A DNA stretch of 64,000 bases from a virus. Taxonomy: Duplodnaviria > Caudoviricetes. Within the stretch, counting starts at the first letter, position 1. Each line of letters opens with the position of its first letter. The DNA lies in the IMG/VR virus record IMGVR_UViG_3300029288_000161, positions 6,937-70,936 of that record, one strand, 5' to 3'. The translations under genes and the position numbers were made by a program. This document shows positions 1 to 64,000 of this stretch, piece after piece. The notes beneath the pieces were generated by a model. The model did no database searches, was not told the DNA's origin, and saw nothing but the letters and a program-made list of their open reading frames with translations.

Positions 1-648
1 AAGGAGATCACCGATTTTAACTTTTGGTTCAGGTACCAACCCGGAAATAGTACCGGCAGTTCCTATTTTCCAGAAATCACCCTTCCTGACTGCACCTGCA
101 GTACCGCTTCCATTTGTTGGAAGTTCACCCGTTGTGGGATCATAAGGCCCTCTATATTTTTCATCAGCATTGCCCGCTCCCACCACAGCAGCGAACTCAT
201 CCTTTGTGCCGACATATTTATAAAATGAAATGGTCGGGGGCATATTAACCGGAGCCCCGGCATAGAAATATAATACTCTTGAATATTTGGCTTTCAACCA
301 TCGATTTTGTCCGGATGGTATTACATTACCGAGACTATCTTTAACTACCCAATTATAAGAACCATCTCCGTAATTAAAAGGGATGGCATCTATCAAATCC
401 GCATGATAAAATGCTTTATTGTTTCCCGGAACCTGAACCAGGGCAACATCCACCTTCCTTTGAACCACTCCCAACGTTTCGTCTGGATCGAGCGTAGGAG
501 CCGTCGTTGGAATCAAACTTCTTTCAGTCCAGATACGATCATCCAGTGGCGATTCCTCAAAATACTCTTTATCAGTATTTGATTCTATCACCCCCTGCGA
601 TAACTTGAAAAGAAGAAAAATTGCTTCCTGTTGTGTTAGTAATTCCAT
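1..648 (-). CDS. Tail fibre or virion structural protein, truncated by the window edge (not in the ORF track)
   Basis: Translated by hand: ATG at 648, 216 codons with no stop to base 1 (MELLTQQEAIF...YRGPYDPTTGELPTNGSGTAGAVRKGDFWKIGTAGT...). The G-Y-D...GD-W...AGT segment is typical of tail-fibre repeats. Abuts the gene at 651-2354. Confidence 0.7.
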   Translation of the reverse strand, partial: MELLTQQEAIFLLFKLSQGVIESNTDKEYFEESPLDDRIWTERSLIPTTAPTLDPDETLGVVQRKVDVALVQVPGNNKAFYHADLIDAIPFNYGDGSYNWVVKDSLGNVIPSGQNRWLKAKYSRVLYFYAGAPVNMPPTISFYKYVGTKDEFAAVVGAGNADEKYRGPYDPTTGELPTNGSGTAGAVRKGDFWKIGTAGTISGLVPEPKVKIGDLL

Positions 649-650
649 TT

Positions 651-2354
651 TTAAACAATATTAGTCACTGTGATTGTTTGAAATTTTTTTGTCGTATCAC
701 TCGGCAATCCGATCCGAATGTACAGCAATCCTGTTCTCGGTGTTGGTCCAAAAGTTACCCTTTTCACCGTTGCCGAACTTTGGTTATATACCATTGAAGG
801 ATCACCATTATTAACAGGGCTTCCCACACCCGGATAAGAAGCATTCGCATCGATCCATCCGGTAGCTCCATCGACTTTAATATAAATCCGGATATCAGGA
901 GTTTCAACCCCTGAAAAATTGACTGCCCCAATGAAATTAATGGTAAACCCGGAGGCATTATTTAAAGAAATTGCAGCTATCGGAACGACATATCTCCATC
1001 CCGTTCCCATTCCAGAACTATAATCGGGCCCTGCGACCGGGAGATTGCCTGAAAAATTACCGGCGGGCCATTGATGAATTCCATTTAATTGCTGCAGTTC
1101 CTCAGTATAAACAGTTTTTAAATCCTGTTCAGGATCAAAAGATGCACCATAACCGGAAGCAGGGTATTGACCACTGCCGGAAGTTCTTCTATTGGTTTCA
1201 TTTGAAACAAGATCAACCCTTGCACCGGTTGCATGGTTATTAATGGTTCCTGCCACCGCTTTACTATTGTATCCGAAGATGGAAATAATAATATCTTCTG
1301 AATAAACTGCAGCTAAAACATTGACTTCCTTATCGACAAATAGCAAATCTGCACCTTCAGCAGGTGTGGATGCGGGGGGAGCAATGTCGAGAGAGCTTAC
1401 CTGTAAACCGGAAAGATTTGCAACCTTAGTCGGATGATAATGTTTTCCCACAGCCCCTTCAACAGTAAATGCCAGTAAAATATCATCTCCTTGGGATAAA
1501 CTCGGTACCCCGGAAACATATCGGCTTACTGAAACAGGCAAAGTAACAAATACGGCAGAAATTGTTACTAATCCTGGATCATCAACGTTAAATGTAAGCA
1601 AGGCACTGGCTCCAGTTATGGAATGAACGAGCCTGTAAGTATGTTGAGCAAGTGATAAAGCAGTGTCCGAAATGATACGGGCCAATAGAACTTTATAAAT
1701 ACCCTGCCCGATTTCTCCCTGCAAAGGATCACTTTCATTAACGATTATTAGTGATGAATATGTCCCTGAATCATCCCCTGCAGTTAATGTTTTAACCCCA
1801 TCTGCAACCGTATCAATTTCAGCAGTCAAATCACCGGCATCGGCATTGTAAACATCTGCGATTTCGGCTTGTGGGGTTGTATCATCGGTACATTGATGGC
1901 TCGTTCCTGTTCCGGATGCAACTGCTGTATATAATGCCATTACCAAACTTCTCCCTGCAAGATTAGCAGGTGGAGCCGGTATAAGGGCATTGATCTTAGC
2001 ATCATGATCATCGAGCGCATCCTGAACATTGGTGAATACTAAATGGGCATAAGTTACGATTGCAGCTGATATCCCTCCTCCACCGGAGCCCTGCAGGACA
2101 AATTTAGCAGGATGGGAATCCGGAGTTTCCCCGGCAATGGTTACAGCAATGGTAATGTAAATATTATCGTTATAACTGATGAACTCGTTTTGTTCATAAA
2201 TCTTCGTGGGCTGATATTTTTCAATCAATCCCCGGCTCTGGATAACATTGATCAATTCCGTTTGCAGTAATGTCCCGGTTATGGATTTTGTTCCATTAGC
2301 CTTTATTTTATCGATTATGCCCTGTATCAAGGCAACCGTGCCTTTATTTGCCAT
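651..2354 (-). CDS. Tail fibre or baseplate-attached structural protein (567 aa)
   Basis: N-terminal IKANGTKSITGTLLQTELINVI resembles the docking segment of Bacteroidota phage fibres, followed by a carbohydrate-binding-like YxxNxxxxYxxxxY...GETP segment and a beta-rich remainder. Lies in the fibre cluster. Confidence 0.65.
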   Translation of the reverse strand: MANKGTVALIQGIIDKIKANGTKSITGTLLQTELINVIQSRGLIEKYQPTKIYEQNEFISYNDNIYITIAVTIAGETPDSHPAKFVLQGSGGGGISAAIVTYAHLVFTNVQDALDDHDAKINALIPAPPANLAGRSLVMALYTAVASGTGTSHQCTDDTTPQAEIADVYNADAGDLTAEIDTVADGVKTLTAGDDSGTYSSLIIVNESDPLQGEIGQGIYKVLLARIISDTALSLAQHTYRLVHSITGASALLTFNVDDPGLVTISAVFVTLPVSVSRYVSGVPSLSQGDDILLAFTVEGAVGKHYHPTKVANLSGLQVSSLDIAPPASTPAEGADLLFVDKEVNVLAAVYSEDIIISIFGYNSKAVAGTINNHATGARVDLVSNETNRRTSGSGQYPASGYGASFDPEQDLKTVYTEELQQLNGIHQWPAGNFSGNLPVAGPDYSSGMGTGWRYVVPIAAISLNNASGFTINFIGAVNFSGVETPDIRIYIKVDGATGWIDANASYPGVGSPVNNGDPSMVYNQSSATVKRVTFGPTPRTGLLYIRIGLPSDTTKKFQTITVTNIV

Positions 2355-2559
2355 CGCCTGATTCTTTTAATTTTTTCTTCATGCTTTCAATAGTTGCAAG
2401 CCCCCCAATTACCCTCTCCCGTTCCTGATACATGCCATTCAACCTGGCCTGCATCTGATCCATTTCCTGATGGGCTTGATTGAGCATCCCATCTAAATTT
2501 GTTAATTGCGAGCGGAGTTCTCTTTCTTCATTTTCAAAAATTTCAGCTTTCATGTTCAT
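2344..2559 (-). CDS. Small coiled-coil protein, possible fibre assembly factor
   Basis: 71 aa with heptad pattern; overlaps both neighbouring fibre genes. Confidence 0.5.
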   Translation of the reverse strand: MNMKAEIFENEERELRSQLTNLDGMLNQAHQEMDQMQARLNGMYQERERVIGGLATIESMKKKLKESGDGK

Positions 2560-4343
2560 TAGTTTTTAAGTGAATCAACTTCTTTTTTCAGGTCCTGAAT
2601 GGCTTTTATTAAGATGGGAATAAAACGATCATATTGAATTGACCAATAACCGGTGTCAGGTTTATCAACAAAGGAGCCCATAACTTCATTTAATTCCTGC
2701 GCAATCATACCTGTCCGTAATTTTTCATTTTTAATAAAGTTAAAATCCCGAACACGAACCTTCATAATGTCATTTAATCCTGATTTTGTATCGACGATAT
2801 TTTCCTTTAATCTCTGATCAGAAGGGCTATGAGTTTGGTTTAAACCCCAAATTTCTATACCTCTTATTCCACTTTCAGCATTACCAATGTATCCATCGAC
2901 ACCTCCATAAACATTCATAAATCGAATCCATTCATATTTTCCTTCAGGGCTATTCCAAACTGGTAATTGGACATTTATACCGACACATTTTGGATAGGAA
3001 GCATCATCTTGAGCTACACCTCCAGTTGCAACCCATAAAATATGAGGATACGAACCATGTATTCCTTTTCCAGAAAATTCATGTCCTATGCCCGTCGTAG
3101 TACCTTCAGCCCTATCGTTATCACGGGCATATAATGAACCATTCAAATATAATTTTCTATCCGCAGAACCAGAGGTACTTCCAATTGCAATCATTCCATC
3201 AGAACGCATATAAATTCCATCTGATTCTCCATCATAAGTAATCCTATGCCCACCTGTGCGCATGCGATTATAAAGCCGTGTAGTTCCAGATGTTATTTTA
3301 TCATAACTCAAATTCGGGATGCGATCCGAACTTAAAGTCCCCTCAGTTATCGCTGAAGCATTATGACCATGATCACCCCTTGCCACTGAATTACCAACTC
3401 CGAAAGTTCCACCGGAACCAATAAAATTATAAATAACATGATTCCCAAGCCCTAAATTCGTCCGGGAAGTCGCTGCAGAATCAAATGTATTATCGCACCT
3501 TCTGGAATTGCTTAAACGGCTATCATTGCCCTGGCAAACTGTATCCGCAGCAGATCCAAAATTTTTATTGAAAGCCGTATTTTTACTGAAAACCGGCTCA
3601 TACGTTCCGGCATGTAAATGATCCGTTCTTGCCACACTTCCTGCTGTTCCAAAGTTTGCACCACTGCCCCCGTAGTTATGGGTTACATGATTCCCCAGCT
3701 GCAAATTATTTCTGAATGTTGCTTTATTGGCAATGTCCGCACCATTTTGATCTATCTTGAGCCTGTTTGCCAGTTCGGTTTGCTGAGTTGTGTTAAGGCT
3801 TTCAATATTTTCAATTCTTAACCTGAACCCATTTTTTGACCAATCCGGGATCACTTCTTTCTGAAACAAAACACCTGCCTCGCTCAGAGATGCCATAGAA
3901 GCGGGTACGTATAAATACCCGATGAGTAATTGCCTGCTCGGATTAGTAAGTGAAGGTTTAACCGGTGAACTGGCAGCCGTCCCTTTGATTACCATGTAAA
4001 CCCCCGGAACTCCTCCGGTTACTTCTGAATAGTAATGCTCAACCACAATGGCATCCCATCTCGGTAAAGCTCCGCCGGGATCAATACTTAGGATAATACT
4101 TTCATTTTCTTTTATCGTGACACCCTGCTTCGTAATAAGTACACCAATGGGATCAGACAATAGTTCGTTTTTATCATAGTATTGAATTCCTGATGTTACA
4201 TGTGCCAAAATGAAATTAAAACCGGCTTGCTGCTGCCAATCAAAACCCCTGTAAACCCCTGGTTCTATTAAACCAAGAAGCCTCTGGTTCATCTCAAATG
4301 TTGAATCGTCGGCACGAAATTCAAATGTTCGGAATTGGCTCAT
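2559..4343 (-). CDS. Tail fibre with C-terminal intramolecular chaperone (peptidase S74-like)
   Basis: C-terminal SDQRLKENI...GMIAQEL...YDRFIPILIKAIQDLKKEVDSLK signature; two internal RxNLxLGNHV...GSVARxDHxH repeats; follows the baseplate wedge gene. Confidence 0.85.
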   Translation of the reverse strand: MSQFRTFEFRADDSTFEMNQRLLGLIEPGVYRGFDWQQQAGFNFILAHVTSGIQYYDKNELLSDPIGVLITKQGVTIKENESIILSIDPGGALPRWDAIVVEHYYSEVTGGVPGVYMVIKGTAASSPVKPSLTNPSRQLLIGYLYVPASMASLSEAGVLFQKEVIPDWSKNGFRLRIENIESLNTTQQTELANRLKIDQNGADIANKATFRNNLQLGNHVTHNYGGSGANFGTAGSVARTDHLHAGTYEPVFSKNTAFNKNFGSAADTVCQGNDSRLSNSRRCDNTFDSAATSRTNLGLGNHVIYNFIGSGGTFGVGNSVARGDHGHNASAITEGTLSSDRIPNLSYDKITSGTTRLYNRMRTGGHRITYDGESDGIYMRSDGMIAIGSTSGSADRKLYLNGSLYARDNDRAEGTTTGIGHEFSGKGIHGSYPHILWVATGGVAQDDASYPKCVGINVQLPVWNSPEGKYEWIRFMNVYGGVDGYIGNAESGIRGIEIWGLNQTHSPSDQRLKENIVDTKSGLNDIMKVRVRDFNFIKNEKLRTGMIAQELNEVMGSFVDKPDTGYWSIQYDRFIPILIKAIQDLKKEVDSLKN

Positions 4344-4395
4344 ATTTTCAATTATTGTTAGTTCCTAATTTACTAATTCTAAAAATCATTCACAA

Positions 4396-5055
4396 TTAAG
4401 TTAAAAAGTCCTCATTAAAATCCTCATTAAAGTCTGCGCCGTCAACCACTTCGATTTCTTCGACATCATTTCCATTATAGGTAACAACATTGAGCGCAGC
4501 ATTTATTGGTTCATTTATTTCAATGACATTAAATACAAATTGGCGCATCTGATCTGTCATTGGAATGGTACCTGTTAATGCAACCTGGTAATACCCGGAA
4601 ACGGAACCAGTTGAATCCAGTACCGGCCTTTCTTCGGAATCCAATGTCAAAGTATCATGATCAAATCCTTCGGATGGAACGCTCTCGGTAATCACACATG
4701 TATCAAAACCTATCATCCTGAAAAATTGAATATAAGCAGGAATACTGCCTTTAATATCATATAGCCTGAAAAGTAATGGGATTAATTTTTTCCTGAAATA
4801 ATTATCAGCAGATATGGGTAAATCAAATCCCATTAGATATTCCTTATAAATGATATACTTATCCAGTACTTCGTATGGGCTGATAATATTGTTAATAAAG
4901 TTGTTAATAAGGCTTAATTCATTATCATCCATATCCCCTGCCAGTAATTCTTCAAATCGCTGGTGAAAACCTTTGTTATCAACATCCTTGTTAATATCAT
5001 CGATTTTGGCTTGGAGCCCGAAGTAATCAAATATTTTATTTTTCAGTATAAACAT
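4396..5055 (-). CDS. Baseplate wedge protein (P2 gpI-like)
   Basis: RKKLIPLLFRLYDIKGS motif typical of gpI-like proteins; directly after the baseplate J-like gene; ends DFNEDFNEDFLT. Confidence 0.7.
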   Translation of the reverse strand: MFILKNKIFDYFGLQAKIDDINKDVDNKGFHQRFEELLAGDMDDNELSLINNFINNIISPYEVLDKYIIYKEYLMGFDLPISADNYFRKKLIPLLFRLYDIKGSIPAYIQFFRMIGFDTCVITESVPSEGFDHDTLTLDSEERPVLDSTGSVSGYYQVALTGTIPMTDQMRQFVFNVIEINEPINAALNVVTYNGNDVEEIEVVDGADFNEDFNEDFLT

Positions 5056-6731
5056 TATGATATCCCTCCCTGACCGGTTATTACGACATCAGAAGAATCA
5101 GCAACAATAATGGAGAATTCATTTAGCTGGATTACACCCTTGTTAAGGTCCGGCTTCGGATAGGTATTGAAAATATAAATGTCATTCGTAACATAACTAT
5201 CCGCTAAAATTGTGAATTCAATTTCCGGCAATGTAATGGTATCCCCTACATTGAAAGTATTTATAAAGGCATTATTCTTAAAGAAATTGAAAGATGTTGA
5301 GGTAACAAATTGAATCTTCCATTGATTAACAACGCTCCCTGCATTTATTACCTCAATGAGCCAATTAAGTGCAATAGTGTCCGGATCACTTGGGGCAGGA
5401 TATGGAATAATGCCGATATTTAGAATCTGGCTATTCTGAATGCCATCCGTTGATTCAAGTGATTCATAAAGATCACCAATTACCAATCTGCCATTTATAT
5501 CTGCACTCTCCCATGAAAGTAATGTTAATACATTAGTTTTTGCCCGGTTTACGGCATCTGCACGATTATATCCCGGAAGTACTGTAACAATTGCTTCTAT
5601 CTGGAGCCTGACTTCTCCCACTGGTTTGGATCGCACTTGGGTTGTTATCATTCTTTTATCATCAAAGAAATCTTCAACTGCAGTTAAAAGTACGCTGCTT
5701 GCAATACCCCCCCCAACGGGAACAATATAAACAGTCACTCCGGTTGTAATATCAAAGGAAACATCAGCTTTTGCCACTCCCGGGGCCAATATTGCAATAT
5801 CCCTATAATCCTGTTCTGTTACTGCCCTCATTTTTGTCCTTAGAGAAAGAGGGATGTTTTTTCTCAAATCCTCAAGGCTTTCAATATCTGATCCGCCATT
5901 TGTCGGGTCCTCATTATAACATTCAATGGTAAGGCTTCCCGGAAGGGTTATAGTATCCACAATTTCTACAATGGAATTTGCAGGAACATTGCCCGATTTA
6001 CCTATACTCGTATAATATTCCAGTTCTATGTTTGCAGCTGATTGAGGAATTTCCCCGGTAATATCATCACCAAACCGGATGATCATTGCCTGATCCTTAT
6101 TTAATCCTCCAACAAAGTGTCTGTCTTCGGGTTTTGAAAATGCGAAGGTATCAACGTGGGTAAATATCTGCGTTCCTGCAACGGTAACAGCTATCGATTT
6201 ATCTGCAACATTCTCCTCTAATACGATAACCTGATTTTGTGAACCATCAGATTGCCCCCATACAAATTTTTCAACATGTGTCCATTGCTTGACATTGGCA
6301 TCGACAGTTGTTTCCCCTATGCCGATTGTCACTTCTTCCAATGTAAGAAATTCAATTAATTGCGGAGTTTGAACCTTAGTTCCTGCAGGAATGATGATGG
6401 GTGATGGCGCCGCTTCGCTAACTTCAAACGTTACCTGCCCCGTCGATGGTACCACACCATGAATCCTGTAATTTGCAGCATTGGCATGATCAACCATGCT
6501 GTCATATTTCCGGCACGTTGATAGAAATGCTTCCCTTGCCCGATGATCCAGATAATATCCCAACATTTCACCAATCCCGCTCCAGATGGTTACCATTTTG
6601 ATAAATTCATTCGAAGGGGTATGATCGGTTATCTCCGGAATACCATTAATGGGATTCTTTATCTTAGCGATGATGGCATCCCTAATTTGAAAGTAGCTGC
6701 GCTGTACATAGCCAATCCAAGGATTATTCAT
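5055..6731 (-). CDS. Baseplate wedge subunit (baseplate J / T4 gp6-like)
   Basis: IPAGTKVQT, SDGSQNQ, GGSDIESLEDLR...RAVTEQDY...PGVAKA motifs. Confidence 0.9.
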   Translation of the reverse strand: MNNPWIGYVQRSYFQIRDAIIAKIKNPINGIPEITDHTPSNEFIKMVTIWSGIGEMLGYYLDHRAREAFLSTCRKYDSMVDHANAANYRIHGVVPSTGQVTFEVSEAAPSPIIIPAGTKVQTPQLIEFLTLEEVTIGIGETTVDANVKQWTHVEKFVWGQSDGSQNQVIVLEENVADKSIAVTVAGTQIFTHVDTFAFSKPEDRHFVGGLNKDQAMIIRFGDDITGEIPQSAANIELEYYTSIGKSGNVPANSIVEIVDTITLPGSLTIECYNEDPTNGGSDIESLEDLRKNIPLSLRTKMRAVTEQDYRDIAILAPGVAKADVSFDITTGVTVYIVPVGGGIASSVLLTAVEDFFDDKRMITTQVRSKPVGEVRLQIEAIVTVLPGYNRADAVNRAKTNVLTLLSWESADINGRLVIGDLYESLESTDGIQNSQILNIGIIPYPAPSDPDTIALNWLIEVINAGSVVNQWKIQFVTSTSFNFFKNNAFINTFNVGDTITLPEIEFTILADSYVTNDIYIFNTYPKPDLNKGVIQLNEFSIIVADSSDVVITGQGGIS

Positions 6732-6734
6732 AAT

Positions 6735-7124
6735 TTATGCAATTAATTCTCTGTAAAATGGATAAATAAAACTGTCAATTTCATTGCGTTGTTTATGCGC
6801 AAAATAAATAATGATATTCTTTTGGGCTTCTCCAACATTCTGAAATCTTATATCGAGAATCCTGGCCCTCTTTTCCCACTTCGCTAAAGCGTCGAGAACA
6901 TGAAACCGGATAAGGCTTTCAAGAATCCTGTCGTTGGTTTCAAACTTCAATTTTTGAAGATTGCTTCCGAAATCCTCCATCATGAAATATGATCCAACAG
7001 GAGTGCTAAGAATGACAAATATGGACTGTTTTATTGAGTCCATGCCATCCACTTTAGCCACCTGCGCCCTGTCTGTTGGCTGAATTGGATACTTAAACGA
7101 TCTTCCTAAATAATCAAAAGCCAT
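6735..7124 (-). CDS. Baseplate wedge / sheath initiator (gp25 / GPW-like)
   Basis: IKQSIFVILSTPVGSYFMMEDFGS...WEKR matches the gp25 family pattern; 129 aa. Confidence 0.85.
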   Translation of the reverse strand: MAFDYLGRSFKYPIQPTDRAQVAKVDGMDSIKQSIFVILSTPVGSYFMMEDFGSNLQKLKFETNDRILESLIRFHVLDALAKWEKRARILDIRFQNVGEAQKNIIIYFAHKQRNEIDSFIYPFYRELIA

Positions 7125-7142
7125 AATAATAAATTTACAAAA

Positions 7143-7415
7143 TTAAACCGGCTTATCGGCTATAATCCCCGTGAGGTTACCCGATGCTGTGACCGGCCCG
7201 GTAGAACTCACAAAAGCTGCTGTTACAACATCCGCAGGTGTAATTAAACATTGTTTTCCCTGAAGGATTCTTTCCACGTAGCTTGTTACTGCATCTGCCA
7301 GCATATTTGCTTCTTTATCGATTGCATCGTCCTGGCTTTTGCCTTCGGTACCATCATAAACTTTCAATTCGTTTTTAATGGCCCTATAATCACTTATGAA
7401 TTGTTGTTTGCTCAT
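7143..7415 (-). CDS. Small baseplate protein, possible spike tip
   Basis: 90 aa, between the spike and gp25-like genes; function inferred from position only. Confidence 0.45.
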   Translation of the reverse strand: MSKQQFISDYRAIKNELKVYDGTEGKSQDDAIDKEANMLADAVTSYVERILQGKQCLITPADVVTAAFVSSTGPVTASGNLTGIIADKPV

Positions 7416-8074
7416 TTCATCAAGGTATTAATGTCCGTTTTAGCTTGGTTTAATTGGGTGACTGTATTGGGAGCAAAATTACCGGGTCCGGAAGGGGTTG
7501 TAATCACTGCCTGAATAAGAGAGTCGAGCCACGAATCCAAGATTGTTTTAAAGTTTTTCCCGCCAAAATTGATACTTATTTTATCCGAAATCTCAACATT
7601 ATTATCACCAAATTTGATCAACACTTTATCTTTATTGGCAGTAATTGAAATGGAATCATCAAATCTCAGTTCAATGAGTTCATTTACCTCATCCAATAAA
7701 AACCGATATCCTTTCGGTGTAGTAATTAAATATTTTCCTATTTCGGCATCCTTCGGGGCATAATCTTTTGGTATCCATCCATAATTCCATATCGGATATT
7801 CAGGCATACCATTTTCAAATTCAACCCAAACAGGATCGCCAACTTGGGGAATACCATAAATCCCGATCCCCTTACCAGTGAACATTCCTTTTGGCAATGC
7901 CCACTTTTTAAAAGCCTTATCACCATAAACAGCCGGACATTTCACAATTAACCTGCCACGAATATCCGGATCGTTATTATCTTCGACAGTTCCTTTATAG
8001 TTGCCATAAAACATGCCATAATACTCAAGCCCGTGTTTTTGTATATTTTCCCTGAATTCTAAAAATGGGTTCAT
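7412..8074 (-). CDS. Baseplate central spike (gpV / gp5 / VgrG OB-fold)
   Basis: YKGTVEDNNDPDIRGRLIVKCP...IPQVGDPVWVEFENGMPEYPIW is the Gp5 OB-fold signature, followed by short beta-helix repeats. Confidence 0.9.
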   Translation of the reverse strand: MNPFLEFRENIQKHGLEYYGMFYGNYKGTVEDNNDPDIRGRLIVKCPAVYGDKAFKKWALPKGMFTGKGIGIYGIPQVGDPVWVEFENGMPEYPIWNYGWIPKDYAPKDAEIGKYLITTPKGYRFLLDEVNELIELRFDDSISITANKDKVLIKFGDNNVEISDKISINFGGKNFKTILDSWLDSLIQAVITTPSGPGNFAPNTVTQLNQAKTDINTLMK

Positions 8075-9243
8075 TTCTTTATCTCCTTTCCATTTTCATC
8101 ATAGTAAACTAAGCCCACTTTTGTTGTCTGATCCGGATTCTTTTGCCCGACGGTGTTATTAACTTTTTTAACATCCCCGCTTTGGCTCGAAACCGTTTTA
8201 TTGGTTGCATTCTTTTTTAGGTCCAAGGTTGTCACCCCTCCGGACCCGGTTATCACATTTGTCACTTTTTTAATATACCAGTTGCCTTCATGCTTCTTTG
8301 CGACACCTCCAATTGTGATAATTTCTTCTGTTTCAATATCCGGATCGAGTTCGATAACTAATTCTGCCTCCATAGTATCAAGCATTGCATCATTTTTGAT
8401 ACTTTCCGTTTTCTTTTTTACCTCCGATTGTTTATTATCCGGGGTTACGATATGCCTGCCTCCGTCGGAATCTGAAACCTGAAGTTGATTGCCATTCGCA
8501 TCATAATTTACAAATCTTTTCCCAAGCCCGGATTCGCTCGTATTATCATCATTGGAAAAGAATTTTAAAAGGGAATTCGTATCGGTATCCATTCCGAATG
8601 CACCGACTGTATTGCTGCTTCCATCCTTTTGCTTTACCTGTGGACGAAAACGATTAACAGTCCCATTGGGATCGCCATAAGTAAATACACGCTTTGATTC
8701 TTTTGCGAGGTCTCTGTTTATAAAATAAATCTTATTGTCCCTGACATAAAACTTGAGCCCTTCCTTAGTTGCCAAATACTTGATAAAATTATAATAGGTT
8801 TTACCACCTTGAGGGATCGTATACTTGGTGGTAGTATCTATTATCTCCGTCTCGAAATTAAATTTTTGGGCTATTTCTGCAACGATTTCCGATGATGTTT
8901 TTTCTTCATAGATAATTATTGAAGTTCTTTTTTTCAGGACGAATCCCTGATCGGTGCATTTAATTACATGCTGGATTGAATCGGTATATGTTGTATCGAA
9001 ATCCTTTATTTTGGCGATGCGCTTTGCCGATTGTTTGCCTCCAATGAATCCATAAAAAAAAACCAGTTCCTTACCGACTTCTAATTCTGAACTATCAACA
9101 AAATCAATACTGGCACGGTTGCATCTTAATTCCAGAAGATTATCCTCATCCACAACATCTTCAAACCGGAAATTTGATATAAATTCGGTTATGTCCGTTT
9201 CCTTTTCGGCAGTATAAATCTTATAGAATGGAGCCTTTGCCAT
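8071..9243 (-). CDS. Baseplate hub (late control D / gp27-like)
   Basis: SSEIVAEIAQK, FIKYLATKEG..FYVRD, GNWYIKKVT motifs; sits between the LysM-like and spike genes. Confidence 0.8.
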   Translation of the reverse strand: MAKAPFYKIYTAEKETDITEFISNFRFEDVVDEDNLLELRCNRASIDFVDSSELEVGKELVFFYGFIGGKQSAKRIAKIKDFDTTYTDSIQHVIKCTDQGFVLKKRTSIIIYEEKTSSEIVAEIAQKFNFETEIIDTTTKYTIPQGGKTYYNFIKYLATKEGLKFYVRDNKIYFINRDLAKESKRVFTYGDPNGTVNRFRPQVKQKDGSSNTVGAFGMDTDTNSLLKFFSNDDNTSESGLGKRFVNYDANGNQLQVSDSDGGRHIVTPDNKQSEVKKKTESIKNDAMLDTMEAELVIELDPDIETEEIITIGGVAKKHEGNWYIKKVTNVITGSGGVTTLDLKKNATNKTVSSQSGDVKKVNNTVGQKNPDQTTKVGLVYYDENGKEIKK

Positions 9244-9244
9244 G

Positions 9245-9562
9245 TTATTGGTTTAATAAAAAACGGTTGATATCAGGAACTAAAATTTCCCTTCCGATAT
9301 ATTCACTCAAGTCCATTGGATTTTCCAGTTCATTGGCATCAGCAATTACCCACCAATATTTTGGGGCATTGTCGATCATATCCTTATAATAGAGCCACGC
9401 CAGATATGTAATAGTGTCGGTTTCCATTACAGTATGAAAACGATCCTCCTCATTGCCTTCATAAATGATCAAATCCCGGATGAGGTATTGCTCCCCGTTG
9501 ACAAAGTTTTCAACAGTGCCATTCCCATAGAGATCATATTTTTTTAATTCAATAGTTGCCAT
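9245..9562 (-). CDS. LysM-like tail protein (tail X / gp53-like)
   Basis: HTVMETDTITYLAWLYY...WWVIADANELENPMDL...ILVP. Confidence 0.8.
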   Translation of the reverse strand: MATIELKKYDLYGNGTVENFVNGEQYLIRDLIIYEGNEEDRFHTVMETDTITYLAWLYYKDMIDNAPKYWWVIADANELENPMDLSEYIGREILVPDINRFLLNQ

Positions 9563-10152
9563 TATAACCGAACATCAGAAATTAATAAATTTTTCTTTTC
9601 AGTATCCAAAATGAGGTTAATCTGCACCGTCGCCCTCAAAGGATAAAAGCCATTCTCAGCATCAAAATGTGAAAGTACCGGACGCACAGATTGTAAATTC
9701 CAGTAATCCCTGTCAAACATTTTGCCGAATAGAAACTGGATTGTTCTTATTTTGCCTTGGTATCCATCGTTCATTGCAAGGCTCTCAAGCCACCTGATCT
9801 TTCTATAAACATCCTGCCGGGAAGGTTCATCTGAATAAAACTCAAGGGTTGTACTGAGAGTATTTTTCCCATTTACATAATGAAGCAAAGGGTTATTTCT
9901 TGAGACAACCATTATCTCGGTTATATTCGCTTCCCTTGATAATGCCACATTTTCCGGTACAAATTGAACTTCCAGGCGTTCCCCTGTTTCAACCTCAAGT
10001 ATATAAATCAGATGTTCAGTGGTACCGAAATTATAAGATAAACCTCCCTGGTTCGGGGTTGTCTCTTTTTCTTCCGTTTCATTGAAAGGGATTCTCTGTT
10101 GATTAACCAACACATCCCTCAATCGTACTTCCGTTGGAACAAATATTCCCAT
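9562..10152 (-). CDS. Tail tube initiator (CIS tube-like)
   Basis: VQFVPENV...PLLHYVNG..TLSTTLEF...PLRATVQINL; position after tape measure. Confidence 0.7.
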   Translation of the reverse strand: MGIFVPTEVRLRDVLVNQQRIPFNETEEKETTPNQGGLSYNFGTTEHLIYILEVETGERLEVQFVPENVALSREANITEIMVVSRNNPLLHYVNGKNTLSTTLEFYSDEPSRQDVYRKIRWLESLAMNDGYQGKIRTIQFLFGKMFDRDYWNLQSVRPVLSHFDAENGFYPLRATVQINLILDTEKKNLLISDVRL

Positions 10153-10154
10153 GT

Positions 10155-12671
10155 TTACTGCCTGTTAGATTTTTCTTCCTGTACTGACTCAATTTCGTGC
10201 GAAATTTCACGGGAATCAAGTTTAATATTAAAATTCTTTGTGACCTCTGTCTGAGTTGATTTGTCAAAAACAACCGGTTGATTACTTTCAACAGATGCAG
10301 CCTGAACCTTGGTGATGGATTGTCCTATTGGACTGCTCATTTGTTTTTGGGTAATTGTCTGGTTATCGTTTACATTTATTTCTCCCTCATCACCTAGGCC
10401 CAGAAACTTGAGAGTCCCTTTAATGGGAGCCATAAGTGTTTCCCACAACCCGGCGAGCCATGATTTGAATGATGCCCATGCGCTGGCGATACCCTCCTTT
10501 AAATTATTTATAAGGGTAACTCCCCAATTAAACATCCTCTTTGGTATGCCGGTAAGCCAGTCCCAAAATTGACCGACTTTCTCTTTTATCCATCCCCAGG
10601 TTTGTTGCCATATTTCACCGAACCAGTCCATTATTTTTGACCAGTTTTTAACGATTGCTATAATCCCGATGATTGCTCCGATAATAAGAAGGATGGGCCA
10701 AGTTGCAGCGATTACCGAAATAGCCAAGGCAATGAAAGCCGGTACAAGTGTTGCCATAATCACAATACCGACAATTTTCCCCACTTCGGCCCACTTAGAA
10801 ACATCACTGGTATTTTTACCGATGTTGATCCCCCACTTTGCAAGTGTATCCATGAGGAATGTAAAAGCTGCTTTAATGGCATTGACAACAGGTTTGATAA
10901 CAGCGTTGTAAGCTGCTTTAATTCCCTGCCCTACACCTTTGAAAAATTCTTTTACCCGGACGATCCAAGTGCCAATGGAAACAACTAAATCGAGTATGCC
11001 CAATTTCTCAAGGGCATCATGCATCTGCTGTGTCATGCTGAAACCTTCCGAATTTGCAGACTTCCAAATCGCACCTATTCCCATCAGGATGCCTCCGAGC
11101 CTTTGCAGGAAACCAAGGAATCCCGTCGCCGGTTCCTTTGTCCCGTTGAGTACATCTTTGAATGCCTGTATGGATTTGACGAATAATAAAACAACCCCGG
11201 TGACCGCCAGAAGAATCCATCCAATCGGACCCATAGTAATCATAGTTTGAATGGCTTGTTTTGCAAGTGCCTTCATTCCCCCGATTAAACCTTTATTAGC
11301 GAACGCTGCAGCGATCTGTGCCTGCCCCATTTGTGCAAAAGCCAGGGCAGCTTTACCAGCCATAAATCTTGCAGCGTTCATTGCTACAACTAAGCCTCCC
11401 ACTCCAACGAGTAATACAGCCACTGCTCCGGTAAGTTTTACCACAAACTTCCCGAATGGACTTGAAACAAATCTGCCAAAGATATCGAGTACCCGAATTA
11501 AGAAATTGCCCAATTTCTCTACCACAGGTGCAAAAGCATCTCCAACCCTGGTAATCATAATATCAAAACGTTTCTTTAGTTTTTCCATCACCGCAGCAAG
11601 ATTGTTATTCTTTGCAATAAACTCATTCATGATAGAATCAGTATTTGTCAAAGCCTGTCCGGATTCCTGAACTCTTTGTCTCATTAAATCGGTGTTCGAA
11701 GCAAGTTTCAGGAAAACCTCCGATACCCTTGCCCCATCCAGACCAAGCCCGTCGAGAAGTTTTGACATTTGTGTTGCAGTTGGAGCCAGTTGTTTTGCAC
11801 CCACAGCAACCTTGCCCAAGGCTTCAACAATATTGGTATTGACCAGGTGTTCAAATTCAGCAGTACTCATTCCTGCCACCTTTGCAAATTCTTTTGTATG
11901 GGAAGCCATGCGCTGCAATGCGATGGGGAAGTTTGATCCTGCCACTTCAGCGTTCACTCCCATTTCCAAAAGGGCAGTCGAAACACCAAATATATCAGCC
12001 GATGTCATTCCAAGGGATTGTCCAAGCCCTGCCATACGTCCCACAACACTCGTGATTTCACCTTCAGCGGCCGCAGAGTTTGCTCCCATGAAATTAAGTA
12101 CGTTACCTATTTTAAGCAGATCGGCAGAAATATTATCGGATTTAATATCGAGCAGGACATTCCTCATCTTGGTTAAATCCACCGCCAATTGTTCAGGGCT
12201 TGCAAATTGGTCACCAAGGGCCACGTTCAATTTATCCATGCTCTCGGTAAATCCTGCGACATCCTTTTGAGCCACGCCCATTGTCCCTCCGGCCCTTGCA
12301 ATCTCAAGTAAATTTTTAACCGATGTCCTGGTATCGATGGATTCCAGATCAACCCGTAATTCCTGAAGGGCTTTACCGGTTATACCGGTTGTTTTTGTAA
12401 CGTCGGAAAGGGCATCCGACATTTGGATGCTCTTGTTTATACCAATAGCAATCGGAGCAAGCAGGGCCGCACCGACTGCCATCGATGCAAACCCTAACTT
12501 CATTCGATTCATGGATTTTTCTATATTGGCAGAGGCTTTGGCAGTAATGCCATCCATTTGGCTGAATTTAGATGATATCTTATCCGCAGTGGATGAGAAT
12601 TCATCTTTAAGGGAATAGATAATTCCTATTCCCAATCCGCCTCCTGTATTACCTCCTCCGAATATTGCCAT
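10155..12671 (-). CDS. Tape measure protein (838 aa)
   Basis: Ala/Gly-rich helical sequence, TP901-like core (MSDALSDVTKTTG...), hydrophobic and Trp-periodic C-terminal repeats. Confidence 0.92.
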   Translation of the reverse strand: MAIFGGGNTGGGLGIGIIYSLKDEFSSTADKISSKFSQMDGITAKASANIEKSMNRMKLGFASMAVGAALLAPIAIGINKSIQMSDALSDVTKTTGITGKALQELRVDLESIDTRTSVKNLLEIARAGGTMGVAQKDVAGFTESMDKLNVALGDQFASPEQLAVDLTKMRNVLLDIKSDNISADLLKIGNVLNFMGANSAAAEGEITSVVGRMAGLGQSLGMTSADIFGVSTALLEMGVNAEVAGSNFPIALQRMASHTKEFAKVAGMSTAEFEHLVNTNIVEALGKVAVGAKQLAPTATQMSKLLDGLGLDGARVSEVFLKLASNTDLMRQRVQESGQALTNTDSIMNEFIAKNNNLAAVMEKLKKRFDIMITRVGDAFAPVVEKLGNFLIRVLDIFGRFVSSPFGKFVVKLTGAVAVLLVGVGGLVVAMNAARFMAGKAALAFAQMGQAQIAAAFANKGLIGGMKALAKQAIQTMITMGPIGWILLAVTGVVLLFVKSIQAFKDVLNGTKEPATGFLGFLQRLGGILMGIGAIWKSANSEGFSMTQQMHDALEKLGILDLVVSIGTWIVRVKEFFKGVGQGIKAAYNAVIKPVVNAIKAAFTFLMDTLAKWGINIGKNTSDVSKWAEVGKIVGIVIMATLVPAFIALAISVIAATWPILLIIGAIIGIIAIVKNWSKIMDWFGEIWQQTWGWIKEKVGQFWDWLTGIPKRMFNWGVTLINNLKEGIASAWASFKSWLAGLWETLMAPIKGTLKFLGLGDEGEINVNDNQTITQKQMSSPIGQSITKVQAASVESNQPVVFDKSTQTEVTKNFNIKLDSREISHEIESVQEEKSNRQ

Positions 12672-12915
12672 TTCCTTGTCTTTTAGATGATATCTTTCTT
12701 ATCTCTGCTTCCTCTGCCTTTTTTTGAGTAAGCATCCTTTCATGCATGCGATCTATTTTACTATAATCCCATTCGTAGAACTCCGCTTCGCTCACCCGAA
12801 GCCCCCCGTAGTTCAAATCAAACCAGACACTTTCAAGATCGGCACACAGTCCAACTTCGCATATATCCTTTTCAGGGGGATTAAGGTCTATATTGCCAAG
12901 CTGGAGAAGAAAAAA
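12649..12915 (-). CDS. -1 frameshift extension of the tail assembly chaperone (G-T type product)
   Basis: Slippery heptamer T TTT TTC at 12915-12909, seven codons before the TAG. The -1 frame is open for about 88 codons (LLQLGNIDLN...ESVWFDLNYGGLRVSEAEFYEWDYSKIDRMHERMLTQKKAEEAE...RRR) and overlaps the tape measure start. Confidence 0.75.
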   Translation of the reverse strand, partial: FFLLQLGNIDLNPPEKDICEVGLCADLESVWFDLNYGGLRVSEAEFYEWDYSKIDRMHERMLTQKKAEEAEIRKISSKRQGNGNIRRR

Positions 12916-13772
12916 GCCGGTGTCGACACCAAGTCAACCTGTGACTGTATTGAATTATCATTCTTATATTGAACCACAACAAATGAATCTACATTCCCTT
13001 CCTTATGCATGATATCTTTTCGCAATGCCTCAATGTCATTCAGTGAAAGCTCATCGAGGGGGACTTTCTGCAGCGGTTTACCTTCCAGTTCCGGATTATG
13101 AAATTGGGGACGTCTCATTTCAATTTGTGTGTGGCTGGTAATACTTGCAACCTGTATGATCTTGGAATATTTGATTTCTTCCTCGCCATCGAGCATTTTC
13201 CAGATAACATCAACCTTACATTCGGGAAGATTAGTTTTTTGAATTGCAAGTTCCATTATTTCAGAATAGTCAGTAAACATCACAGGGAAAGTCTCTTTTA
13301 ATGCTTCCTTTTCTTCGTCCTCTGTGAGATTACCGGTAATACCATTTAATTCTTTATAATCCTGAACCATTTTTTCCCGGACCCAGAAATATGGACGTAC
13401 CGGAAAATCATCCTTTTGAAAATCGACATTATAACGTTGTTTTAAACGTTTCCCTCCCTGAGTGGGGAATTCATAATCAAAAATGAATTGCCTTTCATTA
13501 TTGTTTGAAATATTGCGTAATTCAAACAATAAATGCTTCCTGTCGGCAGAGAGGAGTTTCTTAATGTCCTCTACTTTGAAATCAGTCTTTTCTCCAAGCC
13601 TCTTGAGACAACTAAGTAGCATCTCGTCAATACCTTTACGTCGTTTTGCCTCATCATTGATAGTGATCATCGCCTGATGCTTACCGGATAAACCGGTTAG
13701 TTCAGCTTCAATACCAGACGGAAGTATCGTGGTTCCCGTCTTTTCTACTTTAAAAAAACTTCCCATATTCAT
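12888..13772 (-). CDS. Tail assembly chaperone / hub assembly protein
   Basis: Between the tube region and tape measure; ends in the FFF slippery motif. Start moved to ATG 13772 (or 13766) because the longer ORF-track start runs through a terminator. Confidence 0.75.
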   Translation of the reverse strand: MNMGSFFKVEKTGTTILPSGIEAELTGLSGKHQAMITINDEAKRRKGIDEMLLSCLKRLGEKTDFKVEDIKKLLSADRKHLLFELRNISNNNERQFIFDYEFPTQGGKRLKQRYNVDFQKDDFPVRPYFWVREKMVQDYKELNGITGNLTEDEEKEALKETFPVMFTDYSEIMELAIQKTNLPECKVDVIWKMLDGEEEIKYSKIIQVASITSHTQIEMRRPQFHNPELEGKPLQKVPLDELSLNDIEALRKDIMHKEGNVDSFVVVQYKNDNSIQSQVDLVSTPAFFFSSLAI

Positions 13773-13819
13773 TATTTTTTTAATGGTTAATAAACTTAAA
13801 AATACGAAAAATAAGGAAC

Positions 13820-13850
13820 AAAAAAATCCCCCGGGGCCAACCGAGGGATT
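13820..13850 (-). terminator. Intrinsic terminator
   Basis: Stem ATCCCTCGG / CCGGGGGAT (9 bp, one G-U), 6-nt loop, then T7. Confidence 0.85.
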
Positions 13851-13951
13851 CAAAGCAACAATAAACCTGCCATGAGACATGGTGGGCTTAATCGTGTCAG
13901 TCCTTTATCTTCCGGACTGTAGTATTTTTATGGGTGAATTTGCTTTCAAAA
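13820..13951 (-). ncRNA. Candidate structured sRNA with an arm antisense to the repeated leader
   Basis: Manual fold: P1 AAAGCAA/UUGCUUU, P2 CAGUCC/GGACUG, P3 UAAGCC-CA-CCAUG/CAUGG-CA-GGUUUA, then the terminator. 13851-13876 is the reverse complement of the AAAGCAACAATAA...GCCATGA leaders. Confidence 0.55.
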
Positions 13952-14134
13952 TTATAATTTATTTTCGTTATTGTCGCCTTTATCGCTTTCCTGTTCAAAA
14001 AAACTATTATTCCCGTTTATATTAATATACCCATATTTGGCAAACCACTCATCGGGTGTGAAACATTCCCCTGCCCCATTAATTGGCAGGTTCGTTTTGA
14101 GCCGGTACCGGGTTTTCTGATTCTTTCGTTTCAT
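13952..14134 (-). CDS. Hypothetical protein (60 aa, start uncertain)
   Basis: Closed ORF ending directly before the structured RNA; overlaps the upstream gene by 56 nt. Confidence 0.4.
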   Translation of the reverse strand: MKRKNQKTRYRLKTNLPINGAGECFTPDEWFAKYGYININGNNSFFEQESDKGDNNENKL

Positions 14135-14306
14135 TCTCTAATTCATTGATTCTTTTCAGAACAAGTTCATAACAATAAATCTCTGCTTCCTGAAGGTATC
14201 CGGTTCTTGCTTTTAATTCCTCAAAGTGATCCTTATGCCGTTTCAACATTTGCATATCGCATTCGGGAACCAGTACTGCGTATGTATCCATTATTCTTGC
14301 ATCCAT
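14079..14306 (-). CDS. Hypothetical protein (75 aa)
   Basis: Follows the lipoprotein gene by 10 nt; no motif recognised. Confidence 0.6.
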   Translation of the reverse strand: MDARIMDTYAVLVPECDMQMLKRHKDHFEELKARTGYLQEAEIYCYELVLKRINELENETKESENPVPAQNEPAN

Positions 14307-14316
14307 GACTTTAGTT

Positions 14317-14796
14317 TTAATTATAAAGGAAAAGTTCTAATGTACCCCAACTGCCACCATAACTAACATCAAAAGATATTCCATCCTCATACTTGAACGT
14401 GCCATTTGTTACCTGTAATTCACCGGCTGAATTATAACTACCAAAAATAGTTCCAATAACAATCCCGTTATCAAAATCCACATAATCAATTCTGATGCTG
14501 TCAAAATCACCGGTACCTCCGACGTGGGTATTGGTTTCAGCATTCAAAGAAGTTGCAAAAAATCTTAATTTGCTATTGGTAATCTCAACTCTATTATTCC
14601 CTACGCCAATCAATCCACGTTCGGTATCAAAAACATAGGGAAAATCAAAACTGTAATTGATTACACCAATTTCTGAAGGTTCCTGAGCCACGTAAATAGT
14701 ATCATAATTGTTGATAATTTCTGGCTCCATGCTTTCTTTTTCACAACCCATAAGGGCAAGAGAAAGAATTACTGTTAATAAGAATAAATTTTTCAT
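14317..14796 (-). CDS. Lipoprotein, possible superinfection-exclusion moron
   Basis: MKNLFLLTVILSLALMG-C lipobox followed by acidic EKESMEPE; preceded by the AAAGCAAC leader. Confidence 0.8.
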   Translation of the reverse strand: MKNLFLLTVILSLALMGCEKESMEPEIINNYDTIYVAQEPSEIGVINYSFDFPYVFDTERGLIGVGNNRVEITNSKLRFFATSLNAETNTHVGGTGDFDSIRIDYVDFDNGIVIGTIFGSYNSAGELQVTNGTFKYEDGISFDVSYGGSWGTLELFLYN

Positions 14797-14807
14797 TTTG
14801 TTGCTTT

Positions 14808-14921
14808 TTAATTAATAAATATTGTTAAGTCTATGTAAAATTCAATTGTTTCATTGGTTGTTAATAACCTGTGAAAACCGGTTATTATAGTCTTTTGGTA
14901 TTGTAATTCTATGAATTCCAT
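14808..14921 (-). CDS. Small ORF (37 aa, MEFIELQYQK...), first gene of the moron
   Basis: Translated by hand; preceded by the full promoter-leader cassette. Confidence 0.45.
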   Translation of the reverse strand: MEFIELQYQKTIITGFHRLLTTNETIEFYIDLTIFIN

Positions 14922-14965
14922 CTTTTTGGCTTTATTTATTGTTGCTTTTTATTCGTATAACGAAT

Positions 14966-14996
14966 CTAAGTTATAAAAGGTTTCAAGATTATCAAA
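14966..14996 (-). promoter_or_regulatory. Bacteroidota primary-sigma-type promoter (moron)
   Basis: TTTG-N19-TAACTTAG; same extended cassette as 32088, 34272 and 47680. Confidence 0.75.
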
Positions 14997-15010
14997 TGTT
15001 TTTTAATCTG

Positions 15011-15089
15011 TTGTAAGTTTACAATGACTTTTAGTTCGTCAATATCTTGATAATTAATTCATTGATTTTTTTAATTGTAAGTTTACAAT
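15011..15089. promoter_or_regulatory. Pair of palindromic operator-like sites
   Basis: TTGTAA-GT-TTACAA at 15011-15024 and 15075-15088, identical, 64 bp apart. Confidence 0.55.
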
Positions 15090-15122
15090 AAAAAGAAAAT
15101 CCCTGCTTTTAAGGGCAGGGAT
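15090..15122 (-). terminator. Intrinsic terminator after the tube operon
   Basis: ATCCCTGC / GCAGGGAT stem followed by TTTCTTTT. Confidence 0.8.
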
Positions 15123-15168
15123 CACACCAAGAGAGTTGTTTCACCACTAAAACAACGAACTTGAGAAG

Positions 15169-15534
15169 CTAATCTTCAGTATTTTCGCCTTCAAAATCGG
15201 CTTCTTTAAGGGAAAGGAATTCTTCAATTGCCACAGCAACGGCGAATCCCTTTTCTATTTTCTTCTCAACGTAATCACTCCTCAAATCGAGTTCGGAAGC
15301 GACGGTTTCAATCAAATCAGTTCTTTCATCATCATCCAAATCCTTAAATTCAGCGACGATTTGTTTGCCATTTTTGGCAACATTATACAATGCAGGTACT
15401 GCCGAGATGGTCATGTTAATGGCTTCCATGCCGGAAACTTTACCATCTTCTAAAGCCACGTCCACCTTTTCACCGGTGTTAATCAATGCGATTGCAGCTT
15501 CTTTCAAGTTCTGAATGCCTAATTTTTCACTCAT
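15169..15534 (-). CDS. Hypothetical protein after the tail tube gene (121 aa)
   Basis: Acidic helical ORF in the late operon; function not recognised. Confidence 0.65.
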   Translation of the reverse strand: MSEKLGIQNLKEAAIALINTGEKVDVALEDGKVSGMEAINMTISAVPALYNVAKNGKQIVAEFKDLDDDERTDLIETVASELDLRSDYVEKKIEKGFAVAVAIEEFLSLKEADFEGENTED

Positions 15535-15568
15535 GATGCTTTAAAATTTAATGTTAATACTAAAATTA

Positions 15569-16012
15569 TTATGCAGGAATAAAATCCTCAACGCTGAAGG
15601 TTACAGTTCTGAGAATATCTGCACTGTTATCTTCACGGGTATCATGCCCGGAATCTTCAATCTTCTTACACCAGATATTCTTCAGGAACCATCTCTGGAT
15701 CGGTGCGCCGACACCGTTTAATTCCACGAGATAACCAATTTTTGTATAGGCAGGCCTTAAACCGGTTCTACCGGATTCGAGCCACGCCCAAATTTCACGA
15801 TCCCCTGTTTCCGCAGGTACAACCTGCTCACACACCAGATCGCCGACCTTCTTCTTTCCGGGTGTTTTTACATCGGGGTTATTACCGGCGGTACCCTGTT
15901 TATGTTCGGTTAATTCAACAGTGGGTTTTGTAACCCCTTGCAAATATGCCTGGTTTACCCCATCTATTTCGAGGGCAAAATCGTAATTTTTTACTGGATT
16001 ATTTACAGCCAT
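15569..16012 (-). CDS. Tail tube protein (T4 gp19-like)
   Basis: 147 aa directly after the sheath; FALEIDGV...KTPGKKKVGDLV...QRWFLKNIWCKKIE. Confidence 0.9.
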   Translation of the reverse strand: MAVNNPVKNYDFALEIDGVNQAYLQGVTKPTVELTEHKQGTAGNNPDVKTPGKKKVGDLVCEQVVPAETGDREIWAWLESGRTGLRPAYTKIGYLVELNGVGAPIQRWFLKNIWCKKIEDSGHDTREDNSADILRTVTFSVEDFIPA

Positions 16013-16023
16013 GACTCAAGTTT

Positions 16024-17970
16024 TTATAATTGATTCAAAATTTGAACATTCAAAATAGTTGCCGAATCAGCCGGGGCAATATCGATGGCGATATATTCGT
16101 TACTTGCAATCGGTTTGAAAGCAAAACGAACCCTGTATTTCCCTGCATCCACTTCTGACTGAGTATTGAAACTCAAATCTTCTGGTGTTTTGGCAAACTG
16201 ATCACCAAGCCAATGCCACCATTTTCCTTCACCGGCAGTGGCTGATTCGTCGCCTTGGATGGCACGGTTTTTAACCAATGTATCGGTGATGAAAGGACGG
16301 ACATTCCTGTAAAGAAGGTTAAACATGATAAAATCATTGGGTCTGAAACTCATTGCTTCAGCGATACCCTTAACCACTCTCGATATGAAAACAACCATAT
16401 CTGCGATGTTATCCTTACTGGTTAGCTTGGTTTTATTAAGCAATAAGGAACGATTTCCCCAAGCGCAGATTTTATAAGTCGGATGTTCAATAATGGCATT
16501 AACACCTGCTTCATAAACCAGGTTAAAAAATGCAACATTGCCCGGTGAACCAAAGTTCAACTTCATACGGTTTATACCAGTTAGTTTTCCACCGAAATCA
16601 CCTGCTGCCGAGTACCATTCACCAAGCATACGATCCATTCTTGCCCTTGCAGCGCAATAATGCCCGATGGCAGTGATTGATTTATCCTTTATATCCGAAT
16701 CATTGGGATCAGTAATCTCAACATCAGTGTACCAAAGTGAAGCATAAAATGTGTCTATTGGCTGATGTGTGAAAGTGCCTGTTCCCATCCGATAATCGTA
16801 TACTCCCTGTGCTGTTAATCCTGCCTGTGTACGTGTGTGCGCCCGCATATCCTGACGTGTGGTTGCATAAGAGGCAAGGTATATGTCAACTTCCGGGATG
16901 GCTTTATTGAAATTCCAGATGCGCATCGAATCAGTAACATCATCGAAAGCATGCCATCCAGCTTTTGATACAGACGAGCCATTGAAATCTGCTGCGACAA
17001 TTGCCGAAACATCCTGCAAGCCTCCTGTTAAAGTAATAGAACCAAGAGGTATCGATCCGTTTATTGCTGAAATTTGAATCCCTGCTTCTTTACCTTTTAA
17101 TTTGCTGTTAAGAGCCGTAACTGCTGCAGCGGATGCATCTGTTTTATTTACATCAAACAAGTCGATTATTAAGTCCGAATCAACTAATTCAACCTTAATA
17201 TCCACATTGGTTGCAATTCCCGATCTCGGTGCAGATGTTGTAATTTTAGTACCATTATAACCGGTTCCGACTGCTTCAGCTTCGAGTTGAAGACTAACTG
17301 CTCCAGCGGTTATACCACCAGCCATATTAATGATATTACCGGTAACAACATCCCCTGCAGTTGTAACAACCACGACAAATCCGTTCGGGGTTGAACCTGA
17401 ACCGGCTGCTGCTGAAATAACAACTTTATTATTAACGGCGGCCGCTGCATAATTTGGTGATGATGCTAATGTTGTTATTTGGGCAGCCACAGCAGTCGCT
17501 GTTGCATTGTTTGATGTCGCCCAATCTACGTCAACATCCATGACTTCGACGCCATTCACTGTAACGGAAGTAACCTTATTGACACCGGCTGATGCGGAGC
17601 CTCCAACTATTTCAAAACTTCCAGTCGCCAGTGTTTCTGCAACCGTCCCAGCTATTGTCCCGGCAGCTTTCGTACCGGCAGCCGTTTCAAGATCGTCTAC
17701 ATCTGTATAATGGAAAGCCCTGGTTACTCTCAGAACCGCACCCCCGTCGAGAGCCGCTTTAGCAATCAAAGGATCGTCTACACCCGAAATGAGTCCACCA
17801 AGTTTCCTTTTAAACTCGTTCCAGTTGCCGATTAAATATTGTTTACCCGGCTCCCCCCTCTTAGTAACCAGTTGAACGCAATTTATCCCTTTCAGGGAAT
17901 TGGCCACGATTATAGAGAGATCGGTAACTGATAGTTTTACGCCGGGTGCGCCTGATAATTCTTGTGCCAT
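16024..17970 (-). CDS. Contractile tail sheath protein
   Basis: N-terminal PGVKLSVTD...TKRGEPGK and C-terminal sheath domain (AGVNAI...AWGNRSL...FRPND...GKYRVRFAFKP..EYI). Confidence 0.93.
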   Translation of the reverse strand: MAQELSGAPGVKLSVTDLSIIVANSLKGINCVQLVTKRGEPGKQYLIGNWNEFKRKLGGLISGVDDPLIAKAALDGGAVLRVTRAFHYTDVDDLETAAGTKAAGTIAGTVAETLATGSFEIVGGSASAGVNKVTSVTVNGVEVMDVDVDWATSNNATATAVAAQITTLASSPNYAAAAVNNKVVISAAAGSGSTPNGFVVVVTTAGDVVTGNIINMAGGITAGAVSLQLEAEAVGTGYNGTKITTSAPRSGIATNVDIKVELVDSDLIIDLFDVNKTDASAAAVTALNSKLKGKEAGIQISAINGSIPLGSITLTGGLQDVSAIVAADFNGSSVSKAGWHAFDDVTDSMRIWNFNKAIPEVDIYLASYATTRQDMRAHTRTQAGLTAQGVYDYRMGTGTFTHQPIDTFYASLWYTDVEITDPNDSDIKDKSITAIGHYCAARARMDRMLGEWYSAAGDFGGKLTGINRMKLNFGSPGNVAFFNLVYEAGVNAIIEHPTYKICAWGNRSLLLNKTKLTSKDNIADMVVFISRVVKGIAEAMSFRPNDFIMFNLLYRNVRPFITDTLVKNRAIQGDESATAGEGKWWHWLGDQFAKTPEDLSFNTQSEVDAGKYRVRFAFKPIASNEYIAIDIAPADSATILNVQILNQL

Positions 17971-18022
17971 TTTCCGATTTTTTTAAGATTAAAAAATACT
18001 GTTTATGTAAATATACATTTTT

Positions 18023-18691
18023 TTAGTTTTCTGTAAAATTATCTACATCCTGTATGGTTTCATGATCCGCAGGAACCGGATCAAAGGTGAACTCATTCAT
18101 CTCCGGAACATTTGCATAATCGGTATCACCTATTAGATCGATATTGGTTGTTTGGAAATAATAAGCCCTTTCAATAAAGTCCGAACCGGATAAATCCGTA
18201 TAATTTCTATATTGTAGATTGAAGGAACCTGCAACCGTACCATTATCATTAAGTGCATTTAATACTCTTCTGGTTCCAAGTGCCTCGTGCAATATTTTTT
18301 CAATGATATCTGCATAATTTTCATCATAACAAATGTAAGTTACCTTATAAGTTATATCAAAGAATCCTTCCGGGGTTTTCTTCTTTGTATATTCAGGCTC
18401 CCCGGTGACTTTAAGATATTGTAATGTTGGAAGTGTGCCAGTTGCAGCCGGGTCTTTTGCATATCTGGAAATTATGACATCATTGCTCTTTAATTCCTCG
18501 TTACTTTTATAACTGCCACCAATGAAACACTCAATTATTTGTTTACCGGCAGTTTTAAGGGCATTTCTTGCCGTTTGATATAAAGTATCCGTTGCATAAG
18601 CTGTTACATCGGGAAGATATCCGTTTGCGACAATCCGGAGCCTGATAGCTTCCGAAATTCCCTGCTCGATCTGTTTTAATGTTAATTTCAT
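18023..18691 (-). CDS. Tail terminator / completion protein
   Basis: Position between neck genes and sheath; FDITYKVTYIC beta pattern. Confidence 0.6.
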   Translation of the reverse strand: MKLTLKQIEQGISEAIRLRIVANGYLPDVTAYATDTLYQTARNALKTAGKQIIECFIGGSYKSNEELKSNDVIISRYAKDPAATGTLPTLQYLKVTGEPEYTKKKTPEGFFDITYKVTYICYDENYADIIEKILHEALGTRRVLNALNDNGTVAGSFNLQYRNYTDLSGSDFIERAYYFQTTNIDLIGDTDYANVPEMNEFTFDPVPADHETIQDVDNFTEN

Positions 18692-18763
18692 GACTTCTAT
18701 TTATAAGTTAATTATACGATAAATAGAACTTATTTATACAAGTTCAAAATCGAAAGCGCCGCA

Positions 18764-19264
18764 TTATTTAAGCCCATATCTTCGCTTTAATTGTTGGTTT
18801 AAATAAAATGTAAATAATTGCTCTTCGCGGATCTTTCGTGACATGAGTTTTTGTACCGGACCAAAATGAGGACGGGCTTTTACATTTCTTTTCTCACTGC
18901 CATATTCCATTACATGTCCTATTGTGACCAGGTCTTCGCCTTCCTTGGAGACAGTTCCACTTTTTAAACCAACAAATACCAAGCTATTGGCATCAATAAC
19001 ATGGCTCGTAATTTTATTAATATAAGAGCCGGTTTTCCGGAGCATTAAATTACTGAATCCCTGCCTCTCTTTTCTCCTGAGATATGTTTCATTCAGGGGG
19101 GGCCATATTGAAGGCTGGCTCTGAATGTACTTAACAACCATGCGCTCGGTTTTCAGGCCCACCTGTCTTAATGCCACTTTATTGGCTTCGACGATCTCAT
19201 TCTTTAAATTCTTGCTCAATCGCCGGGCTTTATCCCAATCACCGAAACGAGTAACTTTAGCCAT
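18764..19264 (-). CDS. Tail completion / virion morphogenesis protein
   Basis: WPPLNETYLRRK...LMLRKTG...HVMEYGS..NVKARPHFGP motif. Confidence 0.8.
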   Translation of the reverse strand: MAKVTRFGDWDKARRLSKNLKNEIVEANKVALRQVGLKTERMVVKYIQSQPSIWPPLNETYLRRKERQGFSNLMLRKTGSYINKITSHVIDANSLVFVGLKSGTVSKEGEDLVTIGHVMEYGSEKRNVKARPHFGPVQKLMSRKIREEQLFTFYLNQQLKRRYGLK

Positions 19265-19712
19265 TTTTTAAAGCCTTCTTAAATTGGATTTTAACCACTA
19301 CCTCTTTATCCTTTAATTGTCCCGCCACCATTGCCCCGGTTATTTCATATTCAATCCCCTTAATAACAACTTTGTCAACTTCAGGTTCCATGAGGAGATT
19401 ATTGGAAGCATCGATTAGATTAGCCGTTTTGATATCATCAAAAGCCATTAAAAGATAACCCCCGGATAAATCCCATTTTCCCTTTTCATCAGTTTGTAAA
19501 GTGCCGTCCGATCCTTTATTTCCCCAAACCTCAAGGGCATTGAAATTATAACTATCAAAATGTTGATCGGTTGTACTTTCACGATTAAACCTTGACAGTG
19601 TACGCCTGCGGAGTTTTTTATAAACGATGGGCAATTGTGCAAATGTTTCAATGACATCATTTACGGCGGCCCTAATATCCGTAAAATCCTGATCCGATAA
19701 TAATTTCGCCAT
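19257..19712 (-). CDS. Head closure (stopper) protein
   Basis: DKVVIKGIEYEIT beta-barrel end motif; neck gene position. Confidence 0.6.
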   Translation of the reverse strand: MAKLLSDQDFTDIRAAVNDVIETFAQLPIVYKKLRRRTLSRFNRESTTDQHFDSYNFNALEVWGNKGSDGTLQTDEKGKWDLSGGYLLMAFDDIKTANLIDASNNLLMEPEVDKVVIKGIEYEITGAMVAGQLKDKEVVVKIQFKKALKNG

Positions 19713-20209
19713 TAGCTTGGATTTTCAAATGTTATAAATGGAGGTTTATCCAGTTTCCTATCCGGACAAAATCCAGGGAGAATGATCCCAAGGGTCCGGG
19801 AAAAAGAACAAATATTTGCTTTCAGCTCCGGGATAAGTTTTTCGGTTTCCATCGCAATGGAAGTCCCATCGCTTGCCTTTCCATATTCGAACTCGGCTTC
19901 AACCACATCTGCTTTCCCTTTTTTAATTCTTTTCGTGCCTTCTCCCGGGGCCGATGTACTGGAACTGCCCCCTGTGGTTGTAATCACCTTTTCAACAATC
20001 ATATTATAAACCACCAGTTCTTTGACAAGCATCCTTTTAAGCCCGGTATAAATTGCATCGTTTTCAACATCGGCATCAGCCACCTGCAGATACTTTTGAA
20101 GAAAATAATACATCTGGAGCTTGTAACTTTCGATCTTCGTTTCCCATCCGGTTGCAGGAATAAACGATAATCTTTCTTTTACCAATTGTTCGACAGTTTG
20201 TAATGCCAT
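19712..20209 (-). CDS. Head-tail adaptor
   Basis: Helical N-terminus, KRIKKGKADVVEAEFEY strand; first neck gene after the capsid operon. Confidence 0.6.
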   Translation of the reverse strand: MALQTVEQLVKERLSFIPATGWETKIESYKLQMYYFLQKYLQVADADVENDAIYTGLKRMLVKELVVYNMIVEKVITTTGGSSSTSAPGEGTKRIKKGKADVVEAEFEYGKASDGTSIAMETEKLIPELKANICSFSRTLGIILPGFCPDRKLDKPPFITFENPS

Positions 20210-20224
20210 GATTTTAGATTTTAT

Positions 20225-20257
20225 AAAAAAAGCCTACAAGTGTCCCTGCAGGCTTTT
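20225..20257 (-). terminator. Intrinsic terminator after the capsid operon
   Basis: AAAAGCCTGCA / TGTAGGCTTTT stem with a T7 tail. Confidence 0.75.
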
Positions 20258-20276
20258 AATTATTGGTTAAATAAAA

Positions 20277-20849
20277 TTATTCCAGTTTTTTTTCAAGAGA
20301 TGCCCTTATTTTATTTGAGCGTATCAGGTACTTGATTAATGTATCTTCATTCTCAGCCACAATCTTGCCATCGATTGAATAACCGTTTGAATTCATAACA
20401 ATTAATTTTTCCTGAATTGCTTTTTCAATAAGAGAGCGGATTTCCCCTTTCTTTTCTTCATGGGCTTTCAACTCTTCCAAACCTTCTTTAATTTCATCAT
20501 GCAGAGTCGTTGTATCTTCGTCCGGATATTTAACTTTGAATTCCTTTAGGAAAACATCTGCCTGTTGAAATTCTTCTTTCTTTATAAGTCCGGCAATTGC
20601 ATCATAGGCACTATCCATTTCAGCTTTTGCCTGTTCAGCCTCGAATGCTTTCTGCCTATCCTCATCCGACTGGAAGTATTTTCTCGCAAAATCAGAACTG
20701 ACAATCTCTGCCACTCCGTTTTTCAGGAGCTTAGAGACAAAATGGGTTTTTTCCACCAATTTTGGAATTTCACCAACAAGACTAATACCTTGCTCGGCAA
20801 GCCAGAAGGTAGAAGTCTTATCTTTAAGTCTTAGATAAATTTTATCCAT
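20277..20849 (-). CDS. Hypothetical head-associated protein (190 aa)
   Basis: Starts 2 nt after the capsid gene; charged and helical. Confidence 0.65.
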   Translation of the reverse strand: MDKIYLRLKDKTSTFWLAEQGISLVGEIPKLVEKTHFVSKLLKNGVAEIVSSDFARKYFQSDEDRQKAFEAEQAKAEMDSAYDAIAGLIKKEEFQQADVFLKEFKVKYPDEDTTTLHDEIKEGLEELKAHEEKKGEIRSLIEKAIQEKLIVMNSNGYSIDGKIVAENEDTLIKYLIRSNKIRASLEKKLE

Positions 20850-20851
20850 GA

Positions 20852-22165
20852 TTATTCTTGTAAGGCTTTAAATGCAGTACTAATTCTGGAATCAATATCC
20901 ATATAAGTTGGGAATCCGCCGGTTGCACCTATTGTTGCACTATAAGCAACGGATTTGTCAATAATTACACGTGCATCCCTGCGCAGGATAGCAAATCCAA
21001 TATGATCAGATACAAAAAGTTCATCTTCCTGATTCTGTGGATTTCTGCGACTTTCAGTTTTCATGCCACGATATTTCAGTTTTACCATTGCCTTTGCAGG
21101 GTCAAGTAACATAATTTGATTAGATGGCATAACCCATATATCATTGGCAAGGCTCAATACTTTACCAAGAATACCGTTAAGATTACCGAGTTTTGTGTCA
21201 CCTGCAAAACCTTTGAATTCTTCAAGTAAGGAAACATCCAAACCATCATTTTCACCGGTTATCAGTCGATTAACAACTCTTTTTAATCTTTCCATTCTGG
21301 CAACCACTCTCTTCAAATCTTTGTATTTGAAACCATCACTGGTTGAATTGACACCAATGACAGGTGCGCTTTCTGAAGCATCTGCCTGTTCCCCGTTTAT
21401 CAGGATATTGATTGCTTCTACATCTGCTCCGATGGACATATCAGTTCCAACTTCACCAAGGAAATTGAAAAGCATGTTCAAACTCGACTGTTCAACCAAT
21501 TCGTCGGTAATTTTGAATCCAATACCAATTTTATAAACGGTTGCTTCTTTCTGACCGAAACGTACAGTTCCAAATGGTATGCTTTCACCTTCGCCGATTT
21601 TCCTTGGAGTTGCTGCACCTCTTTTAATTATAGGCATGGTAACCTTCATTAAAGAGATGTTTTGCTCGGTTGCTATCCAGTTACGATACATAGAAGCATG
21701 CTCATAATCGGTGCGGATAGCTGCCAAAATAAGTTCAGGGATGATAAATCGGTGTGCCGGGTTGATATCACCAGTGGTGTTCAAACCATCAAACTGTGAA
21801 TGCTTAACCAGTTGATCTTCCAGATTGTATGCGGTTAAGTTATCATTTCCGAATCTTTTGGCCGCTGAAGCCAATGTATCAGTGCCTAAATGGATATCCA
21901 TTTGTTTCAGGAAGGTATTTGAATCAACCCCGTAGAATACCTTGGTTGCTTCTTCGAGAGACACATCATAAGGGGCAATTTTGCGCCCGAAAGAATCCTC
22001 CAATCTCCCCATACGTGTTTCGATGATTTGCTTACAGAAATCACCCATCGAGCGTTCATAAATATCCCGGACATCCTTTTTATCCAATGTGCCGGTGGTT
22101 TTGCCCATAACATTCTGGTTATGAACCCTCAATTTTTGAAATTCTTCAACAGTTACTTTTTTCAT
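20852..22165 (-). CDS. Major capsid protein (HK97 fold)
   Basis: 437 aa; FIIPELIL, IGEGESIPFGTV, VYKIGIGFKITDELVEQSSLNMLFNFL pattern; follows protease and decoration genes. Confidence 0.85.
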   Translation of the reverse strand: MKKVTVEEFQKLRVHNQNVMGKTTGTLDKKDVRDIYERSMGDFCKQIIETRMGRLEDSFGRKIAPYDVSLEEATKVFYGVDSNTFLKQMDIHLGTDTLASAAKRFGNDNLTAYNLEDQLVKHSQFDGLNTTGDINPAHRFIIPELILAAIRTDYEHASMYRNWIATEQNISLMKVTMPIIKRGAATPRKIGEGESIPFGTVRFGQKEATVYKIGIGFKITDELVEQSSLNMLFNFLGEVGTDMSIGADVEAINILINGEQADASESAPVIGVNSTSDGFKYKDLKRVVARMERLKRVVNRLITGENDGLDVSLLEEFKGFAGDTKLGNLNGILGKVLSLANDIWVMPSNQIMLLDPAKAMVKLKYRGMKTESRRNPQNQEDELFVSDHIGFAILRRDARVIIDKSVAYSATIGATGGFPTYMDIDSRISTAFKALQE

Positions 22166-22199
22166 TTTAATTCGATATTAAAAGTTACTAATTAGGGAG

Positions 22200-23342
22200 T
22201 TACGGAGTTGTTAATATTCCGGATGTTACAAGTTTTGCTGCAATATCCTGAACATAAGCCCTGAGATTTTCATAAGCCACCCTCAGTGCATTAATGTTAG
22301 TCAAATCAGAACTATTCACCTTGTACCATATTTCATAATCGTTGGTTCCATTGGGTGCATCCGATGAGGTATATGAACCGTTTACTGCGTCAACAGTAAC
22401 GGCTGTAGCTTGCTCTGTTCCGTTGGAAACAAGTTTTACAACTGTTAATCCACCTTTTTTGCCATTGGGAAGTCCAATTTTCACACCATATCCCATATCA
22501 ACAGTATCGCCTGCACCATTACCGGCAAAACCTGCGCCACTTACTGCTGTTATTTTTGCAAACACAACATCACCGGTTTGAACCAGTCCGTCGGTAACAT
22601 CAAAAACTTCATTTACAACTGCGCCTGCCTGATCCAAACCAGCAACGGTAATCGTTCCTGCACTGATTGATGTATCGGCGTCTGTAACAGTTAATACAAC
22701 ATTCCGGGGAACATTAGGCTGTGCGATTGAGGCTCCATCCCAAGTTGCTCCACTGGCTGCGATATCTTCCTGTGCAATTCCACCTGTAGTGGTAGCTGCA
22801 GCAATATTTTGAAGATATGCATACATTTCTTCGGTTCCAACATAAGCCACATTCTCAATGTCTGCAGCGTATGCAGCAAGTTCCTCAGAAGTATAGGCAT
22901 GATCATTACCTGCAACAATACCGTCAAGAATACCGACAATAATAGCTCCATTTAAAAGGGCTCCCTTTATCACCATTCCAACTGTATAATCGCTCGATGT
23001 TGAAGCGACAAATTCGGGTATAAATGTGGTTGCATCTTTCAGTCCATTGGGTTTAACCAATACACCGGCATTTAATGCACCTCCGATTGCTTTACCTTTA
23101 ACGACGGCCGTGAAATAAGTTCTTACAGTTACCCGTTCACCATCGGCGCCGCCTTTTATAACAATGCCCAATGGTATATCTGAACCGGCATCTCTTTTGT
23201 CAATAGTGCCATCAGTTTTCAAAGTAACTTCCTGGCCCGGTGTTAATACTCCTCCTGAATCGTTTACAAAACCTAATTGAAGAGCGTCGCTCCTCATATC
23301 AGTTATAACGAGAGGGGCAGATTCTTGAATTGTTCCAGTCAT
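22200..23342 (-). CDS. Capsid decoration protein with head-fibre-like extension
   Basis: N-terminal cement-like domain (GQEVTL...PLGIVIKGGADGERVTVRT), beta-rich insert, and C-terminal INALRVAYENL...KLVTSGIL helix. Confidence 0.65.
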   Translation of the reverse strand: MTGTIQESAPLVITDMRSDALQLGFVNDSGGVLTPGQEVTLKTDGTIDKRDAGSDIPLGIVIKGGADGERVTVRTYFTAVVKGKAIGGALNAGVLVKPNGLKDATTFIPEFVASTSSDYTVGMVIKGALLNGAIIVGILDGIVAGNDHAYTSEELAAYAADIENVAYVGTEEMYAYLQNIAAATTTGGIAQEDIAASGATWDGASIAQPNVPRNVVLTVTDADTSISAGTITVAGLDQAGAVVNEVFDVTDGLVQTGDVVFAKITAVSGAGFAGNGAGDTVDMGYGVKIGLPNGKKGGLTVVKLVSNGTEQATAVTVDAVNGSYTSSDAPNGTNDYEIWYKVNSSDLTNINALRVAYENLRAYVQDIAAKLVTSGILTTP

Positions 23343-23376
23343 TTTATTAATTTTTAAATGTTAAAAATCGAATTAA

Positions 23377-24894
23377 TTATCTTCTAAAAGTTTCCGACAT
23401 ATTCGGGAACTGGAATGAGTCTCCGATAGGATCAGGATCAGTCTGTTGGCTTGATCTGAAACCTATATTATGTGAACCACATTCTTTACATTTACCCTCG
23501 AAGGTATCGAAAGCCTTGCCTCCATACTGAAGGATCATTCCATTGATGGTTTTGAAATCCATTTCGGTTTCAGCCCTTTCAATCAAAGAAACAATGGATT
23601 TATCAGGTTCCTCTCCCTTTTTACTCAATTTCAAAAGCCTCAAGGCTTCATCTTTAGCTGCTGTTAAACGTTCCTTTGCAAAAGTTACCAAGGGCAGATT
23701 TTTTGTCTGTTCGGTTTCCAAAGTCGTTTTTTCAGCCTTTAGGGTTTGAACTTCGCCCTCTGCAGTTTCTTTGGCTGTTTTGAGAGCGTTAAATTTCTCG
23801 ACATCACCGACTGTCTTTTGTAAATTCAAAAGAGAATTATGATCCGATGCCGGAACCAAAGTGTATTTTTCAAGCATTTCTCTGGTAACCTCTTCGGGTT
23901 TTACATTCAGTTTCTCTGCGAGGAAGCTAATTAATTCGTCCATTTTTACAGTTTTTGAAGTTTCAATTCTTTTCGGCACGTTGGAGAAATTTTCCGTTTT
24001 TGTTATTTTTCCAATTACCTCTCGTTGTAAATCTATCTTTTTTATTATTGAAAAACAAGAATCCGAAACAAAGTACCGGTTCTGTTCCTTGTACATTGGC
24101 GCAAGAGGGTCCTCTGAAAATTTCTGCATGCCAATGATTGCAGACTTTTCAATATTGATGGGTTCCCCTTTTTCGTTCAGTATTTTTGCAAAGGGATCAG
24201 CCCCTGCCCAAACGAGTGAAGTCTCGTAATATTCCAGAATATCAGTTGCAACCCGTCGTACCATTTCCCCGTCAACCATCTGCCCGATCCTGGATTCGAA
24301 TAACCACAAATCTTCATTCCCCTCCCGATCTTCAAAAACATGGCTCGGTTCCCATTCGTAGGTAACAGTTACCGATACTGATTGAATATGCGGTACCGGA
24401 AATGCTGCAAGTTTTCTGCAAATATCCGGATGCAATTTCCCATCCACCCATATAGGGGCATCAATTCCGGGGGGAACTTTAATTCCATCTGCAGTTTTAA
24501 AACCGTTTGTCCATTTCGTTTGTCCGATCCCTGCTATAATGTTGGAAACCTGCAAATCATGATTAACAAATACCGGTTTTAAGGCTAACATTGGAACGGA
24601 CTTCTTTAAAACCTTTTCAGGGAACTCGGTAGCTTTCCAAGAATAAGCCCCCACAATGGTTGCCGAAATATGCCGGAACCAGAATGGAAGAAAATCTTCC
24701 TGCTTGGGTATGGCATCTTCCAGGTTTGGATTGACTAATGCCTGTTTGTAAGATTCGTCTCCGAACATACCAAACTGCGAGCGCATCGTTTTGAGTTCAT
24801 CTTTATTATTAGCATTAGGGGTGTAGAAAAACGTCCCGTTGCCAATGATGGTGATGCTCGATGTTCGCTTTTGTTTTGTTGTTTCCTTTGGCAT
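23377..24894 (-). CDS. Prohead protease / scaffold
   Basis: KPVFVNHD...SVSVTV...YETSLVWAGADPFAK protease-like domain plus a C-terminal coiled-coil scaffold. Confidence 0.8.
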   Translation of the reverse strand: MPKETTKQKRTSSITIIGNGTFFYTPNANNKDELKTMRSQFGMFGDESYKQALVNPNLEDAIPKQEDFLPFWFRHISATIVGAYSWKATEFPEKVLKKSVPMLALKPVFVNHDLQVSNIIAGIGQTKWTNGFKTADGIKVPPGIDAPIWVDGKLHPDICRKLAAFPVPHIQSVSVTVTYEWEPSHVFEDREGNEDLWLFESRIGQMVDGEMVRRVATDILEYYETSLVWAGADPFAKILNEKGEPINIEKSAIIGMQKFSEDPLAPMYKEQNRYFVSDSCFSIIKKIDLQREVIGKITKTENFSNVPKRIETSKTVKMDELISFLAEKLNVKPEEVTREMLEKYTLVPASDHNSLLNLQKTVGDVEKFNALKTAKETAEGEVQTLKAEKTTLETEQTKNLPLVTFAKERLTAAKDEALRLLKLSKKGEEPDKSIVSLIERAETEMDFKTINGMILQYGGKAFDTFEGKCKECGSHNIGFRSSQQTDPDPIGDSFQFPNMSETFRR

Positions 24895-24943
24895 TTTCCT
24901 AAAAAATTATAATTAAAATTTCTATGAGAAATAAATATACAAA

Positions 24944-27553
24944 TTAAATTACTGCCACTACCCTACCTCGGCATGATGGGTGATAGCTTGGTGTCGTTAT
25001 ATTTTTCCCCTCAATTGCTGCAGCGTCCATACCTTGGAATTCTTCAATGGGGATGGAAGTCGCAAAAGGTGAAATTCGGGAGACATTTTCCGGCCCTACA
25101 TCAACTTTATTCTGAATTTTTGAAACTGCATTATTAATTGTGAATTCCATACCGTCCATGTGCGAACACCAGTCGCATGTTAATTGGTCCTGAATTTCAA
25201 TGATCTCATACTTTTCAATTTTAGCCTGGTTCATATACATTACATTCCCATCATTCCGGGCATTATTGACACTGGTATCGATCACTCGTCTAATTTTCCA
25301 GGATTCTAAATTAAGGTGCTTTTCAAATTCATTCTGGAACTTATTTAAAACTTTTGTTTCTCCTCCAAGGGGAAGTTCACCTTTGATATATTGTTCCTCA
25401 AGATAATTCCTGATTTTTTTCTTTGTGCCTTCATCTGTTATGAATTTCCCAAGATAAAGAGCATCACTTTCTGAAAGATAATCGATAGTCCTGAAATCAA
25501 GAAGATCGAATACAGGTTCCGGTATGGGATCACCATTTACAAATTGTTCCCGGTTGAAAATACTTTTTTGAGTAACAGGTTTATGGCAATTTGGGCATTC
25601 AACATATCCCATTCCGCTTTCAGCAATTGAATTATATTCAAATTCGAACTGGCATTCCGGACATCTGGAATCCTTGGAGCCTGAAAGTTTGGCTTTTTTA
25701 CCGAAAACAGATTTATCATTCCTGAAATGTGAATAAATTTTATCCACATTGTTTTCTGATATTGTTACCTGTTTTTGAATAAATTGCTCATCCCAATTCC
25801 GGACAATGGCAAGATAAACATCATCTTGGATGCGATCCAGAGGTGTACTTTCATCATATTTTTTGAAAAGGTTTGAAACTATCTTACTAACCTTAACTAA
25901 TGCCTTCCGATAATTAGCCACCGTTTCATTAAAATATTTATTAACAAGCCCGTTCATTTTCCTATCACCGAAGTCGGAAGGGGAAACAAAATCTGTTGTT
26001 TTTGTCCCGTGACAATTAGCCGTATAATAACTATATTCCGGCACATCTTTTTTCAATTGCTTTTCAAATATTCCGATTTGTTTTTTTACCTCGCTATCAC
26101 TTTCCGGTTCATTTTCGGGTGATTTTGGATCGTTTCCTTTACTTTTTGGATCGTTTCCTGATGAATTTGGATCACCAGGCGTCGGGAACATACTTTGCCA
26201 ATCTTCCTCTGCCGGTTCATCATATCCCAATTCATTAGCCGCATCCTGCTGATTAATGATCCCCATATTGCGCTTTTCTTTGACATTGGTGATCTTTTTA
26301 TTTTCAGCCTCTTCCTCTTTGGATTTATCGATTACCATAGGAGCTTCACTGATAACATCAGTAATTAACATCGGATCATATCCCCGCATCAAAATGAACA
26401 TACGGTATATTTCTTTGAAGATTGAATCGGACATTTTCTGCCAATCTTTAACTTGGTTGAGCATCTTTGCCAATATTACCCTTCCGAAAGTTTCAGTGGT
26501 TGAATAATTGCGTCCGAGCATGTTGGGGTCCTGTTTTAACCCGGCAAATATTATAAGATCAACCAGTTTCATCAACCCATCAGCCCCGGCGACATTCATC
26601 TTGTTACCCTGAAGCTCGAATTCATGACTATCTTTAAAACCGGCAACCACTCCGTTCGATAAATTCTTATTCAATTGTGGATAAACAACATCTTCCAGGT
26701 AAGATACGCACCTGGCCCAGTAAGCCTGCTCATCTTCCCCGGATTGCTGTTCGGGAGGTTCTACTTTAGCAGAAAGGAATCCAAGCATCCCCAATTTCTT
26801 CATTATTTGGGAGAAATTCTTGAGCATATCCTTTTGAATAAAGAGCCCTTCTATTGCTGAAAGGAATGGAGGAGTCGGATAAGGCCCTTCAAATAAGCGT
26901 CGCCATGCCACGTATTTATATGTGACTGTATTTAATTTAACAAGCCCGTTAAAGTTTGATTCAACTAAATGAGGAATATTAACAACCTGGTAAGGCGAGT
27001 ATTTATCAATTTCCCTGTCATAGACAAACCGGATATATTTTGGGGGGATGCGTACAATCTGATATAAATTTTTATTGAGTATATCCGGAATAATCTCGAT
27101 GCTTATTGCTCCATTGATAACTCCCTGCGCAATGATATCAGATTTAAAGGAACGCATGCCCTCTGAAAAGTTATACCAACTATCCTCAACTTCCCAAATC
27201 TGCTTTAATATTTCTTTTTTTAATTGGTCCGTTATATCTTCAGAGAAAACGATTTCATGATCCGTATTCGCTAACTGGACAATGTTATCAAGGGCATAAC
27301 CGACATCATGATGATATGCGGCCAAGTTCTCAAGGGTATTGTACCATTCAATCGCAAAGTCGGGCAAAACTTCAGTCAGTTTCATGCTAGGCCCGAATGT
27401 ATTAAATTGAGGTACGGAACTACGCCCTGTCGTGGGTGGAACCGGCCTTTTCTTTGGCTTATCTTCAGCGAGCTTTGTTTCTTCTTTCACTTCCTCGCTC
27501 TTCCCCCGGCCGAAAAGGGGAAAGTATTTTCCGAAATTGTTTTTTAAAGCCAT
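24944..27553 (-). CDS. Portal protein fused to a MuF / SPP1 gp7-like head morphogenesis domain
   Basis: One 869-aa ORF: portal-like N-terminal half, Pro/Asp linker, CPEC...CPNC insert, then RRVIDTSVNNARN...TCDWCSHMDG...PSYHPSCRGRV (MuF HPxCR motif). Confidence 0.85.
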   Translation of the reverse strand: MALKNNFGKYFPLFGRGKSEEVKEETKLAEDKPKKRPVPPTTGRSSVPQFNTFGPSMKLTEVLPDFAIEWYNTLENLAAYHHDVGYALDNIVQLANTDHEIVFSEDITDQLKKEILKQIWEVEDSWYNFSEGMRSFKSDIIAQGVINGAISIEIIPDILNKNLYQIVRIPPKYIRFVYDREIDKYSPYQVVNIPHLVESNFNGLVKLNTVTYKYVAWRRLFEGPYPTPPFLSAIEGLFIQKDMLKNFSQIMKKLGMLGFLSAKVEPPEQQSGEDEQAYWARCVSYLEDVVYPQLNKNLSNGVVAGFKDSHEFELQGNKMNVAGADGLMKLVDLIIFAGLKQDPNMLGRNYSTTETFGRVILAKMLNQVKDWQKMSDSIFKEIYRMFILMRGYDPMLITDVISEAPMVIDKSKEEEAENKKITNVKEKRNMGIINQQDAANELGYDEPAEEDWQSMFPTPGDPNSSGNDPKSKGNDPKSPENEPESDSEVKKQIGIFEKQLKKDVPEYSYYTANCHGTKTTDFVSPSDFGDRKMNGLVNKYFNETVANYRKALVKVSKIVSNLFKKYDESTPLDRIQDDVYLAIVRNWDEQFIQKQVTISENNVDKIYSHFRNDKSVFGKKAKLSGSKDSRCPECQFEFEYNSIAESGMGYVECPNCHKPVTQKSIFNREQFVNGDPIPEPVFDLLDFRTIDYLSESDALYLGKFITDEGTKKKIRNYLEEQYIKGELPLGGETKVLNKFQNEFEKHLNLESWKIRRVIDTSVNNARNDGNVMYMNQAKIEKYEIIEIQDQLTCDWCSHMDGMEFTINNAVSKIQNKVDVGPENVSRISPFATSIPIEEFQGMDAAAIEGKNITTPSYHPSCRGRVVAVI

Positions 27554-27586
27554 AGTCTTTTTTCCTAAATTTAGGAAATTAGAAGC

Positions 27587-27614
27587 AAAAAAAAACCCCG
27601 GCTCTCACCGGGGG
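27587..27614 (-). terminator. Intrinsic terminator before the head operon
   Basis: CCCCGG / CCGGGG stem followed by T9. Confidence 0.85.
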
Positions 27615-27748
27615 CATTAACACCTTCTTTACCTTTCCGCACCCGAAGGCTGGACAATTGACTTGGATTTCACGCCATTTAACGGAACCAGTCGCTAACC
27701 GGTTATTTTACATCGGCGAGGTTATGAGCCTCGTTACGATGGAAGATG
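27587..27748 (-). ncRNA. Candidate structured operon-end RNA
   Basis: CAUCG/CGAUG enclosing CGAGG/CCUCG; ACCGGU/ACUGGU; a cUUCGg-capped hairpin; then the terminator. No minus-strand ORF in the track. Confidence 0.45.
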
Positions 27749-27922
27749 CTAATTATAGCCATTTATCTTCAACCATTGTGCCTGCTCAAAAGGATCGAGT
27801 TTTGCCAAAATTTGTGCATTGTAATTTGGCAGGAACAATGTACTTAATTTTTTTATTTCAGCCGTATTATTGTTATTTAAAAGGTGTTTAACCTTCCTAA
27901 TATCTGTTTTTAAATTTTCCAT
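27749..27922 (-). CDS. Small hypothetical protein (57 aa, not in the ORF track)
   Basis: MENLKTDIRK...QWLKINGYN; TAATG overlap with the upstream gene. Confidence 0.6.
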   Translation of the reverse strand: MENLKTDIRKVKHLLNNNNTAEIKKLSTLFLPNYNAQILAKLDPFEQAQWLKINGYN

Positions 27923-28308
27923 TATTTTAATTTATCAATTTCACGTCTAACAAGTGTTATCAGCTTATCCATCCGATGTGCATAGTAATCATCGAAATGT
28001 TCGAAACCCTTTCTGTCATGTTGCCAGGAAATATAAAAACAATCCCGCAGCTTTTGGGATCGTGTTCTCTTTTTGCCTGATTCGGTATCGTCCTTTTCCA
28101 TGTTGGAAAGAAACTCCAATTCTTCAGCGGTGAGATCATTTTCCCCTTCCTTTATTCCAATGAAACAAAACTTTTGAAGCACTTTAAAAATACCAAGTTT
28201 CTGTTCGTCGCATAATTCATTTGTGTCTATATAAATACGAACGGTACCATCGGATAGAGTTACGAATTTTGAAATTAAAGCAGGGATGGTAAATACCTCT
28301 TTCATCAA
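27922..28308 (-). CDS. Hypothetical protein (128 aa)
   Basis: Coupled ORF with RTRSQKLRDCFY...W...F..YY motif; function unknown. Confidence 0.7.
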   Translation of the reverse strand: MMKEVFTIPALISKFVTLSDGTVRIYIDTNELCDEQKLGIFKVLQKFCFIGIKEGENDLTAEELEFLSNMEKDDTESGKKRTRSQKLRDCFYISWQHDRKGFEHFDDYYAHRMDKLITLVRREIDKLK

Positions 28309-28823
28309 ACAAATTTTAAATCGTTAATATTTCCCCGGAACCTTTGATAATATCCCTGCCCGTTTTTATAAGGCAATGAACGGATTAGCTTTCGATGATT
28401 CTTACCAATCCAAATGGATCGTCCAAGAGAATAATCTCCGAAATCAAATTCATTGCCTGTTATGATTGAACCGTCCGAAAGAACTGCATGATTATACTTT
28501 CCCCGATCTTGCTGAACCTTCAAACAGCGATCCACTTCAAATTTACCAATGATTGAACCCAAAGGAAGCATGGGAACCCATAATACCTTTTTAGTATCCT
28601 CATTTATAAAATCTACCACTAATCTCTGGTTCTTTAGTTCGGTAAAAAATGGCTCCTTTAGACATAATTCTTTTTGAAACTTCGTCCATTTTTGTGCAGC
28701 ATGAATAAGATAAGTTCCCCGGAATGAAGTATCATTCGGACGGGTTTCATTCAGTTTTAAACCAAGGGCCAAAAGTGATGCCCAAGGTTGCCAAAGTGTC
28801 ACAACACGAATCTCTTCTTTCAT
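28305..28823 (-). CDS. ASCH-domain protein
   Basis: TLWQPWASLLALGLKLNETR...FRGTYLIHAA...PLGSIIG signature. Confidence 0.88.
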   Translation of the reverse strand: MKEEIRVVTLWQPWASLLALGLKLNETRPNDTSFRGTYLIHAAQKWTKFQKELCLKEPFFTELKNQRLVVDFINEDTKKVLWVPMLPLGSIIGKFEVDRCLKVQQDRGKYNHAVLSDGSIITGNEFDFGDYSLGRSIWIGKNHRKLIRSLPYKNGQGYYQRFRGNINDLKFV

Positions 28824-29059
28824 ATTGCTTCAAATAGTTTATCGAGTTCCCGTTGTATTTCCGATTTGTTATCCGGGGTTATATTTTCCAGCTTGCTTAC
28901 CTTATTAAAAAGTTCAGTCCTGATTTTTTCAATGTAATCGGTGATCACAATTACGGCTTTATGGTTGCTATGCTTCGCGACGGATTTCATTGGCATGTGT
29001 TCCATCGCTTGCCAGTGTTCTTTAAACTGACTTTCGACAAAAGTTTCGATTTTTTCCAT
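28820..29059 (-). CDS. Hypothetical protein
   Basis: Translationally coupled ORF; no motif recognised. Confidence 0.6.
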   Translation of the reverse strand: MEKIETFVESQFKEHWQAMEHMPMKSVAKHSNHKAVIVITDYIEKIRTELFNKVSKLENITPDNKSEIQRELDKLFEAI

Positions 29060-29060
29060 G

Positions 29061-29399
29061 TTAATTTTTATAATTGGTTATTGTATTTTTTGAGGCCTTT
29101 CTCTTTGCCTTCAAAATTAATTCGAATTGATTTATGCTATTGCTGATGTGATTGATTATTGATTGTTTTGCTTCATTTATAAAACCCGGCTCACAGTATA
29201 TCGAAAACATCCATCTTTCAGCCGGTGGATCGATATTAGACTGTTCCTTGGTGATCATTAAATCAATTTTCCGGATTTTAATATCAGCAGTACCATCTGT
29301 TCCAGTGAAATAAATAACCTCATCATCCACCTCCAATTCCTGAATTAAAAAATGGAGTTCGGTTACTGTTAATGTTGCCAATAATTTATAAAGTTTCAT
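29061..29399 (-). CDS. Hypothetical protein
   Basis: Coupled ORF; no motif recognised. Confidence 0.6.
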   Translation of the reverse strand: MKLYKLLATLTVTELHFLIQELEVDDEVIYFTGTDGTADIKIRKIDLMITKEQSNIDPPAERWMFSIYCEPGFINEAKQSIINHISNSINQFELILKAKRKASKNTITNYKN

Positions 29400-29770
29400 C
29401 AGAATAAACTTAATTGTCCTTTATCATTTTTCTGGTCCGGACCCGGTTGATTTTTTGTTTCAGGGCCGCCGGGAATAGTTAAATCCGGATTAAGTTTTAA
29501 TATATCAAAGCCTTCCAGTTTTGCAAGTTCTATACGTAAGTGCCGTAGCCTTATGTATTGTGTCAATGTATTGGATTTTACCATCCAAGCATCACGGGCA
29601 TCCCGATATTCATCTCGTATATTTTCATTTGTTTGGTCCTTGGAATATTTATTCCATAAAACCAGAGCTTTGCTCTTGAGGTTTTGCTCCTCACCGCCGA
29701 GTTTATTCCAATCGATAGAATCGTAATGTTTCAGGCTTTCAATTTCTTTTAAAATTTCCTGTTTATCCAT
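29399..29770 (-). CDS. Hypothetical protein ending in GQLSLF (sliding-clamp-binding-like motif)
   Basis: C-terminal QLSLF matches the beta-clamp binding consensus QL[S/D]LF. Confidence 0.6.
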   Translation of the reverse strand: MDKQEILKEIESLKHYDSIDWNKLGGEEQNLKSKALVLWNKYSKDQTNENIRDEYRDARDAWMVKSNTLTQYIRLRHLRIELAKLEGFDILKLNPDLTIPGGPETKNQPGPDQKNDKGQLSLF

Positions 29771-29955
29771 AGTGCCACTATTAGTAAATGAATTATAAAG
29801 GCAATATAACCGAAAATGATACTCACGAAGGCAAGATAAATCCGGATTGAATTAGTATATGGCATGTCCGGGTTCATATCATTCCAGTACCGGGAATAAA
29901 CCCAATAGTCTGCAAGAAAAAATCCGATTAACCCGGTATATACCCATGAATTCAT
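29749..29955 (-). CDS. Small two-TM membrane protein
   Basis: Two hydrophobic segments in 68 aa. Confidence 0.55.
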   Translation of the reverse strand: MNSWVYTGLIGFFLADYWVYSRYWNDMNPDMPYTNSIRIYLAFVSIIFGYIAFIIHLLIVALWINRKF

Positions 29956-30443
29956 CTGTCTAATTTTATATCCCCCTTGGATAAATTTTGACTGTATTCT
30001 GTTAAAGATTTAAGGGCAGTACTTTGTGCCTGATAACCTATACTCATTGTATTTAATACAATTGATACCTGTTTTGAGATGGTTAAACCCTTCAGTGAAT
30101 CCTTCATTTCCATATAACAGACAACAAAATCAGGTATCAATTTTTCAGGTATTAAATCTCTGATTAGATCGGTGAACTGTTCTTTCCTTGTTTTCCTTCG
30201 AACTTTAAATTCAATGGAAGCCTCAAGTATGCAGCTAAAATCTGTATGGGCATTATTATATGAAACAACCAGATTATCATAATTCTGATCGAACCAATCC
30301 TGAAGCTGTTCATTTTCGGTTAAGTTAAATATGCGATCCTTTAGCTTAATTTTCCTTAGTTGAAAATCCGGGGTTTTCAGTGAATAACTCGACCTTGTTA
30401 TCCTCCCGTAGCTGATCCCTTTGATTGTTATTTTTGCGTTCAT
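29952..30443 (-). CDS. Hypothetical protein (start uncertain)
   Basis: Closed ORF in the operon; overlaps the upstream gene. Confidence 0.5.
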   Translation of the reverse strand: MNAKITIKGISYGRITRSSYSLKTPDFQLRKIKLKDRIFNLTENEQLQDWFDQNYDNLVVSYNNAHTDFSCILEASIEFKVRRKTRKEQFTDLIRDLIPEKLIPDFVVCYMEMKDSLKGLTISKQVSIVLNTMSIGYQAQSTALKSLTEYSQNLSKGDIKLDR

Positions 30444-30861
30444 AATTCATAAATAAAAGAATGATTTGTAAAAGAACCAATATAACGACAAACCAAAACT
30501 GTCTGCGACGAATTTTGATCACCTTTTTATTATTTTCGATTTGTGCATTCTTCAAATCTTTGAGTAATGACATCACCACATCATACTTGAGCGATTCTTT
30601 CAGCAAGAAAATCTCATGCGGGTTCATTTCTTCAAATTTCCTGACTTTTAATTGGACGTCGATAATTACAGGAACACGTTCCTTTATCTCGCTGTATAGC
30701 AATCTTTCTAAAGAATCAACGTGGATATTCCCATATTTTTCAGGGGTGAAATACAAATAAATAAATATGGTATGCTCCTTTTCTTCAATAGAAATGAATT
30801 GTGGTTGAACAAAGGAATTAATGAATTCCTCAATATTCTGTTTTGTTATAAGTGTTTCCAT
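30346..30861 (-). CDS. Hypothetical single-TM protein
   Basis: FWFVVILVLLQIILLFM hydrophobic helix near the C-terminus. Confidence 0.55.
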   Translation of the reverse strand: METLITKQNIEEFINSFVQPQFISIEEKEHTIFIYLYFTPEKYGNIHVDSLERLLYSEIKERVPVIIDVQLKVRKFEEMNPHEIFLLKESLKYDVVMSLLKDLKNAQIENNKKVIKIRRRQFWFVVILVLLQIILLFMNYERKNNNQRDQLREDNKVELFTENPGFSTKEN

Positions 30862-31319
30862 TATTGTATTTGATAAGTTATTGGTGGATTAGGTAAAGCA
30901 CTGGCATGGATAGCACATACAATTTCACGGGCGATCCTTTTTTGATCTTGTTTCAGATCTGCAGCGGAATCATCTGCCCCATCATTATCGCAAATTTGTA
31001 CCGGAATTGCTGCGGTACCTTTGTCCCAAATTATCATCGTTACATATTGAGGGCCTTTGAATCGCATCCGGCAATAGAGAAGATCATAACCAGTCCAGCC
31101 TTCCCCGCTTTCATATTCCTGAAAAAGATATTCAATATCACCGGAGAGCCAAACACGTCCACACTCGACAAATAATCCCCCCAAACGTTCATAAACTGAT
31201 TTAAAAATACAACCGGGGGCAAAAGGAATCCTCGGTTGTTTTTCGCCATCTATAAATTTATCAATATTATAATTGGAATTTAGGACAGCATGGCACTTTG
31301 AAAAATCAATATCTTTCAT
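30861..31319 (-). CDS. Hypothetical protein (152 aa)
   Basis: Coupled ORF; no motif recognised. Confidence 0.6.
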   Translation of the reverse strand: MKDIDFSKCHAVLNSNYNIDKFIDGEKQPRIPFAPGCIFKSVYERLGGLFVECGRVWLSGDIEYLFQEYESGEGWTGYDLLYCRMRFKGPQYVTMIIWDKGTAAIPVQICDNDGADDSAADLKQDQKRIAREIVCAIHASALPNPPITYQIQ

Positions 31320-31486
31320 TTTGGTATGATTTGATACTGTTTATAATTCTGTTGATCATTAATAAGTTTTGCCTCGAAGTGCCGGGCAATCCTATAATCG
31401 AATTTTTTAATATAATCAGAATAGTCACATTTACTGGTAAAAACCAATAAAGTGCCGTCGGACATTTCAATAAAATACTGTTCCAT
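31316..31486 (-). CDS. Small hypothetical protein (56 aa, not in the ORF track)
   Basis: MEQYFIEMSDG...; fills the gap and has an ATGA overlap with the next gene. Confidence 0.5.
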   Translation of the reverse strand: MEQYFIEMSDGTLLVFTSKCDYSDYIKKFDYRIARHFEAKLINDQQNYKQYQIIPK

Positions 31487-31489
31487 AGG

Positions 31490-31747
31490 TTATTTTATTA
31501 ATTGAATATATGAATCCGGATTTTGTTTCTTTGCAGTAAACATAGTCACTCTTTCAGGTGAAAGATTATATTTTGATTTTAAATAATTCCTGATTTTAGT
31601 TTCGGATTCCGATTCGTTGGAACCTTGCACATAGAGCATAATAAATTTAGTAAAACCATATACCGGCGCATGAATTTGTTCTTTGAAATAAATCGACGCC
31701 AGATATATGGTTCGAGGCACACATTTCCTTGTTTGAATTCCTCTCAT
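31490..31747 (-). CDS. Hypothetical protein
   Basis: Closed ORF in the operon. Confidence 0.55.
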   Translation of the reverse strand: MRGIQTRKCVPRTIYLASIYFKEQIHAPVYGFTKFIMLYVQGSNESESETKIRNYLKSKYNLSPERVTMFTAKKQNPDSYIQLIK

Positions 31748-31751
31748 TAAT

Positions 31752-32048
31752 TTATTCTATTACATAATGAAGTGCATTTTCTTTAGCCCAATCGTCCATT
31801 TTTGCCCAAAGGGTACGGATCATTTTCTTTGCTTCGGTATTCCATTGTGACGGGGTTTTGAAACTCCTGAAATCCAAAGCATCAATATAACCTTTTTCAC
31901 CTTCCACAACATTTAAAACTAATTCATTGTAAGATTCACGGCAACCCCTGCATAAATCCCTTATTTCGTCGGTTGCTTGACTCCAATTTGTTGCGTTATC
32001 CGGAAATTGGTTAATAAAATCGTTAAGTTTTTTGTCTAAATTTTTCAT
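31752..32048 (-). CDS. Hypothetical protein, first gene after a promoter cassette
   Basis: Preceded by the full promoter-leader cassette. Confidence 0.65.
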   Translation of the reverse strand: MKNLDKKLNDFINQFPDNATNWSQATDEIRDLCRGCRESYNELVLNVVEGEKGYIDALDFRSFKTPSQWNTEAKKMIRTLWAKMDDWAKENALHYVIE

Positions 32049-32087
32049 GGCTCTTTGTTATTGTTGCTTTTGTAATGTTTTACGCAT

Positions 32088-32128
32088 CTAATATAAGATT
32101 TGTTTCAATATCATCAAAACTATTTTGA
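32088..32128 (-). promoter_or_regulatory. Bacteroidota-type promoter with overlapping palindrome
   Basis: TTTG-N19-TATATTAG; TCAAAA-N3-TTTTGA at 32114-32128. Confidence 0.8.
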
Positions 32129-32134
32129 ATAATA

Positions 32135-32524
32135 TTAAAGACTATTCATCTCCATTACCCTTCCTGATCCAGATTCATTAATAGCAAATAAGCAATCAAC
32201 ATCCTTCATTATTTGCCAACAGAAATAAATGCCTTGGTAATTTTCGAGTTTCATTGGCTTACCATCACGGGAAAAAAGCATATAATCTTTATACCTTCCA
32301 ACATATTGTAAGGCTTCTCCCTTATAAAAAATCCATCCTGCGCTTGTTTTCTTACTGGACCCAAAACGTGAATATTTTTCACCCGGTATAAATGTGAAAA
32401 TTCCAACGTTTATCTTCGTTTTTTCGATCTTCCCGGATAGATCATCCAACATGCAGAAATAATTGAAATAATCGCTGCAGGAAGCGACGTCGAAGCCTTT
32501 TTCATGCCAGATAGTTACTTTCAT
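32135..32524 (-). CDS. Hypothetical protein
   Basis: Closed ORF in the operon. Confidence 0.6.
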   Translation of the reverse strand: MKVTIWHEKGFDVASCSDYFNYFCMLDDLSGKIEKTKINVGIFTFIPGEKYSRFGSSKKTSAGWIFYKGEALQYVGRYKDYMLFSRDGKPMKLENYQGIYFCWQIMKDVDCLFAINESGSGRVMEMNSL

Positions 32525-32527
32525 AAT

Positions 32528-32743
32528 CTACAAACTTTTCAAATTAGTGTAATAACTCAAACCGGGAACTGTAGAGTTTATTTCTTCTACAACTGCCACA
32601 TCAATTTTATTATTGTTTGCTTTCTTTGTTTGTTGAGCCACTTCCTTTGCACTTTCCAACGTACCCACATGATCTTGTAACCAATATCCGGAAACAAACT
32701 CATTCTTATATTCCATTACATTTATTAGTGAAAATTTTGCCAT
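32528..32743 (-). CDS. Hypothetical protein
   Basis: Closed ORF in the operon. Confidence 0.6.
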   Translation of the reverse strand: MAKFSLINVMEYKNEFVSGYWLQDHVGTLESAKEVAQQTKKANNNKIDVAVVEEINSTVPGLSYYTNLKSL

Positions 32744-33075
32744 TATTCCTCCTCCTCATCATTGAATGAAACCATCCTTTTGCTTTCATCATTCAACGGA
32801 TAAACCTCATCGTAGATGTCTTTAAAATTAGGGTTATCTTCTTCAAATGTCCCGGCAATGGAACCAATTAACATACGTAGATCGTCCATTTCCTTTTGGA
32901 TATCTTCGGCATCAATCAAAACATGCCCGGAAATATCAATATCCTGCCCATGATGAACTGCATTAGGTTTTGCATATTGGGGATCGCCTTTTAAAATAGA
33001 ATCGTTTAACTTTTCTGCTAAACGATCATAGGCATGGCAAGCCTGTCTCCTTAGATTATTAAAATCAACATTCAT
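32743..33075 (-). CDS. Hypothetical acidic protein
   Basis: Closed ORF in the operon. Confidence 0.6.
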   Translation of the reverse strand: MNVDFNNLRRQACHAYDRLAEKLNDSILKGDPQYAKPNAVHHGQDIDISGHVLIDAEDIQKEMDDLRMLIGSIAGTFEEDNPNFKDIYDEVYPLNDESKRMVSFNDEEEE

Positions 33076-33080
33076 ATTGG

Positions 33081-33533
33081 TTAAAATTTAATTCCAAAAC
33101 CTATTTTCCCATCCCATTTCAGGGGATCAAACATAATGAGAAACGTTTGTCTTTTTAAGGCAACGGTTCCCCCAATCTCCGCACTGAAATCGGTTAGATT
33201 ATTGCTCTCTTCTCCTTCTATTTTACCATAACAAATACTCAGATTGAAATAAACCGATTCCTGCTTATAACAATTTTCATCATACAAAAATGAAACACCC
33301 AAACCAATCTTCATTGATTTTTTTTCATCATACTTGCCCAATTCATAAGAAAGAACTGGATTAAATATTTTACTGAGTGACTGAATGTGGAATCCCAATC
33401 CTGATTTTAATGGATCGTAGGTTAGAGCAATAGTTTGTCCCTGAGTGTTGTTAAACACAAAAAGAAAAAACAGCATCGCAAAGATGCCGTTTCTCCTGTT
33501 CATAACTTTGTTAATAATTGTAATGTTCATCAA
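33081..33533 (-). CDS. Secreted outer-membrane beta-barrel-like protein
   Basis: Signal-peptide-like N-terminus (RRNGIFAMLFFLFVFNNTQG-Q), alternating beta strands, C-terminal GKIGFGIKF beta-signal. Confidence 0.65.
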   Translation of the reverse strand: MMNITIINKVMNRRNGIFAMLFFLFVFNNTQGQTIALTYDPLKSGLGFHIQSLSKIFNPVLSYELGKYDEKKSMKIGLGVSFLYDENCYKQESVYFNLSICYGKIEGEESNNLTDFSAEIGGTVALKRQTFLIMFDPLKWDGKIGFGIKF

Positions 33534-33756
33534 TCCAATTTATAAGTTTTATCATGTTTTCTCTATCCAAATCGAAAAAGAATTTCATAAATCCCCCCAT
33601 GTCAATGAAAGAACCATTTGCTTTACTCAGAAATTTAGAGCTAATATGTTCAATCAAATGAGGGTTATCTTTCCAACAATCCTCAATAAACTTAGGGGTA
33701 AAATTCGCAGTGAAATACGCAAACTTTAAAACTGATTCTAATGCTTCGTTTGTCAT
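33511..33756 (-). CDS. Hypothetical protein
   Basis: Preceded by the AAAGCAACA..GCCATG leader. Confidence 0.65.
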   Translation of the reverse strand: MTNEALESVLKFAYFTANFTPKFIEDCWKDNPHLIEHISSKFLSKANGSFIDMGGFMKFFFDLDRENMIKLINWIDEHYNY

Positions 33757-33808
33757 GGCTATGTTGCTTTAATTAATATTATAAGGGGGAAAAAACACCC
33801 CCCGTTAA

Positions 33809-34234
33809 TTATTTATAGTAATTTCTTTTAATGAATTCTCTGTAAACTAAAGTTGACATTCTTTCTCTCAAATTATCAATATAATCGTTATAGGTAGTTC
33901 CGGTTTCTAAACCATAATAACCTATTAAGTAACTGACAATTTCTTCCCTGACTTTATCTGACATTTGCCTTTCAACAAATAAATACTTTGTTTGAGGGAT
34001 ATCTTCCCGGACATTTGAATATTCATATATATCCTCCATGCCGTTAAAATTACCATATTGATATTGGCTTATTAGCTTTTCAACATCGGAAGTCATCGGC
34101 CCATCTTCATAGCTAACCGAAACTTTATCACCCATTGAATAACTCATGGATTTTACACTGAACATTAAATTTGGGAAATTCTTTTTTAAAATACTTTTAA
34201 TCTCTTTAGCTGCTTTGGATGCGTTCGTTTTCAT
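33809..34234 (-). CDS. LPD29-like (large polyvalent protein-associated domain) protein
   Basis: AAKEIKSILKKNFP..FSVKS..YSMG..VSVSYEDGP...YQYGNFNGMEDIYEY...KYLFVER pattern. Confidence 0.7.
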   Translation of the reverse strand: MKTNASKAAKEIKSILKKNFPNLMFSVKSMSYSMGDKVSVSYEDGPMTSDVEKLISQYQYGNFNGMEDIYEYSNVREDIPQTKYLFVERQMSDKVREEIVSYLIGYYGLETGTTYNDYIDNLRERMSTLVYREFIKRNYYK

Positions 34235-34271
34235 GGCTTTTTATTTATCGTTGCTTTGTTATTTATACGAT

Positions 34272-34312
34272 CAAATATATGAATTGTTTCACAACCGACA
34301 AAACTTTTTTGA
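34272..34312 (-). promoter_or_regulatory. Consensus Bacteroidota promoter with overlapping palindrome
   Basis: TTTG-N19-TATATTTG; ACAAAA-CTT-TTTTGA at 34298-34312. Confidence 0.85.
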
Positions 34313-34326
34313 ATATTTTAAAATAA

Positions 34327-35436
34327 TCACATGAACATTCCGAGTTCTTTATAAAGAAGTTTATTAGCAATATCAACCGATTCCTGGTTAAGATCGATGC
34401 CGACAAAATTTCTGTTCAGCTTCCGTGCGGTTATCCCTGTGGTGCCAGTTCCCATGAAAGGGTCGAGAACCAATCCACCTACCGGGCATCCTGCCTCAAT
34501 GGGAGTTTTAACTAATCTTTGTGGATAGGTTGCAAAGTGCGATTCATTGCTTCCCTTGGTATTTAAGTCCCAAACAGTCCGTTTATTTCTCATTCCATCC
34601 TTTCGATAGTTGGTTCCGGTGATGCGATAATTACCGGTTGTTATCTTTCCACTTTTAGCCAGGACACGCTCCTCACTTTGCGCCCTTGGGTCCTTATCTG
34701 CCCATAGGCTCTCCTCAAGTTGCTGTTCGAAATAGTAATCTTGGCTCTTTGTGAAGAAATAAAGTGGTTCAAAATCATTGGTAAAACGATCTTTCACGCT
34801 TTCCGGCATTGCATTGCGCTTCCACCAGATGATCTCATTACGGCAAATCCATCCACGATCTACCATGCCAATGGCGAAGCGTTGGGGAATAAGACAAAGG
34901 GATTTCTTTGGAACATCTATATTTTGCCGGTTAAAGTTTTTAAGCATGATCATTCCCCGCTTCTCAAGATTGTCATATTTACTACCCATTCCCCCGGACC
35001 CGGAATAACAGTCTCCCAAATTAACCCAAACAGAACCGGTATCTTTTAATACCCGATATATTTCGTCGAATATTGAGAACAGGTTATCCATGAACATATT
35101 AATGTTTGGCTCCAGTCCGAGTTCCCCTAACCAAGCCCCACATTTTTGACAAAATTGAGATTCACTGCCAGAACCCCGGACATCCATAGCATCCATGTGG
35201 CGATTCGCTGCAACATTGGGTGGACGTTCTGGATTATTCTTTCCCCCATTGGGAGGTTTAATTATTTTATTCCATTCATGATTACATGCGGGGTCGCCAC
35301 CCCAAATTTGCGGCGCCGTTCCATAATTTCGGAGTCCCCAATATGGAGGAGATGTAACAACACAATCCACAACTTGGTCCGGGAAACCCTTTAATATTTC
35401 CCTTGCATTGCCTTGATAGAATTTATTTATTTCCAT
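34327..35436 (-). CDS. Beta-class N4-cytosine / N6-adenine DNA methyltransferase with Cys-rich insert
   Basis: TSPPYW catalytic motif before DPFMGTGTT SAM motif; CNHEW...CQKC insert. Confidence 0.92.
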   Translation of the reverse strand: MEINKFYQGNAREILKGFPDQVVDCVVTSPPYWGLRNYGTAPQIWGGDPACNHEWNKIIKPPNGGKNNPERPPNVAANRHMDAMDVRGSGSESQFCQKCGAWLGELGLEPNINMFMDNLFSIFDEIYRVLKDTGSVWVNLGDCYSGSGGMGSKYDNLEKRGMIMLKNFNRQNIDVPKKSLCLIPQRFAIGMVDRGWICRNEIIWWKRNAMPESVKDRFTNDFEPLYFFTKSQDYYFEQQLEESLWADKDPRAQSEERVLAKSGKITTGNYRITGTNYRKDGMRNKRTVWDLNTKGSNESHFATYPQRLVKTPIEAGCPVGGLVLDPFMGTGTTGITARKLNRNFVGIDLNQESVDIANKLLYKELGMFM

Positions 35437-35600
35437 TTAATTTCCAAATATTTATCGAGATTTAACTTGAGCCATTCCTTTCTTTTCGCATATATTTCCC
35501 GTCCCTTATCAGTTAGTTCATCTTTGAGTAAATCCATGAGCATTATTTCATTAGCTCTACCTTCGAACTCCTCGCAAAATGCTAATTCATTCTCATTCAT
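35427..35600 (-). CDS. Small hypothetical protein (57 aa, not in the ORF track)
   Basis: MNENELAFCEEF...; overlaps both neighbours. Confidence 0.5.
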   Translation of the reverse strand: MNENELAFCEEFEGRANEIMLMDLLKDELTDKGREIYAKRKEWLKLNLDKYLEIKWK

Positions 35601-35817
35601 CATCCTTGTTTATTAAGTGACAGCATTCCTTACATAAATAATGCCCATCTCCTTCACAATCTGTGAAGTCTCCAGGTTTTAATTTTCTTGGTGAATAACC
35701 AGAGCATTGTGCATCCTTAGATCGGAACCCAGGTACCCCATCTGGAAGTTCTGGTGATGCAGTTGCTATTTTTGTATAACTTAATCGCAATAACCAAAGC
35801 CATATCCTTCTTTTCAT
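35593..35817 (-). CDS. Small Cys-rich protein
   Basis: C-x-G...DCEGDGHYLCKEC possible Zn ligands. Confidence 0.6.
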   Translation of the reverse strand: MKRRIWLWLLRLSYTKIATASPELPDGVPGFRSKDAQCSGYSPRKLKPGDFTDCEGDGHYLCKECCHLINKDDE

Positions 35818-36359
35818 GATGTTTTATTTATTGAATTTGTAAATAATTCGAAAGATTTCATGTCATAGAACTTACCATCAGAAAGCCGGACTGTTGATTT
35901 ATGTATTCCGACAATATTGCCATTATATTTTTCAATAATATGTTTATACAATTTTTCAGCACGAATATTTCCAATTACAACGCTCCACTCAATTTTTTTT
36001 GCTCTTGGATCATAATAAATATTACTGAAGAATCTGTACAAATCCCTCTGTGATAATAAATTTGTTTTAAAAAGAATAACAAATATGTTATCAAATTTAA
36101 AATGATCTACACTGAACGATGCTCCGAAGTAACCAAGTATTTCTCCTTTCTTATTAACGGAAACGAATTGCAATTTACTCCAGTTACTATCTTCTATTTC
36201 AAGTTTATAATTTCTATAAGTTCCAAGTGAATAAAATTTACTATCATCAGTCAAACACCAATCCATCCATTTATTCTGAAGTAATTCCCTATGTTTAAAG
36301 GCTAATTGTAACATGCGCTTATAATTAAAGTAAAGGCTCGGATTTATCCAAGCCTTCAC
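35814..36359 (-). CDS. GNAT-family (RimJ-like) acetyltransferase
   Basis: KIEWSVVIGNIRAEKLY...GIHKSTVRLSDGKFYD matches the RimJ/RimL C-terminal pattern. Confidence 0.7.
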   Translation of the reverse strand: MKAWINPSLYFNYKRMLQLAFKHRELLQNKWMDWCLTDDSKFYSLGTYRNYKLEIEDSNWSKLQFVSVNKKGEILGYFGASFSVDHFKFDNIFVILFKTNLLSQRDLYRFFSNIYYDPRAKKIEWSVVIGNIRAEKLYKHIIEKYNGNIVGIHKSTVRLSDGKFYDMKSFELFTNSINKTS

Positions 36360-36367
36360 GATTAATA

Positions 36368-36601
36368 CTATTCTTCTGATGGGCTTATCAAGATATCATA
36401 ATCCTTGCCCAATTGAAACATGTCCGCTGCTTCCTGATTTACAGTGTTCAGTACCATACCGGTTCCCCCTGATAATTGGTAATAAATTGAATTCTGATCA
36501 TAGGGAACCTGCAATTCGATTGCTGTAGTGATCGGATGGTTTGGATCATAGTTCTGGCTCTCTTTCTTGGAGACGCATTTTACCTTTACTTTAGTCGCCA
36601 T
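36368..36601 (-). CDS. Small hypothetical protein (77 aa)
   Basis: Closed ORF after the terminase gene; all-beta pattern. Confidence 0.65.
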   Translation of the reverse strand: MATKVKVKCVSKKESQNYDPNHPITTAIELQVPYDQNSIYYQLSGGTGMVLNTVNQEAADMFQLGKDYDILISPSEE

Positions 36602-36642
36602 AGTTTTGATGGATTTTACAAAGCCCGTCCAAGGCTATATTT

Positions 36643-38283
36643 TTATTTAAAAGGAAGGTTACGTGTTGGCACATAATAATTTTTTCTGCACCAATTCCAA
36701 TATGCCACGCAATCTGCAAGGTTCGGAGATTTACCTCCAAGCCTCTTTTTAATTTCTTCTTTGTCTTCAACTTTTATTCTCCCCCCCCGGATTGAATATT
36801 TGATTATCGTTAATTCTCTCGCGAGCCGTTTCAAAATAGTTTTGTCAATATTAAAAATAATTTCGCAATCCCGCAAGTCCATCGCCAGAACAAAATACAT
36901 CTGCGCACGTAGTGATGAGAACTGATACAGAGGTTTCCCTTCTTTGTCAAGTTTGATAGCATCATCCAATTGCCCTCCCTGAAGCCCGATTGCTTTAACC
37001 TGGTTGTCATGAAAGGTATTGATCGTTGATGCACCAACTCCAACGACATCAACTCCAATATTCCAAGGCTTAATGTTATAATCTGAAAGTTTGGGTAAAT
37101 TGAAAACCTGGTATCCCTTCTTTCGAAGCTGATAATCTTCCAATAAAACATTATAAGCCAAATGGGAGGCATTCGGACAATGAAATTCATATAATTCCTG
37201 CAGAATATTTGATTTACCCCAAGCCATCGCTGCTTTATCCCCATCTATTGAATTGGCAACATCGATACCGACGGCATTTTTACTGGTGATGCTCTCTAAT
37301 TCAGAAAGTTTCTTTTTTTCTCCCCAAAAAATATCATCGGAAACCGTACACTTCTTTATCCATTCCATTTTGATGAGTGAATCGCTCCCTTCTGTTGGGG
37401 CCTGGCCCCGAACCCTGGATTTATAGAAAAACGAATCTTCCCCAAACTCATCAGCCCTGATCTTTATGCTCTCCGGGGAAACTGCACCGGCTATTCCGGC
37501 ACGTGATACAATATTTGGATGATCATGGGCAGATACAATGATATGCTCGGTACTTTCATTTTCGCAAAATTGATGTAAAGCGTCCAACTGGCTGTCGGGG
37601 TTCCCAAGAGCCAGTATCGCATTTATTGCACCCTCTGATTTATCAGTGTTGGTATTTTTAATTGCATTGATAACTGACATTTCCAAACCGGCTGCCTCAT
37701 CTAATATGAAAAGCTGGTGTTTATTGTGGATACCCTGAAAAGCCACTGCCGAATCCTCCCCGGCACGTTTTCGCCCAACTTTACCCACCATGCGGTTTGA
37801 ATAAAGGATTTGATTTGAGTTATCATCGTAATGGATATTCTTGTTAATTCTCAAATCACCTGTTAAAAGAAGAGCAGTGGGCCTAATCCTTTTAAATATA
37901 TTATAAGCAATACCGATCTCCTTCCACAATACCTGAAGCAATTGTTCACGTGTGGGTGCGGTTGTGATAACTGCTGAAGCAGGAAATACATCGAGGAACC
38001 AATATGCGATCCTGGCAGCTATATAAGTTTTTCCCACTCCGGTAGCTGCTTCAATTCCGACATCACGTCCGTCCGATATTGCATTAAGAGCTTGGAGAAA
38101 TGGATCAGGAGTGGCATCCCATTCATGCTTTTCATATCCCGGAAATTTGGACCAAAGGAAAGTTTTCTCAGGCTCACCGAAACGCTCGATCATCCAACTA
38201 AGCGGATCAACTTGGTAAAGTTTTTGCCTCATTGCTTTGACCTTTTCAGCCAATGCCCGATCCTCAATTCCTTGTAATAACAT
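36643..38283 (-). CDS. terL: Terminase large subunit
   Basis: Walker A AATGVGKT, Walker B FILDEA, LGNP coupling motif, nuclease GIDVA...D and SPNLAD. Confidence 0.93.
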   Translation of the reverse strand: MLLQGIEDRALAEKVKAMRQKLYQVDPLSWMIERFGEPEKTFLWSKFPGYEKHEWDATPDPFLQALNAISDGRDVGIEAATGVGKTYIAARIAYWFLDVFPASAVITTAPTREQLLQVLWKEIGIAYNIFKRIRPTALLLTGDLRINKNIHYDDNSNQILYSNRMVGKVGRKRAGEDSAVAFQGIHNKHQLFILDEAAGLEMSVINAIKNTNTDKSEGAINAILALGNPDSQLDALHQFCENESTEHIIVSAHDHPNIVSRAGIAGAVSPESIKIRADEFGEDSFFYKSRVRGQAPTEGSDSLIKMEWIKKCTVSDDIFWGEKKKLSELESITSKNAVGIDVANSIDGDKAAMAWGKSNILQELYEFHCPNASHLAYNVLLEDYQLRKKGYQVFNLPKLSDYNIKPWNIGVDVVGVGASTINTFHDNQVKAIGLQGGQLDDAIKLDKEGKPLYQFSSLRAQMYFVLAMDLRDCEIIFNIDKTILKRLARELTIIKYSIRGGRIKVEDKEEIKKRLGGKSPNLADCVAYWNWCRKNYYVPTRNLPFK

Positions 38284-38663
38284 TAGAATATTTTTTGAGT
38301 ATATCTGAAACCCCTGAATCCCTTCATTGGATAATCTGCAGGAGCTTTAACCACTGGGCCGCAAAGTATAATCCATGCCCTTGCAAACATGGGAGCATTG
38401 CTATCGCTGAAAGTCATTTCACACGGCCCTTCGGTTCCGACAAAATTGGCCCGGTACCTGACACGATTTCCGATACACAAATAAACATAAAGAATTTCAT
38501 GCTTTGGTTTTGCCCCTTGTCTCATCCAATAAGTCCACCCTTCATTACCCATTGCATTCATAAAATTACGAAGCCAGTTCCGATATCCTTTTTCTTTAAG
38601 CATACCTGCCGAAATAGTAATAATGATCCCATCCGGGGGTTCAACTAAATTACTTTTGTTCAT
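38283..38663 (-). CDS. Hypothetical protein (PUA/ASCH-like possible)
   Basis: YVYLCIGNRVRYRA...YPMKGFRGFRY resembles the ends of PUA-like folds. Confidence 0.55.
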   Translation of the reverse strand: MNKSNLVEPPDGIIITISAGMLKEKGYRNWLRNFMNAMGNEGWTYWMRQGAKPKHEILYVYLCIGNRVRYRANFVGTEGPCEMTFSDSNAPMFARAWIILCGPVVKAPADYPMKGFRGFRYTQKIF

Positions 38664-38940
38664 TTTTTTTCTTTAATTCACCTTTTAACCTGGTTATTTC
38701 GGATTGAAGGGCTCTGTTTCTTTTTTCGACTCCCCTTAGATTGTTTTTTAATACCCGATTTAATTTTGCAAGATGTTGTGTATCGATGATCTCATCAATT
38801 TCACTTTTCAACATCCCGATTTCAATACGGAGTTCAGAAATGATTTTATCTTGGGATTTGATGTGCGCTTGAGCAAAAAGTAATTTATGAAAATCATCAT
38901 CAATCCGGAATGGTATTAATATTTCCCTGTCGTTTTCCAT
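38650..38940 (-). CDS. Coiled-coil hypothetical protein
   Basis: Heptad pattern; coupled ORF. Confidence 0.55.
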   Translation of the reverse strand: MENDREILIPFRIDDDFHKLLFAQAHIKSQDKIISELRIEIGMLKSEIDEIIDTQHLAKLNRVLKNNLRGVEKRNRALQSEITRLKGELKKKNEQK

Positions 38941-39166
38941 TATTGTCTTTTTTAATCCAATAATTATAAATGCCCTGACTCCATGAATAGATATAAAAGA
39001 GACTTAGGGCAAGTATGCCCCATTGCTCTTTTTCAACCGAAGTAATAATCCAAAATGGTTGTCCCAAAAGTCCAAGTATATATCCCACTCGTTTCCATTT
39101 TTCCTTTCGGGAAACAAACCAAATCGCTGAAGCTCCAAAAACGAATATTAATATTTGAAATATCAT
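38900..39166 (-). CDS. Three-TM membrane protein (PnuC-like half-transporter possible)
   Basis: Three hydrophobic helices; GYILGLLGQPFW and GIYNYW motifs. Confidence 0.65.
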   Translation of the reverse strand: MIFQILIFVFGASAIWFVSRKEKWKRVGYILGLLGQPFWIITSVEKEQWGILALSLFYIYSWSQGIYNYWIKKDNNGKRQGNINTIPD

Positions 39167-39675
39167 CGTTCTTTTATTGTTTTTCTAAATTCGAGCCACT
39201 CCTTATTGTTAAAATTAAAAAGTTTCCTTTTGCCTTTCTCATCATGATCAGACAAGGCATAAGCCACCAAATATATGCGGCCGCTATCGTAATCAAAGCC
39301 AGTGACAGTATAACGAAATTCCGAATCCATTAATCTTGATCCAGAATGTAATCGATGCCCTTCTTTGGTGATGTAAGGTTTCAGATTCGCATATTTCTCG
39401 AAGCTGTGAATGGCAGAATTATTTGAATATTTAACAGCAGTGGAATAAAACCATTCTCCCATTCCTTTGCCATTAGAATTTACATGAAACCAGTATCCAC
39501 CCCGCATATTTTTAGCAATTTCTTTGAAATCATCCTCGTAAAATTCGAGGTTCCCCTCAATTGCTAATTTAACAGTATTGTACATTACTTCATTAGTCCA
39601 TGAATGGGAATTCGTCCCCATGTTTTGCCACATAAATTCCACGAATTTATATGCCGGTGATTTTGTTGTTTCCAT
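39163..39675 (-). CDS. Hypothetical protein
   Basis: Coupled ORF; no motif recognised. Confidence 0.65.
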   Translation of the reverse strand: METTKSPAYKFVEFMWQNMGTNSHSWTNEVMYNTVKLAIEGNLEFYEDDFKEIAKNMRGGYWFHVNSNGKGMGEWFYSTAVKYSNNSAIHSFEKYANLKPYITKEGHRLHSGSRLMDSEFRYTVTGFDYDSGRIYLVAYALSDHDEKGKRKLFNFNNKEWLEFRKTIKER

Positions 39676-39678
39676 AAA

Positions 39679-40203
39679 TTATCTCTCTTTTGGTTTAATA
39701 AATTTAATACCTGTGATTTTATAAAAATCTTTTTCCGTTGGAACCGGTATAATTTCCCCCGTGTCTTTATTTATTAATTGCCCGCCATCGGACTTAAATC
39801 CTTTCTTATCGATTATCACCATCATATCATGGGAATAATCTGCAGACCCGGTACGGATCATAGCAATTAATCCAAAGTTATTTTTATCCGCCATAAACAA
39901 ATCGAGCTTTATGCCCTCCGGGAGGATACGTTGTGTATATTTTCCCGCCGGATTTCCTTTCACGGCTTCCAGACTGTTTATTATATCGCAGAATTCTTTT
40001 AAAGGACGCTCCGGTTCTTTAATTACTTCCTGAAACAAGTTTTTTGACTCAGGGCAGAATCGTTTGGGAATACAAACAATCTCTATGTCTTTAACCCAGG
40101 CTTTTTCTCTCCGGATAGAGCCTGCAATCATGATTTTATCGCAGTATGGACGGAGTTTGTCGACATACCTTTGTGCGATGGTTTTTGCTTTAATCAGTTC
40201 CAT
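39679..40203 (-). CDS. Minimal X-family DNA polymerase (palm and thumb only, 174 aa)
   Basis: AGSIRREK..KDIEIV, KLDLF, RTGSADY and C-terminal TEKDFY motifs; no lyase, fingers or PHP domain. Confidence 0.85.
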   Translation of the reverse strand: MELIKAKTIAQRYVDKLRPYCDKIMIAGSIRREKAWVKDIEIVCIPKRFCPESKNLFQEVIKEPERPLKEFCDIINSLEAVKGNPAGKYTQRILPEGIKLDLFMADKNNFGLIAMIRTGSADYSHDMMVIIDKKGFKSDGGQLINKDTGEIIPVPTEKDFYKITGIKFIKPKER

Positions 40204-40207
40204 AATT

Positions 40208-40654
40208 TTATTTTAGATATGACATTAATTTTGGATTGCCTTTCAATAAGGTATCGAATATCACCAATGCAACCGGGAAAGGTGCAACATCTTTTTTATT
40301 ACCAAATTTGAGCCTTCCCTGGATTATACGGACCTCAGCTGCATTATTTAATATTTCATGATGCCAGTACCAACTATCCGTCCGAAGGGGAATCAGGAAA
40401 ACGGCTTTCCTGCAGTTACCGGCTTTTATTTCTTCAATTGCTTTTTTAAGCCAATCTCCCACATGGGAATAGGGAGGATTACAAAATATGATCCCTCTCC
40501 AGGGAATTTGTAAACCATCAAATTCAGTACATTTTAACGGGCAAGGATCGAAGGTAAAATGAAACTCATTATCTATCTTTTTATAAAATGATTCCGGGGT
40601 TGAATAGTGATCGCTGTCCCGTACCTTTCTTAAAACTTCGTTATATCTCAGCAT
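40208..40654 (-). CDS. Phage N6-adenine DNA methyltransferase (small Dam-type)
   Basis: DHYSTP...FTFDPCP...DGLQIPW..IFCNPPYS...VFLIPLRTDS. Confidence 0.9.
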   Translation of the reverse strand: MLRYNEVLRKVRDSDHYSTPESFYKKIDNEFHFTFDPCPLKCTEFDGLQIPWRGIIFCNPPYSHVGDWLKKAIEEIKAGNCRKAVFLIPLRTDSWYWHHEILNNAAEVRIIQGRLKFGNKKDVAPFPVALVIFDTLLKGNPKLMSYLK

Positions 40655-41010
40655 TATTCTATTAATTTAAAATTTTCATCAATATTCTCGTAAGTCAACC
40701 CATGATCCTTTAGCATAGCTTCTATTCTTGAAATACCTCCTCTGCCAATTTTAACGGTTTTCTTTTTTACAAATATAACATCCGGTTCATGATTGTTAAT
40801 AAAGTGTTCATTACCGAAATAATCCACCGGTAAAGTTCTTACAAACTCTCTCAATTCATTCAAGCCGGTTAGTAATTCTGCATAATCCCTTTTGTCTATT
40901 GGAAGGTTAAAAAGAAGTTCATTCCCAAGTTTAATTTTAAGGACAATTATAAACCTGAGTAATTCCTGCCGTTCTTTGTATGCTTTATGTTTCATAGTAA
41001 TCCTCCCCAC
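40654..41010 (-). CDS. Hypothetical protein
   Basis: Coupled ORF; no motif recognised. Confidence 0.6.
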   Translation of the reverse strand: MGRITMKHKAYKERQELLRFIIVLKIKLGNELLFNLPIDKRDYAELLTGLNELREFVRTLPVDYFGNEHFINNHEPDVIFVKKKTVKIGRGGISRIEAMLKDHGLTYENIDENFKLIE

Positions 41011-41636
41011 TGTTTAGCCATTGCTGCAGCAATTCCCGGATACGTCCTTGAGCGATCTTTCCATCTATCATCACCGGACCCAATATTATTATGTCCGGTA
41101 GGTGTCTGGTTGGCCCACCTGCCATTTGTTTGCAGTATTATTTCTGGTTTCAGTTTCGGCAGATTTTTAAGCCACAGGCATGTTCTTTTGCTTTCAGGGT
41201 GTCCGAACCAATGGGGTTGTATTTGCTGATCCGGTTTCCGGTAAAGTGATGAAAGCATACCCACAGGATTCTCCATTGCAATCATATCAATGGGGGATTC
41301 CATTAACTTAATTGCAAATCTGGCAGCTTCTTTTTGTTTGGTGGCCCTGTCTGGATAATTCGGATGTGGGCGACGCAATTTAAGAGGAAGATGTTTATCC
41401 TCCGGATGATAATACCATCCCTGTTGAGAACCGGCAAGGTAAGTGCATGGAGGGTGAAAAATTGCCAATCTCCACCCATATTTTATAACATTAAGAATAT
41501 CATCCTGAATATGCCATTCCGGATTGCCTTCAGTGGGAAGTAAATCGCATGAATAAGCCTCATAACCCCAATCCCGGAAGGCTTGAGTTATCACCTGTGA
41601 AAATTCACATCCTAATAATATCCTTTTTAATTCCAT
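40992..41636 (-). CDS. Short C5-cytosine DNA methyltransferase-like protein
   Basis: ILLGCEFSQ (motif I variant), FHPPCTYL (catalytic PC), MENPVG (motif VI), RSRTYPGIA. Confidence 0.85.
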   Translation of the reverse strand: MELKRILLGCEFSQVITQAFRDWGYEAYSCDLLPTEGNPEWHIQDDILNVIKYGWRLAIFHPPCTYLAGSQQGWYYHPEDKHLPLKLRRPHPNYPDRATKQKEAARFAIKLMESPIDMIAMENPVGMLSSLYRKPDQQIQPHWFGHPESKRTCLWLKNLPKLKPEIILQTNGRWANQTPTGHNNIGSGDDRWKDRSRTYPGIAAAMAKQWGGLL

Positions 41637-41911
41637 ATTCTAAGCTCTGCCATTGAAATAAATTTATTCCCCCGGTAAACCCTGAATGTTGCAATATTGT
41701 CAACAAAAAAAGGTTTATCCGTAAAACTTGAGGTTTGATCCTGATTCTTTTTTAGAAATTTAATTGTTATGTCCCGAAAATCAAAGGTTTTTCTCAGGGC
41801 ATCCCTCATGTCCTGAAACTGGTAACTTTTGCAATCAATTTCTTCCAGTACTCCCGGTACCACGATTGTAAATGTCTCTTTATTCATGTTCCTGCTTTCG
41901 TTTTTTAGCAT
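41627..41911 (-). CDS. Hypothetical protein (start probably MNKETF)
   Basis: Closed ORF in the operon. Confidence 0.5.
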   Translation of the reverse strand: MLKNESRNMNKETFTIVVPGVLEEIDCKSYQFQDMRDALRKTFDFRDITIKFLKKNQDQTSSFTDKPFFVDNIATFRVYRGNKFISMAELRIWN

Positions 41912-42875
41912 TATCGAGCCTTATTTGAATATTGTTTGCAAATTCAGCCAATTCCTCACGGGTGAAACCTTCGAGTTCATCATTAACCAAGAGATTAGGA
42001 ATTGCACTTTCTTTTATCTCCCGGATTAAAGTGGATATTTCTGTAAAACTAAATTGTTGCTTTTGAATATTTCTTTTACTTTCAATCCAAACACCCTCCG
42101 GGTTCCCGTGCGTATATAATTTTGAGTATTCGCTATTTTCAATGAGCCGATGCCCTTGTTTAAAGAGCATTCCGATATAATCTTGAGCATCTGTTATGTT
42201 TCTGCTGGTAACAAGAAAGGAACGGACAATTAACGACTCGAGATAATGTTTACGGATGATCTGATCCGAGTGGACCCAAACCCCAAAATCGAGATATTTA
42301 ACTCCGATCCTTTCACATGCCTCCATGATGCTCATGTAACCGGTTGCAAATAATTTTAAAACTTTCAAAGCAACCGTCTCCCGTTCATGCCTCGTCCTTG
42401 GGTCAATGAGGGCCGGCCTTGATATTTCATTCTCCCGGAGCCTCATTACTTCATCAACATCAATAACAGGTTCTGTTTTTTGCTCAACCTCTTTAATGTA
42501 TTTCCCTGTAACCTGAAAATTAAAACGAATTCTTCCCGTGCCTTTCTCAATTACTGAAACTAAAAATGGCTCCTTGAGTGCCTTGGAAATTTCATTCACA
42601 TCAGAAGCCAGTTTCTTACCAACGGTGTCCTGGTTAATTTCAAAATGATTATAGTATGCCGTATAGAAGGTATTCCTGGAACATCCATCCGCAATCTCAA
42701 GTATAATCTTCACCCGGTTATCAAGGTTTATTTTATCCGGCATGTTACCAAAAATGATCTGCAGTAACTTGGTGCGGTGAACCTTGTTTTTCGGGAGCTT
42801 TATTATAAGATTATGTTGCTTTAGATATTCATGGTTGAGAGCTTGTTTTAAATCTATTTTTAGTGGTGAATCCAA
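41880..42875 (-). CDS. Two-domain DNA-binding protein, terminase-small-subunit-like C-terminal half
   Basis: MSIMEACERIGVKYLDFGVW helix-turn-helix followed by a helical region. Confidence 0.5.
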   Translation of the reverse strand: MDSPLKIDLKQALNHEYLKQHNLIIKLPKNKVHRTKLLQIIFGNMPDKINLDNRVKIILEIADGCSRNTFYTAYYNHFEINQDTVGKKLASDVNEISKALKEPFLVSVIEKGTGRIRFNFQVTGKYIKEVEQKTEPVIDVDEVMRLRENEISRPALIDPRTRHERETVALKVLKLFATGYMSIMEACERIGVKYLDFGVWVHSDQIIRKHYLESLIVRSFLVTSRNITDAQDYIGMLFKQGHRLIENSEYSKLYTHGNPEGVWIESKRNIQKQQFSFTEISTLIREIKESAIPNLLVNDELEGFTREELAEFANNIQIRLDNAKKRKQEHE

Positions 42876-42910
42876 CTTGTTTATTTTTTCTCCATAAATG
42901 TATCAAATAT

Positions 42911-43017
42911 TTTTGGAAAACCTATATGTCATAATGACTGATATTATCTCAATATCCCGTCAAATCTGAAAAATAATTTTTGGAAAACTCTACTTTTTTG
43001 GAAAACTTTTGGAAAAC
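42911..43017. repeat. Four direct repeats of TTTTGGAAAAC
   Basis: Copies at 42911, 42978, 42996 and 43007 in a 145-bp intergenic gap. Confidence 0.85.
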
Positions 43018-43020
43018 TTT

Positions 43021-43239
43021 TCACCTTTCCTGATAAAAAATAAGGCAAGAATGATATACTCCTTGAGTTCCCGAACTTGTAATATTTGTTCCCACTATTC
43101 TCGGTGCGATAGAATAGTGAGTTGATATAATAACCACATCCGTTTCCAAGAAATTATTTAACCTTTCGTCGAACTCCTCCGTGCTTTTCCCGAAGATTGT
43201 TTTCGATTTGACTTTATTCTCCTTTGCCATAGCTTTCAT
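43021..43239 (-). CDS. Hypothetical protein
   Basis: Closed ORF in the operon. Confidence 0.6.
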   Translation of the reverse strand: MKAMAKENKVKSKTIFGKSTEEFDERLNNFLETDVVIISTHYSIAPRIVGTNITSSGTQGVYHSCLIFYQER

Positions 43240-43900
43240 CTTTTAGGTCCTTTTCAATTTCTTTAGAAAGCCTTTCCATGAATGGAAGTTCGTCCAGTCT
43301 GGCTTTAAGTTTGTCCACCTCATCTTTGATCCAGTCAACGGGTTTATGGAACCTGCTATAATCGTTAAACCTTTCGATAAATTTAATCTCTGCTTTATCC
43401 GGGGGCATTGCCTGAAGTTTATCAGTCCTGAATACAAAATTGAATTCATGTTCCAGGACATAATCATCTGCGTCTGCTATTTTTCTGTCAGTTGGAAATG
43501 GTAATTTAAACTTTTCAGCAATAATGAGAGTAAGTGAATCCTCAAGCACTAATAATTGAGGGAATCGCATTTTAACCGGGCGGGGAATATCGAAAAGGTA
43601 AGCCTCCGATGCATCATGAAGGAGAGCCGTTAATTTCAACTCTTCCGGCACGAATGCGGCCACATGGATACTATGCTCGGCAATACTATAAAAATCTTTC
43701 GTCCATCCGTTCCATCGACACTTTCTTGCCAATGCATGAGCGATGTCCTCAATGCAGATATCATCTGGTACCATATTGAAGAAATCAATAAATTTACCTG
43801 AAGGCAGTAAATATTTACCTTCCCTGTTGTTAATGAATTGCTGAAAATCTTTTACTGATTGCATGGCTTTTGTTGTTAAGTTTATAATAGATACTTTCAA
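43214..43900 (-). CDS. HD-domain phosphohydrolase (YfbR/YfdR-like)
   Basis: EDIAHALARKCRWNG...YSIAEHS...ALLHDASEAY...IADAD. Confidence 0.88.
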   Translation of the reverse strand: MKVSIINLTTKAMQSVKDFQQFINNREGKYLLPSGKFIDFFNMVPDDICIEDIAHALARKCRWNGWTKDFYSIAEHSIHVAAFVPEELKLTALLHDASEAYLFDIPRPVKMRFPQLLVLEDSLTLIIAEKFKLPFPTDRKIADADDYVLEHEFNFVFRTDKLQAMPPDKAEIKFIERFNDYSRFHKPVDWIKDEVDKLKARLDELPFMERLSKEIEKDLKDESYGKGE

Positions 43901-44408
43901 TTAAAACGCTCTCCAAATCCGGGATTAAAATGTCATTGAAAAAGGTTAATCCCAATATAATATCCATTGTTCCAAAATCAGGACGGCTCCTGTGAGTGTT
44001 GATCATTTCCATTGTGGATGTTATCATATCTTCTAAGTTGTGAAAACATTTAAACATTTCCCGGCTTAACTGATTAAAACCATCATTTATTGATCCTGAA
44101 AGTGGATTGAATGTTGTTATTTCCTTTGGTGAATTTACATCCATTAGTATTTCATGCTCCATTAACAGAAATAACACTTCAGCGATCCTTCCGTTCAGTT
44201 TATGCTCTATATGCTCATAAAACCAAGGGCATCGATCAAATTGATGATATTTTTCAATCTTCATGATATAAATGTTCCACTGGTTAATCCTTATATCAAT
44301 ATTTATGAAATTAAATAATAATTCAAATATCTGAATTCTCGTTGTTTCGGGTTTCTTGTTTCTATCGATTAATGGTTCAACAATCTCCCGAAAATCATCC
44401 CAATTCAT
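43830..44408 (-). CDS. Hypothetical protein
   Basis: Closed ORF in the operon. Confidence 0.6.
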   Translation of the reverse strand: MNWDDFREIVEPLIDRNKKPETTRIQIFELLFNFINIDIRINQWNIYIMKIEKYHQFDRCPWFYEHIEHKLNGRIAEVLFLLMEHEILMDVNSPKEITTFNPLSGSINDGFNQLSREMFKCFHNLEDMITSTMEMINTHRSRPDFGTMDIILGLTFFNDILIPDLESVLIESIYYKLNNKSHAISKRFSAIH

Positions 44409-44423
44409 AGTGGCAATACTTTA

Positions 44424-44636
44424 TTAATCTTGGTTTACGATAATTGGTTCATCAATATTCTGCAGCGGTACCTGTTCAATAATTTCCCCGGTATTTAATT
44501 GCACTTTGAATGCTTCCCGAATAACATCCCGGATATTTACTTCCGACGGTCCTAAAATTGTGGCATTTATCCAAACGGAGTGCCCTGCTGATTTGTGGTA
44601 AACATAAACGCTTACTTTTTGTCCTCTTTTGTACAT
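44424..44636 (-). CDS. Small SH3/KOW-like protein
   Basis: YKRGQKVSV...WINATIL beta pattern. Confidence 0.55.
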   Translation of the reverse strand: MYKRGQKVSVYVYHKSAGHSVWINATILGPSEVNIRDVIREAFKVQLNTGEIIEQVPLQNIDEPIIVNQD

Positions 44637-44986
44637 GATGCTTTGCTCCTCTCTTGTTTTTTCTTTAGTGTTAATTCAATATTGCGCCTGATTAGCTTCT
44701 CCAGTTCTTTCATTGCATGTTTTTTGGCATTTTTCAAGTTCAATGCCTGAAAATAAATGCAATTGTTATGATAACTGGCTTCATGGGTTTTAACCGGTTT
44801 CCCGTTTAAACCTACGGCGATTTTTTCACGAATAACGACTTTGGAATATTCCATCAGTGTTAAATCAAGTTTGAAAAGGCTCATCCCTTTCTTCAGGGGA
44901 ATGGAACCAATAAACTTGTATTCCTGTTGGCTAATAATTTCCTGTTCTTGCTGAACTCGTGGTTTAAGATCATCAAAATAAGACAT
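44612..44986 (-). CDS. Hypothetical protein
   Basis: Closed ORF in the operon. Confidence 0.6.
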   Translation of the reverse strand: MSYFDDLKPRVQQEQEIISQQEYKFIGSIPLKKGMSLFKLDLTLMEYSKVVIREKIAVGLNGKPVKTHEASYHNNCIYFQALNLKNAKKHAMKELEKLIRRNIELTLKKKQERSKASCTKEDKK

Positions 44987-44987
44987 A

Positions 44988-45548
44988 CTATTCCTTTTTA
45001 AAATCGTTATTAAAATCTTCGTTAAAATCCCCCTTTTTCTGGATTAAGAAGTTCTGGTAATTTAATGATTTTTCATAACGATTATGCCTTCTTTTTACTT
45101 TCCGGGCATAAAAATTACTTATCAACGTTTGTCCCCATTTGAATGATATCCATTGGGGAAGCCATGAACCACGAATTTCATATTCGAGGGCTTGATTTAA
45201 TGATAATCTTTTGTCTTTATCCGAATGGATAAGATGATAACCGGATATCATTTCGCTGGAGGTATTGAATAATTGTTTTCCCCAATCCCGGAGGATTTCT
45301 TCACCGAGGGATTTTTCACTTATAAATTCACCAATATGTTTATGCGAAGCCATTATGGTATGGAACCAGTGATAACTTCCTTTTTCCGAATTGGTGGAAC
45401 TTCCATTCAGGTTTTGCCAGAACCTACATTTACAATATTCACCTTCATTAAGATCATGTTTCAGTTTGCAGTCATCGATGTAGGTATCGAATCCATTTGT
45501 AATGAAATGATCACAGGTACTACAAGTTTTGAGTAAAATCTTATTCAT
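44988..45548 (-). CDS. Hypothetical protein with N-terminal Cys cluster and C-terminal DFNEDFNNDF
   Basis: CSTCDH...C...CKC and terminal GDFNEDFNNDFKKE. Confidence 0.6.
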   Translation of the reverse strand: MNKILLKTCSTCDHFITNGFDTYIDDCKLKHDLNEGEYCKCRFWQNLNGSSTNSEKGSYHWFHTIMASHKHIGEFISEKSLGEEILRDWGKQLFNTSSEMISGYHLIHSDKDKRLSLNQALEYEIRGSWLPQWISFKWGQTLISNFYARKVKRRHNRYEKSLNYQNFLIQKKGDFNEDFNNDFKKE

Positions 45549-45732
45549 GGGTTTGATGTTTTTTTCGTTCGATTTCTTCTTTGGCCCTTTCGACGTTTTG
45601 CATAAAAGGAGAATCCTCCGCCGGGAGTTTCATTCCTAATTCATAGTATTGATCCAATATAAAAAGCTCCTCATGGCAATTCGTGCATCGCCCGTTGTAA
45701 ACTTTACATCCGCAATTTTCACAGGTTGCCAT
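45541..45732 (-). CDS. Small Zn-ribbon protein
   Basis: CENCG...CTNCH. Confidence 0.65.
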   Translation of the reverse strand: MATCENCGCKVYNGRCTNCHEELFILDQYYELGMKLPAEDSPFMQNVERAKEEIERKKHQTHE

Positions 45733-45733
45733 G

Positions 45734-45973
45734 TTATTTTATTGAATTATTAATCCTTAGTATCGATCTTGGATTTACATTAGCGATATATGTTTTCCTG
45801 TTATCAAAAGGAACGTCCATATAGCCATAAACCCTGATTTTGATTTTATCGCTAATTCTCAGGATTTCGGCATTAAATGAACCCCGTATTTTATTGCGCT
45901 TATAATCTACTTTTTGCCCCACCAGAAGTTCATTCTTTTCCATATCGGTTGTCTTTTTGGTTTTAAAAAACAT
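45734..45973 (-). CDS. Small SH3-like hypothetical protein (start uncertain)
   Basis: LLVGQKVDY...AEILRI pattern. Confidence 0.5.
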   Translation of the reverse strand: MFFKTKKTTDMEKNELLVGQKVDYKRNKIRGSFNAEILRISDKIKIRVYGYMDVPFDNRKTYIANVNPRSILRINNSIK

Positions 45974-46200
45974 GTTCTTTCACTTGTTATCCAGATCGGG
46001 GGTTGAGTATATCCACTTATCACGCCGATCCATATAGTTCCAAAAAACAATGCGCTCATCCTTTCCCGGAAATTGAGTTTCCACTTGGATATACATTGAG
46101 TACCATCATTAAAAACCCATAGTGAACTGCATTCCATATCTGTCATGCTTTCAGGCTTTGCGAGTTCCTTGGTTGCTTCTTTAAATTTTACCGCTTTCAT
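45907..46200 (-). CDS. Hypothetical protein
   Basis: Closed ORF in the operon. Confidence 0.6.
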   Translation of the reverse strand: MKAVKFKEATKELAKPESMTDMECSSLWVFNDGTQCISKWKLNFRERMSALFFGTIWIGVISGYTQPPIWITSERTCFLKPKRQPIWKRMNFWWGKK

Positions 46201-46693
46201 TTTTATTGATTTTATATTTGAAGTCTAAATGCTTACCGGTTAATAAGGGGAATCTATGTTCAACATTATCAATAACCCCAAACATGCGTCTTTTAAATAT
46301 TGTTTTACTAACAAAAGACAGATCGAATAGAACCCCAAAATAAGAGCATGTTTCCGGATGATCCCAAGTGGGATCAATAACATTGCAATTTATATCAACG
46401 CACCAAGCATGTTGAACTGGAATAATATCATTGGCAATGCCCTCCACATAAATCAGATCGTGCATTTCTGCCAGATGATATGCGTTCCTGAAACATTCCC
46501 TTTTAGTTCGTGGTACATGGGGATATAATTCAAAATTAAATTCTTGGGGAAAGCATTCCTGCCCATTCTGAAGTATAAAATCAAAAATGGATATGTATTT
46601 CTCCTTGGGCAATCTATCATTGAGTTTTTGGAGCTTAACCAAAGATTCCAGATAGTCTTTTATGCTTTGGATGTTATTGAAATCTATCATCAT
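46181..46693 (-). CDS. Papain/transglutaminase-like Cys-His-Asp protein
   Basis: ECFRNAY...YVEG...HAWCVD...VIDPTW. Start moved to ATG 46693 to remove the long overlap in the ORF track. Confidence 0.65.
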   Translation of the reverse strand: MMIDFNNIQSIKDYLESLVKLQKLNDRLPKEKYISIFDFILQNGQECFPQEFNFELYPHVPRTKRECFRNAYHLAEMHDLIYVEGIANDIIPVQHAWCVDINCNVIDPTWDHPETCSYFGVLFDLSFVSKTIFKRRMFGVIDNVEHRFPLLTGKHLDFKYKINKNESGKI

Positions 46694-46919
46694 TGTGAAT
46701 GATAAATTCGCACGGATCAAATCCGGGCAGTTCATATATTTGTTCCATTGCCCTATTAAGCCGATCACATTCCTCCTCAGTGGGAGGTTCTGGTATACTC
46801 CAAATGATATCGTGGGCATCATCCTCCGGGTGATAAACCTCATCATTTTTTATGAGTGCCAACAGGAAGCTCTCGGCTTCCTGAATGGTTTCTATTTTAT
46901 TGGGGATTGTTGTGTTCAT
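46674..46919 (-). CDS. Hypothetical acidic protein (start MNTTIPN)
   Basis: YHPEDDAHDIIW...CDRLNRAM; start moved to remove overlap with the upstream gene. Confidence 0.6.
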   Translation of the reverse strand: MNTTIPNKIETIQEAESFLLALIKNDEVYHPEDDAHDIIWSIPEPPTEEECDRLNRAMEQIYELPGFDPCEFIIHNDDRFQ

Positions 46920-46926
46920 AACTTTG

Positions 46927-47139
46927 TTAATAAGTGCCGAATATACAATCCTCTTTTTCTGTTTTGCCTTGGTAAGCAAAAACTCCACCGTCGTTTCCTT
47001 CATCATCTTTCTGTGGGATCAGAAGGGTACCGTCCGTAAATTCAATGATGTGTGGTTTCTTAAACCATCCCATTGATTTTGCTTCCTCATCCGTCATTTT
47101 GCGGATTTGCTTAATTACTTTTCCTTTCAAGTCTGTCAT
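46927..47139 (-). CDS. Hypothetical protein
   Basis: Preceded by the AAAGCAACAA-AGCCATG leader. Confidence 0.7.
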   Translation of the reverse strand: MTDLKGKVIKQIRKMTDEEAKSMGWFKKPHIIEFTDGTLLIPQKDDEGNDGGVFAYQGKTEKEDCIFGTY

Positions 47140-47151
47140 GGCTTTGTTGCT

Positions 47152-47298
47152 TTATTTGTTAAGTGAAATCAAAAAAGTATTCTTTCTTATAGTTTCGGTA
47201 TTGGTTATTCTCATACCGATTGACTTTGCATAATCTTCAACCTCTTGGAAGGTTTTAAAAAACCTGCCGTCTGCTATATATTTTTCCTGATTTTTCAT
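47152..47298 (-). CDS. Small hypothetical protein (48 aa, not in the ORF track)
   Basis: MKNQEKYIADGRFF...; fills the gap between two genes. Confidence 0.55.
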   Translation of the reverse strand: MKNQEKYIADGRFFKTFQEVEDYAKSIGMRITNTETIRKNTFLISLNK

Positions 47299-47300
47299 AA

Positions 47301-47639
47301 TTAGATTGTTTTACGATTTCTTATCAACTCATTAACAATGTGGATAAAATCATGATCCACCTTTTCATTACAGGCATACCCGCTTGCAACAATATTGCAT
47401 GCGTTTTCCTGTTCGGAGGTTAAATCCTCACCAACCATCTCCAAACAAAAGTCATGCTGTACTTTTGTAGGGATATAACTACCTCCGGCAGTGCGATAAT
47501 CAAATTTAGAAGAAGCCCTGCGCTTTTCTTCTTTCTCACGTTTACGATTATTATATGATTCGGCGAATTCGGAATCATTTTGCATACGTTGGGCAAATTC
47601 CCGGCGTTGCGTTTTTGAAGGTTTCCAACTTTTTCTCAT
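47301..47639 (-). CDS. Hypothetical basic protein, first gene after a promoter cassette
   Basis: Preceded by the full promoter-leader cassette. Confidence 0.7.
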   Translation of the reverse strand: MRKSWKPSKTQRREFAQRMQNDSEFAESYNNRKREKEEKRRASSKFDYRTAGGSYIPTKVQHDFCLEMVGEDLTSEQENACNIVASGYACNEKVDHDFIHIVNELIRNRKTI

Positions 47640-47679
47640 TGTTTTGGCTTTTTATTGTTGCTTTATTGTTTTAACGAAT

Positions 47680-47720
47680 CTAAGATAAGATTTGTTTCAC
47701 AATTATCAAAACTTTTTTTA
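47680..47720 (-). promoter_or_regulatory. Bacteroidota-type promoter cassette
   Basis: TTTG-N19-TATCTTAG; spacer nearly identical to the one at 32096-32114. Confidence 0.8.
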
Positions 47721-47733
47721 AGATTAGTAAAAT

Positions 47734-47761
47734 AAAAAACCGGGGGATTGCTCCCCCAGTT
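47734..47761 (-). terminator. Intrinsic terminator
   Basis: AACTGGGGGA-GCAA-TCCCCCGGTT stem with a GNRA loop and a T-rich tail. Confidence 0.88.
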
Positions 47762-47949
47762 ACCCCTTTTCAGTTGTCTATCTTACTCCTCGTTTGGGCT
47801 GGGCCACTCCTCGGATATACCTTCCCGGGGTCCAACTAAGGTATAAACTTGCCGGTTATCCCAACTGTACCCGGCGGAACTCCTCACAAACTCGGATGCC
47901 CACTATGTGGGTTCTCTTGATTGATGGAATCATTTTGAATGGATTATCG
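47734..47949 (-). ncRNA. Candidate GC-rich structured RNA with three GAGGAGU motifs
   Basis: Stems CCCAC/GUGGG, GCCGG/CCGGC and UAUACCUU/AAGGUAUA; possible CAGUUG/CAACUG pseudoknot; ends in the terminator. Confidence 0.5.
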
Positions 47950-48468
47950 TTAATGGCTGCACCATTTATCTTTATAAGCCGAAATACGGCTGTTAATTCT
48001 TTTTTCTGTGGCTCCAGGTGAAAAGAAAAAGACTGTTCGATCATCTGCCCTAACTGAACGCATATCGCAAAGATTAGGGCTTTTAAATTCGATTTTACGG
48101 GTATTATCCTCCCCCTTAACAAAACTTGCTGCCCAAGCTGCCTCCTGAAGCATCCTTTTTTTCCGCTGCTCAAGTCTTTTTTGTTCCCTTTCAATATGTT
48201 TTTTTTCATTGATTCCATCCTGGATCGCATCAAATACATTCTTTTCTCTTGGTTTCCTTCCCCTTTTCTTGGGTTGTTTTGGTATTTGAGATTTTGTTGG
48301 ACGTTTTAAACCGAGTTTTTCAAATTCTTTCCGGACGGATTCGGGTGTTCTCTTTAATAGTTTTGCAATTTCAGTGTTCGATTTCTTGAGGTAATTTTCC
48401 CGAATTACCCGGCGATCTTCCGAAGACCATCGGTTATATTTTGAGGGGCATTCCACTTTTTGGCGCAA
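47950..48468 (-). CDS. HTH (homeodomain-like) DNA-binding protein
   Basis: WSSEDRRVIRENY...NTEIAKLLKRTPESVR...LGLKR. Confidence 0.7.
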   Translation of the reverse strand: MRQKVECPSKYNRWSSEDRRVIRENYLKKSNTEIAKLLKRTPESVRKEFEKLGLKRPTKSQIPKQPKKRGRKPREKNVFDAIQDGINEKKHIEREQKRLEQRKKRMLQEAAWAASFVKGEDNTRKIEFKSPNLCDMRSVRADDRTVFFFSPGATEKRINSRISAYKDKWCSH

Positions 48469-48501
48469 AATATTTATTTCCCATAAAAATATACTTTTTT
48501 T

Positions 48502-48960
48502 TCATTTCAACAATGGATTAGAAAAATAAATATCAAGCTCCGGATCAGAAGAAATGTAATCAAAAAACTCCTCATAAGTAAAACCACACGCTGTAGCTGT
48601 GTCCAGTTCGTCCTTAATAATATGATGTGCTTTAATTAATTTTTTCTTATCAATTTCAATGCGCTTGCAAAAATCCTCCCACATATAGATTTTATCCGGA
48701 GCCATTTTCAATTTATGAATTTGGTTAAGCCATCCGGATATATTCTTTCTATTTGCCAGTTCGGTTGCAAGGGATAAAAGATATTGTTTATACCGGCGAT
48801 GGGAATCGGTTACACTTTTAAATATTTCCGGGTTCGCCCTGACAAATTCGCTCAACTCTCTCGGTGATTTCCCTATCAGTTGACATGCCCGTGTGAAACC
48901 GATCCCATTCTGAATACCGGCATTTAAAACCTGCCTTTCATTTTCATTCAGTGACAGCAT
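48502..48960 (-). CDS. Terminase-small-subunit-like tandem HTH protein
   Basis: GFTRACQLIGKS...ANPEI and TATACGFT...SDPEL; follows a ParB-methylase gene, a common terS context. Confidence 0.45.
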   Translation of the reverse strand: MLSLNENERQVLNAGIQNGIGFTRACQLIGKSPRELSEFVRANPEIFKSVTDSHRRYKQYLLSLATELANRKNISGWLNQIHKLKMAPDKIYMWEDFCKRIEIDKKKLIKAHHIIKDELDTATACGFTYEEFFDYISSDPELDIYFSNPLLK

Positions 48961-50317
48961 CTTCCTCTTCTTTTTTTATGATCTCATCCAGTGAAATCCG
49001 ATCCCTGGTTACAAGAAATAATTCAATTTCTTCAGGGCTTAATTCCTTATTATTGCGCCAGATTTTGAAATAAAGATCATTGTCCCGCATGAAATTAATC
49101 CATCTTTCAATAATGACGTCCACATAGTTGGGGAGAAGTTCCTGCCCTATGCAGATGCGGTTAAGTTCCTGACAAGCTATTAACGTGGTACCGGACCCAA
49201 GGAAAGGATCGTAAACCATTTGTCCGCTTTCGGTATTATTCCGGATGGGCCTGGCCATGCACTCGAGTGGCTTTTGGGTACCATGTCCATAAACTTCCTC
49301 TTTATTGGCATTTCCCATTGCAGAATTATTCTTAATATCCCAAACAGTTGATTGATCCCTTGCCCCCTGCCAGTTATGTTTGCTCCCTTTTTTCACACCA
49401 TACCAACACGGCTCATGTTGCCAGTGATAGTCGCCCCGGCTGATAACAAAATGCTGTTTTGCCCATATAATTTGAGAAATGATATCGAATTCACACTTTA
49501 TCATATCTTCAGCGACAATGTACCCATACTTGCCAGCATGCCATATATAAGCAATTTCACCGGGAAAAAGTTTGTAAGCATCAACCCATGATATCTTGTT
49601 ATCATTTAAAACCTTGCCAGTGGATCGTGGCTTTTTCCAAGAATCCAGGGCTTTCTCCTTCCATGCAGGATCATATTTAACCCCATAGGGAGGATCAGTT
49701 ACCATGATGATCGGATGCCTGTCGGCAATGAGTTTTTTAACCATTTTGGAATCTTCAGAATCCCCACACTGCACCATGTGTTCATTCAGGGTATAAATAT
49801 CTCCGAACTTGGTAATCGCCTCTCTCGGTATACCGGGTATTTCTTTTTTTTCTTCCTTGGTTTCCCCGGACCCGCTGGAGCCATTACCGAAGTTTATTTT
49901 CAGTTCTTTAATTGAAATTGGAAGGGAATCCAATTCAATATTATACTTTTTGAAAAGCTCCGTATCCGGATTAATATCTGAATATTGGGAATTGACAAAA
50001 GCGATCTCCTCGATGGCTTCCTTTCTGGTTTCGGCATGGATCAATTCATAAGGTATCGGGGGAATATAAAAGCCATCCGATTCGAGAATTTTCAGGGCTT
50101 GCTTCCTGCGATGAGCATCAATGATCCAGAGCTTGCCCTCTTCATCTTTCCATGCTTTAAAACTGTATTTAAAACCACGCTCGACAATTGCCCGTTTTAA
50201 AAGCATAAGCCTATCCAAATCCATGATTTTAAAATCTTCCTGAAGCTCCTCGAAGGAGCCATAATCTGCCGTCGGAAGGTTTGATTCATTGTAAACTTTA
50301 ACTTTCTGATTTTCCAT
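48944..50317 (-). CDS. ParB-like N-terminal domain fused to a beta-class DNA methyltransferase
   Basis: WIIDAHRR in the N-terminal domain; VTDPPY, HGTQKP and DPFLGSGTT in the methylase. Confidence 0.9.
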   Translation of the reverse strand: MENQKVKVYNESNLPTADYGSFEELQEDFKIMDLDRLMLLKRAIVERGFKYSFKAWKDEEGKLWIIDAHRRKQALKILESDGFYIPPIPYELIHAETRKEAIEEIAFVNSQYSDINPDTELFKKYNIELDSLPISIKELKINFGNGSSGSGETKEEKKEIPGIPREAITKFGDIYTLNEHMVQCGDSEDSKMVKKLIADRHPIIMVTDPPYGVKYDPAWKEKALDSWKKPRSTGKVLNDNKISWVDAYKLFPGEIAYIWHAGKYGYIVAEDMIKCEFDIISQIIWAKQHFVISRGDYHWQHEPCWYGVKKGSKHNWQGARDQSTVWDIKNNSAMGNANKEEVYGHGTQKPLECMARPIRNNTESGQMVYDPFLGSGTTLIACQELNRICIGQELLPNYVDVIIERWINFMRDNDLYFKIWRNNKELSPEEIELFLVTRDRISLDEIIKKEEEDAVTE

Positions 50318-50591
50318 TGGGGTCAGTATTATATAAATTATTTAACATTAAAAGTATGCAATCTGCGACAGCATGATTATTTTCTATGATGCGCTCACCG
50401 GGGGAAAGTAACTTCTCGATGGCTTCATATACCTCATAAACTGGCATAGGAAGTTCGTCCAGCCGGTTAAATTTTATCATGGCATCAATTGTTGCTTCTG
50501 ATAATTTACCGGCATATTCCTGCATTTTAGAAGGGATAATAACCTTATCCCAATGTTCCTGCAGTATCTTGGATGCCCTTTCCCTGCTCAT
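50298..50591 (-). CDS. Hypothetical protein
   Basis: Coupled ORF; no motif recognised. Confidence 0.55.
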   Translation of the reverse strand: MSRERASKILQEHWDKVIIPSKMQEYAGKLSEATIDAMIKFNRLDELPMPVYEVYEAIEKLLSPGERIIENNHAVADCILLMLNNLYNTDPNGKSES

Positions 50592-51340
50592 AATTTATTG
50601 ATTGTAATAATAAGGCTTGCAACCATCGTACCGCTCGATTTGAATTCCCCTTCGGGTATTTCTTCTATTTCAGCCTCTACGCTTTCAAGAAATTTCCTGA
50701 ATGCATCTTCTTTCTTGCCTGAAGCAAATGTCCAATGTTTAGATGCTATTGAAACCATGCGGCCGCCCGACTCGAGACAATCGTACATTTTCAATATATG
50801 ATCGATGTCCTGATTCTTCGTGAAAGGAGGATTTGCAACAATGATGGCAAACTCCCCAAATTCGGATTCCGGGACAAATTCCATAAAGTCGGTACCATAA
50901 TTAACCGTGTTATCAATCTTTTTCAGGAACTCCCGATTAATGTCCATTAATTCGAGATAGAAAACCTGCAAATCCGGATCATAACGATGGATTGCATTGA
51001 TTATGGCCCCTTGACCGGCAGAGGGTTCGAGTATCTTACCTATTGGACATGGCAAACGGAATGCTTTATTTACCAATACATCTGCCAGTTTATCCGGGGT
51101 TGCAAAGAACTGATATTCCTTTTTTAAATTGCGCTTTTCTCCATTGGCAATTTGCGCCAATAGATCGGTGGGATCGTGTGGGAAAACAAAGCCCTGGATT
51201 TTGCGTCCCACCCATTTACCTCCGATCAATTCCAAGGCTTTAGCCACTTCCATGTAAAGTTTTCTATCCAATTGCCCGGCAGGGAGCTTCACCACCTTAT
51301 CTTCGATTATGCATTGCTGCAAAATATCTTCTTTTGTCAT
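50588..51340 (-). CDS. Gamma-class N6-adenine methyltransferase-like protein
   Basis: YQFFATP, ILEPSAGQG (motif I), ANPPF (motif IV), FKSSGTMV. Confidence 0.88.
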   Translation of the reverse strand: MTKEDILQQCIIEDKVVKLPAGQLDRKLYMEVAKALELIGGKWVGRKIQGFVFPHDPTDLLAQIANGEKRNLKKEYQFFATPDKLADVLVNKAFRLPCPIGKILEPSAGQGAIINAIHRYDPDLQVFYLELMDINREFLKKIDNTVNYGTDFMEFVPESEFGEFAIIVANPPFTKNQDIDHILKMYDCLESGGRMVSIASKHWTFASGKKEDAFRKFLESVEAEIEEIPEGEFKSSGTMVASLIITINKL

Positions 51341-51534
51341 AGCTTATTATTTGATTTTAGTTGAGGTAACAATTTTAAAATCATCTTATTTTTGACGATT
51401 CTTTCTATCCTGAACCGGCTTCCGCGGATATCGAGAATTTCACCGGTTTTAAACACCATAGGTTTCTTTTCAACTATTTGTTTGTTGAATTGGGCATCTG
51501 TAATGGGGATTAAATTCCCTTTTGAATCGTCCAT
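51337..51534 (-). CDS. Small hypothetical protein
   Basis: Coupled ORF; no motif recognised. Confidence 0.6.
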   Translation of the reverse strand: MDDSKGNLIPITDAQFNKQIVEKKPMVFKTGEILDIRGSRFRIERIVKNKMILKLLPQLKSNNKL

Positions 51535-53072
51535 TATTCCTGATTATTTAAGAATGCATTAACAACCAGTTCTGTTCCATATTCCTCATTTATCTCAGGA
51601 AGCACATCCTTTTCGAAGTTGATGCCCAAAGAATCTGCCAATTCAAATATTAACCTGTTATTAACAAGTATATTCGGAATATTACCGAAAAGGAGCCATG
51701 AGATTAACTGATCGGTTCCTGATTCATCTAATCCCCTGTAATTGGTGTCAAAGAACCTGATCTCATTGTTGAAATTGAGATCATGATGATCCAGTGCCTT
51801 ATCCTCATCCATGATCGTCCATCCCATTAACTTTACTATTTTACGCTTGGTGTCGATATCGGAATGCGCCCATACGATCCAAGCCAGTATTTTTTTAACA
51901 GGAATAGTCATTAGGTTGCCATTCTTCTTTGCATGAGTTTCGGCACACTTGAAAATGGTCAGTTCAATAGCCTTATGATAGGCCTTATTGTCTGTTTTTA
52001 CTTCATCATCAACGGTACTTCTTTCTGAACGTTTAATTTCTTCCTGTGAATCGGTTAGTATTGGGATTATCTTGCCGGTATCAACCCCGTTATAAATAAT
52101 CATAACCCTTTCAATTGCCATTCCCGAAGCCTTATCCTCGTCGGTTAATTCCTGAAATTTGCCATAATATTCATACTGATTTTTCTGGTCCTCTTCAGTC
52201 CATCCGAAATTTGTCCCACGAATTACTTCGATTCCCCGGCTTTCATGCTCCTCTTTTATTTTATCAAGATGGATTATTTTTTTTGTTGTGAAACAAATCC
52301 GATCTAAGCAGATATCATCCGATTCAAAACCTTCAAAAAGCAGCTTATCTGTGCCCGTTCTCTTCGGGCAGTCCATGCAGGAACCGGCAGGGGTTAATTT
52401 TTTATCCTTTACATCAAATACTGCAGCTGCGAGGTTTTGTTGAACATTAGAAACAACATAATCCCTTATTTTATTGGAAGGTTGCATTCCGATAATCTCC
52501 TCGCCATCCCGAAATGAATATTTTGCAATCATTTGTTCCTGATCGTCCTTTTTAACCATGCACAATACTTTGGCCTGAGTAATACTGATCTTTCCATCAT
52601 GAAGGAGTACCGTTGCCGTATCGCATAATCTTTCCAAGCTCAACCTGTCATAAACATACTTGAGGGATTTACCAATGCGATCTGCAATTTCTTCAATGGT
52701 TAAACCATTACTTTGCAATTCCTGATAAGCATGGAACTCCTCAACGGGGGACATATCCATTCGCTGGCAGTTCTCGATAATGGCAATTTGTTTGTATTCG
52801 GTTTCATCAGCCGAAACGATAATGCCGGGTATATGATCCCAATTGAGATTTTTACAAGCCCTGAATCTTCGGGAACCGGCGACAATTTCATAATTGAACT
52901 TTTTGTGCTTTACCTCCCGGACCAAAACAGGTTGAAGAAGGCCCACCTGGTTAATGGATTCCTGCAGTTCGATAATTGATTCGTCGGTGATTGATTTTCT
53001 TGGGTTACTTGCAGATTCCCTGATCTTTGAAACAAGTAACAGTTCGCTTTCTCTAAATTCGATGTTCGACAT
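51534..53072 (-). CDS. parB: ParB/RepB/Spo0J-family partition protein
   Basis: NPRK...ELQESI..VGLLQPVLVR...IVAGSRRFRA CTPase box, ENCQR..MSPVEE, HTH IADRIGKS; long C-terminal extension. Confidence 0.9.
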   Translation of the reverse strand: MSNIEFRESELLLVSKIRESASNPRKSITDESIIELQESINQVGLLQPVLVREVKHKKFNYEIVAGSRRFRACKNLNWDHIPGIIVSADETEYKQIAIIENCQRMDMSPVEEFHAYQELQSNGLTIEEIADRIGKSLKYVYDRLSLERLCDTATVLLHDGKISITQAKVLCMVKKDDQEQMIAKYSFRDGEEIIGMQPSNKIRDYVVSNVQQNLAAAVFDVKDKKLTPAGSCMDCPKRTGTDKLLFEGFESDDICLDRICFTTKKIIHLDKIKEEHESRGIEVIRGTNFGWTEEDQKNQYEYYGKFQELTDEDKASGMAIERVMIIYNGVDTGKIIPILTDSQEEIKRSERSTVDDEVKTDNKAYHKAIELTIFKCAETHAKKNGNLMTIPVKKILAWIVWAHSDIDTKRKIVKLMGWTIMDEDKALDHHDLNFNNEIRFFDTNYRGLDESGTDQLISWLLFGNIPNILVNNRLIFELADSLGINFEKDVLPEINEEYGTELVVNAFLNNQE

Positions 53073-53091
53073 AAATTTTATTTTTAATTAT

Positions 53092-53385
53092 TTACTTTTT
53101 GCTTCCAAATATGTTAAAAAATCCTTTAAAGAGTAATCGGATTCCATCTCCCATTTCTCCACGATATCCCCGTCCTTTAATACTTTGACGGTTGAACCCA
53201 TAACCACTACCATCCGGTCTTGGCCCAAATTGATAGTCAAAATGTTTGTCTCCATCTGTGATTCCATTGTTTATAGGTTTTAAGATTATGTAAATAGCTT
53301 TTAATTTGCCGTTTTCGTGATAGACTTTGGGAGTTTCACCAATATATCCCGCAGGGATTTCTATTTCAGTGGTATGCTTTTCCAT
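53092..53385 (-). CDS. Hypothetical protein
   Basis: Closed ORF in the operon. Confidence 0.55.
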   Translation of the reverse strand: MEKHTTEIEIPAGYIGETPKVYHENGKLKAIYIILKPINNGITDGDKHFDYQFGPRPDGSGYGFNRQSIKGRGYRGEMGDGIRLLFKGFFNIFGSKK

Positions 53386-53387
53386 TT

Positions 53388-54161
53388 TTAGGAATTCATT
53401 AATTTTCTGGCCCAGTTCTTTGTATCGTTCGTAAATTGCTTATCAAGCATCCATTTAAGGAATTGAATATTTTCTTTTACCGGGGTACCCTTATCTTTGC
53501 CAAAATTGAAACATATAATGCCCTCATCATTCCGGATAAACTTACCGGCAAAATCAACCATCTTGCTGCGGTCAAAAGCAAATTTTTCCCAATCTAAAAC
53601 AGAAGTGCCCACCCTTTCAGATTCCTTGCTGAAAAGTTTAATGGCGATTTGATAAGTTGCCATTGAATCCCCTGCAGCGTCGTGCGCATCAAATGAACCC
53701 CCGACATATTCCCTGTAAACGGATTCCAGATTCGCCGGTTTCAAAGTCCTGTAAATCTTGTATAAATCGACAATGTGTTTATCATTTATACTAAATTCAA
53801 TACCTGCCCGCCCAAATTCTTCAACTAACAAGGGAAGATCAAATACCATTATATTATAACCAGCCAAATCAGAATCACCAATCCATGAACATAATTCACC
53901 GGCAACATCTCCAAATTCAGCACAATCAGAGACATCTGCATCCGAAATGTGATGCACATCAGAGGCTTCCTTTTTAATTGGTATCTTCGGGTTGAGGTAG
54001 AAGTTTTTGCCTTCAACTGTTGTATCCCCGAAAACTTTTAAAGCTGCAAATTGAACGATCCTATCCTCGCTGATATCCAATCCGGTTGTCTCAAGATCGA
54101 AGAAAATAATCGGTTTACTGATATTAAGATTTTCCATTTTGATCATCTTTAAGGTTAGCAA
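53388..54161 (-). CDS. DEDDh 3'-5' exonuclease (DnaQ / Pol III epsilon-like)
   Basis: FFDLETTG, AGYNIMVFD, AHDAAGD and C-terminal FGKDKG. Confidence 0.92.
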   Translation of the reverse strand: MLTLKMIKMENLNISKPIIFFDLETTGLDISEDRIVQFAALKVFGDTTVEGKNFYLNPKIPIKKEASDVHHISDADVSDCAEFGDVAGELCSWIGDSDLAGYNIMVFDLPLLVEEFGRAGIEFSINDKHIVDLYKIYRTLKPANLESVYREYVGGSFDAHDAAGDSMATYQIAIKLFSKESERVGTSVLDWEKFAFDRSKMVDFAGKFIRNDEGIICFNFGKDKGTPVKENIQFLKWMLDKQFTNDTKNWARKLMNS

Positions 54162-54648
54162 AGTTTTTATCTAAATACTCAAGCTCTTCGTCGCATGCCT
54201 GAATAAGCATATTTATAAAAGCGGCGCCAATGAAATCCATCCGTTCCCGGAAGCGTTGGGTATAGATTACTTCTTCTTTTTGCGAAAATGGAGAATCTCC
54301 GGGAATTGTAACGTTCCGTCCGGACTTGGTATTAATTGTTATCGAATCACAATCGATTTTATTCCCGGATACTATTAATTTATCCTTTATGCCATTAATT
54401 GATTTATGGCATCGCCGGTTAAATTCGGCTTTGTTAAATGTTTCCTGATTCATATCAATATTTGTTTTAGTGGTGAAATTTAATAATGCTTTCAGTCCTG
54501 ATATTTTATCTGATGCTGCGGATATTGACATGCCTTTGGCAATAGTTTCAATTTCCTTTGTTACCCCATCAAAAGCTCTCTTTTGAGATGAACCTTCTCT
54601 TTGGTTTGTCCTCTGGTTTACCTGCTTTTTCTGTGGCTTTTTTTTCAT
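54124..54648 (-). CDS. Hypothetical protein
   Basis: Closed ORF in the operon. Confidence 0.6.
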   Translation of the reverse strand: MKKKPQKKQVNQRTNQREGSSQKRAFDGVTKEIETIAKGMSISAASDKISGLKALLNFTTKTNIDMNQETFNKAEFNRRCHKSINGIKDKLIVSGNKIDCDSITINTKSGRNVTIPGDSPFSQKEEVIYTQRFRERMDFIGAAFINMLIQACDEELEYLDKNFANLKDDQNGKS

Positions 54649-55106
54649 CAGACTGCCGGGTTTTTTGATTCTTTGGTTTCATGATTTATGGCTTTAGTAT
54701 AAAAATCACAGATTGCTTCGAACAAACTATTACCCACCCCATATAGGGATTGCATCATATCAATAAAATCGGGAGGTTTAACAAAGAAAGATGAACCGTC
54801 CAGATCGTGATTTAAACCAACTCTTTGAAGGTAATTAACTGCATCTTCATTGGTAATTTTCCATTTTGTTACAAGCTCTTTAATCCTTTCAGGGTTTGCA
54901 CCAAATATACCTGCAGCGATGAGCATATTATATGCATCCATTCGGTTTTCAAGATCAAGTATCCACCACTTTTTTACAAATGTGGATTCTTCGAAGTCCA
55001 GCGTATCTGCATGCCTTGTTTTATGGATCAGATCGCCATTTTCGTGGAGATAATAATAGCAATAGTTATCCCCATGATTTATACCGGTTCCTGTGTCCTG
55101 TTTCAT
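54648..55106 (-). CDS. Hypothetical protein
   Basis: Closed ORF in the operon. Confidence 0.65.
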   Translation of the reverse strand: MKQDTGTGINHGDNYCYYYLHENGDLIHKTRHADTLDFEESTFVKKWWILDLENRMDAYNMLIAAGIFGANPERIKELVTKWKITNEDAVNYLQRVGLNHDLDGSSFFVKPPDFIDMMQSLYGVGNSLFEAICDFYTKAINHETKESKNPAV

Positions 55107-55366
55107 AGTTGCATAGTTGAAACAAATCTGGTTTTTTTGCCTTCATTAGGCTCGAATTTTTCAGCTTTCTCATTCATGATGATGAGCTTCATTCCACAAA
55201 ACCATACCCAATCAAGCATATCATGCTTTTTCCCATCCTTGGTATGATAATGAATTGTCTGTGAAGAAATGGAATCAATACCTGTCCTATCCTTAACTTT
55301 TTTAACATATTCCCCCACTGTCAGGCATTGATCGAGAGTTACTTTATTGATGTCTTTAATTTCCAT
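55103..55366 (-). CDS. Small HTH-like protein
   Basis: LTVGEYV...ISSQTIHYH pattern. Confidence 0.55.
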   Translation of the reverse strand: MEIKDINKVTLDQCLTVGEYVKKVKDRTGIDSISSQTIHYHTKDGKKHDMLDWVWFCGMKLIIMNEKAEKFEPNEGKKTRFVSTMQL

Positions 55367-55372
55367 ATATAA

Positions 55373-56014
55373 TTATTTTTTTGTGACAACCTTATCCAAA
55401 AGAGTAACCTCACTGTTCGGGTCCATCGTTTTAGCCTGAAGGTGTACTTCCCAAGGGCGCAACCAACGCCAAAGAAAAAATACCTGCTTGCCTTTTTTGT
55501 TTGGTTTTCTCACCCAATAATCAGCCAAAAGAAGAGTATCAGAATGGAGGTATTGGACATTTACCGAGTCCAATGATTCGGGAATTATAATCATCTCATC
55601 GAGATAATCGTTATTATAAAATGCGATTTTATAATCTTTTTCTTTAACAGTGGTATCTTTCAAGGGAACAGTAAATTCACCGGAAACCTCTGTTCCTACA
55701 ATTGTAAATCCTGAAAGGTTTTTTATTTTACCGTTGAGCGCACTAATTTCTTTATAAGCCCAAGCCAGCCGGATTTGATAATTATTGAGTTCACTTGAGT
55801 CTCTTTTAGAGACAGCTTCCATCTCAGACAGTCTCGTTTGGACTGCCTGAGTGAAGCTCACCTGATGCCCAAGTTCATCGGTATATTTTCCTTTTATGGT
55901 TTCGATTTCGTCCCGGTATTCAATCTTTTCAGTCCTATTGTGTAGAACTAAAAATGTGATTACCAAGGATGCAATTATCAAAAGCCCAATCAAAATTAAA
56001 GTAATTTTTTTCAT
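55373..56014 (-). CDS. Spanin-like membrane-anchored lysis protein
   Basis: N-terminal TM helix, coiled coil, C-terminal FFLWRWLRPW; starts 2 nt after the amidase. Confidence 0.55.
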   Translation of the reverse strand: MKKITLILIGLLIIASLVITFLVLHNRTEKIEYRDEIETIKGKYTDELGHQVSFTQAVQTRLSEMEAVSKRDSSELNNYQIRLAWAYKEISALNGKIKNLSGFTIVGTEVSGEFTVPLKDTTVKEKDYKIAFYNNDYLDEMIIIPESLDSVNVQYLHSDTLLLADYWVRKPNKKGKQVFFLWRWLRPWEVHLQAKTMDPNSEVTLLDKVVTKK

Positions 56015-56016
56015 AA

Positions 56017-56754
56017 TTATGGTTTTACTGTTACTGGATTAATATAGTTTGTTAAACCAATTTCCCGCATAACACGGGCAATGGCATCAAAATAGACAAA
56101 TTCAAGTTCTTTATTCCAAGCCTTATCCATTAGTTTTGCCAAATCTGTGCGGACATCCATGAAATTATTTTCAATGAGGATACCGGCATATTTTGCTTTG
56201 ATTATTTTATTTCCTGATTTATAGCCATGAATCACCATAAAATCAGCCTCGCGATCCTTATCCTTTATTTTTTCATTAGGCCCAAGGGCATAATCAAATC
56301 GGAATGTTTCTTTTGGGAGAGATTCTTTAAAAACATTGCCCATATAATCAACAATGCTATCTGCCATTGTTTCTCCCTTATCTGTGAAGAAAGTAAAACC
56401 TCCGGGTCCGGACCAAAAAGCAGGGGGATTTTTCAAAGCATCATTATGAAGGGAAAGCATAATAACCAAATCATAAACCCCGCATATTTCATTATAAGTT
56501 TTAACCCTTTTTATAAGCCCTGGCTCTTTAGGCTCATCCAGAAATGGAGATTTAATCATGAAGCCTTTGAGTTTATTCAGAAGATCAATAATGCCTTCTA
56601 TCCTTTCCCGGCTCCATTTATATTCCCGGTGTTTTCCATCGGGGGATCGTTTTCCGGCGACATCTTCGCCATGGGCCGGATCGAAAACCACGCAGGCAGA
56701 TTTGAACATGCCTGCGTAGTTTTTCAATTCTTTAAAATAGGGAACTTCTTTCAT
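56017..56754 (-). CDS. N-acetylmuramoyl-L-alanine amidase (Amidase_3), endolysin
   Basis: FDPAHG...GKRSPDG..REY (Zn ligands H, E), SLHND, ILIENNFMD. Confidence 0.92.
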   Translation of the reverse strand: MKEVPYFKELKNYAGMFKSACVVFDPAHGEDVAGKRSPDGKHREYKWSRERIEGIIDLLNKLKGFMIKSPFLDEPKEPGLIKRVKTYNEICGVYDLVIMLSLHNDALKNPPAFWSGPGGFTFFTDKGETMADSIVDYMGNVFKESLPKETFRFDYALGPNEKIKDKDREADFMVIHGYKSGNKIIKAKYAGILIENNFMDVRTDLAKLMDKAWNKELEFVYFDAIARVMREIGLTNYINPVTVKP

Positions 56755-56774
56755 TTACTTTGTTTTAAGATCAT

Positions 56775-56806
56775 CAAAAATAACTATTTTTTTGACAATT
56801 AACAAA
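56775..56806 (-). promoter_or_regulatory. Bacteroidota-type promoter upstream of the amidase
   Basis: TTTG-N20-TATTTTTG. Confidence 0.55.
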
Positions 56807-56817
56807 ACATCACCTTA

Positions 56818-57519
56818 TTAAATAGGGGAATGTTCATCATCATCCGAACCCGGCTCTTGGGATTGATTTTCTTCCCTGAACTGATCCTCGTCCTGATATT
56901 TCTCCGGTGTGAACCCTTCCAAATCAAATAATGTGCGCTGATCCTCAGTGGTGAGGTTTTCGGAATGAAGAAGCTCCTCTGATTCGGGGTGGACAAAATA
57001 CTTCTTATTCTCTTTGAAATCAAAAATGACCCGGCATTCCTTATTCTGAATTTCATATTTCAGCCGGTACTTATTAGCATGTTCACTGATCTCAGTTTCG
57101 AGGGTTGCAATCTGATCGGCATACCTTTTGGATACTTGTTTCTTTTCATCTTCCAAATCCTCTTTTTCCTTTTGTTTTTGGGAAAATTCATCGGCAATAA
57201 TATCAAGCTCCTCCGGTGTGTAGGTATGCTTGATATCTTTCATTTTAGTTACCGGAAGAGTAACCGATTCTTTTCCGATAGCTTTAAACTGCAGATCGAC
57301 ATAATCCGGGCAGTACCTTTTCAATTGAAAAAATTCTATACCGGTAACATTTTCAAAGCACGTAAATGGCTCCTCCTCCCTTTTGAAAAGAGGGTTTTTA
57401 ACTGTGTTTTTCATGCCATCATTGATGGCATTTTCTGTGATGACTTTGATAACCTCTTCGAGTTCCTCAATGTGCATCGCAGGGTTGACGATCAATCGTC
57501 CGTTTGTAATTAAAAGCAT
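56818..57519 (-). CDS. Hypothetical protein with coiled coil
   Basis: 233 aa closed ORF with a charged coiled coil; function unknown. Confidence 0.7.
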   Translation of the reverse strand: MLLITNGRLIVNPAMHIEELEEVIKVITENAINDGMKNTVKNPLFKREEEPFTCFENVTGIEFFQLKRYCPDYVDLQFKAIGKESVTLPVTKMKDIKHTYTPEELDIIADEFSQKQKEKEDLEDEKKQVSKRYADQIATLETEISEHANKYRLKYEIQNKECRVIFDFKENKKYFVHPESEELLHSENLTTEDQRTLFDLEGFTPEKYQDEDQFREENQSQEPGSDDDEHSPI

Positions 57520-57529
57520 AGTTTAAAAT

Positions 57530-57688
57530 TTAATTGTTAATAAAATGTTTATTATCTTCTATTTCAATACACTTTGCATCCTTAATCCAAGGACATGGTT
57601 CACAACTATCATGATAATGTGGTTTCCTTGCACCACATAAATGATCGCATCCTGGCGATCCGATTGAATTACAAATTACTTTGTTCAT
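57530..57688 (-). CDS. Small Cys/His-rich protein (52 aa, not in the ORF track)
   Basis: MNKVICNSIGSPGCDHLCGARKPHYHDSCEPCPWIKDAKC...; ATGA-type overlap with the VRR-NUC stop region. Confidence 0.55.
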   Translation of the reverse strand: MNKVICNSIGSPGCDHLCGARKPHYHDSCEPCPWIKDAKCIEIEDNKHFINN

Positions 57689-58122
57689 AACTTCATATAA
57701 TCGTTAATAGCACTCATAAACTGTTCAATTGTCCGGTAAACCACTACTTTATAACCTTGGTTCTGGACTTCGTGAATAAATACTTCCTGTTCATCCGATA
57801 GAGTCCCTTTTTCTGTTTTGGTTTCCAAATAAAAACCATGATACCGGCCCCGGGGAACCGAAAGGAATAAATCCAGGACACCCTCAACCACACCTTCCTT
57901 TTTCAATCTTTGGGCTTCAGGAGAATATCTTTTGACCTGGCCAGCCCTATTGGTATATTCCTTTTTTGGACGTTTCCCACCATTGGGTATTGCGAAGAGT
58001 AATTTTTGAAATGGAGAATATTGATAACGAAACCACAACACAGCTGCGCTTTGTAGTTCATGCTCCCTGTTACTTCTCCTTTTTTTAGGCTTGCTTAATT
58101 CTGAAGGCAGTTTCATCATCAT
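57685..58122 (-). CDS. VRR-NUC nuclease (Holliday junction resolvase-like)
   Basis: EHELQ...FAIPNGG...GVLDLF...YLETKT..G.LSDEQ. Confidence 0.9.
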   Translation of the reverse strand: MMMKLPSELSKPKKRRSNREHELQSAAVLWFRYQYSPFQKLLFAIPNGGKRPKKEYTNRAGQVKRYSPEAQRLKKEGVVEGVLDLFLSVPRGRYHGFYLETKTEKGTLSDEQEVFIHEVQNQGYKVVVYRTIEQFMSAINDYMKL

Positions 58123-58260
58123 TAAATTCTATTTTTCTTTGTTTCCAAATGAATGCATCTGATATTTCAATTATTCCCCTGTGAAATTCGTCCGGAATAT
58201 CTTTAAACTCGATCCATTGATTGTATGGAAGAGTAAGTAAAAAATCCTCTGCAATTGTTG

Positions 58261-59019
58261 TCATTTTCTCAAACTTGTTTGTCCGGGGAAAGGAATGAAA
58301 TTGAACATCTCTTTAAACCTGTCATGAAGCCGGATGTCGTAATTACTCGATATATCCTTCCAGTCGTAATTTGTCGTAACATGGGTTAATTTCCTTTGTG
58401 ATTGAAATATCTCGTATCTGATCATTAGGAAACTATCCAGAAGTTCGTTTATATCACTTCCGAAATGTTTTGCATCATATTTAACCCCAAATTCATTAAT
58501 AACTATATTTTGAGGATTTCTTTGGGTAACTCCATAATTTAATTCAATAACGTTCCAAGTAAACCGGTTCATATTACCCTTATTCTGAAGCTCAAGAATT
58601 ATATCCTCCATGCTTGTTATCGTGAATAAATTGGAGTTGCCATAGGTTAATACTCTCATATAATCCCTGAATGCATTGAATAAAATTGTTTTCCCAATTC
58701 CCCAATTCCCCATAAGACAAATACCTTTATCCAAGGAAATGGAATAATCTTCTACTTTTGGATCGCCGTTAAAATAAAGGATCATTTTTTCAATTATATC
58801 ATTCTGATCAGGCTTTGGAATATAGCCAACAGGCATAAAATTGAATAATAGTTTTTTATTCAATTCCATCTCTTCGGAATTATCAATCGTCTGGAGTTGA
58901 GAAATGGCTTTTCGTTGTTTCCTGTCTTCTTTTCTCCCTTGCACTTTCTTTAGTATTGATTCTATGTGCATTGTTTTGCGATTTCTCTTTTCCATCGCTT
59001 CCTGTTCCTGGTTCGCCAT
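58261..59019 (-). CDS. P-loop ATPase, helicase-loader-like (start uncertain)
   Basis: GNWGIGKT Walker A, INEFG, THVTTNY...YDIRLHDRFKEMFN; follows the initiator. Confidence 0.85.
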   Translation of the reverse strand: MANQEQEAMEKRNRKTMHIESILKKVQGRKEDRKQRKAISQLQTIDNSEEMELNKKLLFNFMPVGYIPKPDQNDIIEKMILYFNGDPKVEDYSISLDKGICLMGNWGIGKTILFNAFRDYMRVLTYGNSNLFTITSMEDIILELQNKGNMNRFTWNVIELNYGVTQRNPQNIVINEFGVKYDAKHFGSDINELLDSFLMIRYEIFQSQRKLTHVTTNYDWKDISSNYDIRLHDRFKEMFNFIPFPGQTSLRK

Positions 59020-59815
59020 TTGAATTATTTTTAATTGTGAGTAATAATTGCTGGACTTGTTTCCTGAGTTTTTCAGTTGAAAGAATATTTTTTTGCCAGA
59101 ATAAATCTGTTTTCAGAAAATGATGTATTTCCCGGAGTTGATCTATCGTTGCCTCTTTATTTTCAATAATTAATCTGATTGCGGGTACCCAATTTTTATA
59201 AACAGCTTTTTCGTGTTTAACAATACTGATACCATTCCTTTCTAAATTACTTTTAATAAGATTCCAAAATTGATATGCGATTAAAGCCGGTTGTTTATCC
59301 TTTTCGGGTATTTCAACCTTTGGAATTAAATTTTTCTTATCGTTATCGTCCGAAATGAAAATTTCGGACATAAGAGTATTATTGATATCAATAACACTGT
59401 CACTTACACTAACAGCGATTGATGCGATTGTCTGCGATTGCACTGTATCGGTTTCCGATCCCATTGTATCGGTATGCGATAACTTGCGATCAGATGCGAT
59501 GGATATACATTCATCAAGATTTAATTCTTTATTTGTGAGCTTTGTATATAAATCCGGATGCCATCTTTTTAAGTTTCCAATTATTCCCCCTTTACTTTTA
59601 TTTTCCTTGGTTAATTCCCATTCTTTTAAATTTCTTTTCAAGGCTTGTTTAATGGGTTCAAATGATATTTGAATGATGAGATCATTAGTCTCTGGATTTT
59701 TGTCATTGACGTATTCTAAAATATGTTTGAATAATTGTCCGGCTTTTTCATCAGGCAGTTTAGAAACCGTATGGATTATATCGGTATAAAGTATAAATGA
59801 TTTTTTACCTTCCAT
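58883..59815 (-). CDS. Replication initiator (DUF6291-like N-terminus)
   Basis: KKSFILYTD...AGQLFKHILEY N-terminus, Ser/Thr/Asp linker carrying iterons, FWQKNILSTEKLRKQ C-terminus. Start moved to ATG 59815 (MEGKKSF). Confidence 0.85.
   Translation of the reverse strand: MEGKKSFILYTDIIHTVSKLPDEKAGQLFKHILEYVNDKNPETNDLIIQISFEPIKQALKRNLKEWELTKENKSKGGIIGNLKRWHPDLYTKLTNKELNLDECISIASDRKLSHTDTMGSETDTVQSQTIASIAVSVSDSVIDINNTLMSEIFISDDNDKKNLIPKVEIPEKDKQPALIAYQFWNLIKSNLERNGISIVKHEKAVYKNWVPAIRLIIENKEATIDQLREIHHFLKTDLFWQKNILSTEKLRKQVQQLLLTIKNNSNGEPGTGSDGKEKSQNNAHRINTKESAREKRRQETTKSHFSTPDD
59411..59500. repeat. Iteron cluster, probable replication origin
   Basis: GCGAT at 59415, 59424, 59434 and 59476, 59486, 59496; TGTATCGGT twice between the two sets. 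Confidence 0.7.
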
Positions 59816-59834
59816 AAAATTTATTGTTGCTAAA

Positions 59835-59890
59835 GAAGGGATGCAAAAAAGCACCCCTTCAAATATAAATCACTTTTGTTAATCATCAAA
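59835..59890 (-). promoter_or_regulatory. Promoter and hairpin upstream of the initiator
   Basis: TTTG-N19-TATATTTG (59890-59860), then GAAGGGGTGC-T6-GCATCCCTTC and a GCAACAATAA leader. Confidence 0.7.
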
Positions 59891-60559
59891 TTTTTTCGGG
59901 GTGATAAATTCAGTTAACTCATGTTGATTACAGAAATTAACAAGTTTGTTAATAACTTCTATTATATCATCCATGATCCCCGGATATCGATATAACCTGA
60001 ACGATTCCCGCTTAATTTCAACTGGCTTATCCTTCAGTTTTTTCCAACAAAAAATATTATATTGGACGCAGTATGCATTGGTTGCAACCAGATAAATTTT
60101 CCATTGAATTGATCGCTCATAATCCTCCAAGTGCCATGATGATTCGGGATTTTTATGCTCGTGAACAACATTACCCTCCATGCCGTCTACTTTCATTGGT
60201 ATCTGAATAGTTCCATACGGTAAAACCAAATCATGGGTTAATTTGACCTCAGAGATTAATTTCGGATGCTTGCGACGGTATTCAATTACCGGGGCAAGCT
60301 CCTGAAGCGTTAAAGTTATCGGTTCCGGGAAATCTTTTTCTTTGATGATACAGATATCCCCTTTCTGAAGATATTTTAAATGGCCATGCTCAAGAACGGC
60401 ATGTATTGCCGATCCATAATTCATTGAAGGCTTCCATTTTGCCTCTCCACGCAAATATTTAACAACATCTTCCAATGTGACAGAGCCATTATATTCCTCA
60501 TCAAGATAAACCCGGAAATTTTCCAGTTTCGAAGGTGACATTCTGTAGATCATAATCAC
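59879..60559 (-). CDS. PD-(D/E)XK exonuclease (recombination)
   Basis: SPSKLENF...GSAIHAVLE...KVDG...HEHK...QWKIY. Confidence 0.8.
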   Translation of the reverse strand: MIMIYRMSPSKLENFRVYLDEEYNGSVTLEDVVKYLRGEAKWKPSMNYGSAIHAVLEHGHLKYLQKGDICIIKEKDFPEPITLTLQELAPVIEYRRKHPKLISEVKLTHDLVLPYGTIQIPMKVDGMEGNVVHEHKNPESSWHLEDYERSIQWKIYLVATNAYCVQYNIFCWKKLKDKPVEIKRESFRLYRYPGIMDDIIEVINKLVNFCNQHELTEFITPKKFDD

Positions 60560-61314
60560 CTCCCCGCTCTTATTTTCTCATCCTGATAAATTCTGACACC
60601 GGGTATTTCCCTTGTGCCTGAACGGACGGCTGTTTGAATTTTGGAAGCGTCGGATGAGCAGTACTGCCTTGGGATCAAATCTTCGTTTTCGATTTCATAT
60701 TTCCATGTTACTGTAAGCCCTTTAATTGCCGGGGCCGAAATTACAGGCTGTATGATAACCTTTTCTGCTTCTTTTTTTGCTTCTTCAATGACTTCATCAC
60801 TGGCGAGCGGCCCAAGGTTTTTGATTTCTGCCTGTTTCTCCACGATGGCAGTTTGTTGATCTGCCAGTTCCTTGGATACACGATCCCTTTCAAGTTTATT
60901 AAAAGCCAGTATCGCTTTTTCAACTTCAGCGATCAAATCTGTCAGTTCCTTACAAAGCTCGTCTGCCTTTTCTTTGAGCTTACGCTGTGCCTCATCGATC
61001 TTTCGTTTTTGATCTTTAAGTGGACCACACATTTTTGTTACTTCCTTGTTAATAAGATTTATCAACTTTTTCCCCTTTCCAAGATTGTCATTGGCTTTTA
61101 TGAGATCATTGGCATTGTTGATAACTTTATTATCCTTCAGGACTTCGGTACCCTTTTTTAATTGGGAAGTAAAAATACTCAGCGCATCAATTTTAACCTC
61201 CGAACTTTCTATTTTAATCAAGCCGGTTTCTTCGACTTTATTTAATTCAGTTTCTCCCATATTAGAAAATTTTAGGTTCTTTAATTGTTTGATTTTCGCC
61301 CGTTTTCTTTGCAT
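60556..61314 (-). CDS. Gp157/Gam-like coiled-coil protein
   Basis: Long coiled coil with TWKYEI...LIPRQY...EIPGVRIY C-terminus. Confidence 0.7.
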   Translation of the reverse strand: MQRKRAKIKQLKNLKFSNMGETELNKVEETGLIKIESSEVKIDALSIFTSQLKKGTEVLKDNKVINNANDLIKANDNLGKGKKLINLINKEVTKMCGPLKDQKRKIDEAQRKLKEKADELCKELTDLIAEVEKAILAFNKLERDRVSKELADQQTAIVEKQAEIKNLGPLASDEVIEEAKKEAEKVIIQPVISAPAIKGLTVTWKYEIENEDLIPRQYCSSDASKIQTAVRSGTREIPGVRIYQDEKIRAGR

Positions 61315-62500
61315 CCGGAGCTTTTAACTGCAATTGGTTATCCGCAGGGCCACCCGTTTGAACATTGGCATCAGTGGCATTTTGCACCTGGTCTGATTTT
61401 GGTTTTTCTCCAGTTTCCCCGGCATGATCATCGGGAATAACAGAAGGCTTCCCTGTCTTATCCAAATACATGCCCATGCCTTCGTCCCATCTGAACCCGA
61501 GTTCCTTAACTTTTGCCATAAGAGAACTGCGCAGTTGTTTCTTTACCATTTCGGGGGTATTTTTAACCATTTCTACAAGAGTATCCATTTGAACAGTGTA
61601 TTTCACATCTTTGAGAAGATCCGCGAAGAAAAGACCGTATTTTTCATTTAATGGCTTGCTTAATTGGATACGATAAGTCTGAGACATATCCATGATGGCA
61701 TCTGCAACCGGGTTTAACTCCTCGATCGTTTTTGCTGCAGCGATCTTATCCTGATTATCCTGAACCAGTTTAAGGGCATCCTCCTGCGCTTTTGTCATTT
61801 CATTCATCTTTGCTTTGCAATCGGAAATAATCCGTGCCATGAATGTTGCATATTCCGGATCGCTAAAATTTGGAACCACCTGCTTTTGAATTTGGGCAGA
61901 GTTTTTTCCAACATGGCGATCACATGGGTTAAAATCTATCACCCTTCTATCTCCCTCAGTTTCCATGTAACCCACCATATCCGCCACTCCTTTGATGATG
62001 TCGTAAGAGCCCCCGGTGATCTTCGGTTTCTTTTTTATGGAATCCTTTACATTTTCATCATCATCATGGGCAATGAAAATCAGATCAATCCGCTTGGATT
62101 TCATTTCATTAACAAAAGCATTGAAAACATTCTTCATTGCTCCATAGCCACCAAGGGCCAAAGCCCCATCCTTTTTCGCATTTTTAGGATCGTCCCTGAT
62201 AACCGATTGAGAAACGTAATTGTCCAGCATAGTACCAACGGTATCAAATATCAACGTTTTTATACCAAGCTGCTCAAGCTGCCCGGAACGATGGAATTCA
62301 ACAGCATCCTCCCAAGAGTCCATTTTAAGGGCTTTCTTCCTGCCTATTGCCCTCTGCAATCCGCCGTCGAAGTCCTCTAATAATGGGTTTTCTGCAGTAA
62401 AACTTATGGAAGTTTTACCAATGCCAGGCTCACCGAAAAGCAAAATAATAATCGCTTCAATGAGTAGAGCCTCATCTTCACTAATGATCTTGTACGCCAT
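61262..62500 (-). CDS. AAA ATPase, Sak4-like recombinase (AAA_24)
   Basis: FGEPGIGKTS, EDFDGG, IFDTVG, FIAHD, ADMVGYM; C-terminal extension. Confidence 0.85.
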   Translation of the reverse strand: MAYKIISEDEALLIEAIIILLFGEPGIGKTSISFTAENPLLEDFDGGLQRAIGRKKALKMDSWEDAVEFHRSGQLEQLGIKTLIFDTVGTMLDNYVSQSVIRDDPKNAKKDGALALGGYGAMKNVFNAFVNEMKSKRIDLIFIAHDDDENVKDSIKKKPKITGGSYDIIKGVADMVGYMETEGDRRVIDFNPCDRHVGKNSAQIQKQVVPNFSDPEYATFMARIISDCKAKMNEMTKAQEDALKLVQDNQDKIAAAKTIEELNPVADAIMDMSQTYRIQLSKPLNEKYGLFFADLLKDVKYTVQMDTLVEMVKNTPEMVKKQLRSSLMAKVKELGFRWDEGMGMYLDKTGKPSVIPDDHAGETGEKPKSDQVQNATDANVQTGGPADNQLQLKAPDAKKTGENQTIKEPKIF

Positions 62501-62539
62501 AATTTTTCAAATTTTAATTAATAATTATTGTTGCAAATT

Positions 62540-62585
62540 CAAATATAGATATTCTTTTTTGACTATCATCAAAATAGTTTTGATG
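62540..62585 (-). promoter_or_regulatory. Promoter with palindromic operator upstream of the Sak4-like gene
   Basis: TTTG-N22-TATATTTG; CATCAAAA-TAG-TTTTGATG at 62567-62585; GCAACAATAA leader. Confidence 0.7.
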
Positions 62586-62589
62586 TTTT

Positions 62590-62787
62590 TCAACCATTTG
62601 GAAACTTCTCCCGGAAAAGCCATTCGGGAATTTCAAGCTCTTTTAAAGCCGGTATAAAATTACATTGTGACTTAGGTATCCATATCACATCACCTTCACA
62701 GTTGAACTTGAAACTTTTATCGGTACTGCCCGGAAGCAATGTGGCTTTAATCTTATAATTCGTCCTGTTTCCTTTCTCGAATGCCAT
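62590..62787 (-). CDS. Small hypothetical protein
   Basis: WIPKSQ...IPEWLFREK pattern seen in small phage proteins. Confidence 0.65.
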   Translation of the reverse strand: MAFEKGNRTNYKIKATLLPGSTDKSFKFNCEGDVIWIPKSQCNFIPALKELEIPEWLFREKFPNG

Positions 62788-62788
62788 A

Positions 62789-63091
62789 TTAATTCATGTT
62801 AGCGATTATACTTCCGGACATATCAGTTACCTCATCGATTTTAACAACGATCCTGCGATGCTTTTCCATGCACTCGTCGCAAAAGAAAGGTTCCCCTTCA
62901 AAATAAAACGTGCCAATGACTTTAAAAGTGAAAAATTGATTCGTAATTACAAATCGAAGTCGCCCTGATTCTTTGTGTTTCAGAATAGATTTAAAGAAAG
63001 ATTTCTTTTCTGTTATTACCCTGTCAACTCCAGCGAAGAAGTACTCCACTTTTGCTTTTTCGGCTGTTTTTAAAAATTCATCAATTGTCAT
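62789..63091 (-). CDS. Hypothetical protein
   Basis: Closed ORF; FCDECM possible metal site. Confidence 0.55.
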   Translation of the reverse strand: MTIDEFLKTAEKAKVEYFFAGVDRVITEKKSFFKSILKHKESGRLRFVITNQFFTFKVIGTFYFEGEPFFCDECMEKHRRIVVKIDEVTDMSGSIIANMN

Positions 63092-64000
63092 TTTGTTTGG
63101 TGATTAATGATTTCATAATTTCTTTGAATGTAGTTTCCTCGGTTTGAATTTCGGTCCGGGAACCGGTTGCTTCCCTCTCCATGAGCATCCTTGTTATAAT
63201 GATATCGTATATACGCTCATCCACTGTTCCTTTTCCGAGGAAATAATAACAGTTAACATTATTTTTTTGCCCAATCCTATGCTCCCGATCCTCTGCCTGA
63301 CTTTGATCTTTATAAGTCCAGCCCATTTCTATACATAGCCAATCGGATGCTGCGGTTAAAGTAAAGCCCGTACCGCCTCTTTTATAAGTTAGAACTATCA
63401 ATTTATATTTTGGGTCCTCTTGGAATTTCTTGATATTGTCCCGGACTTCTTCATCTGAAACATCACCGGTAACAAGTAATACATCATCAAAATTGTTCTT
63501 TATGAAATTAGCTGTTTCCTTAAACCATGTGAAAATTACCAGCTTTTTGTCCTGAAACAATAAGTCCTCAACAAATTGTTTAACGGCTGAAAGTTTCCCC
63601 CTTGCCGAAAGTTTTTTTAATATACCAAGTTGAACCAAGAGTTCAGCCCTCATCGCTGCATCAATCTTTTCAGGATCGACATTCTTACTTAATAAGTAAC
63701 TCTGCAGGTTGATTAATGCATGATCGTACTCTTCCTGATTATCGATATCAACTTTAATGATTTGGCGAACCTTATCGGGTAATTCTTTAAGAACCTGAAA
63801 TTTCTCCCGGCGAATGAAGCAGATGGATCGTAATTTAATATTTAGGTCCGATAGATTTTGAGGAAGAGCTTTCGAATTATTGAAAAATCCTTTGTTCGCC
63901 GTATAGTATTGCTTAATGAATTTAAAGTATCCACCGAATTTTTCTATTTGTCCAATCATATCAAGCAGGGCTCCGAGATCGGCCGGCCCTTTACAATTGG
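63081..64000 (-). CDS. SNF2-family helicase, 5' part outside the window
   Basis: Frame is open to base 64000; KLVIFTWF, RGGTGFTLTAA and QAEDREHRIGQ (motifs IV-VI). Confidence 0.9.
   Translation of the reverse strand, partial: NCKGPADLGALLDMIGQIEKFGGYFKFIKQYYTANKGFFNNSKALPQNLSDLNIKLRSICFIRREKFQVLKELPDKVRQIIKVDIDNQEEYDHALINLQSYLLSKNVDPEKIDAAMRAELLVQLGILKKLSARGKLSAVKQFVEDLLFQDKKLVIFTWFKETANFIKNNFDDVLLVTGDVSDEEVRDNIKKFQEDPKYKLIVLTYKRGGTGFTLTAASDWLCIEMGWTYKDQSQAEDREHRIGQKNNVNCYYFLGKGTVDERIYDIIITRMLMEREATGSRTEIQTEETTFKEIMKSLITKQNDN

Follow-up and report, generated by a model that had tools for sequence, protein, structure and literature searches.

Why should a phage genome in which the minus strand carries every credible gene hold, on its plus strand (nt 13852–13864), an exact inverted copy of the leader word AAAGCAACAATAA? 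The window, that is the whole 64-kb stretch of DNA analysed here, comprises bases 6937–70936 of an IMG/VR virus record of 70,936 bases in total, and as its genes are all on the minus strand the RNA transcribed across this site bears the complement of the leader, abutting an intrinsic terminator. A preliminary description of the locus saw in it a candidate antisense RNA of 132 nt, a possible master regulator complementary to the shared leader and start codon of many phage mRNAs. The present analysis suggests that the element would instead be the 3′-UTR end-piece of a self-contained accessory cassette (moron), not a free-standing gene, and that this moron entered the tail genes at the junction of the tail-tube region with the gene for the tail chaperone. 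The features are listed in Table 1.

Table 1. Features of the cassette, its 3′ module and the dispersed leader copies (window coordinates, nt).
Feature	Position	Strand	Remarks
Tail sheath gene	16024–17970	minus	
Tail tube gene	15569–16012	minus	
121-aa gene	between tail tube and T1	minus	
Terminator T1	15098–15123	minus	closes upstream tail genes, insulates cassette
Cassette promoter	14966–14996	minus	Bacteroidetes type (TTTG, 19 nt, TAACTTAG)
Cassette 5′ leader AAAGCAACAAUAAA	14936–14949	minus	predicted cis partner
Cassette cargo	13952–14921	minus	four genes
Cargo gene, 37 aa	14808–14921	minus	
Short leader copy AAAGCAACAAAAU	14795–14807	minus	immediately 5′ of lipoprotein start codon
Cargo lipoprotein, 159 aa	14317–14796	minus	
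Cargo gene, 75 aa	14079–14306	minus	
Cargo gene, 60 aa	13952–14134	minus	
−7-like box TAATTTTG	13947–13954	minus	overlaps stop codon of 60-aa gene
AAAGCAA	13940–13946	minus	predicted to pair with UUGCUU, closing a window-specific three-way junction
Extra hairpin CAGUCC...GGACUG	13898–13919	minus	window and L006 only
Hairpin 1	13858–13895	minus	leader-like 5′ arm (ACGAUUAAGCC..CCAUG) pairs with 5′ two-thirds of anti-leader arm
Full anti-leader arm UCAUGGCAGGUUUAUUGUUGCUUUG	13851–13875	minus	GGC part conserved, CAU (anti-AUG) part not
Anti-leader core UUUAUUGUUGCUU	13853–13865	minus	exact complement of leader AAGCAACAAUAAA; invariant
Linker UGCUUUG	13851–13857	minus	between hairpin 1 and terminator; single-stranded in local fold
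Intrinsic terminator T2	about 13820–13851	minus	10–11 bp stem, loop UUGGCC, U7
294-aa gene	12888–13772	minus	conserved, directly downstream of T2
Leader copy before gene at 32048	32058–32070	minus	
Leader copy before gene at 34234	34245–34257	minus	one G replacing A
Leader copy before gene at 47639	47652–47664	minus	shorter copy before 47139

The cassette is ordered T1, promoter, cargo and T2, flanked on one side by the tube and 121-aa genes and on the other by the chaperone and tape-measure genes. It has the attributes of a moron, namely a promoter and terminator of its own, variable cargo, and a site between conserved structural genes. Pfam and PHROGs assigned none of the cargo to a family. 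The lipoprotein is fast-evolving; its signal peptide and the motif GCEKES(M/L)EPE are kept, and the rest is 29% identical to the homolog of a relative (L008; E = 2e-14). Beyond T2, the promoter of the 294-aa gene overlaps the U-run of the terminator, and the next gene in minus-strand order encodes the tape-measure protein. The 294-aa protein returned zero Pfam or PHROG matches. A slippery T_TTT_TTC lies just before the end of its gene (window 12672–12935, minus strand), and the −1 frame is open from this site through the 216-nt ‘gap’ to the tape-measure start; as this is the classic G/GT frameshift arrangement, the protein is probably the tail assembly chaperone. A 330-aa ORF that starts at nt 13880 and reads through the arm is an artefact: the homologs (17/17) are 292–306 aa in length, which places the true start at nt 13772 (294 aa) and makes the arm non-coding.

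The complementarity of the arm to the leader far exceeds chance and is unique on the transcribed strand. The exact 13-mer is present in four copies in the window (three minus, one plus), against 0.02 expected from shuffled sequences. For the plus-strand copy the first-order Markov expectation is 0.0025 for the 13-mer and 0.0009 for the 14-mer, so that the earlier estimate of below 1 in 100 was conservative. When a consensus of the leaders was scanned over the whole transcribed strand, the arm was the lone outlier at −28.4 kcal/mol, with the runner-up site at −17.0 kcal/mol and a mean of −6.1 (sd 2.5). The complement is 13–21 bases long and lies just before the terminator of a swappable cassette. 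The element belongs to no curated RNA family: Rfam at gathering thresholds gave no match in the whole window, a relaxed Rfam search of nt 13700–14100 returned only fstAT (20 bits vs 72 required, E = 0.4), and the window contains no tRNA or tmRNA.

The exact leader precedes the minus-strand genes at 14921, 32048 and 47639, and near copies are found at 34234, 47139, 33756 and 14796. Pair counts were re-derived by hand from the leader sequences. Those quoted previously, as well as the sequence of the arm (13875–13851), proved to be correct or slightly conservative. The arm can form 13 + 7 pairs with the leader of 32048, 15 (one G-U) + 7 with that of 34234, 14 + 4 with those of both 47639 and 14921, 10 + 7 with 47139, and 9 + 7 with 33756. 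The 10–11 bp given earlier for two further leaders are 10 at 62500 and slightly more, 12, at 59815. The lipoprotein gene at 14796 (10 pairs) is an additional target. In the replication region, the minus-strand promoters at 62573, 59890 and 56806 are of the full TTTG/TAnnTTTG form, and the first two carry truncated leader words (GCAACAAUAA and AGCAACAAUAAA), which indicates that the word is graded among the host-type promoters of the phage and is not a feature of one operon.

Relatives were found by searching with the two proteins encoded next to the cassette (294 and 121 aa), and arm-bearing cassettes occur in five lineages. The window groups with L006 (97% identity in the 294-aa protein; cassette genes of 37, 159, 75 and 60 aa). 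The other four are L007 (77%, 294-aa protein; 165 and 72 aa), L008/L009 (77%, 294-aa protein; 61, 83, 163 and 90 aa), L047/L048 (65%, 121-aa protein; 48, 216, 67 and 67 aa) and L051 (66%, 121-aa protein; 60, 66 and 68 aa), the identities given for the adjacent 294-aa protein thus spanning 77–97%. Small genes, related only in part, make up a mosaic cargo that differs among the five, and both ends are constant in 5/5 lineages: T1, promoter and AAGCAACAATAAA..GCC on the left, and GGC(A/T)GG(C)TTTATTGTTGCTT on the right, with the T2 hairpin following within 0–4 nt. Comparison of the window with L007 shows the module as an isolated island: 67 nt, 82% identical, set among genes that are not homologous. 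The 13-mers of leader and anti-leader are both invariant in all five lineages, while in the same five sequences the neighbouring gene is invariant at 60% of positions and at 26% of third codon positions (that is, variable at 40% of columns and 74% of third codon positions). All five cassette-bearing lineages keep both leader and anti-leader. Co-variation of arm and leaders, proposed earlier as a check, is absent since neither ever varies, and for the same reason RNA pairing and protein-DNA recognition are indistinguishable by this comparison.

The arm-bearing lineages all belong to one clade. A second clade (L010, L011 and L046; 65–69% identical) has a homologous two-hairpin module in which only the linker, GUUGCGU, represents the arm, and no leader-bearing cassette lies upstream of it. 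The chaperone gene follows immediately after the module in L011 and L046, and in L010 a 190-aa gene without such a leader comes next. As the arm-bearing lineages form a single clade, the contrast with these three may reflect one evolutionary event.

Local folds of all lineages share the same layout of a hairpin, a single-stranded (U)GUUGCUU (the form of the linker in relatives) and a terminator. The 3′ strand of hairpin 1 is the 5′ part of the arm, and its 5′ strand is leader-like but differs from lineage to lineage; analogous hairpins are built from other 5′ arms in L007, L008 and L047. The arm region has undergone one substitution, GGCAGG to GGCUGG, and on the opposite strand of hairpin 1 a compensatory change has turned CCUCGCC into CCGAGCC. 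The terminator reported to follow the arm is present (13851–13824 plus U7) and has the properties of an intrinsic terminator: a GC-rich stem-loop, a U run and compensatory stem changes, with double changes in 4/9 pairs across lineages. An anti-terminator role was rejected, as inspection showed that the leader:arm pairing stops short of the T2 stem.

Other parts of the preliminary description turned out to be local to the window and L006 or to lack support in the form proposed. The three-way junction is indeed predicted there, AAAGCAA (13946–13940) pairing with UUGCUU (z = −3.8), but is confined to the window and L006; AAAGCAA is missing at the equivalent place in L007, L008, L047 and L051. The anti-start-codon block CAUGGC is not maintained in the lineages of L008, L047 and L051. 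The available space does not favour a discrete 132-nt RNA: in three lineages (L008, L047 and L051) the final cassette gene runs right up to the module, its stop codon marking the module start, and with no room left for a promoter a dedicated one cannot be a general feature. One would be possible only in window/L006 and in L007. The −7-like box of the window, TAATTTTG, has no −33 TTTG partner, and an RNA started from it would begin too far downstream to include AAAGCAA. L007 has a similar box (TATCTTTG) 22 nt upstream of the arm, and the other three lineages have none. What holds of the master antisense reading is a unique complementarity, far beyond chance, with an invariant 13-nt core that adjoins a terminator, together with the cofolding energies given below; a promoter for the discrete small RNA, the junction and the anti-AUG block are not conserved.

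The window plus strand reads as a textbook leader followed by GCCATGA, and the word might accordingly be taken for a working or relic plus-strand leader and start codon (with a 16-aa or 48-aa ORF), or for a chance match. All of these are very improbable. No Bacteroidetes-type promoter or −7 box is found on the plus strand within nt 13600–14200, in agreement with the earlier account, and the expected place for one is occupied by the GC-rich T2 stem. The 16-aa ORF does exist, but relatives have no ATG at this point (GCCATA in L007, GCCTGA in L008, GCCGGA in L047 and GCCAGA in L051), and a plus-strand small ORF was rejected on these two grounds. Thirteen invariant bases across five lineages argue against a decaying relic, and the expectation of 0.0025 argues against chance.

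The favoured reading, held tentatively and at somewhat short of an even chance, is that the 3′-UTR anti-leader first closes its own moron mRNA in an icaR- or hok-like manner. The 5′ bracket would consist of T1, the host-type promoter and the leader AAGCAACAAUAAA..GCC, and the 3′ bracket of T2 preceded by a weak hairpin and by the exact complement UUUAUUGUUGCUU, with GGC lying 5′ of the latter. Once the cassette has been fully transcribed, the 3′ anti-leader would pair with the leader of the same mRNA, giving a duplex of 13–14 bp plus 3–5 more pairs at 5–30 nt upstream of the first start codon. Bacteroidota ribosomes do not rely on Shine-Dalgarno pairing and need an unstructured A-rich leader, so this duplex should reduce re-initiation on finished transcripts, change their decay, or both. 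Two reports describe leader secondary structure as tuning translation in Bacteroidetes (PMC6847099, PMC3155529). We infer that the pairing occurs in cells and has an effect of this kind.

A 3′-UTR motif complementary to the initiation region of the same transcript, as in icaR, is present in 5/5 lineages. In predicted folds of the full-length cassette mRNAs (734–1347 nt; five lineages) the leader:anti-leader duplex is part of every minimum-energy structure, with mean pair probabilities of 0.78–0.98, values that indicate feasibility only, as a perfect 13-mer arises in any energy-based fold. According to these models the intramolecular leader can outcompete hairpin 1 for the arm. Closure of its own mRNA is ranked first because the arm always co-occurs with a leader-bearing cassette, because it sits in the 3′ UTR of that cassette and because a partner within one molecule has the advantage of local concentration. 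Wherever the element occurs it brackets a cassette with the same 5′ leader, which makes intramolecular pairing at least as likely as a ‘master’ role in trans. Against it, the duplex ends 13–17 nt before the first AUG in the window and L008/L051, at the edge of the ribosome footprint. The best matches of the window arm, GCCAUGA included, are moreover to other genes (34234 and 32048) and not to the leader of the cassette itself, which favours a trans role in the window.

Still within the whole mRNA, or after processing to a fragment, the same 3′ end could also bind the remaining mRNAs of the leader class in trans. An alternative that puts this first has the 3′ end of the cassette transcript acting as a small RNA, made by processing of the mRNA or from a weak internal promoter, that blocks translation of the shared-leader mRNAs as a class-wide feedback; this we consider unlikely. 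For an 81-nt 3′ fragment, net cofolding with the nine named leaders gave −6 to −15 kcal/mol, and seven of the nine surpassed even the best (−8.9) of 73 control gene starts, for which the mean was −3.7 (sd 2.0), so that action in trans appears feasible also. Four of the genes (32048, 34234, 47139 and 33756) have the start context GCCAUGA, which is matched by the window arm and absent from the leader of its own cassette. Small RNAs derived from 3′ UTRs are usually built in the manner seen here, with a hairpin, a single-stranded stretch (GUUGCUU), a terminator and a U-tail, and the window and L007 each have a −7-like box upstream of the arm. On the other hand, neither those boxes nor the anti-AUG part are conserved, three lineages leave no room for a promoter, and full-length arms are found only where a leader-bearing cassette is directly upstream. 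The arm is also partly sequestered. Viewed as a candidate small-RNA seed it has an invariant core, and GUUGCUU is single-stranded locally, but hairpin 1 holds part of the arm and the cis leader takes it in the full-mRNA fold. To our knowledge, the host phylum, Bacteroidota, lacks Hfq, which also counts against action in trans. In its broadest form, in which the released 3′ end of the moron transcript would switch off the whole host-promoter (early/accessory) class through a 13-nt word, replication-gene leaders included, the proposal seems rather doubtful.

Invariance of both copies of the word is also what a protein site would produce. The 13-bp word could be bound, in either orientation, by a phage or host protein acting as a repressor or roadblock at +10 to +23 of the leader-class promoters, the inverted copy serving as an extra operator, or it could mark a conserved recombination boundary for cassette exchange. 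Conservation at the promoters reaches past the sigma boxes, with TGAAAC always present in the spacer, and an invariant 24-nt block before T1 holds a dyad, GTTGTTT/AAACAAC, that resembles GCAACAA. Homology between the shuffled cassettes breaks off at the leader and the arm, and PeSL promoter-terminator cassettes mediate shuffling of this sort (PMC2839356). A DNA site nonetheless has a low probability. The word is non-palindromic, no candidate binding protein was found, and the hairpin partners change while pairing persists. The arm-to-next-promoter distance varies from about 30 to over 75 nt, a different unit follows the module in L007 and L051, and the arm stays within 0–4 nt of the terminator hairpin, all of which is more in keeping with a module that acts as RNA than with a DNA site tied to a promoter. 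As for recombination, PeSL-type exchange needs direct repeats, whereas inverted copies would merely invert the cassette; an invertible segment was rejected, as its orientation is identical in 5/5 lineages. Essential genes would be lost if the other leader copies, which are direct repeats, recombined.

The 24-nt block, GTGGTGAAACAACTCTCTTGGTGT, is situated in the 3′ UTR of the 121-aa gene (window 15160–15124, minus strand) in 5/5 lineages. Its dyad is perfect (GTTGTTT-N8-AAACAAC) and lies just before T1, with a half-site resembling the promoter-spacer word TGAAAC. The block could be a protein operator or an RNA element.

Closure of the moron mRNA by its own 3′ end would probably work most like the 5′-3′ UTR interaction of icaR and the fold-back inhibition of hok-type mRNAs. 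In Staphylococcus aureus icaR, which shares with the present element the pairing (here predicted) of a 3′ UTR with a 5′ UTR, the interaction blocks initiation and makes a substrate for RNase III (PMC3868564). The icaR motif is an anti-Shine-Dalgarno sequence, UCCCCUG, whereas here the target is an SD-less A-rich leader in a Bacteroidota-type phage, the duplex is longer (13–14 bp) and the target word is common to 6–8 other mRNAs. The phage element also brackets a shuffling cassette, and its pairing is a prediction from sequence. In hok/sok-type systems, the 3′ end of the mRNA from a mobile module pairs with its 5′ end, leaving the finished transcript translationally inert. The predicted folds are alike in that the 3′ end of a full-length accessory-module mRNA pairs with its own 5′ end; here, by contrast, there is no sign of a toxin, a Sok-like antisense RNA or 3′ trimming, and the first cassette ORFs differ between lineages.

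If released, the element might rather resemble a 3′-UTR-derived small RNA or the P1 c4 and P4 CI antisense RNAs. The P1/P7 c4, P4 CI and P22 sar RNAs are phage RNAs that pair with short words near ribosome-binding sites of phage mRNAs, c4 and CI at more than one site. They are likewise made from the transcript of their targets or next to them, but each is located upstream of a single operon or antisense to it, and they govern lysogenic immunity; the present element resembles them neither in sequence nor by Rfam, and here up to nine dispersed leaders share the word. In 3′-UTR-derived small RNAs, an example being CisR, which acts on the CTX phage cep mRNA (PMC13250501), the regulatory sequence is placed between a stop codon and the terminator of the mRNA itself, as here. 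In such RNAs, as in the phage element, the terminator hairpin forms the 3′ end of the regulator. The known cases are Hfq-dependent and from Proteobacteria, whereas the host phylum here is, as far as we know, without Hfq and the arm has in addition a cis partner. The PeSL cassettes of T4-type phages also have conserved promoter and terminator motifs flanking shuffled non-essential genes (PMC2839356, PMC4122927). PeSLs, however, are direct promoter and terminator repeats with ends that are not complementary, while here the repeated word is an inverted copy of a transcribed leader, and T1 shows no sequence relationship to T2. In T4, RegA and RegB shut off a whole class of phage mRNAs via a word common to their translation-initiation regions (PMC3014915); they are proteins (a repressor and an endonuclease) and not a complementary RNA.

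Searches for more distant occurrences gave little. A distant DNA search of the phage GenBank collection with nt 12600–15100 gave no match, and scans of IMG/VR with the 294-aa, 159-aa and tape-measure proteins and two arm patterns gave nothing close. The tube protein identified a 95% relative in IMG/VR (L002 = G005), the contig of which stops inside the cassette, before T2. The 29 matches from an arm scan of JGI metagenomes were all unrelated coding sequence without a terminator, and a scan of GTDB genomes for the arm plus the terminator loop gave seven chance matches. In a complete relative of 45% identity (G001; L055:2535-3911), the tail slot is filled by one 458-aa gene, the N-terminus of which shares the GNFNGMEDIYEY region with the leader-class gene of the window at 34234. 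This gene has AGCAACAUG at its start and AUGUUGCU in its 3′ UTR before a terminator, a weaker bracket of 8 nt. As apparent covariation this is suggestive only: the 8-mer is unexceptional genome-wide (37 such matches), and the leader of the gene itself is outside the top duplexes. In a 47% relative (L054:1-2320), the genes for sheath and tube run in the opposite direction to those for chaperone and tape measure, and a divergent promoter region replaces the cassette slot. Irregular GT-rich repeats (GTAAAGTG, GGTGGAGTAATG and similar) make up non-coding stretches of 150–270 nt in L007:5701-5960, L010:1101-1370 and L051:11330-11460, each followed by a terminator, AGCCGGA...TCCGGCT, and then the chaperone gene; the window has none.

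Literature searches, one of which retrieved little of relevance, returned no described case of RNA-based control in Bacteroidota phages, and RNA-based control by phages of this phylum is almost unexplored. As translation in Bacteroidota needs open A-rich leaders, a complementary RNA should be an unusually effective brake, and the arm probably folds back on, or binds, leaders and so damps translation. If the bracket works as proposed, it would be a portable expression harness: whatever cargo occupied the slot would be given a promoter and leader together with an inbuilt limiter, and a terminator to protect the tail genes; a harness of this kind, if real, would explain the fixed ends around shuffled genes. 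It would also represent a simple, testable design for the control of gene expression in Bacteroidota. Should the trans reading hold, the phage would have a single-word handle on a whole class of its genes, and a class-wide small RNA would be the RNA counterpart of T4 RegA/RegB in a phylum without Shine-Dalgarno initiation or any known Hfq.
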